Below are positions 1 through 64,000 of a DNA stretch of 64,000 bases, in pieces. Below the pieces are notes generated by a model that did not search any database, was not told the origin of the DNA, and was given only the letters and a program-made list of their open reading frames with translations. How positions within the stretch are numbered: the stretch's first letter is position 1; each line of letters starts with the position of its first letter. Source of the stretch: an uncultured Bacteroides sp. (lineage in GTDB: Bacteria > Bacteroidota > Bacteroidia > Bacteroidales > GCA-2748055); contig CAYXUD010000080.1 in NCBI GenBank assembly GCA_964467775.1, forward strand, positions 1,586 through 65,585. The letters are read 5' to 3'. The translations under genes were made by a program, and so were the position numbers.

Positions 1-2120
1 TTTTTTTGTACCATTTTATGGTCTGCCACGGCATCCTGGCAGCTTTCATAGATGGCCGAACCCGGCAAAATATCATGAAACTGATTGAAAGCTGCTGTCT
101 CCCACAGGTTACGCAAATCTTCGGCAGGATATTCCTCCCCGGACATCCACCGCAGGCACGAAAGGTATTCTGCCCTGTAGAGCGACTGTTCGCTCCTGCG
201 TGTATTCTCCTTGATCTCGGCCACCGAGGTATAGCATCCTTCGAAGATATATTGCATTTCACCCAGGTGGGTAGGACGATCCATCATTTCAGCTTCTGAA
301 GCCGTAAAGAAATCCTCCGCGGAGGTGAACCTGATTGAAGGGAAACGGGGCGTCGAATCGAGTTTGTGGATCATTTGTATGTCATCGAGGGTTGGTCCAC
401 CTCCGTGGTCCCCTACACCGGTGGGGACAAAAATGCGGCGATGTTGCGGCGATAACCTGTCAATTTCGTTTTTCACTTCAGGTGTAATGCTGTTGTTGTA
501 ACTGTTGCCTGAAAAACAGAGGACCTTTGAATGATCGGGCCCCTGCCACCAGAAGGTTCCTGACAGGGGGTTGCATCGCATGAAGTAGTAATAATTGCAG
601 CCCGCAAGGTTCAGAATTTGCGGGAACTGCGAAATATGTCCGAAATTATCCGGCAGCCAGCCCACATGTGCAATTCTCCCGAAATGATCATAAAAAAAGC
701 GCTGTCCGAGCAAAAATGACCGGCACAATGCCTCCCCGCCTGTAAGGTTGCAATCGCCTTCAGTCCACATCCCTCCAACCGGCTCAAACCGGCCCTCTTT
801 CACATACCCGGTCACTTTTTCAAAGAGCGGAGGATCGATCAGTTTCACAAATTTATAGATGGTTGCCTGGCTTTGCAGCATTCTAAAATCATCAAACTGC
901 TCCATAAAAGCCACCACCTGCCTGAAATTGTCATGAAACATCTTTTCGCTCTCCGAAAAAGTCCACAACCAGTTCATATCCATGTGGGCATGTCCTGTGA
1001 TATGGATATGGTCTCCGGAATGGTCCGGAACATTTTTCAGCTGGCTTTCTAACAGCTGCCTGTAAGCTTCGGCAAGATCGTCATACTTCTCTTCGGCAAC
1101 ATCCTGCAGGGCCTTGAGGACAATCTTATTTGAGACAGCGGTTGTCCCGTACACATCTTTCACAAGCTGCAGCTGACCTGCAACCAGCCTGGTCTCTTCG
1201 CCAGCAACTGAGGGGTCGCCGGATAGCTGCAGGAAGAGGTCAAGACCCAGCGAATTGGGAAGTTCCAGGCTGTTTTCAACACCTTCATAAGTGAGCGTAA
1301 TTGTGGTGCCGGGATCGGATAACATCCCGGCAGCTACAGGAAGGGGAAAGGAGAATGACACGATCTCGCTGTTTCCTGCGGGAAGTGATATCTTTTTCTG
1401 ATCCGCAGGCGAGGTAAACCCCCGGTTTTTCAAACCAACCCATGATTCTCCACTCACCACAGAGCCAAAATTCTTTGCTGTAATCCTGAAATCAACAACC
1501 CTGTCGTGCAAAAGCAGGTCCGTATGGATGATCTGAATATCCAGTGCCCTGGCCATTTCATTTTCAGAAGGCCGATCCGTACCAACGGTTACCGGAACCG
1601 GGTTGTCGAGGTTGCAGATCAGACCCCATCCACCGCCTCCCTGTTCAACTTTTACCAAAACCCGGTTGTACCCCCGGTAAAGTTGCAGTGCGATCACATC
1701 CTCATTTTCGCGCAATGCACGGTCAGCACCTATTTTATCCCATACCAGGTATCCATTGATCCAGACCATTGATCCGTCATCTGAGCCAAGATAGAGTGTA
1801 GCCATCTGGTTTTCCTTTGAATAGACGTATGTCATGGCATAGGCCACGGCATTTGTATTCTCTTTGAACCCGGCAGAGGTAAAATCGAGGGAATGCCGGT
1901 TGATCACCTGCCAGGAGAGACCACCGGCTTTTTCCCCCGGTGCAGGAGAAGCCAATGGCTCATCAATAAATGCCGTTTTGTGCAAATTCGATCTTTCGTT
2001 GTCGCCAAATGAGCCGAGAACCAGCCATTTATCAATAGCCGTATATTGTTGTCCTAACATGCTTACTGGTATTATGGTGAGAATGAGGATTCTGATTAAG
2101 CCTTCAGCAATTCGTTTCAT
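1..2120 (-). CDS. GH38 alpha-mannosidase, N-terminal ~706 codons (3' end runs off the left edge)
   Basis: Absent from the ORF track because it has no stop in the window. Hand translation of the minus strand from ATG 2120-2118 stays open to position 1. It reads MKRIAEGLIRILILTIIPVSMLGQQ (signal-like) ... HITGHAHMDMNWLW ... GGMWTEGDCNL ... WLPDNFGH ... NQFHDILPGS, which are typical GH38 metal-site and catalytic-region motifs. Confidence 0.8.
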   Translation of the reverse strand, partial: MKRIAEGLIRILILTIIPVSMLGQQYTAIDKWLVLGSFGDNERSNLHKTAFIDEPLASPAPGEKAGGLSWQVINRHSLDFTSAGFKENTNAVAYAMTYVYSKENQMATLYLGSDDGSMVWINGYLVWDKIGADRALRENEDVIALQLYRGYNRVLVKVEQGGGGWGLICNLDNPVPVTVGTDRPSENEMARALDIQIIHTDLLLHDRVVDFRITAKNFGSVVSGESWVGLKNRGFTSPADQKKISLPAGNSEIVSFSFPLPVAAGMLSDPGTTITLTYEGVENSLELPNSLGLDLFLQLSGDPSVAGEETRLVAGQLQLVKDVYGTTAVSNKIVLKALQDVAEEKYDDLAEAYRQLLESQLKNVPDHSGDHIHITGHAHMDMNWLWTFSESEKMFHDNFRQVVAFMEQFDDFRMLQSQATIYKFVKLIDPPLFEKVTGYVKEGRFEPVGGMWTEGDCNLTGGEALCRSFLLGQRFFYDHFGRIAHVGWLPDNFGHISQFPQILNLAGCNYYYFMRCNPLSGTFWWQGPDHSKVLCFSGNSYNNSITPEVKNEIDRLSPQHRRIFVPTGVGDHGGGPTLDDIQMIHKLDSTPRFPSIRFTSAEDFFTASEAEMMDRPTHLGEMQYIFEGCYTSVAEIKENTRRSEQSLYRAEYLSCLRWMSGEEYPAEDLRNLWETAAFNQFHDILPGSAIYESCQDAVADHKMVQK

Positions 2121-2185
2121 ATGGGTCGGGTTTCAGGTGATTAATTCAAACATACATATCTGTCATGCCGATGATGTTACTCAAA

Positions 2186-3091
2186 TTACAACATTGAAAC
2201 AGGCAGGGATTGCAGGATCATTCCGGGACCTTCGATTTCAACCCTCAGGATTTCACCGTAATTTCCTTCAAAGAAGTCCAGCATAAAAGGGTATTTCCCC
2301 CTTTTCAGTTCAATTTTTCCCTTCGATATAAAAGGCCCGTGAATGCCATCGTTATCGACAACCATGGTATCATTTACAAACAAACGCGAGCCATCATCGC
2401 TTATGGTTGAAAACCGGTATGGTCCGTCCCCGGGTGAGATCTTGACAGCAGCCGAACTTATGTGGCTGTTTTTGGGAAATGAAACATTTTCGGATATAAA
2501 ATGATAGCTCCCGGAAGTAATTTCACAGCGAAGCACGCCATCCTTGAATCCAAGAAGTTTTACTCCCCCGGCCCTCGTAATTTTCCGGTTTCCTTCACGA
2601 ACATCTGATCTGCCATTTGCAGGGAGATTGATTTTCGCCGTTGTATTGACGGGAATTTCAATGTCCCATGTAAAATTGTTGTCTTCATCCAGTTCCCAGC
2701 TGCTGTAAATTTTACCATACGGTGAATGATGGCTTGCTGTTGCAGATCGCAACTCTTCCGTAACAATGGGCTTCATAAGGATCTCTTTAAAACCGGGTTC
2801 ACCCGGCTTGATCCCCCCGATATTTTCGTAAATCCAGATAATGAGGTCCCCCAGCAACATGGCGTGATTACCCGAGTTCATGGCAGGATCTGCCGTGTTC
2901 CCGTTCCATAATTCCCAGATCGTTGTGGCCCCGTTTTTTGCCATGTATCCCCAGCTTGGGTATTCAGTTTTGGTTGCAAAACGCAGGGCAATATCGGGAC
3001 GTCCATATGCTGTCAATACCCTCTGCAGGTACATGATCCCAATGAGTCCGACCATGATGTGCCCGTTTCCATCAGTTTCAATTTTTTCCAC
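2186..3091 (-). CDS. alpha-L-rhamnosidase (GH78), C-terminal fragment with PA14-like tail; separated from 3078..5348 by the repeat element
   Basis: 301-aa ORF. GNGHIMVGLIGIMYL, YPSWGYMAKNGATTIWELWNGN and GGIKPGEPGFKEILMKP are GH78 motifs. The tail YRFSTISDDGSRLFVNDTMVVDNDG...FFEGNYGEILRVEIEGPG resembles PA14. The GTG at 3091 is only the first start-like codon after the insertion. Confidence 0.8.
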   Translation of the reverse strand: MEKIETDGNGHIMVGLIGIMYLQRVLTAYGRPDIALRFATKTEYPSWGYMAKNGATTIWELWNGNTADPAMNSGNHAMLLGDLIIWIYENIGGIKPGEPGFKEILMKPIVTEELRSATASHHSPYGKIYSSWELDEDNNFTWDIEIPVNTTAKINLPANGRSDVREGNRKITRAGGVKLLGFKDGVLRCEITSGSYHFISENVSFPKNSHISSAAVKISPGDGPYRFSTISDDGSRLFVNDTMVVDNDGIHGPFISKGKIELKRGKYPFMLDFFEGNYGEILRVEIEGPGMILQSLPVSML

Positions 3092-5348
3092 GATATGATT
3101 GAATCCCGCTCGCGCAATCCCCGTAGCTTTGCTGCGGGGTAAGCGAGCACAAATAAAATAATTTATGGATCGAAGATTCCTCGGAGCTTGCTCCGAGGAG
3201 CTTCAATACTGCCTCCCGGTATTTCTCAGGTACCAGGTCAAAACCAAGCGACAACAGGTTGGCGGTGGGTGTATTGTTGCTGTAATAGTTCATCGATTCG
3301 ACAAAGTATTCCTTGTTGTAAGCCACCTTCATGGAATCAGCCAGTGCCTCAAACAGTGCTTCATCTTCCTGAAAACCAAGCAGATTGGCAAAGCGCTGCA
3401 TGATCCTGGCATCATGATAATAGAAAGCAGTTCCGATCAATGCACCACTCGTAATCCTGTCCGGATCGCTGCTGTGGATCATCGACATTTCTTCAGGAGG
3501 CATACACCAGTCACCATAGGTGTCGCGAGGCATCAGGAAACCGGTCATATACCTGTTTTGCATATAGTGCATCCATTTTTTCATGGCAGGATAATGTTCA
3601 TGAACGGCATCTATTCCTCCAAACTGGTCATACAGCATCTCGGCAACCATGATCCCGGTTCCATCCCAGGTCACATTGTCATTATATAATCTCCAGTATG
3701 CAGGGCTGACATCAGGAATACTTCCCTCCCCGGTCTGGTCATCGCGCATATCAGCGAGCCACTTGCGGTAGAGGTTATAATTGTTGAACATGTAACTCTC
3801 ACCCCGGCATCCCGTGGCCCTGTCACCCAACCAGCCCATGCGCTCGTCGCGCTGCGGACAGTCGGTTGGCATACTCCGGTAGTTTCCCCTGATACCCCAG
3901 ACGGCATTTTTATAGACCTGGTTGAGGAGATCACTGGCACAGTCGAAAGTGCCGTTTGTCCGTACGTCGTTATTCACGACGCAACCCAGGATTGTGTTCA
4001 GGTCTGGTTTGCCGGGATACCCTCTGACTTCAACATACCTGAAGCCATGATATGTAAATTTTGGAACCCAGGTTTCCGGTCCATCTCCTTTCAAAGTATA
4101 CATATCGGTAACCTTTGCACTCCTGATATTGTCGAGGTAGAGTGTTCCATCCTTTCTTAAAGTTTCCGCAAAGCGCATCACCACCCTGTCTCCCTGTTTA
4201 CCTTCAACCGACAACTTTACCCAGCCCACCATGTTTTGACCCAGGTCATAGATAAAAACACCCGGGCTCACCTCATTCACCGATACCGGCTTGATATAAC
4301 CCGTCACCCTGATGGGTTCGATCAGCGGTGCTGAAAGCTTTCCCGGGGGTGCCATGACCAGCTCAGCCTTCAACCAGTTTATCGGGGTGTATCCGGGTTT
4401 ATCCCATCCGTAGAGATCCTTCCGCGCATCGTATTTCTCTCCGTCGAATTCGCTGTTTTCCCTAATGGGGCCATTGGCGGTTACACTCCAATTTTCATCG
4501 GAAATAATAACTTCATTGCTGCCATCGCTGTATTCGATATTAATCTGCATGATAAGCTTTGGGAATCCGTAATGCTCCATCTTCATAGGAATGTTATTGC
4601 GCATGGCAAAATAACGTCCATTCCCGAGCACAATTCCAATGGCGTTCTGTCCAATCTCAATCATGGAGGTGACATCAAATGAATTGTAAAAAACCCTCTT
4701 ATTGTACTGGGTGGCATCGGGTGCCAGCACCATATCGCCTGTTTTTTCGCCATTCAGGTGCAGTTCGTACAATCCAAGGCCACTGATATGGGCAGTAGCA
4801 GATTTGACCTCTTTTAAAATTTCAAATTCCCTGCGGAAATAGCGGGCCGCCAGTTTGCGGAATTCCCCTTCAATATCATCTCCGGCAAATGATCTGTCCA
4901 GCCCTATCCATCTGCCCTTCCAATCCTCTTCATTCAGCAGTCCCATTGACCAATACGCCGTTTCAGACCATCCAGATTCAACATCATTTTTACTCCATAC
5001 CTTTACCTTCCAGAAACATGCCTGGCCTGATTTCAGCGGGACACCACTATATTTTATGTTGAGGGACTGGCAGGACTCTATTATTTTTGAATCCCAAAGG
5101 GTTCCATTGTCATTTTCGAGATCTTCGGAGGTGGCTGCAACCAAAACCCGGTATGCCGTTTGTTCTTCTCCCCTCTGTTCCGAAACGGATTGCCAGCTTA
5201 ACGAAGGTTGGAGTATATCAATACCAGAAGGGTTCAATCTGTTTTCACACAACAGATTTACGGGTGAAATTCCTCCGTTTGAATGAGGGTTCTTACTGCA
5301 GCTGAGTAAGATAAGCGTGAGCAGGAAAAGGATTTGAATTGGTTTCAT
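3078..5348 (-). CDS. alpha-L-rhamnosidase (GH78), N-terminal fragment; last ~41 codons are element-encoded or out of frame
   Basis: 756-aa ORF with a lipoprotein-like signal (MKPIQILFLLTLILLSCS). QPSLSWQ...AYRVLVA is the GH78 N-terminal domain pattern. It is contiguous in sequence logic with 2186..3091. The tail LKLLGASSEESSIHKLFYLCSLTPQQSYGDCASGIQ is a translation of the repeat. Confidence 0.85.
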   Translation of the reverse strand: MKPIQILFLLTLILLSCSKNPHSNGGISPVNLLCENRLNPSGIDILQPSLSWQSVSEQRGEEQTAYRVLVAATSEDLENDNGTLWDSKIIESCQSLNIKYSGVPLKSGQACFWKVKVWSKNDVESGWSETAYWSMGLLNEEDWKGRWIGLDRSFAGDDIEGEFRKLAARYFRREFEILKEVKSATAHISGLGLYELHLNGEKTGDMVLAPDATQYNKRVFYNSFDVTSMIEIGQNAIGIVLGNGRYFAMRNNIPMKMEHYGFPKLIMQINIEYSDGSNEVIISDENWSVTANGPIRENSEFDGEKYDARKDLYGWDKPGYTPINWLKAELVMAPPGKLSAPLIEPIRVTGYIKPVSVNEVSPGVFIYDLGQNMVGWVKLSVEGKQGDRVVMRFAETLRKDGTLYLDNIRSAKVTDMYTLKGDGPETWVPKFTYHGFRYVEVRGYPGKPDLNTILGCVVNNDVRTNGTFDCASDLLNQVYKNAVWGIRGNYRSMPTDCPQRDERMGWLGDRATGCRGESYMFNNYNLYRKWLADMRDDQTGEGSIPDVSPAYWRLYNDNVTWDGTGIMVAEMLYDQFGGIDAVHEHYPAMKKWMHYMQNRYMTGFLMPRDTYGDWCMPPEEMSMIHSSDPDRITSGALIGTAFYYHDARIMQRFANLLGFQEDEALFEALADSMKVAYNKEYFVESMNYYSNNTPTANLLSLGFDLVPEKYREAVLKLLGASSEESSIHKLFYLCSLTPQQSYGDCASGIQSYRGKN
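3098..3207 (+). mobile_element. 110-bp hairpin-rich repeat element (MITE/PATE-like), copy 1, inside the GH78 gene
   Basis: Sequence: attgaatcccgctcgcgcaatccccgtagctttgctgcggggtaagcgagcacaaataaaataatttatggatcgaagattcctcggagcttgctccgaggagcttcaat. It is 109/110 identical to 32944..33053. Termini are inverted (ATTGAA...TTCAAT). Hairpins lie at 3119..3139 and 3179..3198. Confidence 0.85.
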
Positions 5349-5405
5349 ATGTTTTATTTATGGCAATTGGTAAGTATTCAAATTTAACAGGAAACTACAA
5401 TCATT

Positions 5406-5531
5406 ATGAAATCTTTCAGCCAACCTTCTCGGTCTGTATCTGCATCATTACATAAATATAACGGCAGCATAGATATATCATCCATATTGAATAAAGGAAC
5501 TGAAATAACTGTTAGTATTCCATTTAATTGA
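5406..5531 (+). pseudogene. orphan C-terminal remnant of a sensor histidine kinase (HATPase_c end)
   Basis: 41-codon ORF MKSFSQPSRSVSASLHKYNGSIDISSILNKGTEITVSIPFN. The segment NGSI...S..NKGTEITVSIP matches the G2-box/C-terminal strand pattern of histidine kinases. No upstream kinase body is present. Confidence 0.3.
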
Positions 5532-5567
5532 AAGGTTATAAAGCATTAGCTGAGCGAACGTCCCAAC

Positions 5568-6686
5568 TTAAAACTGGATACCCAGACGGGCATCCATCAG
5601 GTCGGCTACATGTCCGTGTGACTTGATATTAATGCCCATGTATAACCGATCAGTAAATCTCAGATCCAGGCCGTATCGCTGGTATACCCGGTGCCTTGCC
5701 GGGCAGGGTGCATAACAATAGATCCCCCATTGGTGAACAAAGGAGAAACGGCCGAATAGAAGATCGAATCCCACCAGAATTGCCACCCTGTTGTGGTCGG
5801 GTGCAGAACCGGGATCATTGATATACTCCCGGCGTATTTTTTCCTTCACTGAAAGATCTGAAATCCACTCTGTACCCGCATTGATGGCTAATATCCTCAA
5901 TATAAGATAATTATAATATATGCCAGTACCCATTACAGGATAGTGTTTTTCTTCACCATTGTCGACATTTTTCCTCGTTCCGAGGATATAGAGGTTCCAC
6001 CAGGATTTATCGGGATACAATACCCGCATGGTATCTTTTGCCCTGCAGGGGAAATTGACTTCCGTAAAACTGTAATCAAATCCTGCATTCAGAGCAGGGA
6101 AATTCATCCCCACGTTTGGCTGCTTTAATCCCCCGTTTGAAATATGGTTGTAATTGAAGGCTGCCCGGGCAGAAATACTGTTGCTCAGGCGATAGTTCGC
6201 GGCAACATTCACCACGACAATAAAACTCAGGTGGTTGCTGAAGAAGAAATTGTCCGGGTTGGTTTCGGCATCATAGATCCTGGTGAGCCAGGCGGGACCC
6301 ATTCCAAAACGGATAGAAATACTGATTTTATTTTGTGGCCGGATATAGGGTTCGATATAAGGGTATGGCGCAACCGAATGACCCAGGACTTCAGGGAAGC
6401 CGAAATTGAAATAATTGAGGGAGATACCGGTACGTGGATAGCAATAGCAGTATTTCCAGATTCTCTCTCGAATCAGGTGCCAGGCCAGATCAACCTCAAT
6501 TCCCCATGGATTCGAATTTGATATTTCGGCAATGGCCCTCGAGTGTGGAATAATAAAACCATAATGTCCACGGATCCCGATACTGATGGGATTTATCAAC
6601 TCATCACTATTCTGGCATTCAGCATTTGCAGCTTGCAGGAGGAAAAGCGATGCGCATAGCAACTGGACTGTGTGCAATGGTTTCAT
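5568..6686 (-). CDS. outer-membrane acyloxyacyl hydrolase / lipid A deacylase (PagL)-like protein
   Basis: 372 aa with a signal peptide. GHYGFIIPHS near the N-terminus and NYNHISNGGLKQPNVGMN (H-x-S-N catalytic-type motif) are as seen in Bacteroidota proteins annotated as acyloxyacyl hydrolase. It ends in an aromatic residue like beta-barrel OMPs. Confidence 0.55.
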   Translation of the reverse strand: MKPLHTVQLLCASLFLLQAANAECQNSDELINPISIGIRGHYGFIIPHSRAIAEISNSNPWGIEVDLAWHLIRERIWKYCYCYPRTGISLNYFNFGFPEVLGHSVAPYPYIEPYIRPQNKISISIRFGMGPAWLTRIYDAETNPDNFFFSNHLSFIVVVNVAANYRLSNSISARAAFNYNHISNGGLKQPNVGMNFPALNAGFDYSFTEVNFPCRAKDTMRVLYPDKSWWNLYILGTRKNVDNGEEKHYPVMGTGIYYNYLILRILAINAGTEWISDLSVKEKIRREYINDPGSAPDHNRVAILVGFDLLFGRFSFVHQWGIYCYAPCPARHRVYQRYGLDLRFTDRLYMGINIKSHGHVADLMDARLGIQF

Positions 6687-6908
6687 CCTTTAACAAAGTT
6701 AGGCAAGGGCAGGTTCCAATTCAACCTCCGGACATGTTGCAGGGATTAGCTGAGAATATTAGTTAAGATTCGGACAGTACTTTTCAGTTAATAGTATGCT
6801 GCCAGTGGGGAAAGAACAACAGGAGGAGAGGTCACTCATTTTTGAATATATGCGCTTTCAGCAATACAGCCAAGAGAAAATAATTTATTGGTGGTTTTCT
6901 TGCAGGTA

Positions 6909-8276
6909 CTACTCAGATCGTCCGCCTGTACTCATGGGATCGCCTTTGTATCCCAGTTGTTCCCAGTTAAGTCTCTTTGATTCTTTCTTTGTATGGCAAT
7001 CTGTACATTTCAGTGATTTTTCGGCAGGAGCAACCATATGATTGATGGGCCAGTACATGGCTGTTTCCACAAAATTAAATTCACCCGAATAGGCCAAATG
7101 GCTGGCAGCCATTCCCAACGCTGAAGCGCTGTCCCAATCGTATGTTTTCCAGTAGCCATCTTCGCCGAACAATTTGGGAGTAATTAAATAGAGGTTTTGG
7201 GAATCGTAAATCTGTTTGCCACGCATCACCTTGAATGGGGTAATTTTGGCCTTCTCATCGCTGATATTTCCAGTGAGCCTGTTAAGCTCTACCACTTTTT
7301 CAGGATCAATCTTCTCTCCAAACTGGTAATAATCAGCTTGCCCATTGTGCCACCTGTACTCCGGGACCACATTTTTCTCCCAGATGAAATCACCCTTTTT
7401 CTTGTCGTAGAGCGGCATTCCGAATGCATCATTTTTAACGGTTTTGTCCTGTCCGGCAGAGGACCAGTCCCACCATGTCTTTGTGGGTTCCTGGCGGGCA
7501 AAGGAGGGGATATGACATGTTTCGCATGCCACGGATCTGATGTGATCATTCACTATCTTTTTGCCATGGGGTTTTTCATCGTGACAGTCCAGGCAGGCAA
7601 TGTGATTGGTTCCGGCAGCCAGTGAACCGTGACTTGCCCCAAGAATCCGGTGATTTTCTCCGGCGTGACAGTCGGAGCAGCTAAAACCAAGCTTACCCAT
7701 ATGAACGTCCAGGGCTGGCGAAGGATTCAGCATGCTTCCATCCATATCCCCATGTTTCACCCCGGTTCCACCACCACCATTGAAATGACAAACGCTGCAG
7801 TTACGGATGGTGGTTCTTCCCACACTCTGCGCCACTTTAATCAGATCGACCGAAGGATCGGGCATGCCTGCTCCTGTGGGCACCTTTTTATAGGTTCCGG
7901 TCTGTTCGTGACAAATCAGACAATCAATGTTGTTTCCGTCTGTAAAGTCAAATGTCTCATCTTTCCAGCCAAAACCAATATGGCAACTCGTGCAACGGGC
8001 CCAATTTGAGACTAAGGAGATGCAATAGTTATTGATGATGTTTTGCTTTCCCACCCTCAATGTGTCCCCCTCCTTATTGACAAATTCATCACCCAACCAG
8101 TTCCAGTGCCTGGTTTTCATGATATCCTTGTCAATGCCATCATGGCAAAGCAGACATGTTTCCGTAACTTCCTGAGGGGTGGTAAAAGGACCATCAATTA
8201 ATTCCGAATGGTCTTCCTGCGCAAACATGGGGATTACAAATAGCAGTACGAATAGAATTGTAGTCGGAGTTTTCAT
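6909..8276 (-). CDS. octaheme c-type cytochrome, tetrathionate-reductase (Otr) family-like
   Basis: 455 aa with a signal peptide and eight CxxCH motifs: CLLCH, CTSCH, CLICH, CSVCH, CSDCH, CLDCH, CETCH, CTDCH. Size and heme count fit the Otr octaheme family. Confidence 0.7.
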   Translation of the reverse strand: MKTPTTILFVLLFVIPMFAQEDHSELIDGPFTTPQEVTETCLLCHDGIDKDIMKTRHWNWLGDEFVNKEGDTLRVGKQNIINNYCISLVSNWARCTSCHIGFGWKDETFDFTDGNNIDCLICHEQTGTYKKVPTGAGMPDPSVDLIKVAQSVGRTTIRNCSVCHFNGGGGTGVKHGDMDGSMLNPSPALDVHMGKLGFSCSDCHAGENHRILGASHGSLAAGTNHIACLDCHDEKPHGKKIVNDHIRSVACETCHIPSFARQEPTKTWWDWSSAGQDKTVKNDAFGMPLYDKKKGDFIWEKNVVPEYRWHNGQADYYQFGEKIDPEKVVELNRLTGNISDEKAKITPFKVMRGKQIYDSQNLYLITPKLFGEDGYWKTYDWDSASALGMAASHLAYSGEFNFVETAMYWPINHMVAPAEKSLKCTDCHTKKESKRLNWEQLGYKGDPMSTGGRSE

Positions 8277-8466
8277 CTCTTTTATGTAACCTAAATGTGT
8301 ATCATTTTAGCGATATTACTTGAAACTGCCCTTCCGGAATATCTGAGCAATTATAAGGAAGTAAATCCAATTAAATATAGGCAGAATATACAATTTAAAA
8401 GAATATGAAATCCACAATCGAGAAGAATCATCCAGTCCTGAGGAGGATGCAATTACGATCGAGGAT

Positions 8467-8763
8467 TTATCGTTTGATCATGCGTGATTCAATCTCTTTG
8501 ATATGATCAACCAGAAACGGGGAATCAATTCCCGATACTGCCTTAATCCATGTCTTTAGCCTGAGGTTTTGTTCATATACCTTCTGACAGCTGCGCTTTT
8601 CCTCTTCGTCTGTTATTGTATTGTTATTGTTATATATGGATTTTAAATTCTCCAGCAAACGGTCCTTCTCCCGGCACCATTCGGAGTTGCGTTCATCGCA
8701 ATTACACTTTGCTTCATCAATCCACTGGAACAATCCCTCCGGGATATAGATTCTGTGCTTCAT
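8467..8763 (-). CDS. hypothetical protein (98 aa)
   Basis: ORF track only; no recognisable motif. Lies in an AT-rich context. Confidence 0.3.
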   Translation of the reverse strand: MKHRIYIPEGLFQWIDEAKCNCDERNSEWCREKDRLLENLKSIYNNNNTITDEEEKRSCQKVYEQNLRLKTWIKAVSGIDSPFLVDHIKEIESRMIKR

Positions 8764-9111
8764 ATAATTACTTGATTTTAAAATCTTATACTGATTTCCA
8801 ACATGTTTGGTACTGAGAAAAAGTACCTTTTTTCGTTGTGATGATCGCGGAATATAGCCTCCTCCAGTTTTTCGAATTCAATGAATTTCTTGTACACCAC
8901 ATGACTGTGGTCATCTGAACCATTTTTGTCTTTCAGAGAATCAATCCCAGCTCTTTGCAATTCAAAGATAGGCAATAAAACCAACAGTTGGGGATGCAAT
9001 CAGGGTAAAAATGGCCAGTATCCCAGACATGCAATAGATAGCAACAGGAATGAAATAGAGATGGACGAAAATATTCTCATTATTTTTGTTGCATAATACC
9101 TACAGAGCTCA

Positions 9112-9707
9112 ATGAAAAAAGAAAAAATTTATCCTGATTCAGAAGTCGAGCTAAATCCATCATCCAGGCCATCAAGGATATGCATATCCAGCCAAATGAC
9201 CATATTCTCGATCTGGGATGAGGGACCGGGCACAATACCAATTTAATGGCTTCCTATTTAAACGAAATGGGAACTATCCTTGGTTTGGATATTTCTGAGG
9301 AGATGGCTCTTCAGTTCCAAGCCCGGTTTTCTGAGGATAGTCGCATCAGATTTCAACCTCAGCGTGTTGATCTTCCATTTCAATTAGATAAGAAATTTGA
9401 TTAGGTATTTATAGGGTTTGTGATCCACGGATTTCCACATAATGTTCGTCATTCTGTGATTGAGAACGCATATAACCATCTTGAAGCAGGCGGAGCATTC
9501 TATATACTCGATTATGTTGAATTTGATTTGAATTCTATACCATTCCACCATCGCGCAATCTTCAAAGCAATCGAATGTAAATATGCTTTCGATTATATCG
9601 GGCATGAATGAGAATCCATTTTAAAGGAAAAAGGATTAAATGAATTCACCGAGCATTTTTATCTAAAAAACTACGTGAGGTTGCTGAAAGCAGTAAAACA
9701 GAACTGA
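9112..9707 (+). pseudogene. class I SAM-dependent methyltransferase, decayed (three in-frame stops plus an N-terminal frameshift)
   Basis: One frame reads ...IIQAIKDMHIQPNDHILDLG*GTGHNTNLMASYLNEMGTILGLDISEEMA...DKKFD*VFIGFVIHGFPHN...LEAGGAFYILDY...YIGHE*ESILKEKGLNEF...KQN*. In-frame stops are TGA 9219, TAG 9402 and TGA 9609. The LDLGxGTG motif I is interrupted. The only upstream ATG (9112) is in another frame. Confidence 0.75.
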
Positions 9708-9720
9708 TGGAACACTACCC

Positions 9721-10575
9721 TTATTTTACTGTTCCTCGTTTGACTACAAAATCGCCGGTCTGTGTGCCTGTTTTTTCTGCTATCAGATCACACTTGGTGA
9801 CAAACAGAAAATAGACATGATCATGGGGCACATCGATCAATCCCTCCAGGTTACCCTGACCTTTGGAAATAACTACATCTGCATTTATAAAATGATCTTT
9901 AAAATCCTTGGAAGAAGACTCCCACACGGCCCCAGGGGAGTCATCCCCTGTGGTAATCACGGTAGCTATATTATCTATGCCTGTCATCTGTGCATCATCA
10001 AGCGTAACATCATTTATCACAGGACTTTCCCGGACCACAAAATACTTCTGAGGTACATTAATTGACTCTAAGAATAGCTTGTCCAGAACAATCTCCCCGC
10101 AGTTGTCACCAATATAGAGCAGGGTGTCTGCATGTTTCAGGTCATGACGCAGTTCCGGGGAATGATCAATAGCCAGTTCATGGTTCATCACCTGGTTGAT
10201 CTTGGACTTTATATCAAACTGGTATTTCGCTCCAAAATCGATCACATTTCCTGCAATGGCAAGACGGATGGCTGTATCAAATGAATCGTCTGAACTGTCC
10301 ACCATTTCCTTAAAAGAAGGGTACAATTCCAGCATCATGTGGTTATATTTCTGCTTAAGTTGATGATAGGGATCAGGGTTTTGCAAAGAGGCACGAATCA
10401 TTCTCTGTAACGTTCGCCCCAGCATGGGCGGGGATTGATCGTAATTACTCCGGGACAAATATTTTAACAATTGACGTAAAATAATTTCCTGCCGAGGCTG
10501 GGGTATGACATCTGTTTCAATCAGTCTCAGATAGTTGTTAATAATGCAGGGTATACACTCAAATTGAGTCTTCAT
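9721..10575 (-). CDS. DUF89 / ARMT1-like damage-control phosphatase family protein
   Basis: 284 aa. N-terminal CIPC, IGDNCGEIVLDKLF and ISKGQGNLEG match the conserved DUF89 (PF01937) motifs. Confidence 0.75.
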   Translation of the reverse strand: MKTQFECIPCIINNYLRLIETDVIPQPRQEIILRQLLKYLSRSNYDQSPPMLGRTLQRMIRASLQNPDPYHQLKQKYNHMMLELYPSFKEMVDSSDDSFDTAIRLAIAGNVIDFGAKYQFDIKSKINQVMNHELAIDHSPELRHDLKHADTLLYIGDNCGEIVLDKLFLESINVPQKYFVVRESPVINDVTLDDAQMTGIDNIATVITTGDDSPGAVWESSSKDFKDHFINADVVISKGQGNLEGLIDVPHDHVYFLFVTKCDLIAEKTGTQTGDFVVKRGTVK

Positions 10576-10585
10576 GTATGCGTTA

Positions 10586-11800
10586 CTATTTTTTACAGTT
10601 CAGTTTGTAAATAAAAAAAAGCGAGAGCAGAATAATAGACACAAACAAAATAAAAAATAACAGATATCCAGACCGCTCAATGATCCATCCTCCCAGTAAT
10701 GGGAATAGGGCCGGGATAATATTCCCTGTTCCTGCAATCCCGGTATACAAGGTCCTGTTCTCTGTACCCGATATCTCCAGTAATACCCCATTCATGGAAA
10801 TACTATACATTGAAAAGATTACGCCTCCTGCTAAAAAAATAAGCGTGAATGGGGGCACACCAGGTGATAACAAGAGGATCAGGGGGACTGATACAACTAA
10901 AAATACATTACCGTAAAGCAAATAACGATATTTGAACTTTTTATTGATCAGAAAAAGGATAAAACCTATGACAACACTTCCTATTACTTTATAAAGGAGA
11001 AACAAACCGGTGTCATGACTTTGGGTATGATGCACCTCCTTGGCATACAGCATAATAAAAGGTAAAAGGGTAATGCTGATTCCCATGGTATTGATGAATC
11101 CAAGAAAATATACCAACTTGTTATTATGGGCTAATTCAGCTTTGATTAAAGAGAGGAAATGACGGGGATTTTTTACAATCATTCTTGAAGACTTGTGTTC
11201 TTTCAGTTTCCAGAATCCGATTGATGCGATCAGAAGAGCCAGAAAGCCGATCATAAACATGGTTGCATAGTTAACAGGATAGTCATTAAGTGTAATCACT
11301 TTTTTGGCAAGCAAAGCAGAAAAGAAGAGTACTACCCCCCCAACAACCTGTTTAATTGAAAAAAATGATTTTCTCAAAGATTGATCCACTGATTTACCAA
11401 TAATATCGGTATAGCTAACATTGGCAAAAGCACCACCAAGTGAAAAGAATGTGATAAGCAAAAATATCAACCAGATCGTGTGGCTGCCTGTGACTGAGAA
11501 ATAGAGCATGATACTCATGAACAGCAGTGAAATGATCCTGGCATTAATGCCCATCAGCAGGAATTTCTTCTTATAAGGTCGATTGCTAATAAATGGAGCA
11601 AATATTAATTGAGTAAAACTGGAACCACCCAGCATGATGGCAGTCATCAAACCAATGTGAAATCCATTCCCGCCAGCCTCCACAATCATGGCGGGGATAA
11701 CCGTATCAACATCCATAAAATTTTGGGCCAGTGCCAGAAAAGAAGCATGCCAGAGGAAGGAATGATAATTATGTCTGGATATACTTGGAGTGAGCTTCAA
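10586..11800 (-). CDS. MFS transporter
   Basis: 404 aa, about 12 hydrophobic segments, two-halves architecture with a central basic loop (KEHKSSRMIVKNPRH). Confidence 0.75.
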   Translation of the reverse strand: MKLTPSISRHNYHSFLWHASFLALAQNFMDVDTVIPAMIVEAGGNGFHIGLMTAIMLGGSSFTQLIFAPFISNRPYKKKFLLMGINARIISLLFMSIMLYFSVTGSHTIWLIFLLITFFSLGGAFANVSYTDIIGKSVDQSLRKSFFSIKQVVGGVVLFFSALLAKKVITLNDYPVNYATMFMIGFLALLIASIGFWKLKEHKSSRMIVKNPRHFLSLIKAELAHNNKLVYFLGFINTMGISITLLPFIMLYAKEVHHTQSHDTGLFLLYKVIGSVVIGFILFLINKKFKYRYLLYGNVFLVVSVPLILLLSPGVPPFTLIFLAGGVIFSMYSISMNGVLLEISGTENRTLYTGIAGTGNIIPALFPLLGGWIIERSGYLLFFILFVSIILLSLFFIYKLNCKK

Positions 11801-11809
11801 AGTACAGTA

Positions 11810-12116
11810 TTAATCATATAGTAATCTGGTTTTTTCGTTGGCCAGGATTGGATTAATTAAACCTGAAAGGTCCAGAGATTCCCACGTTCCAAGTTTGGTA
11901 TGTATGGCATAGTATTTTTGCGGGATTGGATGGGATCGAACGATTGCTTTCATACCATATTTTTCCCGAATCAGATCCTGAAAATGCCTGATATTCATCT
12001 GTTGTGCAGATATCAAACGTGGCCTCCCTATTATGAAGGGCTCGGAAACATTTACCTCCACCACAGTAGCGATAACGGTCACAAATAATGATTCCGATCT
12101 TAGTTATTGTCGTCAT
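11810..12116 (-). pseudogene. CGGC-domain-like small protein, probably degenerate (two overlapping frames)
   Basis: Frame 1 (11853..12116) starts MTTITKIGIIICDRYRYCGGGKCFRALHNRE, which resembles the CGGC-domain N-terminus. Frame 2 (11810..12082) ends ...DLIREKYGMKAIVRSHP, which resembles the domain C-terminus. The central CGGC motif is missing. Confidence 0.3.
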
Positions 12117-12126
12117 GTCTTGAAAC

Positions 12127-12504
12127 TTAATTACTCTGCTTTACTTCAAACATATTACCGCTATGATCCGAGATAAATATCAGATCGGAATTGTGTCTTT
12201 TTAAGCGAATACACTTATATGAATGTTGAGTTGCTCTCTTAACAATTTCTTCCCTATGGGAGGTCGAAATGCATATATGATTAAAGCCATGATGATGTTG
12301 TTCCGGCGTCAAAAATATTTCCAGTAACAGTTTATCTTTTTGCAACAGAAAGATTTTCGTTTCTTCCTCAATACCAAAAATATTCCTGGCAAGATCCTTA
12401 TCAAGAATAAAACTTCTTATCTCAATCATTCCTAAAATTTCATGATAGAACTGTTTGATCTCATTATAGTCCGTAATAGTCAACGCAATATGTTCTAATT
12501 TCAT
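12127..12504 (-). CDS. VOC (glyoxalase/bleomycin-resistance/dioxygenase) family protein
   Basis: MKLEHIALTITDYNEIKQFYHEILGM...HHGFNHICI...DHSGNMFEV shows the typical VOC beta-alpha-beta-beta-beta pattern. Start chosen at ATG 12504, directly after the upstream stop (12506-12508). Confidence 0.65.
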   Translation of the reverse strand: MKLEHIALTITDYNEIKQFYHEILGMIEIRSFILDKDLARNIFGIEEETKIFLLQKDKLLLEIFLTPEQHHHGFNHICISTSHREEIVKRATQHSYKCIRLKRHNSDLIFISDHSGNMFEVKQSN

Positions 12505-12505
12505 T

Positions 12506-14365
12506 TTATAATTCTTTTGCAAGTTCGTATGCCCCATGAATTGCATCCTGGGCGTTACCGGGATGCCTGGCATCACCGATCACATAAACTGGCAATTTGC
12601 CCGTGAGCTCTTTTTCAAGGGGATTATAACTTTTCATGCCAGCTGAAACAACAACAACATCTATGTTTTCAAATTGGATTTTTTCTCCATCTTTTTCCGC
12701 GAAAACCGTTTTGTCTTCAATTCTCTTTATAGAAGTATGATCACTAAAAATTGTCCCCTTTTCCTCCATTATTTTTAAGGATAAATTCTTTGCAATCATT
12801 TCCATATCCTCTCCAAAATCCGTGGTTCTTTTGACTATAATAACCTGGTTATCCAATGGAATTAATGCTGTGGCTATATCAACCCCAATAAGGCCGCCCC
12901 CAATGATCAATACTCTTTTGTTTCTTGGAAGATTCTTTTCCAAAAGTATTTCTGCACCATAGAATTTATCCATTCCCGGAATTTTAAGTACTGCCGGTTT
13001 AGAACCTGTTGCTAATATCAGACCATCATATTTAGATATAATATCTGATATTGTAGCCTCTTTGAAAATTACGCTTATATCATTATTTATTAGCTCCTCA
13101 ATAAAATATGGCACCAACAGTGCCATTGATTTTTTATGTGGAGTTAAAGGTGCTAAATTGAATTGCCCGCCTAATTTATCTTTTTCATAAAGGTCAACTG
13201 TATGTCCGCGTTTCCTCAGGATAATGGCAGCCTCCATACCTGCCAATCCACCACCAACAACTGCAAATTTTTTAGGATGCCTTGTTTTTCTTATAATATC
13301 TGACTCCTTACCAACTTCAGGATTTACAAGGCATTGAAGTCCATGACCCGATTTAACTCCGCCCAGACAACCTTCTGCACAGGCCAGACAGGGTGCTATA
13401 TTGCGTCCTACCGTTCCAAGATATTTCCCTGTGAAATCCGGGTCGGCAATTAAAGATCGTCCAATAGCAAGATATTCTGCTTTGTGTTCATTAAACAGCG
13501 CATCTATGTCATCTTTTGTATTGATCCTTCCAACGTAAATCACCGGTATATCAATTTCTCTGCGGATGGTATCTGCAAAATCCCATGTTTTTCCTTTCGA
13601 AACAAACATGTGCTGAAAGAACCATGGGGGTGTTGTACAAACAGATCCGGCGGAGACGTGAATGGCTGCTGCTCCATTCTTCTCCATAATTCGTGCAAAA
13701 TGAATCATTTCATCGATATGAAAACCTTTAGGGGTCATTTCATCTCCGCTGATTCGTATAATTACCGGGATATCAACAGCACTTATTACGGCCTGGACCA
13801 CCTCCAGTGGAAATCGGTATCTGTTTTCAAAGTCTCCTCCATATTCATCCGTACGATTGTTGACCTGAGGTGATAAAAATTGAGCTAACAAATAACCATG
13901 TCCAAGTTGAAGTTCGATCAAATCAAAACCTGAAATAACAACCCTCCTGGCTGCATCTTTGAAAAGTTGAATGACCCTGTTCATCATTCTCCTGTCCATT
14001 TTTTCAGGCACAGCTCCTCCATTTTCGCAAGCCCGGGTAGTTGATGACCAGAAGTAATTTTCGGGTATCATCGGATTGGCCATTCTCCCCGGATGGTTTA
14101 AATGGGCAATGGCTTTGGCTCCATGCCGATGAATGATGTCTGTAAGCTTACGAATACCTTCAATTTTATCATCATTATCAATACCCAGTTGGGTTGGTAA
14201 CTCCCTCAAACCCTCATCTATATAAAAAGGTTCGGGGATCATGGCTCCGATATTCTGGTTTCTCCGGTTGTAAAATTGCAGATGCCTGTCAGTTACCACT
14301 CCCGTCCCATCACTGTAGCCAAGCTTGACTGGAGCTAAAATGAATCTATTTTTTAATTCTATCAT
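12506..14365 (-). CDS. NADH:flavin oxidoreductase (Old Yellow Enzyme domain) fused to an FAD/NAD(P)-binding domain (2,4-dienoyl-CoA reductase-like)
   Basis: 619 aa. The OYE TIM-barrel part carries HLNHPGR, ELQLGHGYLLAQFLSP and a Cys cluster (CLACAEGC). This is followed by a Rossmann GxGxxG (VVGGGLAGMEAA) and a second IIGGGLIGVD. Confidence 0.8.
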   Translation of the reverse strand: MIELKNRFILAPVKLGYSDGTGVVTDRHLQFYNRRNQNIGAMIPEPFYIDEGLRELPTQLGIDNDDKIEGIRKLTDIIHRHGAKAIAHLNHPGRMANPMIPENYFWSSTTRACENGGAVPEKMDRRMMNRVIQLFKDAARRVVISGFDLIELQLGHGYLLAQFLSPQVNNRTDEYGGDFENRYRFPLEVVQAVISAVDIPVIIRISGDEMTPKGFHIDEMIHFARIMEKNGAAAIHVSAGSVCTTPPWFFQHMFVSKGKTWDFADTIRREIDIPVIYVGRINTKDDIDALFNEHKAEYLAIGRSLIADPDFTGKYLGTVGRNIAPCLACAEGCLGGVKSGHGLQCLVNPEVGKESDIIRKTRHPKKFAVVGGGLAGMEAAIILRKRGHTVDLYEKDKLGGQFNLAPLTPHKKSMALLVPYFIEELINNDISVIFKEATISDIISKYDGLILATGSKPAVLKIPGMDKFYGAEILLEKNLPRNKRVLIIGGGLIGVDIATALIPLDNQVIIVKRTTDFGEDMEMIAKNLSLKIMEEKGTIFSDHTSIKRIEDKTVFAEKDGEKIQFENIDVVVVSAGMKSYNPLEKELTGKLPVYVIGDARHPGNAQDAIHGAYELAKEL

Positions 14366-14484
14366 CCTGCAATTGTTTTTTATAATCTCATTACATATCC
14401 TGCTAATCCGACTATAAAAGCAACAATGCTTTCTAAGGAAGCCAATGTACTCGCAGTATTTAAATGAAAATCAAGCAATAAGAA

Positions 14485-14712
14485 CTATGTCTTATCCTTG
14501 ACCATCTCTTCCCTGATCATGGTATGTCCACATTCGGGACATTTTAGGGTAGTGCATTTTACCCCTCTCCTGTGTGGAATTTTTTCGCCACACTTTGTGC
14601 AAATACAAAACCCACCTGTTCCATAAGAACCACCTTTATTCCGGCCTTGCCCTGTACCAGGGCCGGATCCTTTATCCTGGCCCATATGCATACCTTTTCC
14701 AGATTTGTTCAT
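14485..14712 (-). CDS. small Gly-rich zinc-ribbon protein
   Basis: 75 aa with a Gly-rich N-terminus and two CxxC pairs (CTKCG...CPECG). Confidence 0.5.
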   Translation of the reverse strand: MNKSGKGMHMGQDKGSGPGTGQGRNKGGSYGTGGFCICTKCGEKIPHRRGVKCTTLKCPECGHTMIREEMVKDKT

Positions 14713-14783
14713 AATATCTGAATTTTATTACTTACCCAAAAGAAACAGGCTATTGTTAGCGCAACCTATATCTTTTGTTTCAA

Positions 14784-15089
14784 TTACTTCTTTTCGGTGT
14801 TTGAGAGCCGATCTTCAAGTGCGGACAACTTGTCTTTGAGAATCCTGATCTCGTTTTCAATTAAAGTCTTTTCAGATACATCAGTGACATTTCCATGGTA
14901 ATAATTTCCATAGCCATACCTGACCCCCCCACCATAACCAGGGCCACCATGAAATCGCCTTCTATATCCTCTTCCCCAATTCGATTGCGAGGTCATATAA
15001 CCAGGTTGATCATTGCCCGTACAATATCCCATCCCTCTTCCTGTTTTAGGTCCTTCACCCGATGGACCTGTTCTGTCACCTCTTGGCAT
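14784..15089 (-). CDS. DUF5320 domain protein
   Basis: 101 aa. MPRGDRTGPSGEGPKTGRGMGYCTG with a Gly/Tyr-rich middle and a C-terminal coiled coil (ENEIRILKDKLSALEDRL) is the characteristic DUF5320 layout. Confidence 0.7.
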   Translation of the reverse strand: MPRGDRTGPSGEGPKTGRGMGYCTGNDQPGYMTSQSNWGRGYRRRFHGGPGYGGGVRYGYGNYYHGNVTDVSEKTLIENEIRILKDKLSALEDRLSNTEKK

Positions 15090-15113
15090 AATTACCTCCT
15101 TTTTTATGATGTG

Positions 15114-15545
15114 TTAAATGCAGCATTTTCCATGGCCAAAATTTCCAGCCAAATTCATGATATTTTTTGAATGACATTCGGGACATTCTCTGATATTTTC
15201 TTTAAAATTTATTTTAAACATATGCCCACAATTTTTGCATTGGATGATATTAACTCTGAAATGCACAGTACCCCCTTCAATTGTAAGCAGCCTTCCCTGG
15301 ATAATGAAATCAGCAATTTTTTTCCTTGCCTTTTCAATCAACCGGGAAAAGGTAGATCGGGAAATTTCCATTTCATCAGCCGCTAAAGCATGTGAAAAGC
15401 CCAATTGATCAGCCAGTCGAAAGGCTTCAAATTCATCAAGTGTCAAAATAATCGGTTTCAGATTATGTCCTCTTACCCCGATTGGTTTAAAATCGGAAAA
15501 CAGAGGTGGCTCATATACGATTCTATTATACTGTGGTCTTGGCAT
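15114..15545 (-). CDS. DUF134 (UPF0251) putative DNA-binding protein with C-terminal zinc ribbon
   Basis: MPRPQYNRIV...KPIG...LTLDEFEAFRLADQLGFSHALAADEMEISRSTFSRLIEKARKKIA is the DUF134 HTH core. The C-terminus has CKNCG...CPECH. Start set at ATG 15545. Confidence 0.75.
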   Translation of the reverse strand: MPRPQYNRIVYEPPLFSDFKPIGVRGHNLKPIILTLDEFEAFRLADQLGFSHALAADEMEISRSTFSRLIEKARKKIADFIIQGRLLTIEGGTVHFRVNIIQCKNCGHMFKINFKENIRECPECHSKNIMNLAGNFGHGKCCI

Positions 15546-15664
15546 AATGTATATATTATTACAAATATAATGCACATATGTGCATTATACAAATTATTTT
15601 CCTTAGTTTTGAACAACAGTTTTCATATGATAACAATATATGTAACCCTATAAAATATGACAGT

Positions 15665-16003
15665 ATGTGGATAGAAGTTCTAAAATCAAAAATACACCGG
15701 GCAAAGGTAACCGGCGCTGATTTGAATTATTCAGGAAGTATAACTATAGATGAAGCCTGGATGCAAAAAGCTGATTTAGTCGAATTTGAAAAAGTGCAAG
15801 TATTGAATATTAATAATGGTGAACGGTTTGAAACATATGTTATAAAAGGTCGAATGAACAGCAAGGAAATCATATTAAACGGTGCTGCCGCCAGGAAAGT
15901 TCAGGTAGGAGACCTTGTCATTATTTTATCGTATACATGGATTGATAAAAAAGAGTATGATCGGTATAATCCTGTGATTTTTATTGCAGACGTGTCATCA
16001 TGA
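15665..16003 (+). CDS. panD: aspartate 1-decarboxylase
   Basis: [33 protein letters not shown]...[11 protein letters not shown]...[19 protein letters not shown] is a near-consensus PanD, including the G-S self-cleavage site. Start at ATG 15665. Confidence 0.9.
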
Positions 16004-16261
16004 AATTATTTCAGCCTGTCCGCCTAATAATACCGCTTCATAGGACAAAATGTCTTTAATTCTTTGTGTTTCTCAATGGTTATAAATTCATAATGTGTGC
16101 TTCAATTGATATGAGCCAGCTTTTAAAATTAATCTGTCAGAAATACAATAAAAATATCTGACAAAAGTAACGGGATTTTCAAGCTATTCAATCCAATCCT
16201 TTATCTTAGTCATAGTTTGAAGTTTAAAATCGATAAAAACTTCATTATTAAATATTTTTTT

Positions 16262-16723
16262 ATGGATCGCAGAGAGATGTTACAGAAATCAGCAGTGCTG
16301 GTGGGATCAATGTGCCTCTGCAGGAGTGTTTCTGCAGATGATCCGCCTGAATCAACCTGCTGTATCACCCCTGAAATTGAACAAGAATGCCTGACCTTCA
16401 AAGAGAATGGGATCATTATAGATCTCAGGAAGACTGAAACGCTTGAAAGGAACGGTCAGGCTGTATATGTTGACTACCCGGATAAAGATCTTAAGATGAT
16501 CGTGGTCCGGGTGAAAAGAAACAGGTATCATGCCCTGTCCAGGTTATGCACACACGGAGGGCAGGCACTCAGCTATGTAACGGAAAGGAAATTGTTACAG
16601 TGTAACAGTTTTAACCATTCTCTTTTCAATCTGGATGGAACTGTCTTTAAAGGGCCGGCACCTGAGCCAATACGTTCATTTAAAACCATCCTCGAAGATG
16701 AAAGGCTTGAAATCCTGATTTAA
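16262..16723 (+). CDS. Rieske-like (2Fe-2S) domain protein with Tat-like signal
   Basis: MDRREMLQKSAVLVGS resembles a twin-arginine leader. CTHGG-x15-CNSFNH followed by FNLDGTVFKGPAPEPIRSF resembles a Rieske fold, but the second motif is Cx4H rather than CxxH. Confidence 0.55.
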   Translation: MDRREMLQKSAVLVGSMCLCRSVSADDPPESTCCITPEIEQECLTFKENGIIIDLRKTETLERNGQAVYVDYPDKDLKMIVVRVKRNRYHALSRLCTHGGQALSYVTERKLLQCNSFNHSLFNLDGTVFKGPAPEPIRSFKTILEDERLEILI

Positions 16724-16736
16724 ATCCTGGACGGAT

Positions 16737-17534
16737 ATGAAAAAGGCAATATTCATTTTGTTTTTTCTTATTCTTTCGGGATTCTTCCTCTCGATGAAAA
16801 ATTCCGGATTTAATCTATGGGTCAACCCTGTTGATCACATGAAATTTGTATGGGTGCCTCCGGGAAAGATAACAGTGGAGGAACCTGTTGAACTGGGAGA
16901 CAGCACCATCTATAAGCCTAAGGATATTCATTTTTCACAAGGATTCTGGATGGGGCAGACTGAAGTGACTGTCAGGCAGTTCGGCAAATTCGTGAAAGTA
17001 ACCGGATACAGGACCGATGCTGAAAGAACGGGTGATCATTTTACCTGGAAAAATCCGGGCTTCAGACAATCGGGGAATCACCCGGTAGTATTTATCAGCT
17101 ATTCAGATGCTGAAGCTTATGCAGAATGGGCAGGAGTTGAAATCCCATTCGAGTCGGAATGGCTTTATGCCTGCCTGGGGGGGACCCATACAAAGTTCTA
17201 TTGGGGTGATGAGTTCGATTATGACCGTGTGTGGTGCCGGGAAAACTCAGTTACCGGAACAAAACCTGTGGCTCATAAACCCCCCAATCCTTATAGACTG
17301 TACGATATGGTTGGGAACGTCTGGGAATATATCAGGGTTTGCGACAGTATTGTTGCACTGCGCGGGGGCTCCTGGACCCGTTGTAATAAAGCAAAAGCAT
17401 GGTGGGGGCCGGTTTACAGCGATGTTTTTTCAGGAGCTGTAAAACCAACCCTCAGCAAATGTGAAGAATCTATTTTTCAGCCCTTTAACAGGGATGATGA
17501 CAGGGGTTTCAGGTGTATCAAACGAACGGATTGA
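16737..17534 (+). CDS. formylglycine-generating enzyme (FGE/SUMF1) family protein
   Basis: GFWMGQTEVTVRQF, NHPVVFISYSDAEAYAEWAG, ESEWLYAC, YDMVGNVWEY and LRGGSW are canonical FGE-sulfatase domain motifs. Confidence 0.85.
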   Translation: MKKAIFILFFLILSGFFLSMKNSGFNLWVNPVDHMKFVWVPPGKITVEEPVELGDSTIYKPKDIHFSQGFWMGQTEVTVRQFGKFVKVTGYRTDAERTGDHFTWKNPGFRQSGNHPVVFISYSDAEAYAEWAGVEIPFESEWLYACLGGTHTKFYWGDEFDYDRVWCRENSVTGTKPVAHKPPNPYRLYDMVGNVWEYIRVCDSIVALRGGSWTRCNKAKAWWGPVYSDVFSGAVKPTLSKCEESIFQPFNRDDDRGFRCIKRTD

Positions 17535-17539
17535 TACAC

Positions 17540-17750
17540 CAGGGAAAATACGGCGAGGTTCATTCCATGCTCAATAAAAGTATTTCATCCCTGTACGTGG
17601 GAATTGCCATGGAAAAAGGTATCATCAAGGGTACAGAACAGTTCCCAGGGGGAAAGAGGTGAACTGGTACTCGGCCAGCGGATGGGGAGGACAGAAAATG
17701 ATTGTGTTACCCGGACTCAATACGGTTCTGGTTTTCACCTGCCGACCCAT
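17540..17750 (+). pseudogene. serine-hydrolase/beta-lactamase-family-like remnant (two frames)
   Basis: Frame A reads QGKYGEVHSMLNKSISSLYVGIAMEKGIIKG*, which resembles the active-site helix region. Frame B reads VNWYSASGWGGQKMIVLPGLNTVLVFT, which resembles the C-terminal strand. The middle ~250 codons are missing. Confidence 0.3.
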
Positions 17751-18368
17751 CGTCCGAACAGTACGTCATGTATTCCATAATACGGATTACCGTCGCTATC
17801 GATCTCACGATTGTTCAATTCCATTTTCAGCAGGGAATGGAGGGAACGGAGGACCGTGGCAGAATTTCCAAGCTGATGCCTGGCGATAAAATCGGACGAG
17901 GTGGGGTGGTATACATGGCCCGCGACTGCAACCGCCTTTAAAGTTCCCATTGGCGTTTTGTCAGCATCTCCCGGCAGCCGAAAAAAACAAACTCCTGTTT
18001 TCATGAATTGCATGCTCCTGTACCACGGGCTTACCCTGTTCTTCCAGAATGAGGAATAATTCGGCAATTGTTTTTCTGCTTTCATCCGGGGTCGTTTTAA
18101 TACTTATCAGGAGCGCTCCGCTCAGCGCATCGTAACTTATGACAGGACGAAGTGACCTGATCAATTGCCAACCCTTTTTACCCAATGTGCTTTTTTCGGA
18201 GTATTCGGAAGTAATTGCGGTAGAAAGCTGGTTCAGCATATCGCTGATGGATTCGGTCGGCAGTATATCCAGGTATATGATGATGTACTTCGACCTAAGG
18301 TGGTGAAAGAGATGCCTGATCAGCGCAGTTTTGCCCAACCTTTTTTCATAACCATGAAGGTTATCCAC
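17735..18368 (-). pseudogene. AAA ATPase (Arch_ATPase/DUF234-type) remnant, frameshifted and truncated
   Basis: ORF 17961..18368 carries a Walker-A-like RLGKTALIRHLF. ORF 17735..18085, in another frame, carries a DUF234-like C-terminus (...HVYHPTSSDFIARHQLGNSATVLRSLHSLLKMEL...YGIHDVLFGRWV). The total is about half the normal length. Confidence 0.5.
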
Positions 18369-18619
18369 AATTCCTTGTTAATACAACTTATAGATTACCA
18401 GCATTTTACCACGTACCTGCATGCGAAGAACATCTGGCGCCATCAGAAGATGATTCTGACCGGCAAATCTGTTAAGCCCGCAAGAATTTGATACTATCGA
18501 AAAGCTTGAGAGAAATAATTTCAAATTTAGAAAGGACAATCTAAACTTAAGATCAACTGACATGGATAAAAAAACACTGTTCTCCACCTTCTGATCTGTA
18601 ACAGTCATGACGGAACAGC

Positions 18620-19807
18620 CTACTCAATCATGATCTTCCAGCATGTGATTTCCAGATCTGTTTTCACCTGTATGAGATACATCCCTTTGCTGACATCTGA
18701 AATGTCGATGATTTCAGAAGTAGATTCACCCTGCTTCACAGGCTCACCCAGGAGGTTTATAATGGAATATCGGAATGCTTTTATGCCTGATCCATTCAGG
18801 TGAACATGAAGGGTGCTTGTTGCGGGATTGGGATATACGTGGAGTGTTTCAAAATTGCTTTGAGAGTTGCTGACCGGGGGCACGCTATCTCCTTCGATGA
18901 CAGATTTTACATAGTCAACCAATTCCATATTCCCAATTGTCGCTTCTATGTGACCCGGGAGTTCACGAAGGTACCAGCGCACCTCATATTCCAACCGGGA
19001 ATCAATATCAATGTATTTGCACACACTTTGATTCTCCAGTTCAATATATTCATCTGCAACCCATAGTTCGATCTCACCTTCGCCGTCTGCAAAACCACTC
19101 CTGTCAACATCTTCGAAAGTTTTAATATACAACCTGTTCTGATCATCCACATGGGCATACCAGCCCTCCTTTCCATCGGCAAAGAATTTCAAGTTTGTAC
19201 CGTCTTCACTTTCCCTTTCGTACCAGGTGTACCCATTCATCACTTCGGTGGCCGAAGCAAGTTCCCCCCAGGTGCCACCGGGACCTGTAGGCCAGAAGGT
19301 CAGTCCGCCCACAGGCACCCGTGTCAATTCCCAGAGGGCCTTCTTGATTTTTTTTGCAGAAGTATTTACCATTTCGTAGCGCAGAGACAGGGCGGTATCT
19401 GTCGCATTGGCCCAGAAGTTTTTTATAAAATAAAAGCTGTCCCCATTATCAACGGATACATTTTTCCCGGTAAAACGCATCGTATCCCCATCGATCGCAA
19501 CGGTATACTCCTCGTGATCCCAGACCAGTTTATTCGGATTTTCCCAGTTCCATTCCTTTTGAGGGGAAGGCCACAAGGTCGCTCCCCATAAATAATCGGT
19601 TGAAACCTGATCGGAGGTTACCAAAAACTCGGATCCGTCTAACGTGAATGAAGAAACCTTTGCCCCGTAGGCGGAATCAACCTGGAAAACAAGGTTTCCC
19701 ACTTCCAGGGAAAAAACGGAGCCATCTTGCAGGGGAACAAGGTTTTGGGCGGAAAGATTGATCGATGCCATAAAGAGCAGGCACCATAAAGGAGATAGAT
19801 ATTTCAT
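18620..19807 (-). CDS. secreted protein with T9SS C-terminal sorting domain
   Basis: 395 aa with a signal peptide. The C-terminus LHVYPNPATSTLHVHL...GMYLIQVKTD...KIMIE is a Por/T9SS CTD. The N-terminal domain is unassigned. Confidence 0.7.
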   Translation of the reverse strand: MKYLSPLWCLLFMASINLSAQNLVPLQDGSVFSLEVGNLVFQVDSAYGAKVSSFTLDGSEFLVTSDQVSTDYLWGATLWPSPQKEWNWENPNKLVWDHEEYTVAIDGDTMRFTGKNVSVDNGDSFYFIKNFWANATDTALSLRYEMVNTSAKKIKKALWELTRVPVGGLTFWPTGPGGTWGELASATEVMNGYTWYERESEDGTNLKFFADGKEGWYAHVDDQNRLYIKTFEDVDRSGFADGEGEIELWVADEYIELENQSVCKYIDIDSRLEYEVRWYLRELPGHIEATIGNMELVDYVKSVIEGDSVPPVSNSQSNFETLHVYPNPATSTLHVHLNGSGIKAFRYSIINLLGEPVKQGESTSEIIDISDVSKGMYLIQVKTDLEITCWKIMIE

Positions 19808-19818
19808 AGGACTTTTTT

Positions 19819-20769
19819 TTATTCCAGCAGCTCATAATCGTGCATCTCTTTCATGAAGGCCACAAAATCGTGGCTTCTCTCTGATTCCATCCATTTCATG
19901 GCGGACCTTGGATGCTCGTTAAGTGCTCCTGTGATCAGGTAGGGAATGTGGTAACCCCATTTTATTTCCTGTTGCAATGGATGGATATGATGCTGGATCA
20001 CATCAAGCAGGGGTAGCAACCTGTATTTTGGATTTTTTAAAAAAGCGATCAGGATCTCGATGGGGCAGTTGCCGGCTCCCCTTCCCATGCCAAGCAGGGT
20101 GGCATCCAGCATGTTACAACCTTCTATCATGGCTGAAATGGTATTGGACATAGCCAGCTGCATATTATTGTGCGCATGGATGCCCAGGGTCTTGCCCGGA
20201 AGCGCTTTTTTGTATTTCTGTACAAGGCACTGTATGTTAAGACTATACATGCTTCCGAAACTATCCACAATATAGACGATGGGTACCCTGCATTTGCCGA
20301 TATCCTGAAGGGCTTCATCCAGGTCCATTTCATTCACCTTTGAAACGGCCATCAGGTTAATGCTTGTTTCATATTCCATATCGATGCAGTGTTCGGCAAG
20401 CGCAATGGCCTTGTCAATCTGGTGAACATAGCAGGCCACCCTGATCATATCAATTACAGAGTCTTTTGCGGGCGGGATGTCTTCTGGAGCGATCCTGCCG
20501 ATATCTGCCATGGCTGACAATTTCAGGTGAGTATCATTTTTACCCACGATCCGGCGGAGGTCTTTGTCATCGCAAAATTTCCATGGCCCCACCTCGTCCC
20601 TGGAAAAGGCCGATTCACTGCTTTTATACCCTATCTCCATATAATCAATTCCGGCTTCCACACAAGCATTGTAGACGGCTCTTACAAATTCATCAGTGAA
20701 ATGCCAGTTGTTCATTAAACCACCGTCACGAATAGTACAGTCCAGTACTTTAACCTCCTCGCGGAACAT
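19819..20769 (-). CDS. DRE-TIM (HMGL-like) aldolase / pyruvate carboxyltransferase domain protein
   Basis: VLDCTIRDGGLMNNWHF...DYMEIGY...GIHAHNN are hallmark motifs of the HMGL-like metallo-aldolase family. Confidence 0.7.
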   Translation of the reverse strand: MFREEVKVLDCTIRDGGLMNNWHFTDEFVRAVYNACVEAGIDYMEIGYKSSESAFSRDEVGPWKFCDDKDLRRIVGKNDTHLKLSAMADIGRIAPEDIPPAKDSVIDMIRVACYVHQIDKAIALAEHCIDMEYETSINLMAVSKVNEMDLDEALQDIGKCRVPIVYIVDSFGSMYSLNIQCLVQKYKKALPGKTLGIHAHNNMQLAMSNTISAMIEGCNMLDATLLGMGRGAGNCPIEILIAFLKNPKYRLLPLLDVIQHHIHPLQQEIKWGYHIPYLITGALNEHPRSAMKWMESERSHDFVAFMKEMHDYELLE

Positions 20770-20895
20770 AATATTTGATGTAATTAATACCCTGCAAGAT
20801 ATTGTATATTTAAAGGATTTTATGTTGACAGTGAACTATTTAGAAATATTCTGAGTAATATGGCTAAGTGCCGATTCTTGCACACTCAAACCAGA

Positions 20896-23280
20896 TCAAT
20901 CATATTTTAAAGTCCTGGCGGGATCTGTCTGAGCCGCTCTGAGTGTCTGGGAAGTGATGGTCAGAAGCCCGACAAAGACAACCAGAAATACCCCGGCCAG
21001 GATAGTGCCGATCCCGAAGTCCACGCTTTTAGACATATACTGTAGCCACAGGTTATTGACCAGGTATGCGATGATTCCCCCGATTACTGCAGCTATCAGC
21101 ATCAGCCACAGGTAGGATCTTGATACCAGGAGGACAATATGATTCACATCGGCACCGAATGCTTTCCTGATCCCGATCTCCTTGGTCCGGGTCCGCGTAC
21201 TGTAGGTGGCCATTCCCAGCAGACCGAAACTGGCAATAATGATGGCCAGCAGTGTGGCAAAACCTACGGTGTACATGATATCCTCAAAGAAGGAGTAGTA
21301 ATACCTGATCCGGCCGTCAAGGAAATCCCCGTCCATATCATGGTCAGGATCAATCCTGTTCCATGTGCTCTCCAGTTTATGGACAGTTGCTGTCATATCC
21401 GGGGAGTTCAGCCGGAGGAAGGCATGATAATGGGAGCCGGGAACATACCTTAGCAGCAGGGGTTTCTGGTTAAGGAACAGTGCTGCGTACTGGTAATCCT
21501 TGATGATACCGATGATCTCGACCAGAATCGAATCCTCCAGGATCAGGGTGGTCCCGAGGGCCTCCTGTGCACTTCCCAGATGGAACTGTTCCACGGTCAT
21601 TTCGCTGGCGATCACAAATTTCTCATTCTCCGTGCTCATGTTCTCAGGGAAGTTCCTCCCGGCGATCAGATCAAGCCCCATGGTTTCGATGTAGTTCTTA
21701 TCCACTGAAAAATAATGTGCTTCATACTTTTCATCTTCCGGATTCAACCGGGCATCAACCCCCCAGATATTTCCCTCACCCGGGATATGGGATGACGGCG
21801 ATATGCTGACCACCTCCGGGAACTGGCTGTATTCCGATTTCACCCTGGTGAAATCTTTTCCCTGCAGATCGATATCATATACCACTTCGGCATCAAAACC
21901 CATTTCTGCATTGATCATGAAGTTCATCTGTTTGAAGATCAGCAGGATTGAAATAACGAAAACCATGGAGAACACGAACTGGGATACAAGAAGTATTTTC
22001 CTGAGGGTGATGCGGCTGAAGAACCTGATGTTGGTGATGCCTTTCAGTACAGATACCGGCCTGAATGCAGAGATGACAAAGGCAGGCAAAAGACCTGAAA
22101 GGATCCCGGTGACCAGGGCGAAGAGCAGGAACCAGAGATAGAGCGTGGTATTTTGGTCCGGCCTGATTTCGAGCATTGACATCATCTGCATCCCGGAGAA
22201 GGCCGGCAACAGGAATTGCAGAAGGACGATTGCCAGGAGAAGTGAAATAACTGCAATCACCACTGCTTCAACCAGGAACTGAATGATCACCTGGGATCTG
22301 AAGGCCCCGAATGTCTTTCTGACACCCACCTCTTTTGCCCTTAACATGGATCGGGCCACCGAAAGGCTGGTATAATTGAAGGCAGCCGAGATGATGATCA
22401 CCAGGGCGAGCCCGGCCAGGAACAGGATGAATACCTTGGGCAGGAAAAAGCCGATCTCATTGCCCAGCAACGGGCCCGGAACGATTTTATCAAAGGGCTG
22501 GAGATAGAAGGAAAAATTGGTCTCATCGTTGTCCTTATATTTTTCAATACTGATCCGGTCAAGTATATTCTGTATGCTTCCCAGGTCAGCATTCTCGTCA
22601 AGCAGGAGATAGATCCAGCTTCCCCAGCCCGTTTCCCAGTTGTCCACAAACATGGGTTCATCCCTTTTATGATCGAGGATCTCGAGGGTCGGGAGGGAGA
22701 TCAGTGCCTCAAACTGGATATGGGATTTCTTCTTCGTTCTGGCGACGACACCCTTCACCTCATAGGCGAGGGTATCGATCCCGATAAACTTTCCAACGGG
22801 ATCCTCATCCCCAAAAAACTTGTCTGCAGTCTCCCGGCTCAGCACCATGGTGTAGGGTTCGTCCAGGATCCCTGCGGCAGAACCATCCTGCAACTGAAAA
22901 TCGAAGACATCGAAGAATGCGGTGTTGGCATATAAGCCTTTAATTTCCAGGCGTGTATCATGATACACGCCCTCCACGCCGAAATTATTAAGGATCACCA
23001 CCTTTTCCGCCATGGCATAATTATCCCTGATCTCAGTACCCAGTGCGTAAGGATTGGAAGCAATCTTCAGGGAAAAGGATAACAGGCTATCCACCTGCTG
23101 GACCCGGTAGATCCGGTTCCTTTTCGTATGCATGTCATCATAGGAGAACTGGTCAAGGATGACCACGATGATCAGCATGCATACTGCCATGCTCAAGGAG
23201 AGTCCGAAAATATTTATAAGTGAAAATCCTTTGTACCTGAGAATATTCCGGAAGGCAGTAACAAGGTAATTTCTTATCAT
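20896..23280 (-). CDS. ABC transporter permease, FtsX/MacB-like (two FtsX domains)
   Basis: 794 aa. N-terminal MIRNYLVTAFRNILRYKGFSLINIFGLSLSMA, with duplicated FtsX 4-TM modules each preceded by a large periplasmic domain. Confidence 0.8.
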   Translation of the reverse strand: MIRNYLVTAFRNILRYKGFSLINIFGLSLSMAVCMLIIVVILDQFSYDDMHTKRNRIYRVQQVDSLLSFSLKIASNPYALGTEIRDNYAMAEKVVILNNFGVEGVYHDTRLEIKGLYANTAFFDVFDFQLQDGSAAGILDEPYTMVLSRETADKFFGDEDPVGKFIGIDTLAYEVKGVVARTKKKSHIQFEALISLPTLEILDHKRDEPMFVDNWETGWGSWIYLLLDENADLGSIQNILDRISIEKYKDNDETNFSFYLQPFDKIVPGPLLGNEIGFFLPKVFILFLAGLALVIIISAAFNYTSLSVARSMLRAKEVGVRKTFGAFRSQVIIQFLVEAVVIAVISLLLAIVLLQFLLPAFSGMQMMSMLEIRPDQNTTLYLWFLLFALVTGILSGLLPAFVISAFRPVSVLKGITNIRFFSRITLRKILLVSQFVFSMVFVISILLIFKQMNFMINAEMGFDAEVVYDIDLQGKDFTRVKSEYSQFPEVVSISPSSHIPGEGNIWGVDARLNPEDEKYEAHYFSVDKNYIETMGLDLIAGRNFPENMSTENEKFVIASEMTVEQFHLGSAQEALGTTLILEDSILVEIIGIIKDYQYAALFLNQKPLLLRYVPGSHYHAFLRLNSPDMTATVHKLESTWNRIDPDHDMDGDFLDGRIRYYYSFFEDIMYTVGFATLLAIIIASFGLLGMATYSTRTRTKEIGIRKAFGADVNHIVLLVSRSYLWLMLIAAVIGGIIAYLVNNLWLQYMSKSVDFGIGTILAGVFLVVFVGLLTITSQTLRAAQTDPARTLKYD

Positions 23281-23620
23281 GTGAGCCCTGGCGCTTTCTG
23301 ATTTATATCAACCTTTATGAGTTAGACGTCCAGCTCTTTTCAATGTTACAAATGTCACATATGAGTGGATATTAATTCCGTATCTCCTGATGGTTGTTTC
23401 AGCAAATTCATTTTCCCTCATCCGTCGTTGATTACATTTGTAGGGGAGGCTGAGAATGCTGATATTAAAAAAGAACTGGATGAGTAAGAATTATCATTGA
23501 TCAGGCTTTCAAATTAAATATAGAACTTATAAGTTTGATCAGGGACTGAAATCCATATTTTCAACTTTAAAACGGCCATTGGTTTTGATCAGGAATTTGT
23601 CATCGGCAGGATTCATTACC

Positions 23621-24919
23621 ATGGCCATGGTGTTATCGTTCCTCCCGGGTTGTGCCCCGCGCACAATATATAATGAGAAATATGTATCCGATGAAATTGG
23701 GGAGAGGTCAGGATTCCATATGCCTGATGCATCATCCGATTCCATTTCGTTCCCTTCCGGGATCCGCCTTGATGATGGCCTGTCAGAGGAAGAAGCGGTG
23801 GCGATTGCCCTCTGGAATAATCACCAGTTCCAGGCCGACCTTTCCGATCTTGGTTTTGCCCGTGCAGATCTGATCGAGGCCGGAATGCTTCCCAACCCGG
23901 CTTTCTCCCTTTTGTTTCCCCTGGGGCCCAAACAGCTGGAGTTCACCCTGTCGTACGCCATCGATATCCTCTGGCAGCGGCCCAGCAGGGTGGCAGCTGC
24001 AAAACTCAATGCTGAGAAGGTTGCTGAAAACCTGGTCAGTCACGGTCTCGCCCTGGTGCGCAATGTGTATGTTTCTTTTGCGGATCTGCACATGGCCCGG
24101 GAAAAGCTCAGGATCATGGACGACGAAGCAGCACTGGATGGTGAAATTGCACAGATTGCTTCTGTAAGGATGCAGGCCGGAGATATCAGTGAACTTGAAG
24201 AGACAGCTTTTCACCTGGCCGCTTCCCGGACAAGGGAGGCCTGTATCTCCGCCCGCAGGGATATGGAGATCCGGAAGATCAGGTTCCTGACACTGCTTGG
24301 ATTGATATCTGAACATGCTGACGTACAGATTAACCCCGGACCGGTCAGTCTATCCGGCATGCCGGATCCTGAACTGCTGATTAAAACCGGACTTGCCTGC
24401 CGCCCGGACCTGCGGGCAGCCGAACTTGAAATTGAGATTGCCGGTGAACGGCTGGGCTGGGAAAGATCAAAGATCTTTAACCTGACGGCCATGCTGGATG
24501 CGAATGCCCAGGGTACGAGCGGTTTTGAAATGGGACCCGGAGCCAGTCTTGAAATTCCCATATTCTATTTCAACCAGGGAGGGACCGCCAGGGCACGGAC
24601 TGAGATACAACGGGCCTCGGATCATTACCTTGCCGTGCAGCAATCGATCCGGGCTGAGATCCTCGAAACATTCCAGGGTTACAAGGCCGCAAGGCAATCC
24701 TATGAATTTCTGTTGGATGAGGTAATGCCGCAGGCGGAGCAGGCAGTTCAAAACGGAGAAGAGGCCTACGCTGCAGGAGAGATTTCTTACCTGGAGTTCC
24801 TGGAATTCAGGCGGCAGCTGCTCCAGACCCGTCTGCGCACGGTTGAAGCTGAAGCTGAAGTCAGGAAAAACGCAGCATCCATCTATTACACGATCGGGGG
24901 GAACGTAATCCCTTTTTAA
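23621..24919 (+). CDS. TolC-family outer-membrane efflux protein (CzcC-like)
   Basis: Lipobox LSFLPGC and two coiled-coil repeats. Lies upstream of, and in the same direction as, the adaptor and RND pump. The ORF track starts at TTG 23579; ATG 23621 is preferred. Confidence 0.75.
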   Translation: MAMVLSFLPGCAPRTIYNEKYVSDEIGERSGFHMPDASSDSISFPSGIRLDDGLSEEEAVAIALWNNHQFQADLSDLGFARADLIEAGMLPNPAFSLLFPLGPKQLEFTLSYAIDILWQRPSRVAAAKLNAEKVAENLVSHGLALVRNVYVSFADLHMAREKLRIMDDEAALDGEIAQIASVRMQAGDISELEETAFHLAASRTREACISARRDMEIRKIRFLTLLGLISEHADVQINPGPVSLSGMPDPELLIKTGLACRPDLRAAELEIEIAGERLGWERSKIFNLTAMLDANAQGTSGFEMGPGASLEIPIFYFNQGGTARARTEIQRASDHYLAVQQSIRAEILETFQGYKAARQSYEFLLDEVMPQAEQAVQNGEEAYAAGEISYLEFLEFRRQLLQTRLRTVEAEAEVRKNAASIYYTIGGNVIPF

Positions 24920-24937
24920 CTGATAAAACGACCCAAT

Positions 24938-26149
24938 ATGCATCGAAATCTAAAACACCCGTTGGTTATCAGTTTTTCCTTCCTTGTACTGGTCATTTAT
25001 CTCAATGCCTGCGGCAATAAGAGGGGCGAAAAGGAGACCCCGCAAAAGCCGGCAGAGGTGACAAATCAGGTAAAGGAAAATAGCCTTACAACCATCCGGC
25101 TTACCGTGGAGGCTGAACAGCGGCTCGGGCTCGGGACAAGACCGGCAGAGATCAGGAATCTGCACAAAACCCTTACGCTGGGAGGAGAGGTCATGGTCCC
25201 CCCAGGCCAGGAAGCGAAGGTGACTGCTCCTGTTTCCGGTAAGGTATGCCATACGCCGGCAGGTTACTTCCCGGTGGCAGGTTCCCCGGTTCAAATGAAC
25301 CAGGAGATCATGCGGCTGATCGTGATCCCCCCCGAAACAGACATAATAAGCGCTTCGGATGATGTAAGTGTGAAGCAGGTGGAATATGAAGCAGCCCTGG
25401 CTGAATTGAAAAGGGCAGAAACACTGCTTGAGAACAGAGCCATCAGTGATAAAGTGTTTGAATCCACAAAGGCAAAATATGCCAAAGCCGAAGCCTCCCT
25501 GAAAGCCTCCATGAGCCGTTTGGATCTGTATATGGGAAAGAATATCAATGCCGCTTCTGAAAATTTGTCTGCCTTCATTTTGGAATCCCCGGTTACCGGT
25601 GTGATTCAGAATATCAATGTGGCACCCGGACAGATCATCGCTTCCTCTGCCACGCTGTTTGAGGTATCGCAAATGAACCGTTTCTGGATCAGGGTTCCCG
25701 TTTATTCCGGCGACCTTGCGAGCATTGACACGGGACAAAAAGCAACCATCTCCACCATGGGCAACAGGGGAAAGCCCGGTTTGATTGCGGCGGATCCCAT
25801 ACAGGGGCCCTTGCTCAGCAATGCCAGCAGCGCATCATCCTATCTTTATTATCAGGTTGACAACCGTACCGGGATGCTGAGAAGCGGACAGAAGGTCAGT
25901 GTAACCCTCAGCCTGAGATCAGCCGGTGAACACCTGGCGGTTCCTTATTCATCGATCATCTATGATATCCGGGGCGGGACATGGGTTTATGTCAGATCAG
26001 CTCCTCAGGTTTATATCCGCACAAGGGTTGACCTGGATCATGTTTCGGATGGCCTGGCCGTTATAATTCGCGGCCTCTCCCCCGGAGATGAAGTGGTTTA
26101 TGCGGGGGCAGCGGAACTTTTTGGTACCGAATTCGGAGTGGGAAAATGA
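24938..26149 (+). CDS. efflux RND periplasmic adaptor subunit (CzcB/HlyD family)
   Basis: 403 aa with lipoprotein signal (LNAC), a coiled-coil hairpin ([17 protein letters not shown]...[10 protein letters not shown]) and a beta-barrel domain. Its stop overlaps the pump start (ATGA at 26146). Confidence 0.8.
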
Positions 26150-29100
26150 TGAGATGGCTCATATCCAATGCTTTGCGCCTCAGGGTGGCCGTAGTCATCC
26201 TGACGCTGCTGCTCCTTATAACGGGTACCCGTGTCATCAGGCGTGCGCACTTCGACGTCTTTCCTGAATTTGCTCCCCCGCTGGTGGAGATCCAGACAGA
26301 AGCCCCGGGGCTATCCACTGCCGAAGTGGAAATCCTCGTCACAATACCGATCGAAAATGCCATGAACGGGGTTTCCTGGCTGAAGCATATCCGGTCCAAA
26401 TCCGTTCTCGGCCTTTCTTCCGTTACCCTCTATTTTGAGGACGGAACGGATATCATGAAAGCCCGCCAGATGGTTCAGGAAAGAGTGACGGCCATTGCCG
26501 GTGAGCTTCCCGGGGTGGCCAGGCCCCCGGTCATGCTATCCCCCCTGTCATCCACCAGCCGGGTGTTGAAAATAGGGATTACCTCCGACACGCTCTCCCA
26601 GATGGAGATGACCACCCTGGCAAAATGGACCATAAGGCCCCGGTTGATGGCCATCCCCGGAGTGGCCAATGTGGCCATTTGGGGTCAGAGGGACCGCCAG
26701 ATACAGGCCCTGATCAATCCCGGTCATCTTCAAACCCATGGCGTTTCCACCGGTGAGGTGGTAGCAGCTGTTCGCCAGGCAGCGGAGATGGGTGGCGGGG
26801 GTTTTATGGATACCCCGAACCAGCGACTGGCTGTTTCCTTTGTTTCAACAATTAAATCCCCGGCTGACCTCGTTGATATTCCGGTGGCCTACAGGGAAGG
26901 GATCCCTGTCAGGCTCGGGGATATGGCAGAGCTGGTCGAAGGGTCACCTCCTGCCATCGGGGATGCCATTGTGAACGATCAGCCCGGCCTGCTGCTCATC
27001 GTGGAAAAGCAACCCTGGGGCAATACTCTTGAGGTGACGCATCAGATTGAGGAAACCCTGGAGGCCCTGAAGCCCGGCCTGAAGGGTCTAGATATCGATT
27101 CCACGATTTTCCGGCCAGCCACCTTCATAGAGATGTCACTGCATAACCTGAACCGGGCGCTGTTGATCGGCTGCATCCTGGTGATCGTTGTGCTGGCATT
27201 CTTCCTGAATGACTGGAGGACAGCCCTGATCAGTGTGCTGGCCATTCCGACATCACTGATCACGGCCGCATTGATATTGAATTACCAGGGCGGGACCATC
27301 AACACCATGGTGCTGGCGGGACTCATTATCGCCCTTGGCGAACTGGTGGATGATGCGATCATCGACGTTGAAAATATCATCCGGAGGCTGAGGCAGAACA
27401 GGGAAAAGGAGCATCCTGACCCCGCTTTCAGGGTGGTTCTCGAGGCATCCCTTGAGGTCAGGAGCGCCGTTGTATACGGGAGCATCATTGTGGTGCTGGT
27501 GCTGGTGCCCGTTTTTTTCATGGGAGGATTGTCCGGCTCCTTTTTCCGTCCCCTGGCCCTCTCCTATGTGCTTGCCATCCTCTCCTCCCTGCTGGTGGCG
27601 TTAATACTGACCCCGGCCCTTTCACTGATCCTTTTGCCAAAAGCATCGGAAAGGAAGGAGTCCGTTCTGATGATCCGGCTCAAATCGGGCTATGAGAAAT
27701 TGATGTCCAGGATCCTCCGTTTCCCGAGGCGGTTGTTCGTCATTGTGGGCGTTGTGCTGGTGGCAACCCTCGGATCACTGCCATTTCTGGGGGAGGAGTT
27801 CCTGCCGGATTTTAAGGAGTACGATTTCCTGATGCACTGGGTGGAAAAGCCCGGCACCTCCATTGAAGCGATGGACCGGATCACCATCCGGGTAAGCAAG
27901 GAATTGAGGGCCATTCCAGGTGTAAGGAATTTCGGGTCGCACATTGGCCGGGCAGAAGTGGCGGATGAGGTGGTCGGTCCCAATTTCACCGAGCTGTGGA
28001 TCAGCCTTGACCCGGATGTGGAATACGAGAAGACGGTCGGAAAGATCCAGGAGGTGGTCAATGGATACCCGGGACTCTACCGTGATCTGCTTACCTATCT
28101 GAGAGAGCGCATCAAGGAGGTGCTGACCGGATCAAGCGCATCGCTGGTGATCCGCATCTATGGTGAAGACCTGGAGGTGATCCGGAATAAATCAGAAGAG
28201 GTCAGGAACGCCATCATGGACATACCGGGGGTGGTCGACCTGAAGGTGCAGCAGCAGGACATGGTGCCGCAGATCGAAATCAGGGTCAAACCTGAGAAAG
28301 CGGCGCAATTCGGACTTACCGCCGGCATGATCAGGGAGGCGGTCAACATTTACCAGAAGGGAGTGAAGGTGGGTGAGTTTTTTGAAAACCAGAACATTTT
28401 TGACGTGGTGGTCTGGGGAACTCCTGAAGTCAGGTCTGACCTGGACGCCATTCAGACCCTGATGCTGGACATTCCCACCGGAGGGTTTGTGCCTTTAAAT
28501 GAAGTGGCGGATGTGATCGTTTCACCGGTCCCCAACCAGATCACCCGGGAGTTTGCCTCCAGGTATACCGAGGTGACCTGTAATGTAAAAGGGCGGGATC
28601 TCGGAAGGGTGGCAAACGATATTGAGTCAGGATTGAAAACAGTCTCCTTTGGCCGGGGCTATCATCCTGAACTTCTGGGCGAATACGCAGCCCAGCAGGA
28701 GGCCAGGAACCGGATCCTCGGGTTGTCCATCCTGTCGCTGATAGGGATCTTTATCATCCTTTATTCAGATTTCGGTTCAGCGCGGCTTGCGCTGCTCGTT
28801 TTCGCAGGCCTGCCTTTTGCCCTGACCGGCGGGGTTATTGCAGCATTGCTCAGCGGGGGTGTGGTATCCCTGGGATCGTTGATCGGGTTCATTACCGTAC
28901 TGGGGATAGCTGCACGGAACAGTATCATGCTGATCAGCCATTACCGGCACCTTGAGCATGCAGAGGGAGAAGGATTCGGGTTATCCCTTGTGATCCGGGG
29001 AGCAAAAGAGAGACTGATGCCCATCCTGTTGACCGCACTGACCACCGCACTTGCACTGCTGGCAATCATTGTAGGCGGGAACAGGCCGGGCCAGGAGATC

Positions 29101-29217
29101 GAATACCCCATGGCACAGGTCATCCTGGGGGGACTGATCAGTTCGGCCCTGCTGAATCTGTTTGTGATGCCTTTGCTCTACTGGAAGTTCTCCCCTGCGG
29201 CCGTAAAAAATAAATAA
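26146..29217 (+). CDS. efflux RND transporter permease, CusA/CzcA heavy-metal-efflux family
   Basis: 1023 aa with 12-TM RND architecture. The N-terminus ...[40 protein letters not shown] follows the CzcA-family consensus. Confidence 0.85.
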
Positions 29218-29524
29218 ATATTATACCAATTTATATATCACTGTATATCAAATAGTTATAAACATATCACAATCTATATCGTTGTGTGTAGTTACAGCAA
29301 CACCCGGATTCCGGATTGATTACATTTAAGAGACAGTTTCATTCATTCAAAACGGTTTTTTGTATCTATAATTTTCCGGTTCTTTATCTGTAATTACTGA
29401 TAAACTTAAATTAACCAAATTAGGATCGACTTGACTTTTCCATCATCAATTCAAATTCACCGGGCTCAACCTAAGGTTTCGTGTTTCTGCTTTTTACTGT
29501 CAAGTCACAAGTACTTTTCGGATC

Positions 29525-29794
29525 CTATTCTATAATCTTCAAGATTTCACCGGGAATAACTTTTCCATTCGGGATGGTTAAATGACCCTCGCAGCTGTTA
29601 TTTTGAAGGTTCAGATCATTGCTGTCCGTTATTTCTATTTCAGCAGTTATCCTGAAGCTTCCATGGGACGCCTTCCAGTTTTTCCCGTGTATGCCCTGGG
29701 CACAGGCCAGTTCCATGCCCCCGACCGGGATTGCTAAAGATCTTGAATTACGCGAGCGCAGTCCCCGAAGTTCTACTTCGGGGTAAGCGAGCAC
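29525..29794 (-). CDS. C-terminal remainder of the GH3 protein (second half of a CARDB-like beta-sandwich); first ~17 codons are element-encoded
   Basis: MLAYPEVELRGLRSRN is a translation of the repeat. SRSLAIPVGGMELACAQGIHGKNWKASHGSFRITAEIEITDSNDLNLQNNS continues the domain begun by ...IIRFYVDGKEVAWYH at the end of 29950..32250. Confidence 0.65.
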   Translation of the reverse strand: MLAYPEVELRGLRSRNSRSLAIPVGGMELACAQGIHGKNWKASHGSFRITAEIEITDSNDLNLQNNSCEGHLTIPNGKVIPGEILKIIE

Positions 29795-29851
29795 AAATAA
29801 AATAAGAAATTAATCGATGATTCCTCGCAGCTTGCTGCGAGGAGAGTCAAT
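29742..29851 (+). mobile_element. repeat element, diverged unit V (first unit of a tandem dimer)
   Basis: Sequence: cttgaattacgcgagcgcagtccccgaagttctacttcggggtaagcgagcacaaataaaataagaaattaatcgatgattcctcgcagcttgctgcgaggagagtcaat. It has the same length as the canonical unit and aligns to it without gaps. Both hairpins are retained through paired substitutions. Confidence 0.8.
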
Positions 29852-29954
29852 CCCGCTCGCGCATTCCCCGTAGCTTTGCTGCGGGGTAAGCGAGCACAAA
29901 TAAAATAATTTATGGATCGAAGATTCCTCGGAGCTTGCTCCGAGGAGCTTCAAT
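29852..29954 (+). mobile_element. repeat element, canonical unit C (second unit of the dimer; shares the junction 7-mer with unit V)
   Basis: 103 nt identical to 32951..33053. It follows GTCAAT of unit V directly, without its own left ATTGAAT. Confidence 0.85.
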
Positions 29955-32250
29955 GATACCATGCCACTTCTTTCCCATCCACATAAAAACGGATAATATG
30001 CGAATCGCCCATATTCGAAGTTGCTGTTCCGTTGTTGATAAGTGAAGCCATCAATATGACTTCTTCTCCATCCTTGGGAAAAGCAGGAATGGAACGAATA
30101 TTTTTCACTGAAAGGTCCGCTTTGCCTTCTGCCCCAGTCATGTTAAATCCAGCTTTCAGGGTCAGGTTGTCCGAAGACCCACCCACCCGCACAATGAATT
30201 CACCGGCCGGAACTTGGTAAGATCTCTTTACTTCATTGTATATGTACAACTCTTCGGGAGAAAGGGTGAATACAATCTTTTTAGTTTCACCCGGATGTAG
30301 AAAGACTTTCTCAAAACCACGTAATTGTTTTTCGGGCATCTGAAGATCAGGGGTAATTTTCCCGGTTGACAGATATAACTGCGCCACCTCTTCGCCGGCA
30401 ACTTTTCCTGTATTTTCGAGGTCGAATGAAACTTCAATGATTTCTCCCACCCTGGCGTCTGCCCTGTTCACCTCAATATTCGAATATTGAAAAGTGGTGT
30501 AACTCAATCCAAATCCAAAAGCAAATTCAGGTTCCAGATCTTGCGAATCGAACCAGCGATATCCTACGCCTCTGCTTACCATGTGACGAAAATCAGAACT
30601 AATGGGGATTATCTGCCCGTCATTTTTAGGAATCGTAGCCGGCAGTTTTCCCGAAGGGTTGTAATTGCCGAACAGAACATCGGCAATGGCACGCCCGCTT
30701 TCCTGTCCCGGATAGAACGCATAGAATAGTGCCTTCACATTGGTTATGACCTGGGTTACACTGCAGGGTCCTCCCGAAATCACTACCAGAATTATATTTG
30801 GATTTACCTTTGCTATTTCATTGATCAACTCATTCTGAATCCCGGGAAGAAGAACTGTCCCTGATTGCCTGTCAGGGCGGGTAACCAATCCACCTCCTTT
30901 CTGATCAGCCTCTTTGTCAAAGAAGTATCCCTCTCCTTCCACAGTACTGTCAAGCCCGGCCACAAAGATTACATATTCTGAATTTGCCGCAGCTTCCAGT
31001 GCTGCCCTGAATTGTGATTTATCCTGGTCATTGATGTTGCAACCTTTTGCATAGGATACATGCGTTTTGCCAAGTATGGATGTAACAGCCGTTTCAACGG
31101 ATATGCGATATGAGGGTAGTACCTGTGAACTGCTGCTCCCATCCAGTGGCAAATGTGCGGCATTGGGACCAATCACCGCTATCTGCGTCAGCTTTTCCTT
31201 ATCAAGAGGTAAAATGTTTCCATTGTTCTTCAGTAGCACAAGACTTATCAAACCACTCTCGTACACCAGTTTACGGTGTGCCTCGCAGTCGATCACACTT
31301 GTGGGAACCTCCGGTACACCATCTATCATCCCGGATATGATCTTTGTCCGAAGCACATTCCTTGTTGCTCTTTCAACCAGTGCGCTGTCGAACCTGCCCT
31401 CCCTCACTCCGACTGGCAGTTCATTGATATACAAATCGTTGCCTTCGCAGAAATCCAGTTCAGCACTCAGGGCTTTTCCTGTTTCACTGAAACCGCCCCA
31501 GTCGCACATGGTGTAATAGTCAAAACCCCATAGGTCGCGCAGCAGCTCTTTTATCAGGTACTTGTTTTCGGCACATTTATCGCCATTCACCCGGTTGTAG
31601 GCACACATGATTGAAAATGCTCCTCCAATCTGTATGGTTCTTTTCCAATGATATCCCCAGAATTCAACCAGGCTACGCTCATCGCTCAGGTAATTGTTGG
31701 TCCTTCTGTTCATTTCATAGGTGTTCAGATTATAGTGTTTCACAGAACCAAACACAGAAGTAGTATTTTGCCCGAGCACAAAGGCTTCAGAGATCCTGCC
31801 ACCCAAAAAAGGATCTTCCCCGATGGTCTCGGGAGCGCGGCCAGTACGCGGATCAATAAGTAGATCGAGTGTGGGTCCGGCAATACGGTCTCTGCCCCGT
31901 GAAGCCTGCTCCATGGAAATGGCCCTGCCCACCCGTGTGATCAGGGCAGGATCCCAGGTGGCCGCCATGGCGATGGTTACAGGAAAGCATGAGAATCCGT
32001 AGGCTCCGTTTCCTATACCGTGCGGGCCATCGCTCCCGGTAAATTGAGGAATTCCCAAACGTGGGGTTCCATCGGTGAGGTAATACAACTGTTCAATCTT
32101 CTCCTGCATGGTCATCCCGGACAGAAGGGTATCGAGCCTTTTTTCCAGTGCACTTTCAGTTTCAGTAGGCATCGAAGAACATTGAATTACCAGAAAACCC
32201 GACAATCCAATCAACGGGAAGAACAAAATGTGGGACACTATTTTTTTCAT
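29950..32250 (-). CDS. GH3 beta-glucosidase-type glycoside hydrolase, truncated in its C-terminal CARDB-like domain by the repeat dimer
   Basis: Signal MKKIVSHILFFPLIGLSGF (ATG 32250, overlapping the upstream stop as TAATG). GSDGPHGI, KHYNLN, MCDWGG and a Fn3-like domain are GH3 features. The ORF stops at a TGA formed inside the element terminus (..tat cat TGA agc). Confidence 0.85.
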   Translation of the reverse strand: MKKIVSHILFFPLIGLSGFLVIQCSSMPTETESALEKRLDTLLSGMTMQEKIEQLYYLTDGTPRLGIPQFTGSDGPHGIGNGAYGFSCFPVTIAMAATWDPALITRVGRAISMEQASRGRDRIAGPTLDLLIDPRTGRAPETIGEDPFLGGRISEAFVLGQNTTSVFGSVKHYNLNTYEMNRRTNNYLSDERSLVEFWGYHWKRTIQIGGAFSIMCAYNRVNGDKCAENKYLIKELLRDLWGFDYYTMCDWGGFSETGKALSAELDFCEGNDLYINELPVGVREGRFDSALVERATRNVLRTKIISGMIDGVPEVPTSVIDCEAHRKLVYESGLISLVLLKNNGNILPLDKEKLTQIAVIGPNAAHLPLDGSSSSQVLPSYRISVETAVTSILGKTHVSYAKGCNINDQDKSQFRAALEAAANSEYVIFVAGLDSTVEGEGYFFDKEADQKGGGLVTRPDRQSGTVLLPGIQNELINEIAKVNPNIILVVISGGPCSVTQVITNVKALFYAFYPGQESGRAIADVLFGNYNPSGKLPATIPKNDGQIIPISSDFRHMVSRGVGYRWFDSQDLEPEFAFGFGLSYTTFQYSNIEVNRADARVGEIIEVSFDLENTGKVAGEEVAQLYLSTGKITPDLQMPEKQLRGFEKVFLHPGETKKIVFTLSPEELYIYNEVKRSYQVPAGEFIVRVGGSSDNLTLKAGFNMTGAEGKADLSVKNIRSIPAFPKDGEEVILMASLINNGTATSNMGDSHIIRFYVDGKEVAWYH

Positions 32251-32996
32251 TACAGGCAGGTTACTCCGTATAGCATATAGCCGGTATCGTTCATGGCCGA
32301 TATCAAATCGATGGATCTGATTTCTACATCGGGCCTGGGATTTTCCCATGTATAACGGTATAATTTCAACACAAAACCCAGGTCTTTTACCCTGGGATTT
32401 GAACCCTCCCATGCCAGTTCAGCTCTGGGTGGAAATACTGAATTCTTCGGATGGAACCACCAATCTTCAACCTCGATCCGGCTTCTGATGGTGATGGTTT
32501 TTTTCCGGTTATCTGCATAATTGACCACAATGCGGACAACTTCTGTCCCTGTTTCACTCTCCCAGGCTGATGAATGCAAGAAGCATAATTCATCAGCCAT
32601 GTGATGAACAGGTATGCCGGAAATTTCCTTCGGATAATTGATGTGGGACATTTCGAGGGAAACCTTGCTGGCCAGCTGGATAATGCCACGGGCATCGAAA
32701 TTCACACCGTTAAAATCATTGATTCCAGAAGGAATGGGTATGGTATTGCCTGGTTTGCCATGAATCTCTTCACTCAAAGAAAAATTATAATAAGGCTCCA
32801 GATCAACATATCTGCCATCGTCAGGGAATTGCCGCGGGACAATGGCGCGCAATGGTTTTGTTCTTATTTGCATCATTTCTTTTTTTGATTGGACCGGAGG
32901 CAACTCCTTATCGAAATCGTCGCTGGTATAGGTTATTTTAGTAATTGAATCCCGCTCGCGCATTCCCCGTAGCTTTGCTGCGGGGTAAGCGAGCAC
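32250..32996 (-). CDS. C-terminal accessory domain of the interrupted GH-A hydrolase (unassigned beta-rich domain); first 17 codons are element-encoded
   Basis: MLAYPAAKLRGMRERD is element-derived. The host part is SITKITYTSDDFDKELPP...VNFDARGIIQLAS...LCFLHSSAW...VNYADNRKKTITIRSRIEVEDWWF...WENPRPDVEIRSIDLIS. The frame joins 33049..33957 if 103 nt are removed. Confidence 0.6.
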   Translation of the reverse strand: MLAYPAAKLRGMRERDSITKITYTSDDFDKELPPVQSKKEMMQIRTKPLRAIVPRQFPDDGRYVDLEPYYNFSLSEEIHGKPGNTIPIPSGINDFNGVNFDARGIIQLASKVSLEMSHINYPKEISGIPVHHMADELCFLHSSAWESETGTEVVRIVVNYADNRKKTITIRSRIEVEDWWFHPKNSVFPPRAELAWEGSNPRVKDLGFVLKLYRYTWENPRPDVEIRSIDLISAMNDTGYMLYGVTCL

Positions 32997-33053
32997 AAAT
33001 AAAATAATTTATGGATCGAAGATTCCTCGGAGCTTGCTCCGAGGAGCTTCAAT
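32944..33053 (+). mobile_element. 110-bp repeat element, copy in the GH-A gene
   Basis: 109/110 identical to 3098..3207. Hairpins at 32965..32985 and 33025..33044. Termini ATTGAA...TTCAAT. Confidence 0.85.
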
Positions 33054-33957
33054 CTCCCGTGAAAATAAGTACCTGTGTGGTACGTGGCCCAATGATGTCG
33101 TGGTATACCTCATCGCGCTGCCCCTGAACCACAAAAATTAATCCAGGTCCGCTTTCGCCCGCATCATCCAGATATAAAGTATATTCCCCGGGATCGCCAA
33201 AGCCCCTGTTCATCATCATGACGCTGAGTCGGTCGCCATCCTGTGCGCCATAAACCAGGAAATCATCATTGGAAACTGTCCCCTTCAGGAAGGTGCCTGT
33301 AAAATATTTTGCCACAAACTCCATGTGCCGGTATGATGCCCTGGGGGTCATGTGGGCTCCGTCGATCAGGCTGAAATCGGATTCTTTGCGGTCGCCTCCA
33401 TGTTCAAACATGCTCCAGCAGGCGGCATAGGCAGCTTCGTACTCCATGCACCAGCCCAGTACCGCCCCGAACATTTGTCCGTTCCCCCACGTGTGCACCT
33501 TGGGGCCTCCCTTGGAGTTGTACTCTCCAATTCCCCAGATCAGCGCATCAGCGCCGGTACGATTGTGCAATGCATTCACCTGGTCTGTTTTAGCTTTTGA
33601 TTTCACGATGCGTTCCAGGAAATCGTTGGCTCCTTCAATGGCCGGGTCGCCGTCACCCTGGGGATAACGGTGCCAAGACAGACCGTCGCAATAATAATAA
33701 TCTTTGTCCGGGACTTTGATCGCGATATCGTTTTTCCCTCCAAACAGGTCATCGAAAGGCACATCGAAATAATCGCAGAAATCGGGACCATAAATCTTTA
33801 TGGTGGGATCCACCGCCTTCATGGCGGCAGCAATGGGTTTGAAATAGCCTTCGACAAACTCCCCCATGGTTGAAAGGGGCGGACGGTTGGCCTGCAACCA
33901 GGGTTCGTTACCAATGTTCCAGTATTTAACCGGCGATACACCCTCATGTTTCTCCAC
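33049..33957 (-). CDS. clan GH-A (TIM-barrel) glycoside hydrolase, central fragment (family not assigned)
   Basis: VKYWNIGNEPW (NEP acid/base motif). Paralogous along its length to 34298..35620. It stops at the TGA in the element terminus (gga gat TGA). The apparent GTG start follows a frameshift. Confidence 0.75.
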   Translation of the reverse strand: MEKHEGVSPVKYWNIGNEPWLQANRPPLSTMGEFVEGYFKPIAAAMKAVDPTIKIYGPDFCDYFDVPFDDLFGGKNDIAIKVPDKDYYYCDGLSWHRYPQGDGDPAIEGANDFLERIVKSKAKTDQVNALHNRTGADALIWGIGEYNSKGGPKVHTWGNGQMFGAVLGWCMEYEAAYAACWSMFEHGGDRKESDFSLIDGAHMTPRASYRHMEFVAKYFTGTFLKGTVSNDDFLVYGAQDGDRLSVMMMNRGFGDPGEYTLYLDDAGESGPGLIFVVQGQRDEVYHDIIGPRTTQVLIFTGD

Positions 33958-34301
33958 GTTAAAAACCGGACCAGTTCGGCGACAGCTTCAGCAGGTTGGT
34001 ATTGGGAAACCTGCAGAATGGGTACAGCTCCTACAGCCTGGATTTTTTGAACCCAATCCAACAGTGTTTCCTTCGATGGCAGGTTCTTGTCATACGCATG
34101 GCCTCCAATCCGGATGGTTTTCATTCCGCACTCCATGGTAAGGTTCCATGCCTGCTCGCCCGGATCATTGTACCATACATTGGTGCCAACCAGCAGTGGG
34201 CTGATCTGTTGCGCAATGGAATCAGTGGCAAGGAAAATAAATATCCCGGCTATGAGTTTAGAAGCACAGGTTTTCATGATGGATTGTATTGAAGATTTCA
34301 T
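33819..34301 (-). CDS. N-terminal fragment of the same GH-A hydrolase (signal peptide plus first ~113 codons real, remainder out of frame)
   Basis: MKSSIQSIMKTCASKLIAGIFIFLATDSIAQQISPLLVGTNVW...IRIGGHAYD...ILQVSQYQPAEAVAELV parallels QEISPWLFGQNHW...VRIGGNGYE...ILQVPRKFSAEEVTGLV of the paralog. Frame is lost at the A5/T5 run 33961..33965. The start overlaps the upstream stop (ATGA). Confidence 0.7.
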   Translation of the reverse strand: MKSSIQSIMKTCASKLIAGIFIFLATDSIAQQISPLLVGTNVWYNDPGEQAWNLTMECGMKTIRIGGHAYDKNLPSKETLLDWVQKIQAVGAVPILQVSQYQPAEAVAELVRFLTWRNMRVYRRLNTGTLVTNPGCRPTVRPFQPWGSLSKAISNPLLPP

Positions 34302-35620
34302 TGTATATCAGGTGGCAGGTTCTTCAGATTGTGGATTAATCCATACGTGTATTGCTTCAGAATTTCTCCTGTTTCCGATAATACAAACATCAGGGTGGTC
34401 TGCCCGGGAATGGTACCACTGATCATCTTATCAAGGCCGGCATCGGCATGGATGATCAAGGGTTTGGGGGACATGCCATCTTTGTTCAGTATAAGATCGA
34501 ATTCAAAATCTTTTTCCCTGTCCCGGTTTAATATCATCACGACAATTTCATCATCGCTTGCCGTGGCGATGGACCTGACATAGGAGTTGCTGGTTGCAGA
34601 AGGCAGGAAGTTGCCTTTCATATGTGAAGCCATCATCTGCGTGTGGTAAAAGCTGGATCGCGGATAGAATTCGGAGGGCAGGCCAAGAAATCCAAAATCG
34701 GTACGAACTCTGTCTGTTTCACTGAGGCACCATGGATTCACTGTAAAGGCTCCGTATTCAAGACCAATGCCATACATCTCAGCGATGAATTGTCCGCCGA
34801 GAAACGAAGGATTTCCAATACCCGAGATCTCCCTGTCGGGATTGATGTAGGTCACATTCACTTCGGTAAGTCCCCAGAGCAATTCTGCATCTCCCGTACG
34901 ACCATGTTTCCTGTTTGCCTCCTCCATCATTTCTGTCAGTTGTATGACCTGTCTACGGATGCTGAAAGGGCCCGAGAAAACCACATCATCGCGATCGAAA
35001 TCCCTGCCATTGGGATAGTTATGAAAGGTGAATCCATCAATGATCCAGTTCCCCTTTTCATCCTTGCCCGTGATATCTAGTCTTCCTCCGCACAGCGCCT
35101 CATATGCCTCTTTATATAACGTACAGGCGTCAAACACAAATATTTTGATCGTCGGATCAGCTGCTTTCATGGCAGGGGCAAGTCTGATCAGGTAGGTGTA
35201 CACTTCATCTATTTTTCCCTTGTTGTTGCAGATGGGTTCATTGCCGATGGACCAGAACTGAACAGGTTCCCTTTCAGGGTTATGGTTTAATAAATTCACC
35301 AAGCCGGTCACCTCTTCTGCTGAAAACTTGCGGGGTACCTGCAAAATCGGCTCTGCACCAATTCCGCGGATGGAGTCAATCATTCCAATCAGTGTGTGAT
35401 TGTCAGGAAAGCGATGTTCATACCCGTTTCCCCCGATGCGCACCATCCTGATGCCGCTCTGCCCTACTTTTGGCCAGAGCATGGATAGATATCCAGGGCG
35501 TTCACCCTCATCCCGGGTGTCCATCCAGTGGTTCTGCCCGAAAAGCCACGGACTGATTTCCTGCCCATTCACTCCTGAAGCGAATGCCGCAAGCACTAAA
35601 ATTAATCTTAGGAATTTCAT
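34298..35620 (-). CDS. clan GH-A (TIM-barrel) glycoside hydrolase, intact paralog
   Basis: 440 aa with a signal peptide. FWSIGNEP acid/base motif and GLTEVN candidate nucleophile strand. Confidence 0.7.
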   Translation of the reverse strand: MKFLRLILVLAAFASGVNGQEISPWLFGQNHWMDTRDEGERPGYLSMLWPKVGQSGIRMVRIGGNGYEHRFPDNHTLIGMIDSIRGIGAEPILQVPRKFSAEEVTGLVNLLNHNPEREPVQFWSIGNEPICNNKGKIDEVYTYLIRLAPAMKAADPTIKIFVFDACTLYKEAYEALCGGRLDITGKDEKGNWIIDGFTFHNYPNGRDFDRDDVVFSGPFSIRRQVIQLTEMMEEANRKHGRTGDAELLWGLTEVNVTYINPDREISGIGNPSFLGGQFIAEMYGIGLEYGAFTVNPWCLSETDRVRTDFGFLGLPSEFYPRSSFYHTQMMASHMKGNFLPSATSNSYVRSIATASDDEIVVMILNRDREKDFEFDLILNKDGMSPKPLIIHADAGLDKMISGTIPGQTTLMFVLSETGEILKQYTYGLIHNLKNLPPDIQ

Positions 35621-35622
35621 AG

Positions 35623-37515
35623 TTAGTTTCGTATAATTTTCATGGACTCAACCAGGGAAAACTCCGGAGCAGTGAGCTGCACAAAGTAGATACCGGATCT
35701 CATCACGGGCTTTGAACGGTCAACCATACTGAAATAGAGGGTGTACCTCCCTAAGGTCAGTTCACCTGAAAAAAGTGTATCAATGTACCTGCCGGCCATA
35801 TCGTATATCTTAATATACACCTCCATGGGGGATGGTACATTTACCATTAAAGAAAAATCCTCGGTAAATGGAACTGGGGCTACCTCCCAGCTGATCATTC
35901 CTTTGCCTGGAAGTGGCTGGATTCCCGTAATGGTGGGATCTGACAGCTGATGGACACCCACATCCAGGGATTCAGGGTTTACCGGATTGCCCCAGAAATC
36001 GGTCATTTCACCGTCAAACCAGTAGTTGCCTTTCATCTGGGAGAGGGGCAATCCTGCATGAAGGCAAGTACTGCCAGGGCTGAGAAGGTACCCATCCAGG
36101 GAAGAGATCTCCTCCTCCCCGCTGCCTGGATCAACCAGGCCGGGATCTCCTTCCACGGGATTCTGGTTCACAGATGCAGCTGAGGATGGGTAACCCACCG
36201 GGCAATTGTGACTGAATCCAGCGGTCTGTCCATCAGAGCGGATCACCAGTGCCCCTCCTCCTTTATTGATGACAATATTATTATAGAGCTTTGCCGTTCC
36301 CAGTGCTTCATTCACCAGGACCGCCTCGATACCCTCGCCGATGTAAAAAATATTGTTATGGATGATCCCTGAACCTCGCGGTGAGACCCACCTGGAAAAA
36401 TCAAGTATATGTTTTTCCTTTGCTCCGTCGTTCTGGCTGATATTGTAGCGCACGATCGCGTCCTGACTGGAACCGTAGACCAGCATAAAGCCCCCTTCAT
36501 TGCTGCGGGAATAAATATACTGCACCAGGGTATGGTAAGCCTCCAGGTCGGCATCGAAGGCCTGGCCATCCATGCTTCCGCGGGTATCAAAAACCCGGTT
36601 ATGCCGGATAACCGCTTCATCGGTGCTTTTTACCCATATAATCACGCCATACTCAACCAGTTCTTCGGCGGCATTGTGGTCTTCAACGGCTACATTATAT
36701 TCGATAAGTGGTTTGTGGGCATAACGGATGATCATCCCGTCACCGGCACACCTGCTCACCGTATTGTTCCTGATCACCAGGTTGGTAATGGGCCGTTCTC
36801 CCCTTGTTCCCTTATTGCCGTTGGTGAAAATCCCCACCCTCACAATATCCGTGGTCTCGCAGTTCTCTGTCAGGATATTATCAAACCGTGTATTATTATC
36901 CCCGATGATCCCTATCCCCCCTGTATTCTTGCCGATCATCTCGAAACTGTAACGGCCGAAAATATCGTGCATAAGGAGACTCTCCAGGTGAAAATGGCCG
37001 TGGCTGCCTCCATTTGCTGTGATCAACACACCCAGCCGGCTTGCCTGTCCGGATGCAGGACTGGTGATCTCCAGGTTGGAGAGGCACCAGTGACTGATAT
37101 CTTCCAAAGTGATCACAGCTCCCACGGCGCCATTCCCATCGATCTTTGGCCTCGGTCCCTCACCGTAACTGCTCAGGGTAATGGGGTATTTTTCTGTGCC
37201 CGAACCATTAAGGACCAGCTGTCCTTCCCAGCTTTCACCCGCTCTCAGCAGTACCGAATCCCCCGGGTTAAAGATGATCTCATTCAGCCGATCAAGCGAT
37301 TGCCAGGGGGTCTCTCTGGAATTCACAGGATGACTGTCCCTCCCTCCCATGGCATCGAAGAAGTAAGCAAAGCCTGCAGGTGCACTGATAGAAGTACAGC
37401 AAACCGCCGAATATAAACTTCCAACGAATGATCCCTTCGGGAAACCGGAATGGGCCAGAAGGATGAAAAGAAAGATGGGAGGAAAAACCCACTTTTTGGA
37501 TTTCGGCAATTTCAA
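35623..37515 (-). CDS. right-handed parallel beta-helix protein (pectate-lyase-fold) with T9SS C-terminal sorting domain
   Basis: 630 aa with repeated hydrophobic-N-N-x turns (IRNNTV, YNISQND, IHNNIFY, LYNNIVIN). C-terminal CTD ...VYIKIYDMAGRYIDTLFSGELTLGRYTLYF...GIYFVQL. Confidence 0.7.
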   Translation of the reverse strand: MKLPKSKKWVFPPIFLFILLAHSGFPKGSFVGSLYSAVCCTSISAPAGFAYFFDAMGGRDSHPVNSRETPWQSLDRLNEIIFNPGDSVLLRAGESWEGQLVLNGSGTEKYPITLSSYGEGPRPKIDGNGAVGAVITLEDISHWCLSNLEITSPASGQASRLGVLITANGGSHGHFHLESLLMHDIFGRYSFEMIGKNTGGIGIIGDNNTRFDNILTENCETTDIVRVGIFTNGNKGTRGERPITNLVIRNNTVSRCAGDGMIIRYAHKPLIEYNVAVEDHNAAEELVEYGVIIWVKSTDEAVIRHNRVFDTRGSMDGQAFDADLEAYHTLVQYIYSRSNEGGFMLVYGSSQDAIVRYNISQNDGAKEKHILDFSRWVSPRGSGIIHNNIFYIGEGIEAVLVNEALGTAKLYNNIVINKGGGALVIRSDGQTAGFSHNCPVGYPSSAASVNQNPVEGDPGLVDPGSGEEEISSLDGYLLSPGSTCLHAGLPLSQMKGNYWFDGEMTDFWGNPVNPESLDVGVHQLSDPTITGIQPLPGKGMISWEVAPVPFTEDFSLMVNVPSPMEVYIKIYDMAGRYIDTLFSGELTLGRYTLYFSMVDRSKPVMRSGIYFVQLTAPEFSLVESMKIIRN

Positions 37516-37622
37516 CTCTGAATATGCTTGATTATTGATTAAAACTAGCTAAAAGAATCGAAGAAATCAATGCTTGATAACCAGCCAGAGATTGCCTGAA
37601 TACATGGTAATTTATGAATCAG

Positions 37623-39161
37623 CTACTCTCCCAGAAACAGGCTTTTTGTTGAGAATTCAGGGTCGCAGGTGAGATTGACATGCAGTTTCCTGAGGCCTGC
37701 TTCATCTCCCGGTGTGGGAATATGCGTCAGGTGGACCTCACAGTTCTGCAATTCGGAGAGCTTTTCAATGGCAAGCTGCGCGGCAGGATTGGAGAGGGCT
37801 GATATCCCCATCATGATGAGTGTTTCCTCGAGGTCAAGGCTGATCATCTTCCCTGTCAGGATCTCCTTTTTCAGGAAGGTTACCTGTTCTATCATATTGG
37901 CCGGCAGAAGATGCATGGTATCGGGCAGTCCGGCCAGGTGCTTGGCGGCGTTCAGGATCAGGCTTGAAGCTGCATGCATCAGGGGGGAGTTCTTACCGCT
38001 GATGATGGTGCCGTCTCTCAACTCCATGGCCGCCCCGCAGCAGATCCCTTCATTTCCCTTGCCGGTTCTTCTGGCATCCTGTGCCGCCTGCCTGGATGGC
38101 ATAACGACCCTTCTGTCCTCGACCGTTGCATGGACCTTTTCCATGATCATCCTGGCCCGGTCCAGCGCATCCCTTTCGACAAGCCCCATGGCATATTCCA
38201 CCGCACAACGGAAATACCTTCGTATGATCTCCTGGTGAGAGGCCTCTGTTATCACAGCATCATCAACAATGCCGGTGCTTGCCCTGTTGACACCCATATC
38301 GGTGGGGGACTTGTACATGGAATCTTCCCCGGTGATCTTCTCAAGGATTCTTTTCAGCAGGGGGAATGCCTCAATGTCCCTGTTATAATTCACTGTCTTT
38401 TCATTGTAGGCTTCCAGGTGGTGATGGTCGATCTGGACAATGTCCTTCAGATCAACGGTGGCCGCCTCATAGGCGATATTCACCTTGTGTGAGAGAGGCA
38501 GGTCCCAGATGGGGAAGGTTTCAAATTTGGCGTACCCGGCCTTCACGCCCTTCTTGTATTCGTGGTAGAGATTGTTCAGGCAGGTGGCCAGCTTCCCGCT
38601 TCCCGGCCCGGGACCGGTCACTATGACAATCGGTTTTGTGGTTTCGATATAGGGATTTGCACCGTATCCCAGGTCACTGACGATCAGGTCCACGTCGGTG
38701 GGGTAACCCTTCGTGTATCCATGGGTGCAAACCCTGATGCCGTTCCGCTCAAGCCTGTTCTTAAAAGAGGTTGCCTGGGGCTGATTCTGGTACCGGGTGA
38801 TCACCACGGCTGTAATGCCTATCCCCCATTCCTTGAAATCATCAATCGTTTTCAGAGCATCGGAATCATAACTGATGCCAAAATCGGCCCGCATCTTCTT
38901 TCTTTCAATATCACCCGCATGAACACATATGATGATGTCTGTCTTCTCCCCGAGTTCCTGCAAAAGGCGCATTTTCACATTTGGGTCGAAACCGGGCAGG
39001 ACCCTGGATGCGTGGTAATCGAACATGATCTTTCCCCCGAATTCGAGATAAAGCTTCTCATTGAAACGTTCCACGCGTTCCAGGATGGAAGCGGTTTGCG
39101 CTTTGATATAGGCTTCGTTATCGAAACCGGTCTTCGGGGCAGGTGGCGGATGGGAGCCCAT
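37623..39161 (-). CDS. DUF1846 (UPF0371) family protein
   Basis: 512 aa. GFDNEAYIKAQTASILERV...KLYLEFGGKIMFDYHASRVLPGFDPNVKMRLL matches the conserved N-terminus of the UPF0371 family. Confidence 0.75.
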   Translation of the reverse strand: MGSHPPPAPKTGFDNEAYIKAQTASILERVERFNEKLYLEFGGKIMFDYHASRVLPGFDPNVKMRLLQELGEKTDIIICVHAGDIERKKMRADFGISYDSDALKTIDDFKEWGIGITAVVITRYQNQPQATSFKNRLERNGIRVCTHGYTKGYPTDVDLIVSDLGYGANPYIETTKPIVIVTGPGPGSGKLATCLNNLYHEYKKGVKAGYAKFETFPIWDLPLSHKVNIAYEAATVDLKDIVQIDHHHLEAYNEKTVNYNRDIEAFPLLKRILEKITGEDSMYKSPTDMGVNRASTGIVDDAVITEASHQEIIRRYFRCAVEYAMGLVERDALDRARMIMEKVHATVEDRRVVMPSRQAAQDARRTGKGNEGICCGAAMELRDGTIISGKNSPLMHAASSLILNAAKHLAGLPDTMHLLPANMIEQVTFLKKEILTGKMISLDLEETLIMMGISALSNPAAQLAIEKLSELQNCEVHLTHIPTPGDEAGLRKLHVNLTCDPEFSTKSLFLGE

Positions 39162-39278
39162 GGTTCAGGTATGCTTGTTTAATTCGGGTGAATAGGATGG
39201 ATAAGATAGGAAAATATCTCATTCGATAGTGCCTTTGCCACTTCAAGGCAATGACCAACCTGAACGATGATATCTGTT

Positions 39279-41543
39279 TCAATCCAGTACCTCCACCTCG
39301 ACCCGCTCCTTACCGGATGTAATGGAATCAAAGAGTTTGATATCTGATTTCACCAGTTGAACAACATCCAGCAACAGGTTCTTTGTCTCTGAGAGCATCT
39401 CAATGTAGGTCACACTTACCTTCACGCCTTTATGGATCCTCTTGAGGATCTTGATCCGGTGGAGCAGTATGTCATTGGCCAGGCTGATCATTTCATCCCG
39501 CCGGAGAACCAGCTCATCCAGGGTGTCATAATTCTTGTTTTTCAACAGGTTGATGATAAAATTGAAGAACTCGCTGACCCTCTCATTGAAATTCTTCAGC
39601 TTATCCACCTGTTCCTTATCAAACGCGTGGTTGTTATCCAAATGGTTGAATGCCGGTTGTACAATGTGTAACAGGGAGTTGCTCGTCTCTTTCATATAGG
39701 CCACCACCTGTACATAATGGTGCCCGCTCTCCAGGTCGATTTCCCTGAATTTCTTAAGTGTGTCAGGGATCTCTTCCCGGATCTGCTTGATCTCCTTGCT
39801 GAGATGCTTGGACTCCTTCTGGAGGGCCTTCAGTTCTTTATGCTTCTCTTTGAAAAAATTGGTATAGGTAAGGTAGAGAATCCTGGATACCCGGAGGATA
39901 ATGCTTCTCACCTGATCATCACATGATTTGAGAACCTCATAGGAGGCCGTTACAATCCCGCCATCAACCCTCCTCTTTTTCTCATTCCTTTTCCTGTGGA
40001 AGGTATGGGTCCTTAACAGAATATAGATGGAAAGTCCTATGAGCAAAATGATGACGGGCAATTTTCCGAAAAAGATAAGTGCCGCGATGAGGAAAGATGC
40101 CAGAAAGGCGCTGAAGGCAGTGAAGAACCAGCCGCCGATCACCGTTAATACGCCTGTAATCCTGTACACTGCACTGTCTCTTCCCCAGGCACCATCGGCA
40201 AGAGAAGTTCCCATGGCCACCATAAAGGTTACATAGGTTGTGGAGAGGGGAAGTTTAAGAGAAGTGCCAAATGCAATCAGAATACTGGCAACAACAAGGT
40301 TCACGGAAGCACGGACATGGTCGAAAGCAATCTTCTCCTTTTTTGAATCCACCGCCTGTTCTGCATGAAACCTGCTGTTGACAAACCTTGTTATAACAGG
40401 TGGTGTAATCTTAGCAGCGGCATGGATCAGTTCAACTGACCTTCTGACAATAAACCTGGCCAGTAAGGTTGAGGCGAAACGTTCGTCTCCTTCATCCTGC
40501 CGGCTGAGATCTATGGTAGTTGCTGTAACGGTTTGTGCTTTCTTTGAAAATCTGAGTGTAAGCAACATGATCAGCCCGGCGGCTATTAAATAATAGATAG
40601 GAGTATTGACCGGTTTAAGCAGCGCTTCCATCAGGAATCCACCGGCATCATTGCTGCCGGAGGCCGCAAAAGCCTTGAAGGATTCCAGGCCAGCAAGCGG
40701 TACACCGATGAAGTTCACAAGGTCGTTTCCTGCAAATGCCATGGCCAGTGCAAAGGTGCCCACCAGCACGGTTATTTTCAGGATGTTGACCCTGGTAAAA
40801 AGTATCAGCAACTGGAACAGAAGGGTCCAGCCCAAGAAACTGATCAACAGAATCTGTGCCGTATGGGCATTAATAAGGGTCAGCATTTCAGGGGAAACCA
40901 GGGTGGATCCTTTGGCTCCCTTGATCAGGAGGAAATAGAGGATGGCCGTGATGGCAAACCCGCCCCAGACCCCGGACCAGTATTTATATGAAATTCTGAG
41001 ATTGAAAGAGAACGCCAGCCTCACCATCCACTGTATGATCATTCCCGCGTTAAATGCAATGACCACCGACAGGAATATCCCGACAATGATCATCACGGAA
41101 CTCTCTATATTGATATAGGCTTCTACGTTATGAATGGCATGACTGTCCCGGGTGATTTTAAAAACAGACACTGCCACCGCTGCCCCGAGGATCCCAAATA
41201 CCACAGAGATCGTGGTGGAGGTAGGGAGTCCCACGGTGTTGAAGAAATCAAGAAGCAGGATATCTGCCAGCATTACTGCCAGGAAAATCACCATGATCTC
41301 GCTGAAGGCAAATTGCCCCGGATTGAAAATCCCTTTCCTGGCCACCTCCATCATGCCGTTTGAAAAAACGGCACCTATCAGCACACCGAGGGCTGCGATA
41401 GCGAGTATCAGTTTAAACGGTGCAGCTTTGGACCCTATGGCGGAATTGAGGAAGTTTACTGCATCATTGCTGACACCTACAATGAGGAGTGCGACAGCCA
41501 GCAGTAAAAGGAAGCCCACAATCAGCATGTAATATGCTTCCAT
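39279..41543 (-). CDS. inorganic phosphate transporter (PiT/PHO4 family) with C-terminal PhoU-like helical domain
   Basis: 754 aa. Duplicated PiT signature-like segments (GVSNDAVNFLNSAIGS; AGNDLVNFIGVPLAG), about 10-12 TM segments and a long cytoplasmic helical tail. Confidence 0.75.
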   Translation of the reverse strand: MEAYYMLIVGFLLLLAVALLIVGVSNDAVNFLNSAIGSKAAPFKLILAIAALGVLIGAVFSNGMMEVARKGIFNPGQFAFSEIMVIFLAVMLADILLLDFFNTVGLPTSTTISVVFGILGAAVAVSVFKITRDSHAIHNVEAYINIESSVMIIVGIFLSVVIAFNAGMIIQWMVRLAFSFNLRISYKYWSGVWGGFAITAILYFLLIKGAKGSTLVSPEMLTLINAHTAQILLISFLGWTLLFQLLILFTRVNILKITVLVGTFALAMAFAGNDLVNFIGVPLAGLESFKAFAASGSNDAGGFLMEALLKPVNTPIYYLIAAGLIMLLTLRFSKKAQTVTATTIDLSRQDEGDERFASTLLARFIVRRSVELIHAAAKITPPVITRFVNSRFHAEQAVDSKKEKIAFDHVRASVNLVVASILIAFGTSLKLPLSTTYVTFMVAMGTSLADGAWGRDSAVYRITGVLTVIGGWFFTAFSAFLASFLIAALIFFGKLPVIILLIGLSIYILLRTHTFHRKRNEKKRRVDGGIVTASYEVLKSCDDQVRSIILRVSRILYLTYTNFFKEKHKELKALQKESKHLSKEIKQIREEIPDTLKKFREIDLESGHHYVQVVAYMKETSNSLLHIVQPAFNHLDNNHAFDKEQVDKLKNFNERVSEFFNFIINLLKNKNYDTLDELVLRRDEMISLANDILLHRIKILKRIHKGVKVSVTYIEMLSETKNLLLDVVQLVKSDIKLFDSITSGKERVEVEVLD

Positions 41544-41722
41544 GAAGAGTAATTATTATGCCAGAAGTAAAAATAGATATTTAAAATACAATCCTAAATT
41601 ATGAATTTGGCTGCAGAAAATTGTGCACAGAGTCTTTTAAAAATCTTACGCATGCTTTTGCATTATAGAACTTATCCATAACTTGAAATCACTTTGAATG
41701 GAACTACTTTAAAAGAATCATC

Positions 41723-43138
41723 ATGAAAAATGTTCTCGCATGTTCATTGTTTGTATTGATGGCACTGCTGGTACCGGTAAGACAATCCCATGGCCAGGAG
41801 AAGGATCTCAAGGAGGCGAATGTTTTTATTACCGCCGAGTCTGACAACCAGTTGCTCCGGGATGCCGGCTTCAGGGCTTTTGAACCCCTGGAGCAGCCTG
41901 ACGAAAATTATCCGACCATCATCGTGGATGACGATGTGAGCTTCCAGACCATTGAAGGTTTCGGGGGTGCCTTTACCGATGCGGCTGCCATTACGTTCGG
42001 GAAACTTCCCGAAAAGGAGCGGGCAAGATTCCTGAAGGCCTGTTTCGATCCCGTGGAGGGGAACGGGTACACCCTTTGCCGAACCACCATTCACAGCTGC
42101 GACTATTCCGATGAGATGTACACCTATGCAGAAGTTGAGGGAGATAAAACATTGAAGCATTTCACCATTGAACACGATATGCAGTACCGCATCCCGATGA
42201 TCAGGGCAGCCATGGAGGCCTCAGGGGGCACCCTGCGCCTCTTCTCCTCGCCCTGGAGCCCGCCCGGATGGATGAAAACGAACGGGGAGATGAAACACGG
42301 GGGAAAGCTTCTGCCCGAATACCGGCAGACCTGGGCCGATTATTTTGTAAAGTATGTTCAGGAGTATGAAAAGGTGGGGATTCCCATGTGGGGGCTCACC
42401 GTCCAGAATGAGGCATTGGCCGTACAGGTATGGGAATCGTGCATTTTTACCGCGAACGAGGAGAAGGATTTCGTAAGGGACTACCTGGGGCCTGCCCTGC
42501 ATAAGAACGGGATGGCGGATATTAAACTGATGATCTGGGACCATAACCGGGGGATCATGTACCAGCGGGTGGAGGCGGCATACGAAGATCCCGAAGCTTC
42601 AAAATACATCTGGGGCACCGCGTTCCACTGGTATGTAGGGGACCATTTTGATAATGTGCGGATGGTCCACGATGCCTACCCGGATAAAATGTTGTTGTAT
42701 TCTGAGGCAGGGATGCGGGGGAGCTGGGGATCGGCAGCCAACCTGGCAAAGAATATCATCCTGGACCTTAACAACTGGGCCAACGGCTGGGTATTCTGGA
42801 ACCTGATCCTCGACCAGGGGAATGGCCCGAGGCATGCGGGGGGCCTGCATGGATCGAATATTGTCAATGCGGACCTGGCCACCGGCAAGGTGACCTACAA
42901 CCCTCCGCACTACGTGTTCGGGCATTTTTCAAAATTCATTAGACCGGGTGCCAGGAGGATTGCCTGCACATCGAGCAGCGATCAGCTGATCGCCACCGCA
43001 TTCATCAATCCGGATGGAACGATCGCCGCAGTAACCCATAACCTGAGCGAAAATGATGTGTTGTTCCAGCTGTGGATCGAGGGAAAAGTGCTTAAATCCA
43101 CCATCCCGGGGCGTGGCACCATTACAATGGTCTTTTAG
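41723..43138 (+). CDS. GH30 glucosylceramidase-type glycoside hydrolase
   Basis: Signal peptide, IEGFGGAFTDAAA, SPWSPPGWMKTNG, WGLTVQNE (acid/base) and MLLYSEAG are GH30 features. Confidence 0.85.
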   Translation: MKNVLACSLFVLMALLVPVRQSHGQEKDLKEANVFITAESDNQLLRDAGFRAFEPLEQPDENYPTIIVDDDVSFQTIEGFGGAFTDAAAITFGKLPEKERARFLKACFDPVEGNGYTLCRTTIHSCDYSDEMYTYAEVEGDKTLKHFTIEHDMQYRIPMIRAAMEASGGTLRLFSSPWSPPGWMKTNGEMKHGGKLLPEYRQTWADYFVKYVQEYEKVGIPMWGLTVQNEALAVQVWESCIFTANEEKDFVRDYLGPALHKNGMADIKLMIWDHNRGIMYQRVEAAYEDPEASKYIWGTAFHWYVGDHFDNVRMVHDAYPDKMLLYSEAGMRGSWGSAANLAKNIILDLNNWANGWVFWNLILDQGNGPRHAGGLHGSNIVNADLATGKVTYNPPHYVFGHFSKFIRPGARRIACTSSSDQLIATAFINPDGTIAAVTHNLSENDVLFQLWIEGKVLKSTIPGRGTITMVF

Positions 43139-43145
43139 ATAATGG

Positions 43146-44663
43146 TCACTGCCTGGCAGGCTGAAATAGTACGTAATCCCAAAATAACATGCCAAAAACA
43201 ATGTTCCTGAGTGTTATTGTATGTTCGGCCGTGGTTGTAAATTCGGCATCGGCAATTTTCTGCAAACCTCCGCTACCCGTACCATAAGGCCCTGTATAGG
43301 TGTAGTTTGTACTTTCTCCATCGAGGTAGGCTATACAATCGGTGACATCCTGCCACCCCGGCTGGTAAATAAAGACTTCATATTTCCCTTTCATGACTTT
43401 TGGAAAAGTAACGGAAATCGACCACCAGCCCAGCATACTCAGACAATCATAGTTTATATTTTCGGGCTGTATGTCTTTATAATAGTAGAGCAGGTAATCG
43501 CCCTCCCATTTGATATTGGCAAAGGTATTTTCACCATCAAAGAATCTCTTGTAATAATGAAGATAATAATCTCCATGCTTAAGGTCGAAGAAATCGGTTG
43601 TTTCAAAAATAATAGAAGCAGGTTCAGGCAAGATCACCGGCAGGATATCGTTGACTGAATGCAGTGCGCCGTTCTTTGCGGGGGTATTGGATGCCGGAAT
43701 ATTAAAGCCGGTATAAAGGTCGGTATTGCTGTTGAGGTTAATCTTGTAGTCGGTATCGATCGTCAGGGATATGTTGTTGTCCCTGGAGAGGATGGGATAG
43801 ATCCCGGTTTCCAGGTCCGAGAGGTAATAGGTGCCGTTCAGGCAGTGGTATTCCATGTAACGGTAGAAGGGGTTTTCCAGGAAGGTGATGCTGTCCGGGT
43901 CGGCGCCGGTCCATTCGATCAGTTCCTGGACGTTATGGATGCCATAGCGCTCATAGATGGTATCTGCCACTGCAAACACGGTAAACCGGGTACGGGCAAT
44001 GCTCTTCCCGTAGGGGAAGCTGATGAGCTGCAGGGTGTCCTTCAGGCCGGTGAGGCTGAGCCCCTGTGAGAAGATCTGGTAGAAGGGATCGGACGAAACG
44101 ACATTGTAAATGTCCTGTGTAACGGGGTCTATCACCCTGTCTATGACATGGATATAGCCGTTGGCGGCACGGATGTCCCTGTCGATGATTTTGGAGTGTT
44201 TATGGACGATGATATCCGATCCCTCGAATTCGGTGACCAGGAAATCACCGATCGCGTTTGTCTCCCTGAGCGTGCCCAGGCCGATGTCGTTGGCGCCAAT
44301 TTCAGCTCCGACAATATGATAAAGGATCAATTCCTCCAGAAGTGAATCGGTGAAATCCGCCAGTGAGGTTACATTCTTGAAGGTGTAGTATTCGAGCATG
44401 GCCTCGTCGGTGGGGAGAAACAGTGTGTAGGGGCCCCTGGTGTTCAGCAATGCCTCCATTCCCGTGAACTCCATCAGTTTTCCGAACTCGGAGAACTGAT
44501 CCGGATGGCCGGCAATAAAATCCCCGATCACCTGTTGCTGCGAGGCCACCTCCCATATCTGGGGTTCTTCCACGCAGGTATTGAAAACCACGGCAGTCAG
44601 TACCATAAGAACAATCCTGAATCCACTCCTGTGACCCATTGATTTAAAAAAATGATGGTTCAT
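43146..44663 (-). CDS. fasciclin (FAS1) domain-containing lipoprotein
   Basis: YTLFLPTDEAM and NGYIHVIDRVI (FAS1 H1/H2-like boxes), then a second FTVFAVADT...NGALHSVNDIL. Start set at ATG 44663 (MNHHFF...). Confidence 0.7.
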   Translation of the reverse strand: MNHHFFKSMGHRSGFRIVLMVLTAVVFNTCVEEPQIWEVASQQQVIGDFIAGHPDQFSEFGKLMEFTGMEALLNTRGPYTLFLPTDEAMLEYYTFKNVTSLADFTDSLLEELILYHIVGAEIGANDIGLGTLRETNAIGDFLVTEFEGSDIIVHKHSKIIDRDIRAANGYIHVIDRVIDPVTQDIYNVVSSDPFYQIFSQGLSLTGLKDTLQLISFPYGKSIARTRFTVFAVADTIYERYGIHNVQELIEWTGADPDSITFLENPFYRYMEYHCLNGTYYLSDLETGIYPILSRDNNISLTIDTDYKINLNSNTDLYTGFNIPASNTPAKNGALHSVNDILPVILPEPASIIFETTDFFDLKHGDYYLHYYKRFFDGENTFANIKWEGDYLLYYYKDIQPENINYDCLSMLGWWSISVTFPKVMKGKYEVFIYQPGWQDVTDCIAYLDGESTNYTYTGPYGTGSGGLQKIADAEFTTTAEHTITLRNIVFGMLFWDYVLFQPARQ

Positions 44664-44830
44664 TTTGGTGTTTTTCTTCAAGTTATGCAAGATTCCCTCA
44701 ATCACCACTTCAAAGAACAGGAACAAAATACGAAGAATTACTGATCAATGAAATTTTCCCGGATTCATTGCCGGCATTTAACCGGATATTTTAGGTAATT
44801 TTAATCGATACATCCATTCAATCTATACAT

Positions 44831-45568
44831 ATGAAAAGAGACATCATTTTATTGTTTACATGTGCTTTTGCAGCGCTGATGATGCAGCCCATCTCTGGTC
44901 AGGGTGTCAATAAGCTTACCGAAAAAGAGCGGAAAGAGGGCTGGGTCCTTTTATTCAATGGCCGGGATTTCAAGGGATGGAGGCAGTGCAACGGAACCGG
45001 CATGCCGAAAAACTGGATCATTGAGGATGATGCCATGAAGGTTTTTACCGGTGAGGGCAAGGATCCAGGCTCCGGAGCAGGGGGTGACATCCTTTTCGGC
45101 GACAGGAAGTTCAGGGACTTTGAGCTGACCGTTGACTGGAAAGCCAGCAAGATGGCCAATTCGGGTATCTTCTTCAATGTGAGAGAGGTGCCCGGTCAGC
45201 CGATCTATTACGCGGCACCCGAGATCCAGGTGCTTGACAATATTGATGCTGACGACAATAAAGTGGCGAGTCACCTGGCCGGTTCACTTTACGATATGAT
45301 TCCGGCAGACCCGGAAACTGTCCATCCGGCCGGTCAATGGAATACCATTGTGGTTCGTGTGGAGGATGGGAAGGTCTGCCATACCCAGAACGGGGTGAAG
45401 GTGGTGGAGTACGAATTGTGGACTCCCTCCTGGGATGAACTGGTGGCCAACAGCAAATTCAGGAATTTCCCCGGATTTACGGAAGGAATTGCCAAAGAGG
45501 GATATATCGGCCTGCAGGATCACGGATACCCGGTCTGGTTCAGGAATATTAAGATCCGTGAACTGTAG
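44831..45568 (+). CDS. DUF1080 (3-keto-disaccharide hydrolase-like) domain protein
   Basis: Signal peptide, GWVLLFNGRDFKGWR, NSGIFF, EIQVLDN and GYIGLQDHGYPVWFRNIKIREL show the canonical DUF1080 pattern. Confidence 0.85.
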   Translation: MKRDIILLFTCAFAALMMQPISGQGVNKLTEKERKEGWVLLFNGRDFKGWRQCNGTGMPKNWIIEDDAMKVFTGEGKDPGSGAGGDILFGDRKFRDFELTVDWKASKMANSGIFFNVREVPGQPIYYAAPEIQVLDNIDADDNKVASHLAGSLYDMIPADPETVHPAGQWNTIVVRVEDGKVCHTQNGVKVVEYELWTPSWDELVANSKFRNFPGFTEGIAKEGYIGLQDHGYPVWFRNIKIREL

Positions 45569-45609
45569 CTGTTGATTTTTCCTCCATGTTGAAGAAGTCA
45601 ATTGTATAA

Positions 45610-45648
45610 AAAACCCTCCTGTCTGTCAAGCAGTTACAAGAGGGTTTT
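45610..45648. terminator. candidate bidirectional intrinsic terminator between convergent genes
   Basis: AAAACCCTC ... GAGGGTTTT forms a 9-bp stem with an inner CTG...CAG pairing. A-run on one side and T-run on the other. Lies between the stops at 45568 (+) and 45679 (-). Confidence 0.45.
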
Positions 45649-45678
45649 CATGGCATTGGCACCATTGGCCCGGAGGGA

Positions 45679-46050
45679 TTATTTTTCTTCCTTCTCTTTG
45701 TCCTTCATGGCGGCCATTTTCTCCACCAGGTCGGGCACTTTTTCAAAGAGTGCCGAAAGGGCCGATTTCCTGTCCACCTGAATAAAGGATATCTCATGTC
45801 CCTTTGCTGTAAGGAATCCAAGGGGGACAACACTGAGACCGGCTCCTGCCCCTCCGCCTGATCCCTTGCATTTGCTCTTAGGTTCGTCACCTGTCCCTGC
45901 GGCACTGCCGAATCCGGTTCCAACCTTGACCACGGGCCTGCAGGTGAACTCCCCGATCCTGAATTCTTCACCAAGAATGGTTTCGGTAGTCGAAAGCGTT
46001 TTCAGGTGCTCCGATAATTTGTCGAGTAATTCATCAATTTTAATTTCCAT
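45679..46050 (-). CDS. GerW/YtfJ-family protein
   Basis: 123 aa. ...ILGEEFRIGEFTCRPVVKVGTGFGSAAGTG...GSGGGAGAGLSVVPLGFLTAKGHEISFIQV parallels the YtfJ pattern (PV-KV-fGFGaGGg ... GGGgG..i.PvaFLvv). Confidence 0.65.
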   Translation of the reverse strand: MEIKIDELLDKLSEHLKTLSTTETILGEEFRIGEFTCRPVVKVGTGFGSAAGTGDEPKSKCKGSGGGAGAGLSVVPLGFLTAKGHEISFIQVDRKSALSALFEKVPDLVEKMAAMKDKEKEEK

Positions 46051-46080
46051 TTCGCTTCGGTTTAAAAGGTTAATAATTGG

Positions 46081-46590
46081 TTATAATCTGTTTTTTATGA
46101 ATATCCAGAGCAGTGTGGCCATGCGGTTTCTCATTTCAAGATGCATGGAGGCGGTTCCCTCAAAATTCACCCTCATCTCAATATTTTTGTTGTTCACAAA
46201 TGAAAAGACCGGTACAAGCCAGGCGTTCAGCATGAAGTCATCCGTGTCAATATCCAGGACCAGTTTCCTGATCCGGAATGAGCGGACCGCATCCGCTGCC
46301 ATTCTCATGCCCCCGGAAATTTTTTTCGGTCTCATGATGGCAGGAACCACTTCAGCCCTTTTTTGCCGTTTCCGTTTCTTTCTCAGAAAAGGATTGTATC
46401 TGAAGGGTATGAAGAGGATCCATCCCCTTATGTGAAAAAGCTCTTCTGCAGGTTCCACCGCAGCTTTGAATATTCCCGGAAGAGCCAGGAAGTAACGGTC
46501 CCGGTCCGTATCCAGAAAAATTATGACGGGCCCCAGCAGTATCCAGAGCAGTATGGCAACGATGATCGCAATGAAAATATACCAGATCAT
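46081..46590 (-). CDS. membrane-anchored hypothetical protein (possible YtfI/DUF2953-like partner of the YtfJ-like gene)
   Basis: 169 aa with an N-terminal TM (MIWYIFIAIIVAILLWILL) and a basic patch KKRKRQKR. The call rests only on adjacency to the YtfJ-like gene. Confidence 0.3.
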   Translation of the reverse strand: MIWYIFIAIIVAILLWILLGPVIIFLDTDRDRYFLALPGIFKAAVEPAEELFHIRGWILFIPFRYNPFLRKKRKRQKRAEVVPAIMRPKKISGGMRMAADAVRSFRIRKLVLDIDTDDFMLNAWLVPVFSFVNNKNIEMRVNFEGTASMHLEMRNRMATLLWIFIKNRL

Positions 46591-46804
46591 GAAATAAAGC
46601 TACCATGGAAATGGGAGCTGCCCCACACTTAATCGGTCTTCATTCATGTTTTTTCGGTAAGCGGTGGTTTTTTCGAGTTAAACAGGAACAGGGCATGAAA
46701 GCCAAGCATTAAATTTTATATATATTGTCCACCCGGATGAACACCCTGGCATCTGCGTGGGGGAATCGCATTATAAATATCCGGCACATTAAACCATGCA
46801 TATC

Positions 46805-47257
46805 ATGAAAAAGAGAATCTTTATCCCGTTCCTGCTTCTGTTGTTTGGTGCTTTAAACGCTCAGACAACCCATGAAGAGATCGATTATATCCAGGCTATG
46901 TTTGGCATGGAGAAACGTGCTGCGGTAAAAGAATTCATTGTGCTTAAGGAGAATGAAGCCAAAGCATTCTGGAAGTATTATGATGAATATGAGATCCAGC
47001 GAAAAATCTATGGAAAAGAGAGGATTATACTGCTGGACAAATTCGCCGAGCAATATGATTCCATGACCGATGAGGAAAGCATCTCATGGATGGAATCAGT
47101 GATGACCCTGAGAAACAAAAATGAAAAACTTATTGAAAAGTATTATAAAAAGATACTGAAAGAGTGCTCGCCCATCATTGCCATGCAGTTTTACCAGATT
47201 GAGAGTTATATCCTCGCCGGGATCCGTTTCCAGATCCTTGAAAATGTCCCGTTTTAG
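46805..47257 (+). CDS. secreted hypothetical protein
   Basis: MKKRIFIPFLLLLFGALNAQ signal peptide. Helical, Lys/Glu-rich, with no recognisable motif. Confidence 0.5.
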   Translation: MKKRIFIPFLLLLFGALNAQTTHEEIDYIQAMFGMEKRAAVKEFIVLKENEAKAFWKYYDEYEIQRKIYGKERIILLDKFAEQYDSMTDEESISWMESVMTLRNKNEKLIEKYYKKILKECSPIIAMQFYQIESYILAGIRFQILENVPF

Positions 47258-47360
47258 AACGGTTTTAATGGATCATACATGGTTGTGGCAAATCCGGATG
47301 CGGGGGAGTGGAAATTTCGGGTCACTTTACCATAATCTTTGTTGAGCTGGATGTTCCGTC

Positions 47361-47381
47361 AGTGAATCCCGCTCGCGCATT
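47361..47381 (+). repeat. solo left-end fragment of the repeat element (20/21 match)
   Basis: agtgaatcccgctcgcgcatt versus canonical attgaatcccgctcgcgcatt. Same orientation as the other copies, and intergenic. Confidence 0.6.
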
Positions 47382-47471
47382 GGCTTCCGCTGATAATACT
47401 TACTCCCGGAACAGGTGCTCTGCACATCCCGCTGTCACAGGAGACCTGCGGCCATCGGAGGCTGCTTCATT

Positions 47472-48431
47472 TCAGATCCCCAACCCTTTGATATAGGCCG
47501 TGTTCCTGTTGACACTGGCGATCTTATCCTCCATCTGGGTGATGTCCTGGTCGATGATGGCGTATCTGACACCGGCCTCTTTGGCGGCGGCCAGGATGGA
47601 TCTTATGTCCACCATCCCATCCCCAAGCTCGACAAAGCTGTCGGGAGGGATATCGGTGTTATAGCGGGGTACCAGTGATCCTTTTTTCAGGTCCTTCAGG
47701 TGGAGGAAGAGCATCCAGTCGGCGATCCTGTGAATCCATTCCGCCGGGTCCTGGCCTGCCACGGCGGCCCAGAAAACATCCAGTTCCAGCTTGACAAGCT
47801 CCCTGTCAAAGATCTTCAGCATTTCATCGTAAGGCGTGGAACCCTCAATGGGTGCGAACTCGAAATTGTGGTTGTGGTAGAAGAGCTGGACCCCGGCATC
47901 CTTGCTCCTCTCGCCGCACAGGTTGGCTTTCTCTGCAAACCGCCTGCAGGCATCCAGGGATTTCCGCTCTTCCCCGGTCAGTATGGCAATCCCCATGTAC
48001 TTGAGCCCTTTGGAAGCACACTCTTCGACCATGTTTTCAAAACCGTAACCCTCCGGCGGGGCCTGGTTGCCCTCCCAGATCCCGGTCACATAACCGGAAG
48101 AGAAGTGCGTGCCCAGAGGGTTCATGCCGTACTCCCTTACGATGGGCACATAGTGATCCAGCGTGAGGGGATCATAAAACTCGATGTTCTTAATCCCGGC
48201 CTCTGAAAGGGCTCTGAACAGTGAATCGGCATTGTCAACAAGCAGGTCCCTCAGTGTATATACCTGGAAACCAAGTTCATCGTAAAATGTCCCGCTACCG
48301 GCATTCTCACCCTGACCGGTTGAGGAGGCTGTATTGCCCCCGCCTCTGACACAGCCATAGCCCAGCAGGGGGACGGCCACAGATGATGCAAGGGCGAGCT
48401 GAAGGAATTCCTGTCGTGTCATCTTGCGCAT
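47472..48431 (-). CDS. sugar phosphate isomerase/epimerase (xylose-isomerase-like TIM barrel), exported
   Basis: 319 aa with leader MTRQEFLQLALASSVAVPLLG. YHNHNFEF and LHLKD are metal-site motifs of the AP-endonuclease-2/xylose-isomerase-like fold. Confidence 0.75.
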   Translation of the reverse strand: MRKMTRQEFLQLALASSVAVPLLGYGCVRGGGNTASSTGQGENAGSGTFYDELGFQVYTLRDLLVDNADSLFRALSEAGIKNIEFYDPLTLDHYVPIVREYGMNPLGTHFSSGYVTGIWEGNQAPPEGYGFENMVEECASKGLKYMGIAILTGEERKSLDACRRFAEKANLCGERSKDAGVQLFYHNHNFEFAPIEGSTPYDEMLKIFDRELVKLELDVFWAAVAGQDPAEWIHRIADWMLFLHLKDLKKGSLVPRYNTDIPPDSFVELGDGMVDIRSILAAAKEAGVRYAIIDQDITQMEDKIASVNRNTAYIKGLGI

Positions 48432-48529
48432 GTTGTTGTGGTTTGATGATGGCTAATATAGTGATAATAGATGCTGGATATCTGCCAATGCATTAATTTT
48501 GTGTCCTTGGACATTCAATCATTTGAAGC

Positions 48530-49462
48530 ATGATGAGCGAAGAAAGATGGACAGCAGAACGGATTCCGGACCTGACGGGTAAAGTCATCATTGTCACGGG
48601 GGGCAACACCGGCCTGGGGCTTGAATCGGTCAAGGTATTTGCGGGCAAGGGGGCAGAGGTTGTCCTGGCCAGCCGTTCCGTGGAGAAAGGCGACAGGGCA
48701 AAGTCTGCCGTTGAATCGGGAGATCCGCAGGGGAAGGTCGTGGTCATGCAGCTCGACCTGACGGACCTGGAGGGGATCAAGGGTTTTGTGGCGGAGCTCA
48801 GATCAAGATACAACCGGCTGGATATCCTGCTGAACAATGCCGGCATCATGGCTGCACCCTATTTTGTCACCAAGGATGGATTTGAGGGCCAGATGGGGAC
48901 CAACCACCTGGGCCATTTTGCACTGACAGGACAGCTCCTGGATCTGCTGATCAGGACCGTAGGGTCCAGGGTGGTCAGCGTAAGCAGCGGGGCACACAAG
49001 TTCGGCAGGATGGATTTTGACAACCTGCTGTTCGAGAACGGGAAAGGCTATTCTCCCATCAGGGCCTACGGGAGGTCAAAGCTGGCCAACCTGCTGTTCA
49101 CCTATGAACTCCAAAGGCAGTTTGAGAAGCAAAAAATTAACAGCATGGCAGTGGCCGCTCATCCGGGGGGGGCGAAAACAGAACTGGGCAGGTACTTTGA
49201 GAGGAGACCCGGGTATCGTCTGATCAGCCCCCTCTGGGATCTGTTCAGTCAGAGTGCAGCCATGGGGGTCCTGGCCCAGCTCCGTGCATCTGCCGATCCC
49301 GATGTGAAAGGGGGCGACTATTACGGACCTTATAACGGGATCAACGGAATGACCGGATATCCCCGTCTGGTGAGATCAAGTGCCGCCTCCTGCAGCAGGG
49401 AGGATGCAAAAAAACTGTGGGAGATATCGGAACGGCTCACCGGGGTCAGGTTTCAATTCTGA
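48530..49462 (+). CDS. SDR family oxidoreductase
   Basis: VTGGNTGLGLE (TGxxxGxG), NNAG, and S...YxxSK (YGRSKLAN). Confidence 0.85.
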   Translation: MMSEERWTAERIPDLTGKVIIVTGGNTGLGLESVKVFAGKGAEVVLASRSVEKGDRAKSAVESGDPQGKVVVMQLDLTDLEGIKGFVAELRSRYNRLDILLNNAGIMAAPYFVTKDGFEGQMGTNHLGHFALTGQLLDLLIRTVGSRVVSVSSGAHKFGRMDFDNLLFENGKGYSPIRAYGRSKLANLLFTYELQRQFEKQKINSMAVAAHPGGAKTELGRYFERRPGYRLISPLWDLFSQSAAMGVLAQLRASADPDVKGGDYYGPYNGINGMTGYPRLVRSSAASCSREDAKKLWEISERLTGVRFQF

Positions 49463-49491
49463 CCGTATTGTATCATATTCCGGGATCAATT

Positions 49492-50310
49492 ATGTATGTT
49501 TATATAAATAAACCTGCTGAAATGGGCATCAGGACCGGGATCGCTTTATTCATCGTGATTCTATTAAGTTTGGAATTAAAAGGGCAGCCGGCCGGTTCAG
49601 AACCGGGTGGCCCCCAACAGGTGCTCTACCCCGCGGGGATTTCACTCCGTTACAGCATGGGTGCATTTGCACTGACTGACCGGTACATCTCCCCGGAACG
49701 CTATGACGGGGTGCTTCCCAACTATTACATAGCATGGGCCCGTGTACATAACAGGTACCTGTACCATCTCAGTTTTGCCATCGGTCAGTCCGAAAAGATC
49801 AGCAACTACAATGTCACAACAAGGGTGCTGAATTTCAGGCTGAGCCAGGGTTTTCTCTATCCCCTCAGAGCGGCCGGCCTGTTCAGGAAGGATCTGGGCC
49901 TCTGGATCGGTCCCACGACAGATATCTTTTACTATGTGAATCATCCAAAGATTGCCGTTTCGGGATTTGACTATACCAATTCCTACGCGACGCTTATTTC
50001 GCTTGGATTCAGGGGCGATGGCATCTACCCGCTTTCCGGCAGGTTCTCGGTCCGGACCTCCCTCCAGTTCACGCTGCTTTCCCTGGGGATGAGAACCGTT
50101 GACAGTGAAGAAGATCCCGGTCCGGGAGTTAAATTCCTGACCCCTGTGTCAGGATTGAACACCTCCTTCGAACTGGGGATCCATTATGATCCGCTCCGGT
50201 GGGTTTCGCTGGGGCTCTCCTACCGGTTCGAACTGACCCGCATCACGGCCTGGGATGACATGCTTTATGCCAGCAACGGGGGATTCCTTGAGCTGAAATT
50301 CAGGTTCTGA
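49492..50310 (+). CDS. putative outer-membrane beta-barrel protein
   Basis: Signal-like N-terminus, alternating amphipathic strands, C-terminal ...GGFLELKFRF (terminal Phe). Start uncertain (49492 or 49522). Confidence 0.45.
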   Translation: MYVYINKPAEMGIRTGIALFIVILLSLELKGQPAGSEPGGPQQVLYPAGISLRYSMGAFALTDRYISPERYDGVLPNYYIAWARVHNRYLYHLSFAIGQSEKISNYNVTTRVLNFRLSQGFLYPLRAAGLFRKDLGLWIGPTTDIFYYVNHPKIAVSGFDYTNSYATLISLGFRGDGIYPLSGRFSVRTSLQFTLLSLGMRTVDSEEDPGPGVKFLTPVSGLNTSFELGIHYDPLRWVSLGLSYRFELTRITAWDDMLYASNGGFLELKFRF

Positions 50311-50314
50311 TGCC

Positions 50315-51361
50315 ATGGGACCCCGGATAAGATATACGACAGGAATTATGCTGCTGATGGCAGCGATCACCTCCTGTGAATCCCTTATCGTAAAGCCGGC
50401 CGATGCTGACCAGCACATGGAGGATTTTGAGGCGGCATGGAAGAGGATCGACAAAGTGTATCCCTTCCTGGAATTCAAGGGCATTGACTGGGATTCCGTG
50501 TATGCAGTCTACAGGCCAAGGTTTGAAGCTGCCCGCGGGGATGAGTTCTATGTGGTCTTGCATGACTTCCTGGCCGAACTGAAGGATGGGCACACCTATT
50601 ACCGCACCGATGGCGGGGGACAGGTATACCCCTTTTACCCGGAAAGGCATTTCAAGGACCGTCATGGTTATAACCCGTTTGTCGTCAGGTCCTATTTTGA
50701 TTCGGAACTGATCGTGACCGCCAGCAGGGTGGCTGAATACGGCATCCTGCCGGGGAATATAGGGTACCTGTTCATTTCGGGATTCCATGAAAACTACCTG
50801 ATCGAAGAGTTCCCCGGGATCCTTGAATACCTGAAGGAGACCACGGGGCTGATCATCGATATACGCCAGAAGCGGGGCGGGAGTTACCAGAACGTGGAGG
50901 CAGTCGTAACCAGGTTCATGGCTGAACCGCTGGAGAGGCCAAAGCTCTACCTGCTGGACGAGTTTGTCGACCTGCCGCCATTCCAGCCATCAGGACCCTT
51001 CACCTATACCAGGCCGGTGGTGATCGTGGTGAATGGCTCCACCTTCAGTGCCGGGGAGCTTGTCACGGAGATCATGAAACAGCTGCCGCAGGTGATCGTG
51101 GTGGGGGATACCACGGGAGGAGGCGGGGCGGTTTCTTCGGGCGGAAGGCCTGAATACGAGGGTGATTATCAGCTGCCCAGCGGGAAAATCATCTATATAG
51201 GGACCGGCTATTTTGAACGTTATGACGGGGAGTATTTCGAATGGAACGGAGTGCCTCCCGATGTCCGTATCGGGCAGACCGGGGAAGATGCCGCTGCAGG
51301 GATTGATAAGCAGCTGGAGTGCGCCATGGAATGGATCCTGCAGGAAACGGGCGAACCGTAG
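50315..51361 (+). CDS. S41 family peptidase (lipoprotein)
   Basis: Lipobox LLMAAITSC, GLIIDIRQKRGGS, VVIVVNGSTFSAGE (nucleophile Ser) and VVGDTTGGG. Confidence 0.8.
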   Translation: MGPRIRYTTGIMLLMAAITSCESLIVKPADADQHMEDFEAAWKRIDKVYPFLEFKGIDWDSVYAVYRPRFEAARGDEFYVVLHDFLAELKDGHTYYRTDGGGQVYPFYPERHFKDRHGYNPFVVRSYFDSELIVTASRVAEYGILPGNIGYLFISGFHENYLIEEFPGILEYLKETTGLIIDIRQKRGGSYQNVEAVVTRFMAEPLERPKLYLLDEFVDLPPFQPSGPFTYTRPVVIVVNGSTFSAGELVTEIMKQLPQVIVVGDTTGGGGAVSSGGRPEYEGDYQLPSGKIIYIGTGYFERYDGEYFEWNGVPPDVRIGQTGEDAAAGIDKQLECAMEWILQETGEP

Positions 51362-51401
51362 ATGGTTCATTCAATCATCAATCATACAAAAAACCGGTTT
51401 C

Positions 51402-52211
51402 ATGAACAGTCAATTATCCAGGTGTACGGTCATTGCATCAGTCTCACTCCTTTTATGGGGCTGTGCCGGGAGGACCCCCGGCACACCTGAAGCTGTCACC
51501 TCCCTTTCCGCTCAGGTCAGGGAGGTGCGCCCGGGTGTGCTGGAGGGATACCTTTCGCGTGAAGATCTGCCCAGCAGCCTGGCGCTGCTGCCTCCGCCGC
51601 CCGAGGAGGGATCCGCCGCATGGGAGCTCGATATGGAGATGGCAGCAAAGTTCGTGGCCATGGAGGATGAGGCCAGAAGGGAACAGGCGGCCAGGGATGC
51701 CGTTCTCTCGTTTCCTGAAGCCGCGGAGGCATTCAATATAGTGCTGGAGGTGAAGATCTCGGAAGAGGCCACCCCGCATCTCTATATGATCATGCGCCGG
51801 ACGCTGACCGATGCGGGATTATCTGTCAATGAGGCAAAAGAGCATTACGGGCGGATCCGGCCCTTCATGGTCAACGGAAAGCCCATCTGCACCCCCGAAG
51901 AGGAGGAATTCCTGAGGGGGAACGGGTCCTACCCCTCGGGGCATACGGCCATTGGCTGGGCATGGGCGCTTATCCTGACAGAGCTCTTTCCCGGCCAGGC
52001 CGATGTGATCCTGGAAAGGGGAAAGCAGTACGGGATCAGCCGGATGATATGCAATGTGCACTGGCACAGCGATGTGGTGGCAGGATGGATGATGGGGGCG
52101 GCAACAGTGGCCAGGCTGCATGCCAATGCAGACTTTCTCACCGATATGGCGGCGGCCAGAAAAGAGGTGGAGGCGCTCAAAAAATCCCGGGTTCTCTCCC
52201 CGGCGGCATGA
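51402..52211 (+). CDS. class A nonspecific acid phosphatase (PAP2 family)
   Basis: KEHYGRIRPF, YPSGHTA and SRMICNVHWHSDV are the three PAP2 signature motifs. Lipoprotein-like signal (LLLWGCAG). Start ATG 51402. Confidence 0.85.
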   Translation: MNSQLSRCTVIASVSLLLWGCAGRTPGTPEAVTSLSAQVREVRPGVLEGYLSREDLPSSLALLPPPPEEGSAAWELDMEMAAKFVAMEDEARREQAARDAVLSFPEAAEAFNIVLEVKISEEATPHLYMIMRRTLTDAGLSVNEAKEHYGRIRPFMVNGKPICTPEEEEFLRGNGSYPSGHTAIGWAWALILTELFPGQADVILERGKQYGISRMICNVHWHSDVVAGWMMGAATVARLHANADFLTDMAAARKEVEALKKSRVLSPAA

Positions 52212-52310
52212 TCGTTGTGGGCCGTTTCCGGCAGGACTTCACCCTCCCGGTCAGCCGGTCAAGGGAATGCGCAGCAGGCCACTGTGGTCAATGACAGCTG
52301 TTTTCCGCAC

Positions 52311-53312
52311 TCAGACCGGCAGGGGTTCGAATTCCGGATCAATCCTCTTCAGCAGCTCCACGGAACGCTCCCACAGTTTCCGGCCTTCGTTCTTATCGTA
52401 GACCTTGGGATCCATCTTCTTGGGATTGAACATATGCAGGTACTCGTTGGTGGTCCCTTCATAATCCTCTGAGAGAGCCATATAGACAACCGGTCTTGAA
52501 GCCTTTTCAGGGGAGCGGAAAATGACCCAGAAGATCCCTTTCAGGATATTGCGCAGGAGCCAGGGGGCCTCCCTGACAATGTTGGAGTGTACGGGGCCCG
52601 GACATATCAGATTGACCCCCAGCCGGAAGGAATGTAGATTGATCCTGCGGGAGAGTTCCGTGGCATAGGTGTTCAGCACCAGTTTGAAATAACTGTAATT
52701 GGAGATCCCCTTGGATACTCCGTATTCGAAATAGCGGCCGAATTCATCATAGTCTATTGGGGTGGATCCCTGGTGGGAGTCACTCGAGATCATTATGATA
52801 CTGGACCTGGGGCCTGTATCTTTCAGCCTGAGGACCGGGCTGTTCAAAAGCAGGTGGGTGAGAATCACATTGGAGAGGTAATTCACCAGGAACATCTCAT
52901 CCTGTCCTGATGCGGTCTTCCTGGAACCGGGCAACGCAATGGCCGCGTTCAGGATACAGATATCGATCTCCACACGGTCGGCTACGAGAGACTCGGCAAA
53001 TCTGTGGATGGTCTCTATTCTGCTGAGATCCAGGAAACGCATCTCTACCCGCTCCGATCCGGAAGCCTTCTTTACCCGCTCCCCTGCTTCGGGGATCTGG
53101 CTGCGGCCGGCCATGATCACCCTCCCTCCCCTCCGGGCAAATTCAACAGCCAGGGCAAACCCGAGCCCCGAATTGGCCCCCGTGACCAGGATGGTCCTGC
53201 CATCGGCCCTTTCATTCCCGGAAAACCGGGAGGCCAGCTGCTGCCTGGAAAAGAAATCCCTGAAACCTGCCAGGGAGGCTACAACCGGATTGGTGAACCT
53301 GCCTTCTGCCAT
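52311..53312 (-). CDS. SDR family oxidoreductase
   Basis: VTGANSGLGFA, NAAIA and YGVSK-type catalytic region. Confidence 0.8.
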   Translation of the reverse strand: MAEGRFTNPVVASLAGFRDFFSRQQLASRFSGNERADGRTILVTGANSGLGFALAVEFARRGGRVIMAGRSQIPEAGERVKKASGSERVEMRFLDLSRIETIHRFAESLVADRVEIDICILNAAIALPGSRKTASGQDEMFLVNYLSNVILTHLLLNSPVLRLKDTGPRSSIIMISSDSHQGSTPIDYDEFGRYFEYGVSKGISNYSYFKLVLNTYATELSRRINLHSFRLGVNLICPGPVHSNIVREAPWLLRNILKGIFWVIFRSPEKASRPVVYMALSEDYEGTTNEYLHMFNPKKMDPKVYDKNEGRKLWERSVELLKRIDPEFEPLPV

Positions 53313-53321
53313 GATTCCCTG

Positions 53322-54020
53322 CTACTCTATCGCCAGCAGTTCGATCTTGAAGATGAGCACCGAGTTGGCAGGTATGGGTCCCGAACCCTGTTCACCGTAA
53401 CCCAGATCTGCGGGTATATAGAACCTGTATGTGGATCCCACGGGCATCAGCTGGACGCCCTCGGACCATCCCCTGATCACCCTGTTCAACGGAAATGTCG
53501 CGGGCTCCCCACGTTTGTAGCTGCTGTCGAATACGCTCCCGTCGATCAGGGTCCCTTCATAATGGACCGTTACGGTGGATGTATCGGCAGGCATGGGACC
53601 GCCGCCTTCTGCAAGGACCTCATACCTGAGGCCCGATCCGGTGGTGATCACCCCTTCACGGGTGGAGATATCTTCCAGGAACCTGTTGCCCTTTTCAAGG
53701 TTCTCCATCGCTGCAAGCTTCCCTTTGTCTGCTTCCCTTTGCTGAAACGCAAGTTGCAGCTCCCTGAACTGATCCCCGGCTGTCTCCCTGTCGTACCGGG
53801 TTGTGCCATTGAAGGCCCCCTTGATCCCGGAAATGATCAGGTCCGTATTGGCCTGGAAGGGGAATCCTGAAATGTCGTAACCGAACATAAGGCCCAGAAA
53901 ATAGCTGATGGAATCGGCCTCATTCTCAAGCTTTACAGGATCGGATAAGGTCGTATCGGTCTGTGCTGCTGCAAAAGCCGTTGATATAAGCAGCATCAAA
54001 AAGATGAATAGATATTTCAT
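53322..54020 (-). CDS. FKBP-type peptidyl-prolyl cis-trans isomerase (FkpA/FklB-like)
   Basis: Signal peptide and N-terminal dimerisation-helix region, then VTVHYEGTLIDGSVFDSSYKRGEPATFPLNRVIRGWSEGVQLMPVGSTYRFYIPADLGYG. Confidence 0.9.
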   Translation of the reverse strand: MKYLFIFLMLLISTAFAAAQTDTTLSDPVKLENEADSISYFLGLMFGYDISGFPFQANTDLIISGIKGAFNGTTRYDRETAGDQFRELQLAFQQREADKGKLAAMENLEKGNRFLEDISTREGVITTGSGLRYEVLAEGGGPMPADTSTVTVHYEGTLIDGSVFDSSYKRGEPATFPLNRVIRGWSEGVQLMPVGSTYRFYIPADLGYGEQGSGPIPANSVLIFKIELLAIE

Positions 54021-54092
54021 AGAATGGTTGTTAATGAGCGGTGAAAATAGCAAAACCGGCGGTCAGTTCAAAATTACGGGCATTTCCCGGGA

Positions 54093-54914
54093 TCAGGCCC
54101 ATGCCAGGCGGCCTCTCTGAATGATGGCATATTTCACAACCTTGCCTGCATGGAACCCGGCTTTTTTGATATAGCACCTCATATCGTCTTCCGGAACGGT
54201 TAAAGATGACTCGTAACCCAGCAATAGTGCAACCTCTTTTATAAAAACGTTCCCCGACGCATGGAGGACGGAGGGTACCGAACCGGTGGCCCCGTTACGG
54301 ATCCTTCCATGATCGAACCGGAGGTCGGAAAGGTCAGGCTTCCGGGTTATAAAATTCCTGAAAAGAAGGTTGTAGAAGATCTCGCATTTCCAGTCGATGT
54401 CAACCATGTTTCTCTCCTCGACGTAGATCGCAGTGAGGATCTCCTGGTCAATGTCATCCGGTGCCAGCTGTCCAGCATCCAACAATCCTTTGAGTAACCT
54501 GGTTGCATATCCTGCCGTGGAGATCCATGTGCCGGCGTTGAGATAATTATACCCGGTAGGATTCTGAGGGGTTGCCCAGGGTGTCCTGTTGAATTCATGG
54601 TCATATACCCTTGCATTGAAGGAGGTCAGTTTCAGTGCCCCGCAAAGGAAGGGTATCCGCATCCGGCGGAATTTTGCCTCGATCTCCCGGGTCCCGGAAA
54701 GGAATATGACATCAAAAGGATCCACCGATATGATGATCTCATCTGCCGGCAGCTCCTTCACATAGTTGCAAATGGCCATCAGCTTTTCACCTGAACCGGC
54801 CCATTTTTCTCCCCAGCCTAAAATGACAGGTTCTATACCGAACCGGTGGCACGATTCCATGAAAAGGTCGAAGTACGCCTGTTTCTCCGTACCGTAAGCT
54901 ACGACAGTTGGCAT
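54093..54914 (-). CDS. hypothetical protein, possible GT-A-fold glycosyltransferase
   Basis: 273 aa with no signal peptide. IIISVDPFDVIF is a DxD-like segment after a Rossmann-like start. Weak call. Confidence 0.3.
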   Translation of the reverse strand: MPTVVAYGTEKQAYFDLFMESCHRFGIEPVILGWGEKWAGSGEKLMAICNYVKELPADEIIISVDPFDVIFLSGTREIEAKFRRMRIPFLCGALKLTSFNARVYDHEFNRTPWATPQNPTGYNYLNAGTWISTAGYATRLLKGLLDAGQLAPDDIDQEILTAIYVEERNMVDIDWKCEIFYNLLFRNFITRKPDLSDLRFDHGRIRNGATGSVPSVLHASGNVFIKEVALLLGYESSLTVPEDDMRCYIKKAGFHAGKVVKYAIIQRGRLAWA

Positions 54915-54991
54915 GTCCCGGATGAATCATCCACCGGGCAAGTTATGAAATTTTAAGGATCTAAAGATGAAATCCAAACAGATTTCGCAGG

Positions 54992-56311
54992 TCAGGAGAT
55001 CTTGGCGTAGACTGCCCTTTGGGAGAGCACCTGCATGGTAATTCCGCGGGCAGCCATAAAGAGGATAAAGGCCAGCCACAGGCCATGGTTGCCCATGAGC
55101 TTCCCTGCAATGACATAGGCGGGGAAAAATACCGCCAGTGTGGAGACCAGCATGGCATTGCGCATCTCTTTTCCCGCTGTTGCCCCTATATAGATCCCGT
55201 CCCACAGGAATGCGGAGAAGGAGACCACGGGTACCATGATCACCCAGAAAAAATAGGGCCTTGCATTGGTGATGATTTCCATATTGCTGGTCAGAGCCCT
55301 GAAGATAACCTCCCCTCCAAGCAGGTACAACAGCGTAAAGAACAGGCTGATACCGGCACCCCAGGTAAACAGGAGCCTGATGGCCTTCGAGAGGGAATCG
55401 CGCTTCCCGGCCCCGATGAACATGCCGGTGAGTGCTTCGGAGGCATGCGCAAAACCATCGATCAGGAAGGAGAAGAACATGAAGAACTGCATCAGCAGCG
55501 AATTGACTGCAAGGATGGTCTCTTCCCCCTGAGAAAGCAGATCAGAACTTGCCGAACGTGCCGTAAAAATGGAAAATACGATCACCAGGCACATGGTCCG
55601 GATAAAAATGTCCCTGTTCACCAGAAGGAAATCCCTGAGCTTCCTCCAACGGATGGTTGCCCGGAATGACCAGTGGGGGAAAAGGTGCCTGAAATTCCTC
55701 CGGAAAAAACAGATGGCCAGGAGCAGCCCGCTGTACTGGGCGATCACCGTCCCCAGTGCCACTCCGTCTGAACCCATATCCAGCTCCATCACGAAAAAGA
55801 AGCTGCAGATGATATTGATGATGTTGGTGGTGATCAGAACAACCATCGGCAAACGGGCGTTCTGCATTCCAAGGAAGAACCCAAGCAGGGCAAATTGTCC
55901 CAGCGCTGCCGGTGCAGCCCACACCCTGATCCTGAAATAGGCCATGGCTAGCTCCTCCACCCTGGTCTCTCCCTTCAGAACGGCAAAACTCAGCATCTCG
56001 ACCGGCTTTTGAAATGCCACCAGCAGGAGGCCCAGCAGCATGGCGATCAAAAAGGCCCTTGAAAAGACCAGGATGGTTTCAGGCAGGTCCCGCCTTCCCC
56101 ATGCCTGGGCCGTGAATCCGCTGGTGCCCATCCTGAGGAAGCCCAGTCCCCAGTATATAAAATTGAAGATCAGGGACCCGAGTGCGATGGCGCCGATGTA
56201 GGCATCCGACTCAAGGCGGCCCATCAGCGCCATATCCACGATCCCCAGCAATGGAATGGAGATGTTGCTGATGATGTTGGGAATGGCCAGGTCAAGGATC
56301 TTCTTGTTCAT
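54992..56311 (-). CDS. MATE family efflux transporter
   Basis: ILDLAIPNIISNISIPLLGIVDMALMGRL is a typical MATE N-terminus, with 12 TM segments. Start set at ATG 56311. Confidence 0.85.
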   Translation of the reverse strand: MNKKILDLAIPNIISNISIPLLGIVDMALMGRLESDAYIGAIALGSLIFNFIYWGLGFLRMGTSGFTAQAWGRRDLPETILVFSRAFLIAMLLGLLLVAFQKPVEMLSFAVLKGETRVEELAMAYFRIRVWAAPAALGQFALLGFFLGMQNARLPMVVLITTNIINIICSFFFVMELDMGSDGVALGTVIAQYSGLLLAICFFRRNFRHLFPHWSFRATIRWRKLRDFLLVNRDIFIRTMCLVIVFSIFTARSASSDLLSQGEETILAVNSLLMQFFMFFSFLIDGFAHASEALTGMFIGAGKRDSLSKAIRLLFTWGAGISLFFTLLYLLGGEVIFRALTSNMEIITNARPYFFWVIMVPVVSFSAFLWDGIYIGATAGKEMRNAMLVSTLAVFFPAYVIAGKLMGNHGLWLAFILFMAARGITMQVLSQRAVYAKIS

Positions 56312-56419
56312 TTTCCGGATGACGGGCTGAAGATAATGCTTATTGGGTTCTGACCGGTCTTTGATTTCATTAGCCTTTGCCTTATTTTTAACACTATCAA
56401 TCCAAAAGATCAACAACAG

Positions 56420-56746
56420 ATGTCAATCAAAAGAATCTGGCACGGGTGGACCACCCATGAGAATGCCGATGCATATCAGGATCTGCTCCATCGTGAGGTG
56501 TTCCCGGGAATTGAGTCGAAGGAGATCGATGGCTATCAGAGCGTTGAACTGTACAGGCGCGACCTGGATGAGGAGGTGGAATTCATCACCATCATGACCT
56601 TCGATTCACTGAAGAGCGTCAAAGCCTTCCGGGGGAAGGATTATGAGCAGTGTTATGTGCCTGAGCCGGCAAAAAAGCTGCTGAAACGCTGGGAAAAAGT
56701 GGCTGCGCATTATGATGCGGTTGAGAAAAGGAATTACCGGATATGA
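56420..56746 (+). CDS. antibiotic-biosynthesis-monooxygenase-like (dimeric alpha/beta barrel) protein
   Basis: 108 aa. The pattern IWHGWTTHENADAYQ...VEFITIMTFDSLKSVKAF fits the ferredoxin-like ABM fold. Confidence 0.5.
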   Translation: MSIKRIWHGWTTHENADAYQDLLHREVFPGIESKEIDGYQSVELYRRDLDEEVEFITIMTFDSLKSVKAFRGKDYEQCYVPEPAKKLLKRWEKVAAHYDAVEKRNYRI

Positions 56747-56951
56747 AGTTTTGGCCCCGGTGCCCCCTTCTGCTGGCCGGAGCTTTGCTGCCGGCCGGTT
56801 CCTGTGACCGGTCCGCGGACCCCAGGCAGGTGATGAAAGCCTGAACCGTGCCACCACCATCGCGCAGCTCCTCGATTCTGCCGGGTATTTCACCTCCATG
56901 ACCGGCAAATGGCACCTGCACCGGGACGCCAGCCACCAGCTATTGCCGTAA
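56743..56951 (+). pseudogene. sulfatase remnant (signal peptide fused out of frame to a short internal piece)
   Basis: MKFWPRCPLLLAGALLPAGSCDRS (lipoprotein signal), then in another frame NRATTIAQLLDSAGYFTSMTGKWHLHRDASHQLLP*. The GY.T...GKWHL box is a sulfatase motif, but the CxPSR catalytic region and the whole C-terminal body are absent. Confidence 0.6.
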
Positions 56952-57094
56952 CCGAATAATTGATATTTTTAAGGTCTCAACAGGGTCCAATGAGATTATT
57001 TACGGCACTTTTCGTCCGCTCCATAGCCACCATGGTGGCACCGGACCATGAATCCGAATCGGCATTGTATTTTGAAGAATAAAATATAACAAAG

Positions 57095-58123
57095 ATGAAA
57101 CCTAAGAATCTGATGGCAGTCATTGCGGCAGGAGTGCTGGCCGTGAACATCGCCCCTGTCATGGCACAGGGAAGCCCGGCGGACCCCTTCCTCGGGATGT
57201 GGGCCCTCGATCTCGGTTATGAGAACAGCAAGGCCGGCTGGCTGGAGGTCCGGCAGGAGGATGGTTACCTGGATGCGGAGATCCTCTGGAGGTGGGGGAG
57301 CGTCTATCCGCTCGATTTCGTTTTCGTCGAGCAGGGGGAGCTGTTCCTTACCCAGGGAAGGCAGGTTGTCAGGAGAGAGGAGGGGAAGCCGGTCAGGACC
57401 CAGCACGTGATATCCTGGTTCGATGTGAAAAAGGAGGGTGATGACAGGATCACGGGAATAGCTGTTTTTCCGCGTGAAAGCGGCATAGGCGTGGAATCGG
57501 TGGCGTTTACCGGGAAGCGGATACCCCCCTGCGGGGAGGCTCCCGATCTCGGCAAGGTCAGATACGGGGAACCGGTGAAGCTCTTTAACGGGAAGGACCT
57601 GGAGGGGTGGGAACTGCTCGATAAGAACGCCCCGAACGGCTGGCGCGTCGAGGACGGGATCCTGGTCAACGATCCGGTCCAGAAAGAGGGAGGGCCCCAT
57701 ATCAGCTACGGGAACCTGCGGACCAGGGAGACCTTCGGGGATTTCAGGCTGAAGATCGAAGCAAATGTTCCGCGGGGAAGCAACAGCGGGATATACCTGC
57801 GGGGGATCTATGAAGTCCAGGTGGTGGACAGTTATGGACAGGGACTGGATCCCCATAACATGGGGGCCCTCTACAGCCGGATCACCCCTTCATCATCCGC
57901 TGAGAAGCCTGCCGGGGAGTGGCAGTCTTTTGACATTACCCTCTGCAGTAGGCACCTCACCGTGGTTTTGAACGGGGTGACCATCATTGACAACCAGCCC
58001 GTGAAGGGGGTGACCGGCGGAGCGATCACCTCGGATGAGTTCAGCCCGGGGCCCCTCTATCTGCAGGGCGACCATGGAAAGGTGAGCTTCAGGAACATGG
58101 TACTGACCCCCATCCTGGATTAG
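57095..58123 (+). CDS. DUF1080 (3-keto-disaccharide hydrolase-like) domain protein with N-terminal extra domain
   Basis: Signal peptide, LFNGKDLEGWE, NSGIYLRGIYEVQVVD, MGALYS and PLYLQGDHGKVSFRNMVLTPI. Confidence 0.8.
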   Translation: MKPKNLMAVIAAGVLAVNIAPVMAQGSPADPFLGMWALDLGYENSKAGWLEVRQEDGYLDAEILWRWGSVYPLDFVFVEQGELFLTQGRQVVRREEGKPVRTQHVISWFDVKKEGDDRITGIAVFPRESGIGVESVAFTGKRIPPCGEAPDLGKVRYGEPVKLFNGKDLEGWELLDKNAPNGWRVEDGILVNDPVQKEGGPHISYGNLRTRETFGDFRLKIEANVPRGSNSGIYLRGIYEVQVVDSYGQGLDPHNMGALYSRITPSSSAEKPAGEWQSFDITLCSRHLTVVLNGVTIIDNQPVKGVTGGAITSDEFSPGPLYLQGDHGKVSFRNMVLTPILD

Positions 58124-58179
58124 TTGCCTGTTTGATCCCCCTCTATTCAAACTACTATTTTTGATGAAAACACCACCTC

Positions 58180-61038
58180 ATGCAAATCCAGAGACTGATC
58201 AGCCTTCCTCCCGTGATGGCTTCCCGTTTCCACCGGCTTGAACAGAAAGATCCCGGTGAATGGTTCTGCGGCTCGGACCCGGTTGAGAAGAAGCTGGGTT
58301 CCGGGGGAGGTACCGCCTTCCTCCTGGCCTCGGCATACATGGCTGAAGGGTACCGGGGATCTTTCTCTGACTGGCTGACCGGCAGGAGGAGGATGGTGAT
58401 CCATTCCGGCGGTGAGAGCAGGCGCCTGCCAGCCTATGCCCCCTGCGGAAAATCACTGCTGCCCGTGCCGGTATTCCGCTGGTCAAAAGGCCAGCATCTT
58501 GACCAGAAGCTGCTCGATTTCCAGGCAGCCTTCTATGAGAGGATCCTGAAAAGGGCTCCCGGATACTATTGCACCCTGATCGGGAGCGGGGACGTGATGT
58601 TCATCTCACCTGACAGGTTCAGTGACCTGCCTGAGGCTGATGTGCTGCTGATCGGGATATGGGTGGATGATCGGGTGGCTTCGGGGCACGGCGTGTTTTT
58701 CAGCCCGCGGAAGGAGCCGGATCAGCTGGCCTTTGTCAAACAGAAGCCCTCGCGGGATGAGCTGAGGGAGTACGCGCATGATTATTTCTACCTGATGGAC
58801 TCGGGGATCGTCCTGCTCAATCAGCGAGCCACCCTGAAACTGATGGGTAAGGCCGGGTGGCTTGAGGATCAGGGATCATTTGCCGGGGGAGTGCCCGGGT
58901 TCTATGATCTCTACGGGGAGATGCTGACCTCTTTCGGTGCGGAAGCGGAGAGCCATGATCCTGAACTGGAAGGATTCGAGGTGAAGCTGGTCCCGCTCCA
59001 GAAAGGGGAATTTTACCACTTCGGAGGGAACGGCGACCTGGTCGGCTCCACCCTGAAACTGCAGAACCGCATCACCGACCAGCGCCTGACATATGTCACC
59101 GGAACGGATCAACACCCATCCATCTTCAAGCAGAATGCGGAGGTGGGTGCGCATTTTGGGGAGGAGAACCAGCAGATCTGGATTGAGAACAGCCATGTTC
59201 CGGCCACATGGAAACTGAACCACCACCATGTCGTAACGGGTATTCCTGACAATGAATGGGAACTTGAGATCCCCGCACATACCTGCCTTGACATGGTGCC
59301 CCTGGAAGGCGGGGCCTATGGCCTGCGTCCCTACGGTTTTTCAGACACATTCAGGGAGAGCCTTTCCGGAGGAGCCTCCTGGATGGGGCAGCCTTTAAGC
59401 AGATGGCTGAAGGAGCGCTCCATCGATCCGGCAGAAGCCGGCATCAATGAGGGAGCATCCCTCTATGAACTGCCCCTTTTTCCCGTGGTGAAACCGGATG
59501 ATATCCCCGGGATGCTGGCATTCATGCTGACGGGAAAAGGGAAAGCTATCGCCTGGATCAATGCCAGGAGGCTTTCGGCAAAGGCACTCTCCGAAAAGGC
59601 CGATTTGGAACGGCTCTACAGGCAGAGGGAAGCCTTTAAGGCCCGTGTGATGCCAAAGCTGGCCGCGAACTACCGTAAAAGTGTCTTCTATTACCTGGAC
59701 CTGGAAAGGAGCGCTGCCGATTTCAGGGAGCTCGGATTGCAGCTGCCCGCGGAGCTTCCATCCGGGGAACCTGTGATCAGGAGGATCAACGACTGCATGT
59801 TCAGGGCAAGGGTCACCGGGAACCGGGCGCTGGCAGAAAAGTATGAGAAGGAGGCCTTCGGGATCCTGAGGGAGGAGATGATCGGTACCCTCCGGTCTGA
59901 CCCGGTCAGTCCCGAAATGAACCTGCTGGATGACCAGATCCTCTGGGGCAGAAGTCCCGTGAGGCTCGACCTGGCAGGGGGATGGACCGACACCCCGCCC
60001 TATTGCATCATGGAAGGAGGGAAGGTGGTCAACGTGGCGGTGGAACTGAACGGGCAGCTGCCGCTGCAGGTCTTTGCCAGGCCGCTGGAAGAGCATAAGA
60101 TCGTACTGCGCTCCATCGACCTGGGAGAGAAACTGGAGATCACCTCGTTCGGGGAACTGGCCGGGTATGACCGGCCGGGCGGCGGATTCTCGATTCCCAT
60201 GGCTGCCCTTGTGCTGGCCGGATTCGGGCCTGCATTTTCCCTGAAGCGCTATGGAGACCTGGCCGCACAACTGAAAGATTTTGGCTGCGGGATAGAGATG
60301 TCGCTGCTGGCGGCCATTCCCAAGGGATCAGGGCTGGGGACCAGTTCCAACCTTGCGGCCACCGTCCTGGGGACACTGAATGAACTCTGCGGGCTGCACT
60401 GGGACAAACATGATATCGCTTACCGCACCCTGATCCTTGAACAGATGCTCATCACCGGGGGGGGGTGGCAGGACCAGTACGGAGGGATCTTCGAAGGGGT
60501 GAAGCTTCTGGAAACCGCTCCCGGCATACTGCAAAAACCCTCTGTCAAGTGGCTCCCCGGCCGGCTGTTCTCGAACCGGGAGACCAGGGAGATGATCCTG
60601 TTGTACTATACGGGGGTCACAAGGGTGGCCCGGGATATCCTGGGCGAGATCGTCAAGGGGATGTTCCTCAACTCTGCCCGCCACCTGGGTATCTTCTCCG
60701 AGATGCAGGAGCATGCACGCGATACATTCGAGACCATCCTGCGGAACGATTACGAAGAGCTGGCCGGGAAGGTGGCGCTCAGCTGGGAGCTGAACCAGCG
60801 CCTGGATGAAGGGACCAATCCCCCCCCGATCCGGGAGATCATCAGGGGGATCGACGACTACCTGCTGGGCTACAAGTTGCTGGGGGCAGGAGGAGGGGGA
60901 TACCTGCTGATGTTTGCGAAATCAGCTGAAGCAGCGGTGAAGGTGAGAAAAACCCTTACATCGAAGCCCCCCAACGCCAGGGCCCGCTTCGTAGATTTCA
61001 CCGTTTCAGGCACAGGTTTCCAGGTCTCCAGGTCATAG
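58180..61038 (+). CDS. fkp: bifunctional L-fucokinase / fucose-1-phosphate guanylyltransferase
   Basis: 952 aa, the size and layout of Bacteroides FKP. N-terminal nucleotidyltransferase (GGGTAFLL...HSGGESRRLP) plus a C-terminal GHMP kinase (LDLAGGWTDTPPY, PKGSGLGTSS, LLGAGGGGYLL). Confidence 0.85.
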   Translation: MQIQRLISLPPVMASRFHRLEQKDPGEWFCGSDPVEKKLGSGGGTAFLLASAYMAEGYRGSFSDWLTGRRRMVIHSGGESRRLPAYAPCGKSLLPVPVFRWSKGQHLDQKLLDFQAAFYERILKRAPGYYCTLIGSGDVMFISPDRFSDLPEADVLLIGIWVDDRVASGHGVFFSPRKEPDQLAFVKQKPSRDELREYAHDYFYLMDSGIVLLNQRATLKLMGKAGWLEDQGSFAGGVPGFYDLYGEMLTSFGAEAESHDPELEGFEVKLVPLQKGEFYHFGGNGDLVGSTLKLQNRITDQRLTYVTGTDQHPSIFKQNAEVGAHFGEENQQIWIENSHVPATWKLNHHHVVTGIPDNEWELEIPAHTCLDMVPLEGGAYGLRPYGFSDTFRESLSGGASWMGQPLSRWLKERSIDPAEAGINEGASLYELPLFPVVKPDDIPGMLAFMLTGKGKAIAWINARRLSAKALSEKADLERLYRQREAFKARVMPKLAANYRKSVFYYLDLERSAADFRELGLQLPAELPSGEPVIRRINDCMFRARVTGNRALAEKYEKEAFGILREEMIGTLRSDPVSPEMNLLDDQILWGRSPVRLDLAGGWTDTPPYCIMEGGKVVNVAVELNGQLPLQVFARPLEEHKIVLRSIDLGEKLEITSFGELAGYDRPGGGFSIPMAALVLAGFGPAFSLKRYGDLAAQLKDFGCGIEMSLLAAIPKGSGLGTSSNLAATVLGTLNELCGLHWDKHDIAYRTLILEQMLITGGGWQDQYGGIFEGVKLLETAPGILQKPSVKWLPGRLFSNRETREMILLYYTGVTRVARDILGEIVKGMFLNSARHLGIFSEMQEHARDTFETILRNDYEELAGKVALSWELNQRLDEGTNPPPIREIIRGIDDYLLGYKLLGAGGGGYLLMFAKSAEAAVKVRKTLTSKPPNARARFVDFTVSGTGFQVSRS

Positions 61039-61079
61039 GGATGACCTCCCCCTGCAGGATAACCGTTCACCCGCCCGCT

Positions 61080-61871
61080 TTAACGGATCACGATCTTCCC
61101 GGGGGCTGACCGTCCCTGGCCGGATCCGACATGGTAGATATAGGTGCCGGGAGCCAGCTGCCTTCCCGGGATCACCACCTCCCCGGTGGATGGTGTAACA
61201 GGGAAACGCATGATGATCCGGCCATTCACATCCGCGATCTCCAGCGATCCGGACGGCACCCCTTCAGGCAGTGATACCGGGATATGCACCAGGCCTGCAG
61301 CCGGATTCGGATAAGCATTCCCTGCCCCTGTAACCTGCCGGTCCGCTGATTTCGTGGTCTTCCCGGGAAGCGAATAGACATGGGTATAGGTGCGGTACGG
61401 GATCACTGAGTAATCATATTCATAGGCCAGGAATTTTGTGCCGTGATCCCCGGTTTCGATGACCTCGGTAAACCCGACCCCCGGGAAGGAGAGCAGGATG
61501 GCCCCGTGCTCATTGATCAGCCTGGCCTCGAAAGTAAAATAATAAGAGGTTTCGGTGGGTACATATTTTGAATAGATATAGACCAGCTCCAGCAGTTCAT
61601 CAGTGTTGAAGAGTTTTTCGGAGACAAGCCGGACATCCTCAAGGTAATACCCTTCGGGTGTGGGAAGTGGTACCGATTTCAGCAGGCTGTGATCCATGGA
61701 ATAGACAAGGAACTGCTTGTTCACCACATCCATGGAGTAATAGATCTCTCCCAGGCTCTCTAGCCGGCAAATGGTGGCTGACTCGGAATAGGTGTTCTCA
61801 AAAACCGGCTGGGCCAGTACGGACAGGCCTGTGATCAGCCCCAGTGCGATGGTCAGTGCAAGCTTCTTCAT
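61080..61871 (-). CDS. secreted hypothetical protein with T9SS C-terminal sorting domain
   Basis: Signal peptide. C-terminus AYPNPAAGLVHIPVSL...LEIADVNGRIIMRF...PGTYIYHV...GKIVIR. Confidence 0.65.
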   Translation of the reverse strand: MKKLALTIALGLITGLSVLAQPVFENTYSESATICRLESLGEIYYSMDVVNKQFLVYSMDHSLLKSVPLPTPEGYYLEDVRLVSEKLFNTDELLELVYIYSKYVPTETSYYFTFEARLINEHGAILLSFPGVGFTEVIETGDHGTKFLAYEYDYSVIPYRTYTHVYSLPGKTTKSADRQVTGAGNAYPNPAAGLVHIPVSLPEGVPSGSLEIADVNGRIIMRFPVTPSTGEVVIPGRQLAPGTYIYHVGSGQGRSAPGKIVIR

Positions 61872-61885
61872 GCTATATTCAGGTT

Positions 61886-62518
61886 TTAAGGCAGGTTTAG
61901 CAAGTCGAGCCCCTCCATGGCCGAAGTTCCTCCCGGGGTGTGCAGCAGGGCTTTCTGGAACAGGACCTTCGCCTCACGGAAATTATTCAGTTTGAAATAG
62001 GACCATCCCAGCATGGTCAGGGCATCGTAATCAAAAGGGTAGAGGTTGGCCACCTTCTCGAAATACTTCCTGGCGGTTTCATAATCCTCCTTGCCGTAAT
62101 AGATCAGTCCGAGACGGTGCATGGCAATGGAGTTGTTGGGACTGATCTCCAGGATCTTTTCATATTGCTTCATCACCATGGCCCAGTTGCCCATGGCTGC
62201 ACCCGGGTAGACGATCCCGAACCTGGGCTCGATGGCATAGGGCATCAGGTCAATGGCCTTGTTGTAGTAGGCCATCGATTCGGTAAAGCTGCCGGCCTGG
62301 TAGCTCAGCCAGCCCAGGCGAAGGTTGATCTCGTAGGATTTCTCATTGTATACGCCTTTAAGGGAGTTGATGGCAGCGGCCACCTCCCCCGTGGCTTCCT
62401 GGATATAGCTTTGCTGGAAAGCGTCCTTGGTCTCTTTGAAACTCTGGCCTGAAACAGTGATGACCGGAACAAGCAGGCCGGTGATTAACAGGTTCCGCAC
62501 AGATCTTAAAATTTCCAT
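61886..62518 (-). CDS. TPR repeat protein
   Basis: 210 aa with a signal/anchor and about 4 TPR-like units (AYYNKAIDL, MKQYEKILEISPNN, ARKYFEKVANLYP, AKVLFQKAL). Confidence 0.65.
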   Translation of the reverse strand: MEILRSVRNLLITGLLVPVITVSGQSFKETKDAFQQSYIQEATGEVAAAINSLKGVYNEKSYEINLRLGWLSYQAGSFTESMAYYNKAIDLMPYAIEPRFGIVYPGAAMGNWAMVMKQYEKILEISPNNSIAMHRLGLIYYGKEDYETARKYFEKVANLYPFDYDALTMLGWSYFKLNNFREAKVLFQKALLHTPGGTSAMEGLDLLNLP

Positions 62519-63858
62519 GATAGTCCTCCGTAAATTGAAAATGCGTTATAGGTGATTGGATTTTTAATGTCAGACTGCCCGGGATCAAAAGGGTGGAACT
62601 CGCTCCGGCTGGAGGTCCACCTTCCCCCCAGGTAGAGCAGTGACCCCTTTCCCGTGACCGGCACGGAAACGGTACAGGTCGCCTTCCTGCGGATCACATC
62701 TGCATAACTGTTATAGATGACCGATCCGTTGTATTCCAGGTAGTGTTCCATCTCCCCCATGGCTGCGTTCAGATCGACCCACACCTTATCGGCTATGGCA
62801 AACCCGGCATGCATCTCCGGGATGTGCCTGAGGGTGTTCCCGCCGGCGGTTATCCCAACCTGGCTGTTGAGGTACCACCCGGCATAAAGGTTCAGGTTGC
62901 CAAGCGGATACCAGGTAAGACCCAGCCTGCTCTGGACCTGCTCTGCATCGTTCAGCGTGGCATAATAGACCCCCAGGTTTACCTCCACCGGCCCGAACCC
63001 CTTGCTGAACCCCATCCCGGCCACCATATCGATGCTGTCACGGTATTCCATCCGGGGCTGGCTGTTCCCGCCCTGGGATCCCTGGTCCGGGAAGACTGGG
63101 GCCTGAAAGTGAACGCTTACCAGGTGAAAGGCGGGCAGGAATGCATACCCTGATCTGGTTGTAATGGCAGGGGAGATATAGTACTGGTGCTGGTAGACGT
63201 GCTGGCCGGCTGACTGCAGCTGGTTCACGCCATCGGAATAGTAAAGGTAATTGTACTTGGAAAGGTAATTGTATGCATGGGTAAGCCTGAACCCCGGGAC
63301 AATACGGTGCGAGAGAGAGAGTGAAACATTGGAGAAATGCCGGTTAATGTACTGAACCCCGGGCGGCAGGCCTGAGAACAAGGCATCCGGATCCGACAGC
63401 TTTTCATCGTTCAGCGCCCGGCAGTAGAGATAATCCCCGCCGATCCCCTCCAGGAATTTGCCTTTTTGCGGGGGAAGCCTGAGGGCCAGGTCTCCCCTGA
63501 ACTGCTTCCGCACCAGTCGTGCCTCTTCATACTGTCCCGCGAACAGCCTGGAAAAATAGAGGTATTCAAGGGCCAGGGGGTCACCGGGATTGAAAATGAG
63601 CGCACGGGAGAAATGGGTTGCCGCTTTCCGGTAGTTCTTCCTGTGGTAACAGGCGATCCCGATCCTGAGTCTTAGATAGTAGTAGTCAAAATCCAGTTTC
63701 AGCGCCCTGTACCCCATCTTTACCACGCTGTCCCATTTCTGTTCGAGAAGCAGCCTGTAGGTTTCGGAATCGAGGGTCTTAAAATCGGTTGGATCCTGGG
63801 AACGGACCAGGGAAACCGGGATCAGGACCAGCCATATGGATATGATCACCCTGTACAT
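62506..63858 (-). CDS. TPR-plus-beta-barrel outer-membrane-like hypothetical protein
   Basis: 450 aa with a signal peptide and N-terminal TPR-like helices (AATHFSRALIFNPGDP). The C-terminal two-thirds is strand-rich and ends ...IYGGLSWKF. Confidence 0.55.
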   Translation of the reverse strand: MYRVIISIWLVLIPVSLVRSQDPTDFKTLDSETYRLLLEQKWDSVVKMGYRALKLDFDYYYLRLRIGIACYHRKNYRKAATHFSRALIFNPGDPLALEYLYFSRLFAGQYEEARLVRKQFRGDLALRLPPQKGKFLEGIGGDYLYCRALNDEKLSDPDALFSGLPPGVQYINRHFSNVSLSLSHRIVPGFRLTHAYNYLSKYNYLYYSDGVNQLQSAGQHVYQHQYYISPAITTRSGYAFLPAFHLVSVHFQAPVFPDQGSQGGNSQPRMEYRDSIDMVAGMGFSKGFGPVEVNLGVYYATLNDAEQVQSRLGLTWYPLGNLNLYAGWYLNSQVGITAGGNTLRHIPEMHAGFAIADKVWVDLNAAMGEMEHYLEYNGSVIYNSYADVIRRKATCTVSVPVTGKGSLLYLGGRWTSSRSEFHPFDPGQSDIKNPITYNAFSIYGGLSWKF

Positions 63859-64000
63859 GTGGCTTCCATCTGTAGGTCTTTTGACGCTGCGGTGAGTTTG
63901 AAGATCCCCTTTTCGTTCACCGCTATGCTGAAATCGAATCTTTTTATATCTCTCCCGGCCAGGGAATTCCTTGCCGAGGAGGCCAGTGTGATCTCCGTCG
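63846..64000 (-). CDS. 3' end of an upstream gene in the same operon (partial, unknown function)
   Basis: Hand translation of the minus strand reads ...TEITLASSARNSLAGRDIKRFDFSIAVNEKGIFKLTAASKDLQMEATCTG*, open to the window edge. Its stop overlaps the next start by 13 nt. Confidence 0.35.
   Translation of the reverse strand, partial: TEITLASSARNSLAGRDIKRFDFSIAVNEKGIFKLTAASKDLQMEATCTG

Follow-up and report, generated by a model that had tools for sequence, protein, structure and literature searches.

A 103-nt hairpin repeat inserted in a GH-A-type glycosidase gene of an uncultured Bacteroidales bacterium

A 103-nt hairpin-bearing repeat interrupts the gene of a secreted glycosidase, probably of clan GH-A type, in the stretch of DNA analysed here (64,000 nucleotides, referred to below as the window). 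In the explanation that we consider best, with a probability of about 0.8 for the whole of it, a non-coding, non-autonomous mobile repeat inserted at the sequence ATTCA and the gene is now a pseudogene. The segment 32951-33053 is shown to have been inserted into a once-continuous gene, because nine homologues are single, gap-free polypeptides and the DNA of a relative carries the empty site. The parts of the interrupted gene are as follows.

33966..34301, minus strand: N-terminal glycosidase fragment with the signal peptide
33961..33965, minus strand: T5 run, a 1-nt deletion relative to the homologue's T6, which shifts the frame of the N-terminal against the middle ORF; common to contig L033
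33588..33600, minus strand: 13 nt present in the window and absent from the otherwise identical L033, a further frameshifting deletion in the L033 variant
33054..33960, minus strand: middle glycosidase fragment, with the TIM barrel and most of the beta-sandwich, including WNIGNEP
32951..33053, minus strand: copy of the mobile hairpin repeat, 103 nt, its placement ambiguous by the flanking ATT
32944..32950, minus strand: host target site ATTCAAT left after the element, single in the homologue's empty site
32250..32950, minus strand: C-terminal fragment, with the last beta-strand of the catalytic module, the linker and a domain of ~190 aa

Insertion into a once-continuous gene

Direct reading of the window gives a minus-strand unit of 103 nt, a length of 1 mod 3. 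The upstream ORF ends on the minus strand as ...ACG GGA GAT TGA AGC TCC TCG GAG CAA GCT CCG AGG..., and the TGA that closes this ORF (33049-33957) occupies 33049-33051, within the ATTGA of the element. The downstream ORF (32250-32996) takes its start codon, GTG, from the element core (MLAYPAAKLRGMRERD) and passes from there into the host sequence SITKITYTS; at its other end, the stop codon shares bases with the ATG of the GH3 gene that follows (TAATG, 32248-32252). Upon in-silico deletion of 32951-33053 the two ORFs were joined in one open frame (...QVLIFTGDSITKITYTSDDF...), which reads ...QVLIFTGD-SITKITYTS... in protein. ATT stands on both flanks, and the 103 nt can be placed anywhere from 32948-33050 to 32951-33053 with the same outcome. 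The unit is identical to 29852-29954 and differs by one base from the copy at 3105-3207 in a GH78 gene (GGGGAATG versus GGGGATTG). The initial annotation, made from the letters of the window, had already placed the ORF end and start inside the element, rejoined the frames by removing 103 nt and compared the copies in this way, and each of these readings held. The same upstream junction, followed by 98 nt of the element, was found in an independent metagenome contig, L033 (Ga0307420_1013371).

Searched against a database, the joined protein gave nine homologues (P0001-P0009) of 638-672 aa, with 67-81% identity and 100% query cover. In the alignment they are colinear with the joined protein and have no gap across the junction LIFTGD/SITKI (consensus QVLIFKGDSITKINYTS). 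Catalytic and C-terminal domain thus lie on one polypeptide in all nine, and the contrary case named by the initial annotation, a C-terminal 248-aa ORF that always stands alone, was not seen among the homologues. The empty site that it had proposed to look for in related genomes was found as well: the DNA of the closest homologue, L004, reads GGTACTTGTTTTCAAGCGAG-ATTCAAT-AACCAAAATAAA at the junction, with one ATTCAAT (GCGAG-ATTCAAT-AACC), and the joined flanks of the window read GGTACTTATTTTCACGGGAG-ATTCAAT-TACTAAAATAAC. L004 is thereby shown to represent an empty site with a single ATTCAAT. An empty-site allele from the same population was not found; the best intact relative is 81% identical, and three contigs with the exact neighbouring paralogue either end before the lesions or represent the same filled allele.

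Most homologues are short forms of 432-446 aa without the C-terminal domain. Their number is one of two observations that would fit a reading in which the ORFs are naturally separate genes with an intergenic repeat between them, or in which the assembly was joined through the repeat; the other is that short-read contigs often end within the repeat (L033, L039, L042). We consider this reading highly improbable. The short forms include residues encoded after the junction (SITKINYTSDDF...) and run 25-40 residues beyond it, and both flanks form one colinear gene that matches the nine fused homologues, unlike a false join. Also, both the stop codon that closes the upstream ORF and the start of the downstream ORF are supplied by the element.

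The fold of the host enzyme was approached through an AlphaFold model of P0001, which was built from a 39-sequence alignment and is confident over residues 20-430. The model shows a TIM barrel followed by a beta-sandwich, and its top Foldseek matches are GH51, GH30, GH44 and GH39 (clan GH-A, E 1e-17 to 1e-12). The motif WNIGNEP, which holds the NEP acid/base signature of the clan, is invariant in the alignment; the fold of clan GH-A is a (beta/alpha)8 barrel, to which a beta-sandwich is attached in the GH30/39/44/51 group. A clan GH-A-type fold of the catalytic part is thus supported by the model. The restored enzyme had no match among PDB sequences, both gene fragments were without a Pfam match, and the sole Pfam signal of the paralogue was a weak match to GH44. 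The accessory domain of ~190 aa likewise had no Pfam match and was poorly modelled (pLDDT about 45). On the model, the junction maps to D406/S407 of P0001. The sandwich ends with the strands E397-404 and E407-414, and the junction occupies the turn that connects them. As the short forms without the accessory domain still extend past the junction, the element is predicted to cut inside the catalytic module, ~25-40 residues before the start of the accessory-domain linker. The initial annotation had described the insertion as separating a GH-A catalytic domain from its accessory domain. Its assignment of the catalytic domain agrees with the modelled barrel and sandwich and with the Foldseek matches, and its position for the split needs correction, as the modelled junction lies within the beta-sandwich and not in an inter-domain linker.

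The GH-A-type gene has been broken in its DNA and is decaying as a pseudogene. L033 matches the window over 32956-36243 with no mismatch and has both the frameshift and the insertion. In the DNA comparison, the homologue reads CGGTTTTTTAACGTGGAG (T6) where the window reads CGGTTTTTAACGTGGAG (T5), and the 1-nt deletion splits off a signal peptide-bearing N-terminal ORF of 160 aa (33819-34301) from the middle ORF. At the insertion itself, a frameshift results from the 103 nt, and the TGA of the element would end translation at the junction. The 1-nt deletion would then have been acquired after the insertion, and the 13-nt deletion too in the sister variant. These lesions do not reflect general assembly noise, because full-length Pfam domain matches were found in the twenty other genes of the window that were checked. 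The whole operon appears to be decaying, as the downstream GH3 gene has itself been struck twice. The initial annotation did not contain the 1-nt deletion in the GH-A-type gene.

Architecture, spread and recent burst of the repeat family

The family has a common layout of ATTGA, hairpin A, a TCGAT box, an AT-rich linker, a conserved core, hairpin B and ATTCA. The minus-strand unit in the GH-A-type gene reads ATTGAAG, hairpin A, AAT-CTTCGAT, AT-rich linker, TTTGTGCTCGCTTA, hairpin B and AATGCGCGAGCGGG, followed by the host ATTCA. Its parts and the other copies in the window are listed here.

33047..33053, minus strand: 5' terminus ATTGAAG, which holds the TGA and pairs with the CTTCGAT box
33025..33044, minus strand: hairpin A, CCTCGGAGC-AA-GCTCCGAGG, with a predicted fold at z about -5 and compensatory changes among 32 family members
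33015..33021, minus strand: conserved CTTCGAT box, partner of the 5' terminus
32981..32999, minus strand: most conserved core, TTTGTGCTCGCTTACCCCG, which contains the GTG start of ORF 32250-32996
32965..32985, minus strand: hairpin B, CCCCGCAGC-AAA-GCTACGGGG, similar in sequence to hairpin A and the insertion point of an IS110-family IS in other copies
29749..29954, minus strand: two units head to tail in the GH3 gene, in the part for its CARDB-like tail: the canonical 29852-29954 and the 81%-identical 29749-29851
3105..3207, minus strand: copy in a GH78 rhamnosidase gene, within the part for the (alpha/alpha)6 catalytic domain; it splits the match to Pfam Bac_rhamnosid6H at profile position 255-257

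The distance from hairpin A to the nearer end of the unit is 6 nt, and that from hairpin B to the other end is 17 nt. The predicted folds are strong on both strands, as DNA or as RNA (z about -5), and the stems have changed in a compensatory manner among the 32 family members (for example GGAGC/GCTCC, GCAGC/GCTGC, GCGGC/GCCGC, GTAGC/GCTAC and GAAGC/GCTTC). Pairing also joins the terminal ATTGAN to NTCGAT (alignment columns 1-6 with 34-39), and the sixth position of this pairing (column 6/34) covaries as A-T, T-A and C-G. The terminal inverted repeat is just ATTGAA/TTCAAT, 5-6 nt with no further extension. The feet of the hairpins are preceded by GAAGCT and CTTA/CTAA, with no GT[AG]G. The element had no match in Rfam on either strand (E up to 10), and neither a sigma-70-like promoter nor an intrinsic terminator was found inside it; by eye, the exact Bacteroidetes motif TAnnTTTG was absent from it.

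Two halves of the unit (39-41 nt) occur three times each in the window compared to 0 expected (100 shuffles), and a repeat search of the window returned four copies (3098-3207, 29742-29851 with 81% identity, 29845-29954 and 32944-33053). Outside the window, the 19-nt core matched 42 loci in JGI metagenome contigs, about 27 of them true copies, and a degenerate pattern of the 5' hairpin matched at least 92 loci in GTDB genomes. Among the GTDB matches listed, all are in Bacteroidales, Bacteroidia or Rikenellaceae-type MAGs except one, on a contig binned as Cloacimonadota. The element had no blastn match in PLSDB plasmids. A literature search turned up no described Bacteroidales element of this kind, just general work on REP and RAYT.

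Element lengths range from 102 to 162 nt without mod-3 bias. Two alternative 3' ends occur, an additional hairpin module may follow GGGGAA, and deletion forms exist; where hairpin B is missing, the copy has been shortened by deletion or, in a 390-nt variant, carries a non-coding insert. Head-to-tail dimers with one shared ATT were found in the window, L087 and L129. ATT stands on both sides of every complete copy, and ATTCA (TGAAT on the plus strand) beside essentially all. Three different copies carry in their hairpins, at GCT(A/C)C^G(G/A)GGAA, an IS110-family IS of 1317 bp, which encodes a 339-aa DEDD transposase (Pfam PF01548 and PF02371). In the GTDB MAGs, 59 of the 61 evaluable copies are intergenic and 1-2 lie within a long ORF; the orientation of 55 GTDB copies relative to the flanking ORFs is unbiased.

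The population represented by the window differs from this pattern, with about half of the copies intragenic compared to 1-2/61 in other genomes. A 108-nt stretch identical to the copy at 32951-33053 is present at eight loci, with the tandem copy of the window as the ninth, and most loci with identical units come from the same metagenomes as L033. At least nine distinct loci with 100% identical units, the intragenic position of about half of the copies and their occurrence in both orientations show a very recent burst in this lineage; the very recent spread that the initial annotation had drawn from the copies of the window is borne out on this wider basis. So large an intragenic fraction is expected soon after a burst, before selection removes the damaged alleles.

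The same burst would have broken the neighbouring GH3 gene (twice) and the GH78 gene. Removal of 3105-3207 yielded a GH78 protein of 1050 aa whose junction is colinear with PDB 6i60 and 3w5m, and removal of the dimer (29749-29954, 206 nt) yielded a GH3 ORF of 893 aa with a CARDB-like tail. At many of the loci of the burst, in-silico removal of the element re-created genuine genes. Sense intragenic copies were found in the GH78, GH-A-type and GH3 genes of the window and in L034, L041 and L017. In L034 (MacB/FtsX), the MacB_PCD domain spans the junction after in-silico removal of the element, and in L041 a TonB-receptor-like C-terminus is restored, an assignment made by eye with no Pfam match. 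Antisense intragenic copies were found in L011/L030 (hybrid histidine kinase), L016 (CobW-like GTPase), L023 (saccharopine-dehydrogenase-like) and L045. The L016 copy is a 102-nt variant; the reading frame runs through it, gains 34 aa and is left unbroken.

Candidate routes of mobilisation

Within the best explanation, we tentatively favor, at slightly under even odds, movement of the element as single-stranded DNA by an HUH/Y1 transposase that acts in trans and belongs to the IS200/IS605 or the REP-associated (RAYT) type. This transposase would recognise the hairpins and insert the element beside a pentanucleotide (TGAAT, plus strand) with no true target duplication. Our preference rests on several features of the family. 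The hairpins lie inside both ends, are alike and are kept by covariation; real terminal inverted repeats are lacking, and head-to-tail dimers occur; an invariant TGAAT (plus strand) stands beside one end, with a similar TCAAT closing the other; and the element end pairs with an internal box. A further one is the targeting of the hairpins by the IS110-family IS, as IS110/IS1111 elements, which insert site-specifically into REPs, do with those repeats.

A TnpA-Y1 subclass specific to Bacteroidetes, 2.6, is flanked by secondary structures that recur in the genome and are atypical, without GTAG (Quentin et al. 2018, PMC6006769). None of the REP sequences listed for subclass 2.6 matches the element. 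A six-frame motif scan of the 0.94 Mb of fetched loci and the window found no element-associated Y1/HUH transposase, and the sole find of this HUH/Y-motif scan was an unrelated Y1 gene in a chance-match locus. The same 0.94 Mb of fetched sequence held no autonomous element with these ends, the longer variants being without a transposase, and a RAYT gene adjoining a copy was not seen in the fetched loci. The candidate guide GAAT after hairpin B varies among copies, and the target ATTCA is constant.

A DDE transposase that duplicates 3 bp would account for the repeated ATT just as well; this ATT is invariant, so that filled and empty sites look alike under both accounts. The element may accordingly be a classical MITE, in which a DDE transposase reads the short ATTGAA/TTCAAT termini and duplicates a 3-bp ATT target, with the same effect on the gene. 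ATT flanks every complete copy as this account predicts, the termini ATTGAA...TTCAAT form a 6-nt inverted repeat, and a length of ~100 nt together with burst dynamics is typical of MITEs. We nevertheless consider it rather unlikely, as the inverted repeat is 5-6 nt with no extension, and selection on the internal hairpins and on the pairing of the terminus with TCGAT would be needless for a DDE enzyme. Moreover, the CA after the 3' ATT is matched by GA after the 5' ATT, for which an element end that mimics the target is a better fit than a duplicated target, and a parent IS was not found in the fetched sequence.

Expression, annotation and comparison with known systems

A glycosidase might still be made from the interrupted gene if the element were removed or skipped in expression, as a small intron-like RNA, by ribosomal bypass of the kind known from phage T4 gene 60, or through stop and restart into two fragments that cooperate. 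At the upstream junction a GAT codon precedes the in-frame TGA, a stable hairpin comes next, and GAT recurs at the 3' junction, an order that resembles take-off and landing codons. In addition, four of the six sense intragenic copies have the TGA in frame and GTG/ATG in frame downstream (P about 0.02, post hoc). We give such readings very little credence. The same gene has the independent frameshift, with the 13-nt deletion besides in the sister variant; the GH78 copy stands in another phase; antisense intragenic copies exist; and in other genomes the family is almost always intergenic. An Rfam ribozyme or intron match is lacking, 103 nt is far under the size of known self-splicing introns, and a restarted C-terminal fragment would be without the signal peptide. 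Translational bypass fits the present copy alone, as the GH78 copy has no matching codons. A strand-specific RNA element is ruled out by the DNA-level, orientation-independent behaviour of the repeat together with the extra lesions of the host gene.

The codon phase of the sense copies offers a lead of another kind. The phase NAT/TCA, in which the TGA of the element is read at once and its GTG and ATG, preceded by the conserved AT-rich linker, share the frame of what remains of the gene, was found in 4/6 sense intragenic copies compared to 21% of the ATTCA sites in the coding sequence of the window (P about 0.02, a post hoc value with n=6). It is conceivable, and in our view improbable, that the sense element acts as, or is selectively retained as, a clean 'gene splitter', and we treat the enrichment as a lead only. 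If this were true and a Y1 enzyme excised the element precisely, the element would be a reversible switch for carbohydrate-utilisation genes.

We return to the insertional pseudogene. The feature is an ordinary insertional gene loss and not a novel route of building proteins. The GH78, GH3 and GH-A-type genes of the window should be annotated as pseudogenes, and neither as paired short enzymes nor as novel split architectures; the capacity for carbohydrate degradation ascribed to the organism should be lowered to match. The repeat is abundant in uncultured Bacteroidales, where it breaks short-read assemblies and seeds spurious ORFs from its GTG. This natural burst of a REP-like element could serve for studying how such elements move in Bacteroidota and how an IS110-family element homes to their hairpins.

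Among known systems, phage T4 gene 60 with its translational bypass resembles the present site in that the untranslated gap opens with a stop codon and then a hairpin, and in the matching GAT codons; this likeness applies to one site. IStrons (group I intron + IS605) likewise enter genes behind a pentanucleotide. The element differs from both in that other copies have no matching codons, a ribozyme is lacking, antisense copies occur, and the host gene carries further lesions.

MITEs (Correia/NEMIS, RUP, ERIC, Nezha) and Rickettsia palindromic elements (RPEs) resemble the repeat in length (~100-150 nt), burst amplification and gene disruption, and the 102-nt member in L016, read in frame as a 34-aa insert, is reminiscent of RPEs. 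The terminal inverted repeats of these MITEs, in contrast, are long and their duplications defined (TA for Correia), and the inverted repeat of 5-6 nt here compares with ~10 nt or more, matching a parent IS, by which MITEs are recognised. RPEs are typically in frame, whereas the copy in the GH-A-type gene is 103 nt long and frame-shifting.

The likeness to PATEs of the IS200/IS605 family (IS608/ISDra2) extends to the hairpins just inside both ends, the absence of a real terminal inverted repeat, insertion by the pentanucleotide TGAAT (plus strand; compare TTGAT for ISDra2) with TCAAT at the other end, and the pairing of an end with an internal box near a hairpin; precise loss would restore the gene. 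It differs in that a tnpA/tnpB partner with matching ends was not found in the fetched sequence and the candidate guide-target pairing at the 3' end is without covariation support; the shared ATT would also suit a duplication of 3 bp.

Compared to the REP/BIME/REPIN-RAYT systems, the element lacks the GTAG/CGTC tetranucleotide at the hairpin foot, has two different hairpins in direct order with an AT-rich linker in place of an inverted REP doublet, and has fixed ends (ATTGA...ATTCA) beside a fixed pentanucleotide. Its burst in this population, with about half of the copies intragenic, sets it apart as well, and a RAYT gene was not seen beside any copy in the fetched loci. It shares with these systems a short, non-coding and high-copy nature, a normally intergenic and occasionally intragenic position, hairpins kept by compensatory change, mosaic modules, tandem arrangements, and the targeting of its hairpins by an IS110-family IS. 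The repeat family is widespread in Bacteroidales and new, but of the conventional bacterial hairpin-repeat kind.

Operon context and further lesions of the glycosidase gene

The broken glycosidase gene ends in a stop codon overlapping the ATG with which the downstream GH3 gene starts (TAATG at 32248-32252). We therefore place the short-form paralogue listed below, the glycosidase pseudogene and the GH3 gene in a single minus-strand operon, two genes of which carry repeat insertions.

34298-35620, minus strand: short-form paralogue of the glycosidase, in the same operon as the pseudogene and GH3

The glycosidase gene has a T5 run at 33961-33965 where the closest intact homologue DNA (L004) has T6, a 1-nt deletion. 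The resulting frameshift leaves the N-terminus, with its signal peptide, in an ORF of its own (33819-34301), and this frameshift is common to the window and the independent metagenome contig L033 (Ga0307420_1013371). Over 3.3 kb this contig is identical to the window except for 13 nt (33588-33600) that are missing in L033. L033 is thus a population variant in which the gene has a third inactivating lesion.

Codon phase of sense intragenic copies

Four of six sense intragenic repeat copies (32951-33053 and 29852-29954 in the window, and those in the fetched loci L034 and L041) lie in the codon phase NAT-TCA. Insertion in this phase gives an immediate in-frame TGA together with an in-frame GTG or ATG restart. 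The background frequency of the phase is 21%, compared to the 4/6 seen (P ~0.02, in a post hoc test).

Dimers, modular variants and long forms

Head-to-tail repeat dimers with one shared ATT were found in the window (29749-29954), L087 and L129; in the window dimer, which lies in the GH3 tail, the canonical unit is directly upstream of an older, 81%-identical unit. The dimers suggest that the repeat's own 5' end (ATTGA) can be used as an insertion target. Modular variants (L010, L011, L030, L032, L049, L056, L057, L072 and others) have an additional hairpin unit of 21-50 nt ending (C/T)CAAT, for example CCGAGTTTACGAGCTCGGCGAAGCCAAT, placed after GAGGAA or GGGGAA. The repeat 3' end has two alternative forms, GCGCGAGCGGG and GCGCTCGCGTA, which occur in recombined combinations with differing 5' halves. 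A longer variant of ~390 nt begins at base 4362 of the reverse strand of L051 (JANTFK010000046.1); in it, hairpin A and the 3' end AATGCGCCCGCAAAATTCA are separated by ~280 nt of sequence that is unrelated and apparently non-coding.

Insertions into repeats and repeats in other genes

Four JGI metagenome contigs (L010, L012, L019, L022) contain an IS110-family IS of 1317 bp, with ~270 nt of non-coding sequence 5' of the ORF for its 339-aa DEDD transposase. Its insertion point, GCT(A/C)C^G(G/A)GGAA, lies within the hairpins of three different repeat copies. Both junctions are visible in L012; the right flank seen in L010 and in L022 derives from another repeat copy, a pattern that either a rearrangement or an assembly join could explain.

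One GTDB repeat copy interrupts a degenerate tnpB (IS605 OrfB-like) gene (L067, 3770-4618), with no tnpA close by. A CobW-like GTPase gene (L016, Ga0233437_1000025) carries a 102-nt member of the repeat family in its linker, in antisense orientation (1557-1663). This copy is translated in frame, adding 34 aa, and leaves the CobW-like ORF intact, a translated insert in an unbroken host ORF that resembles the Rickettsia palindromic elements.
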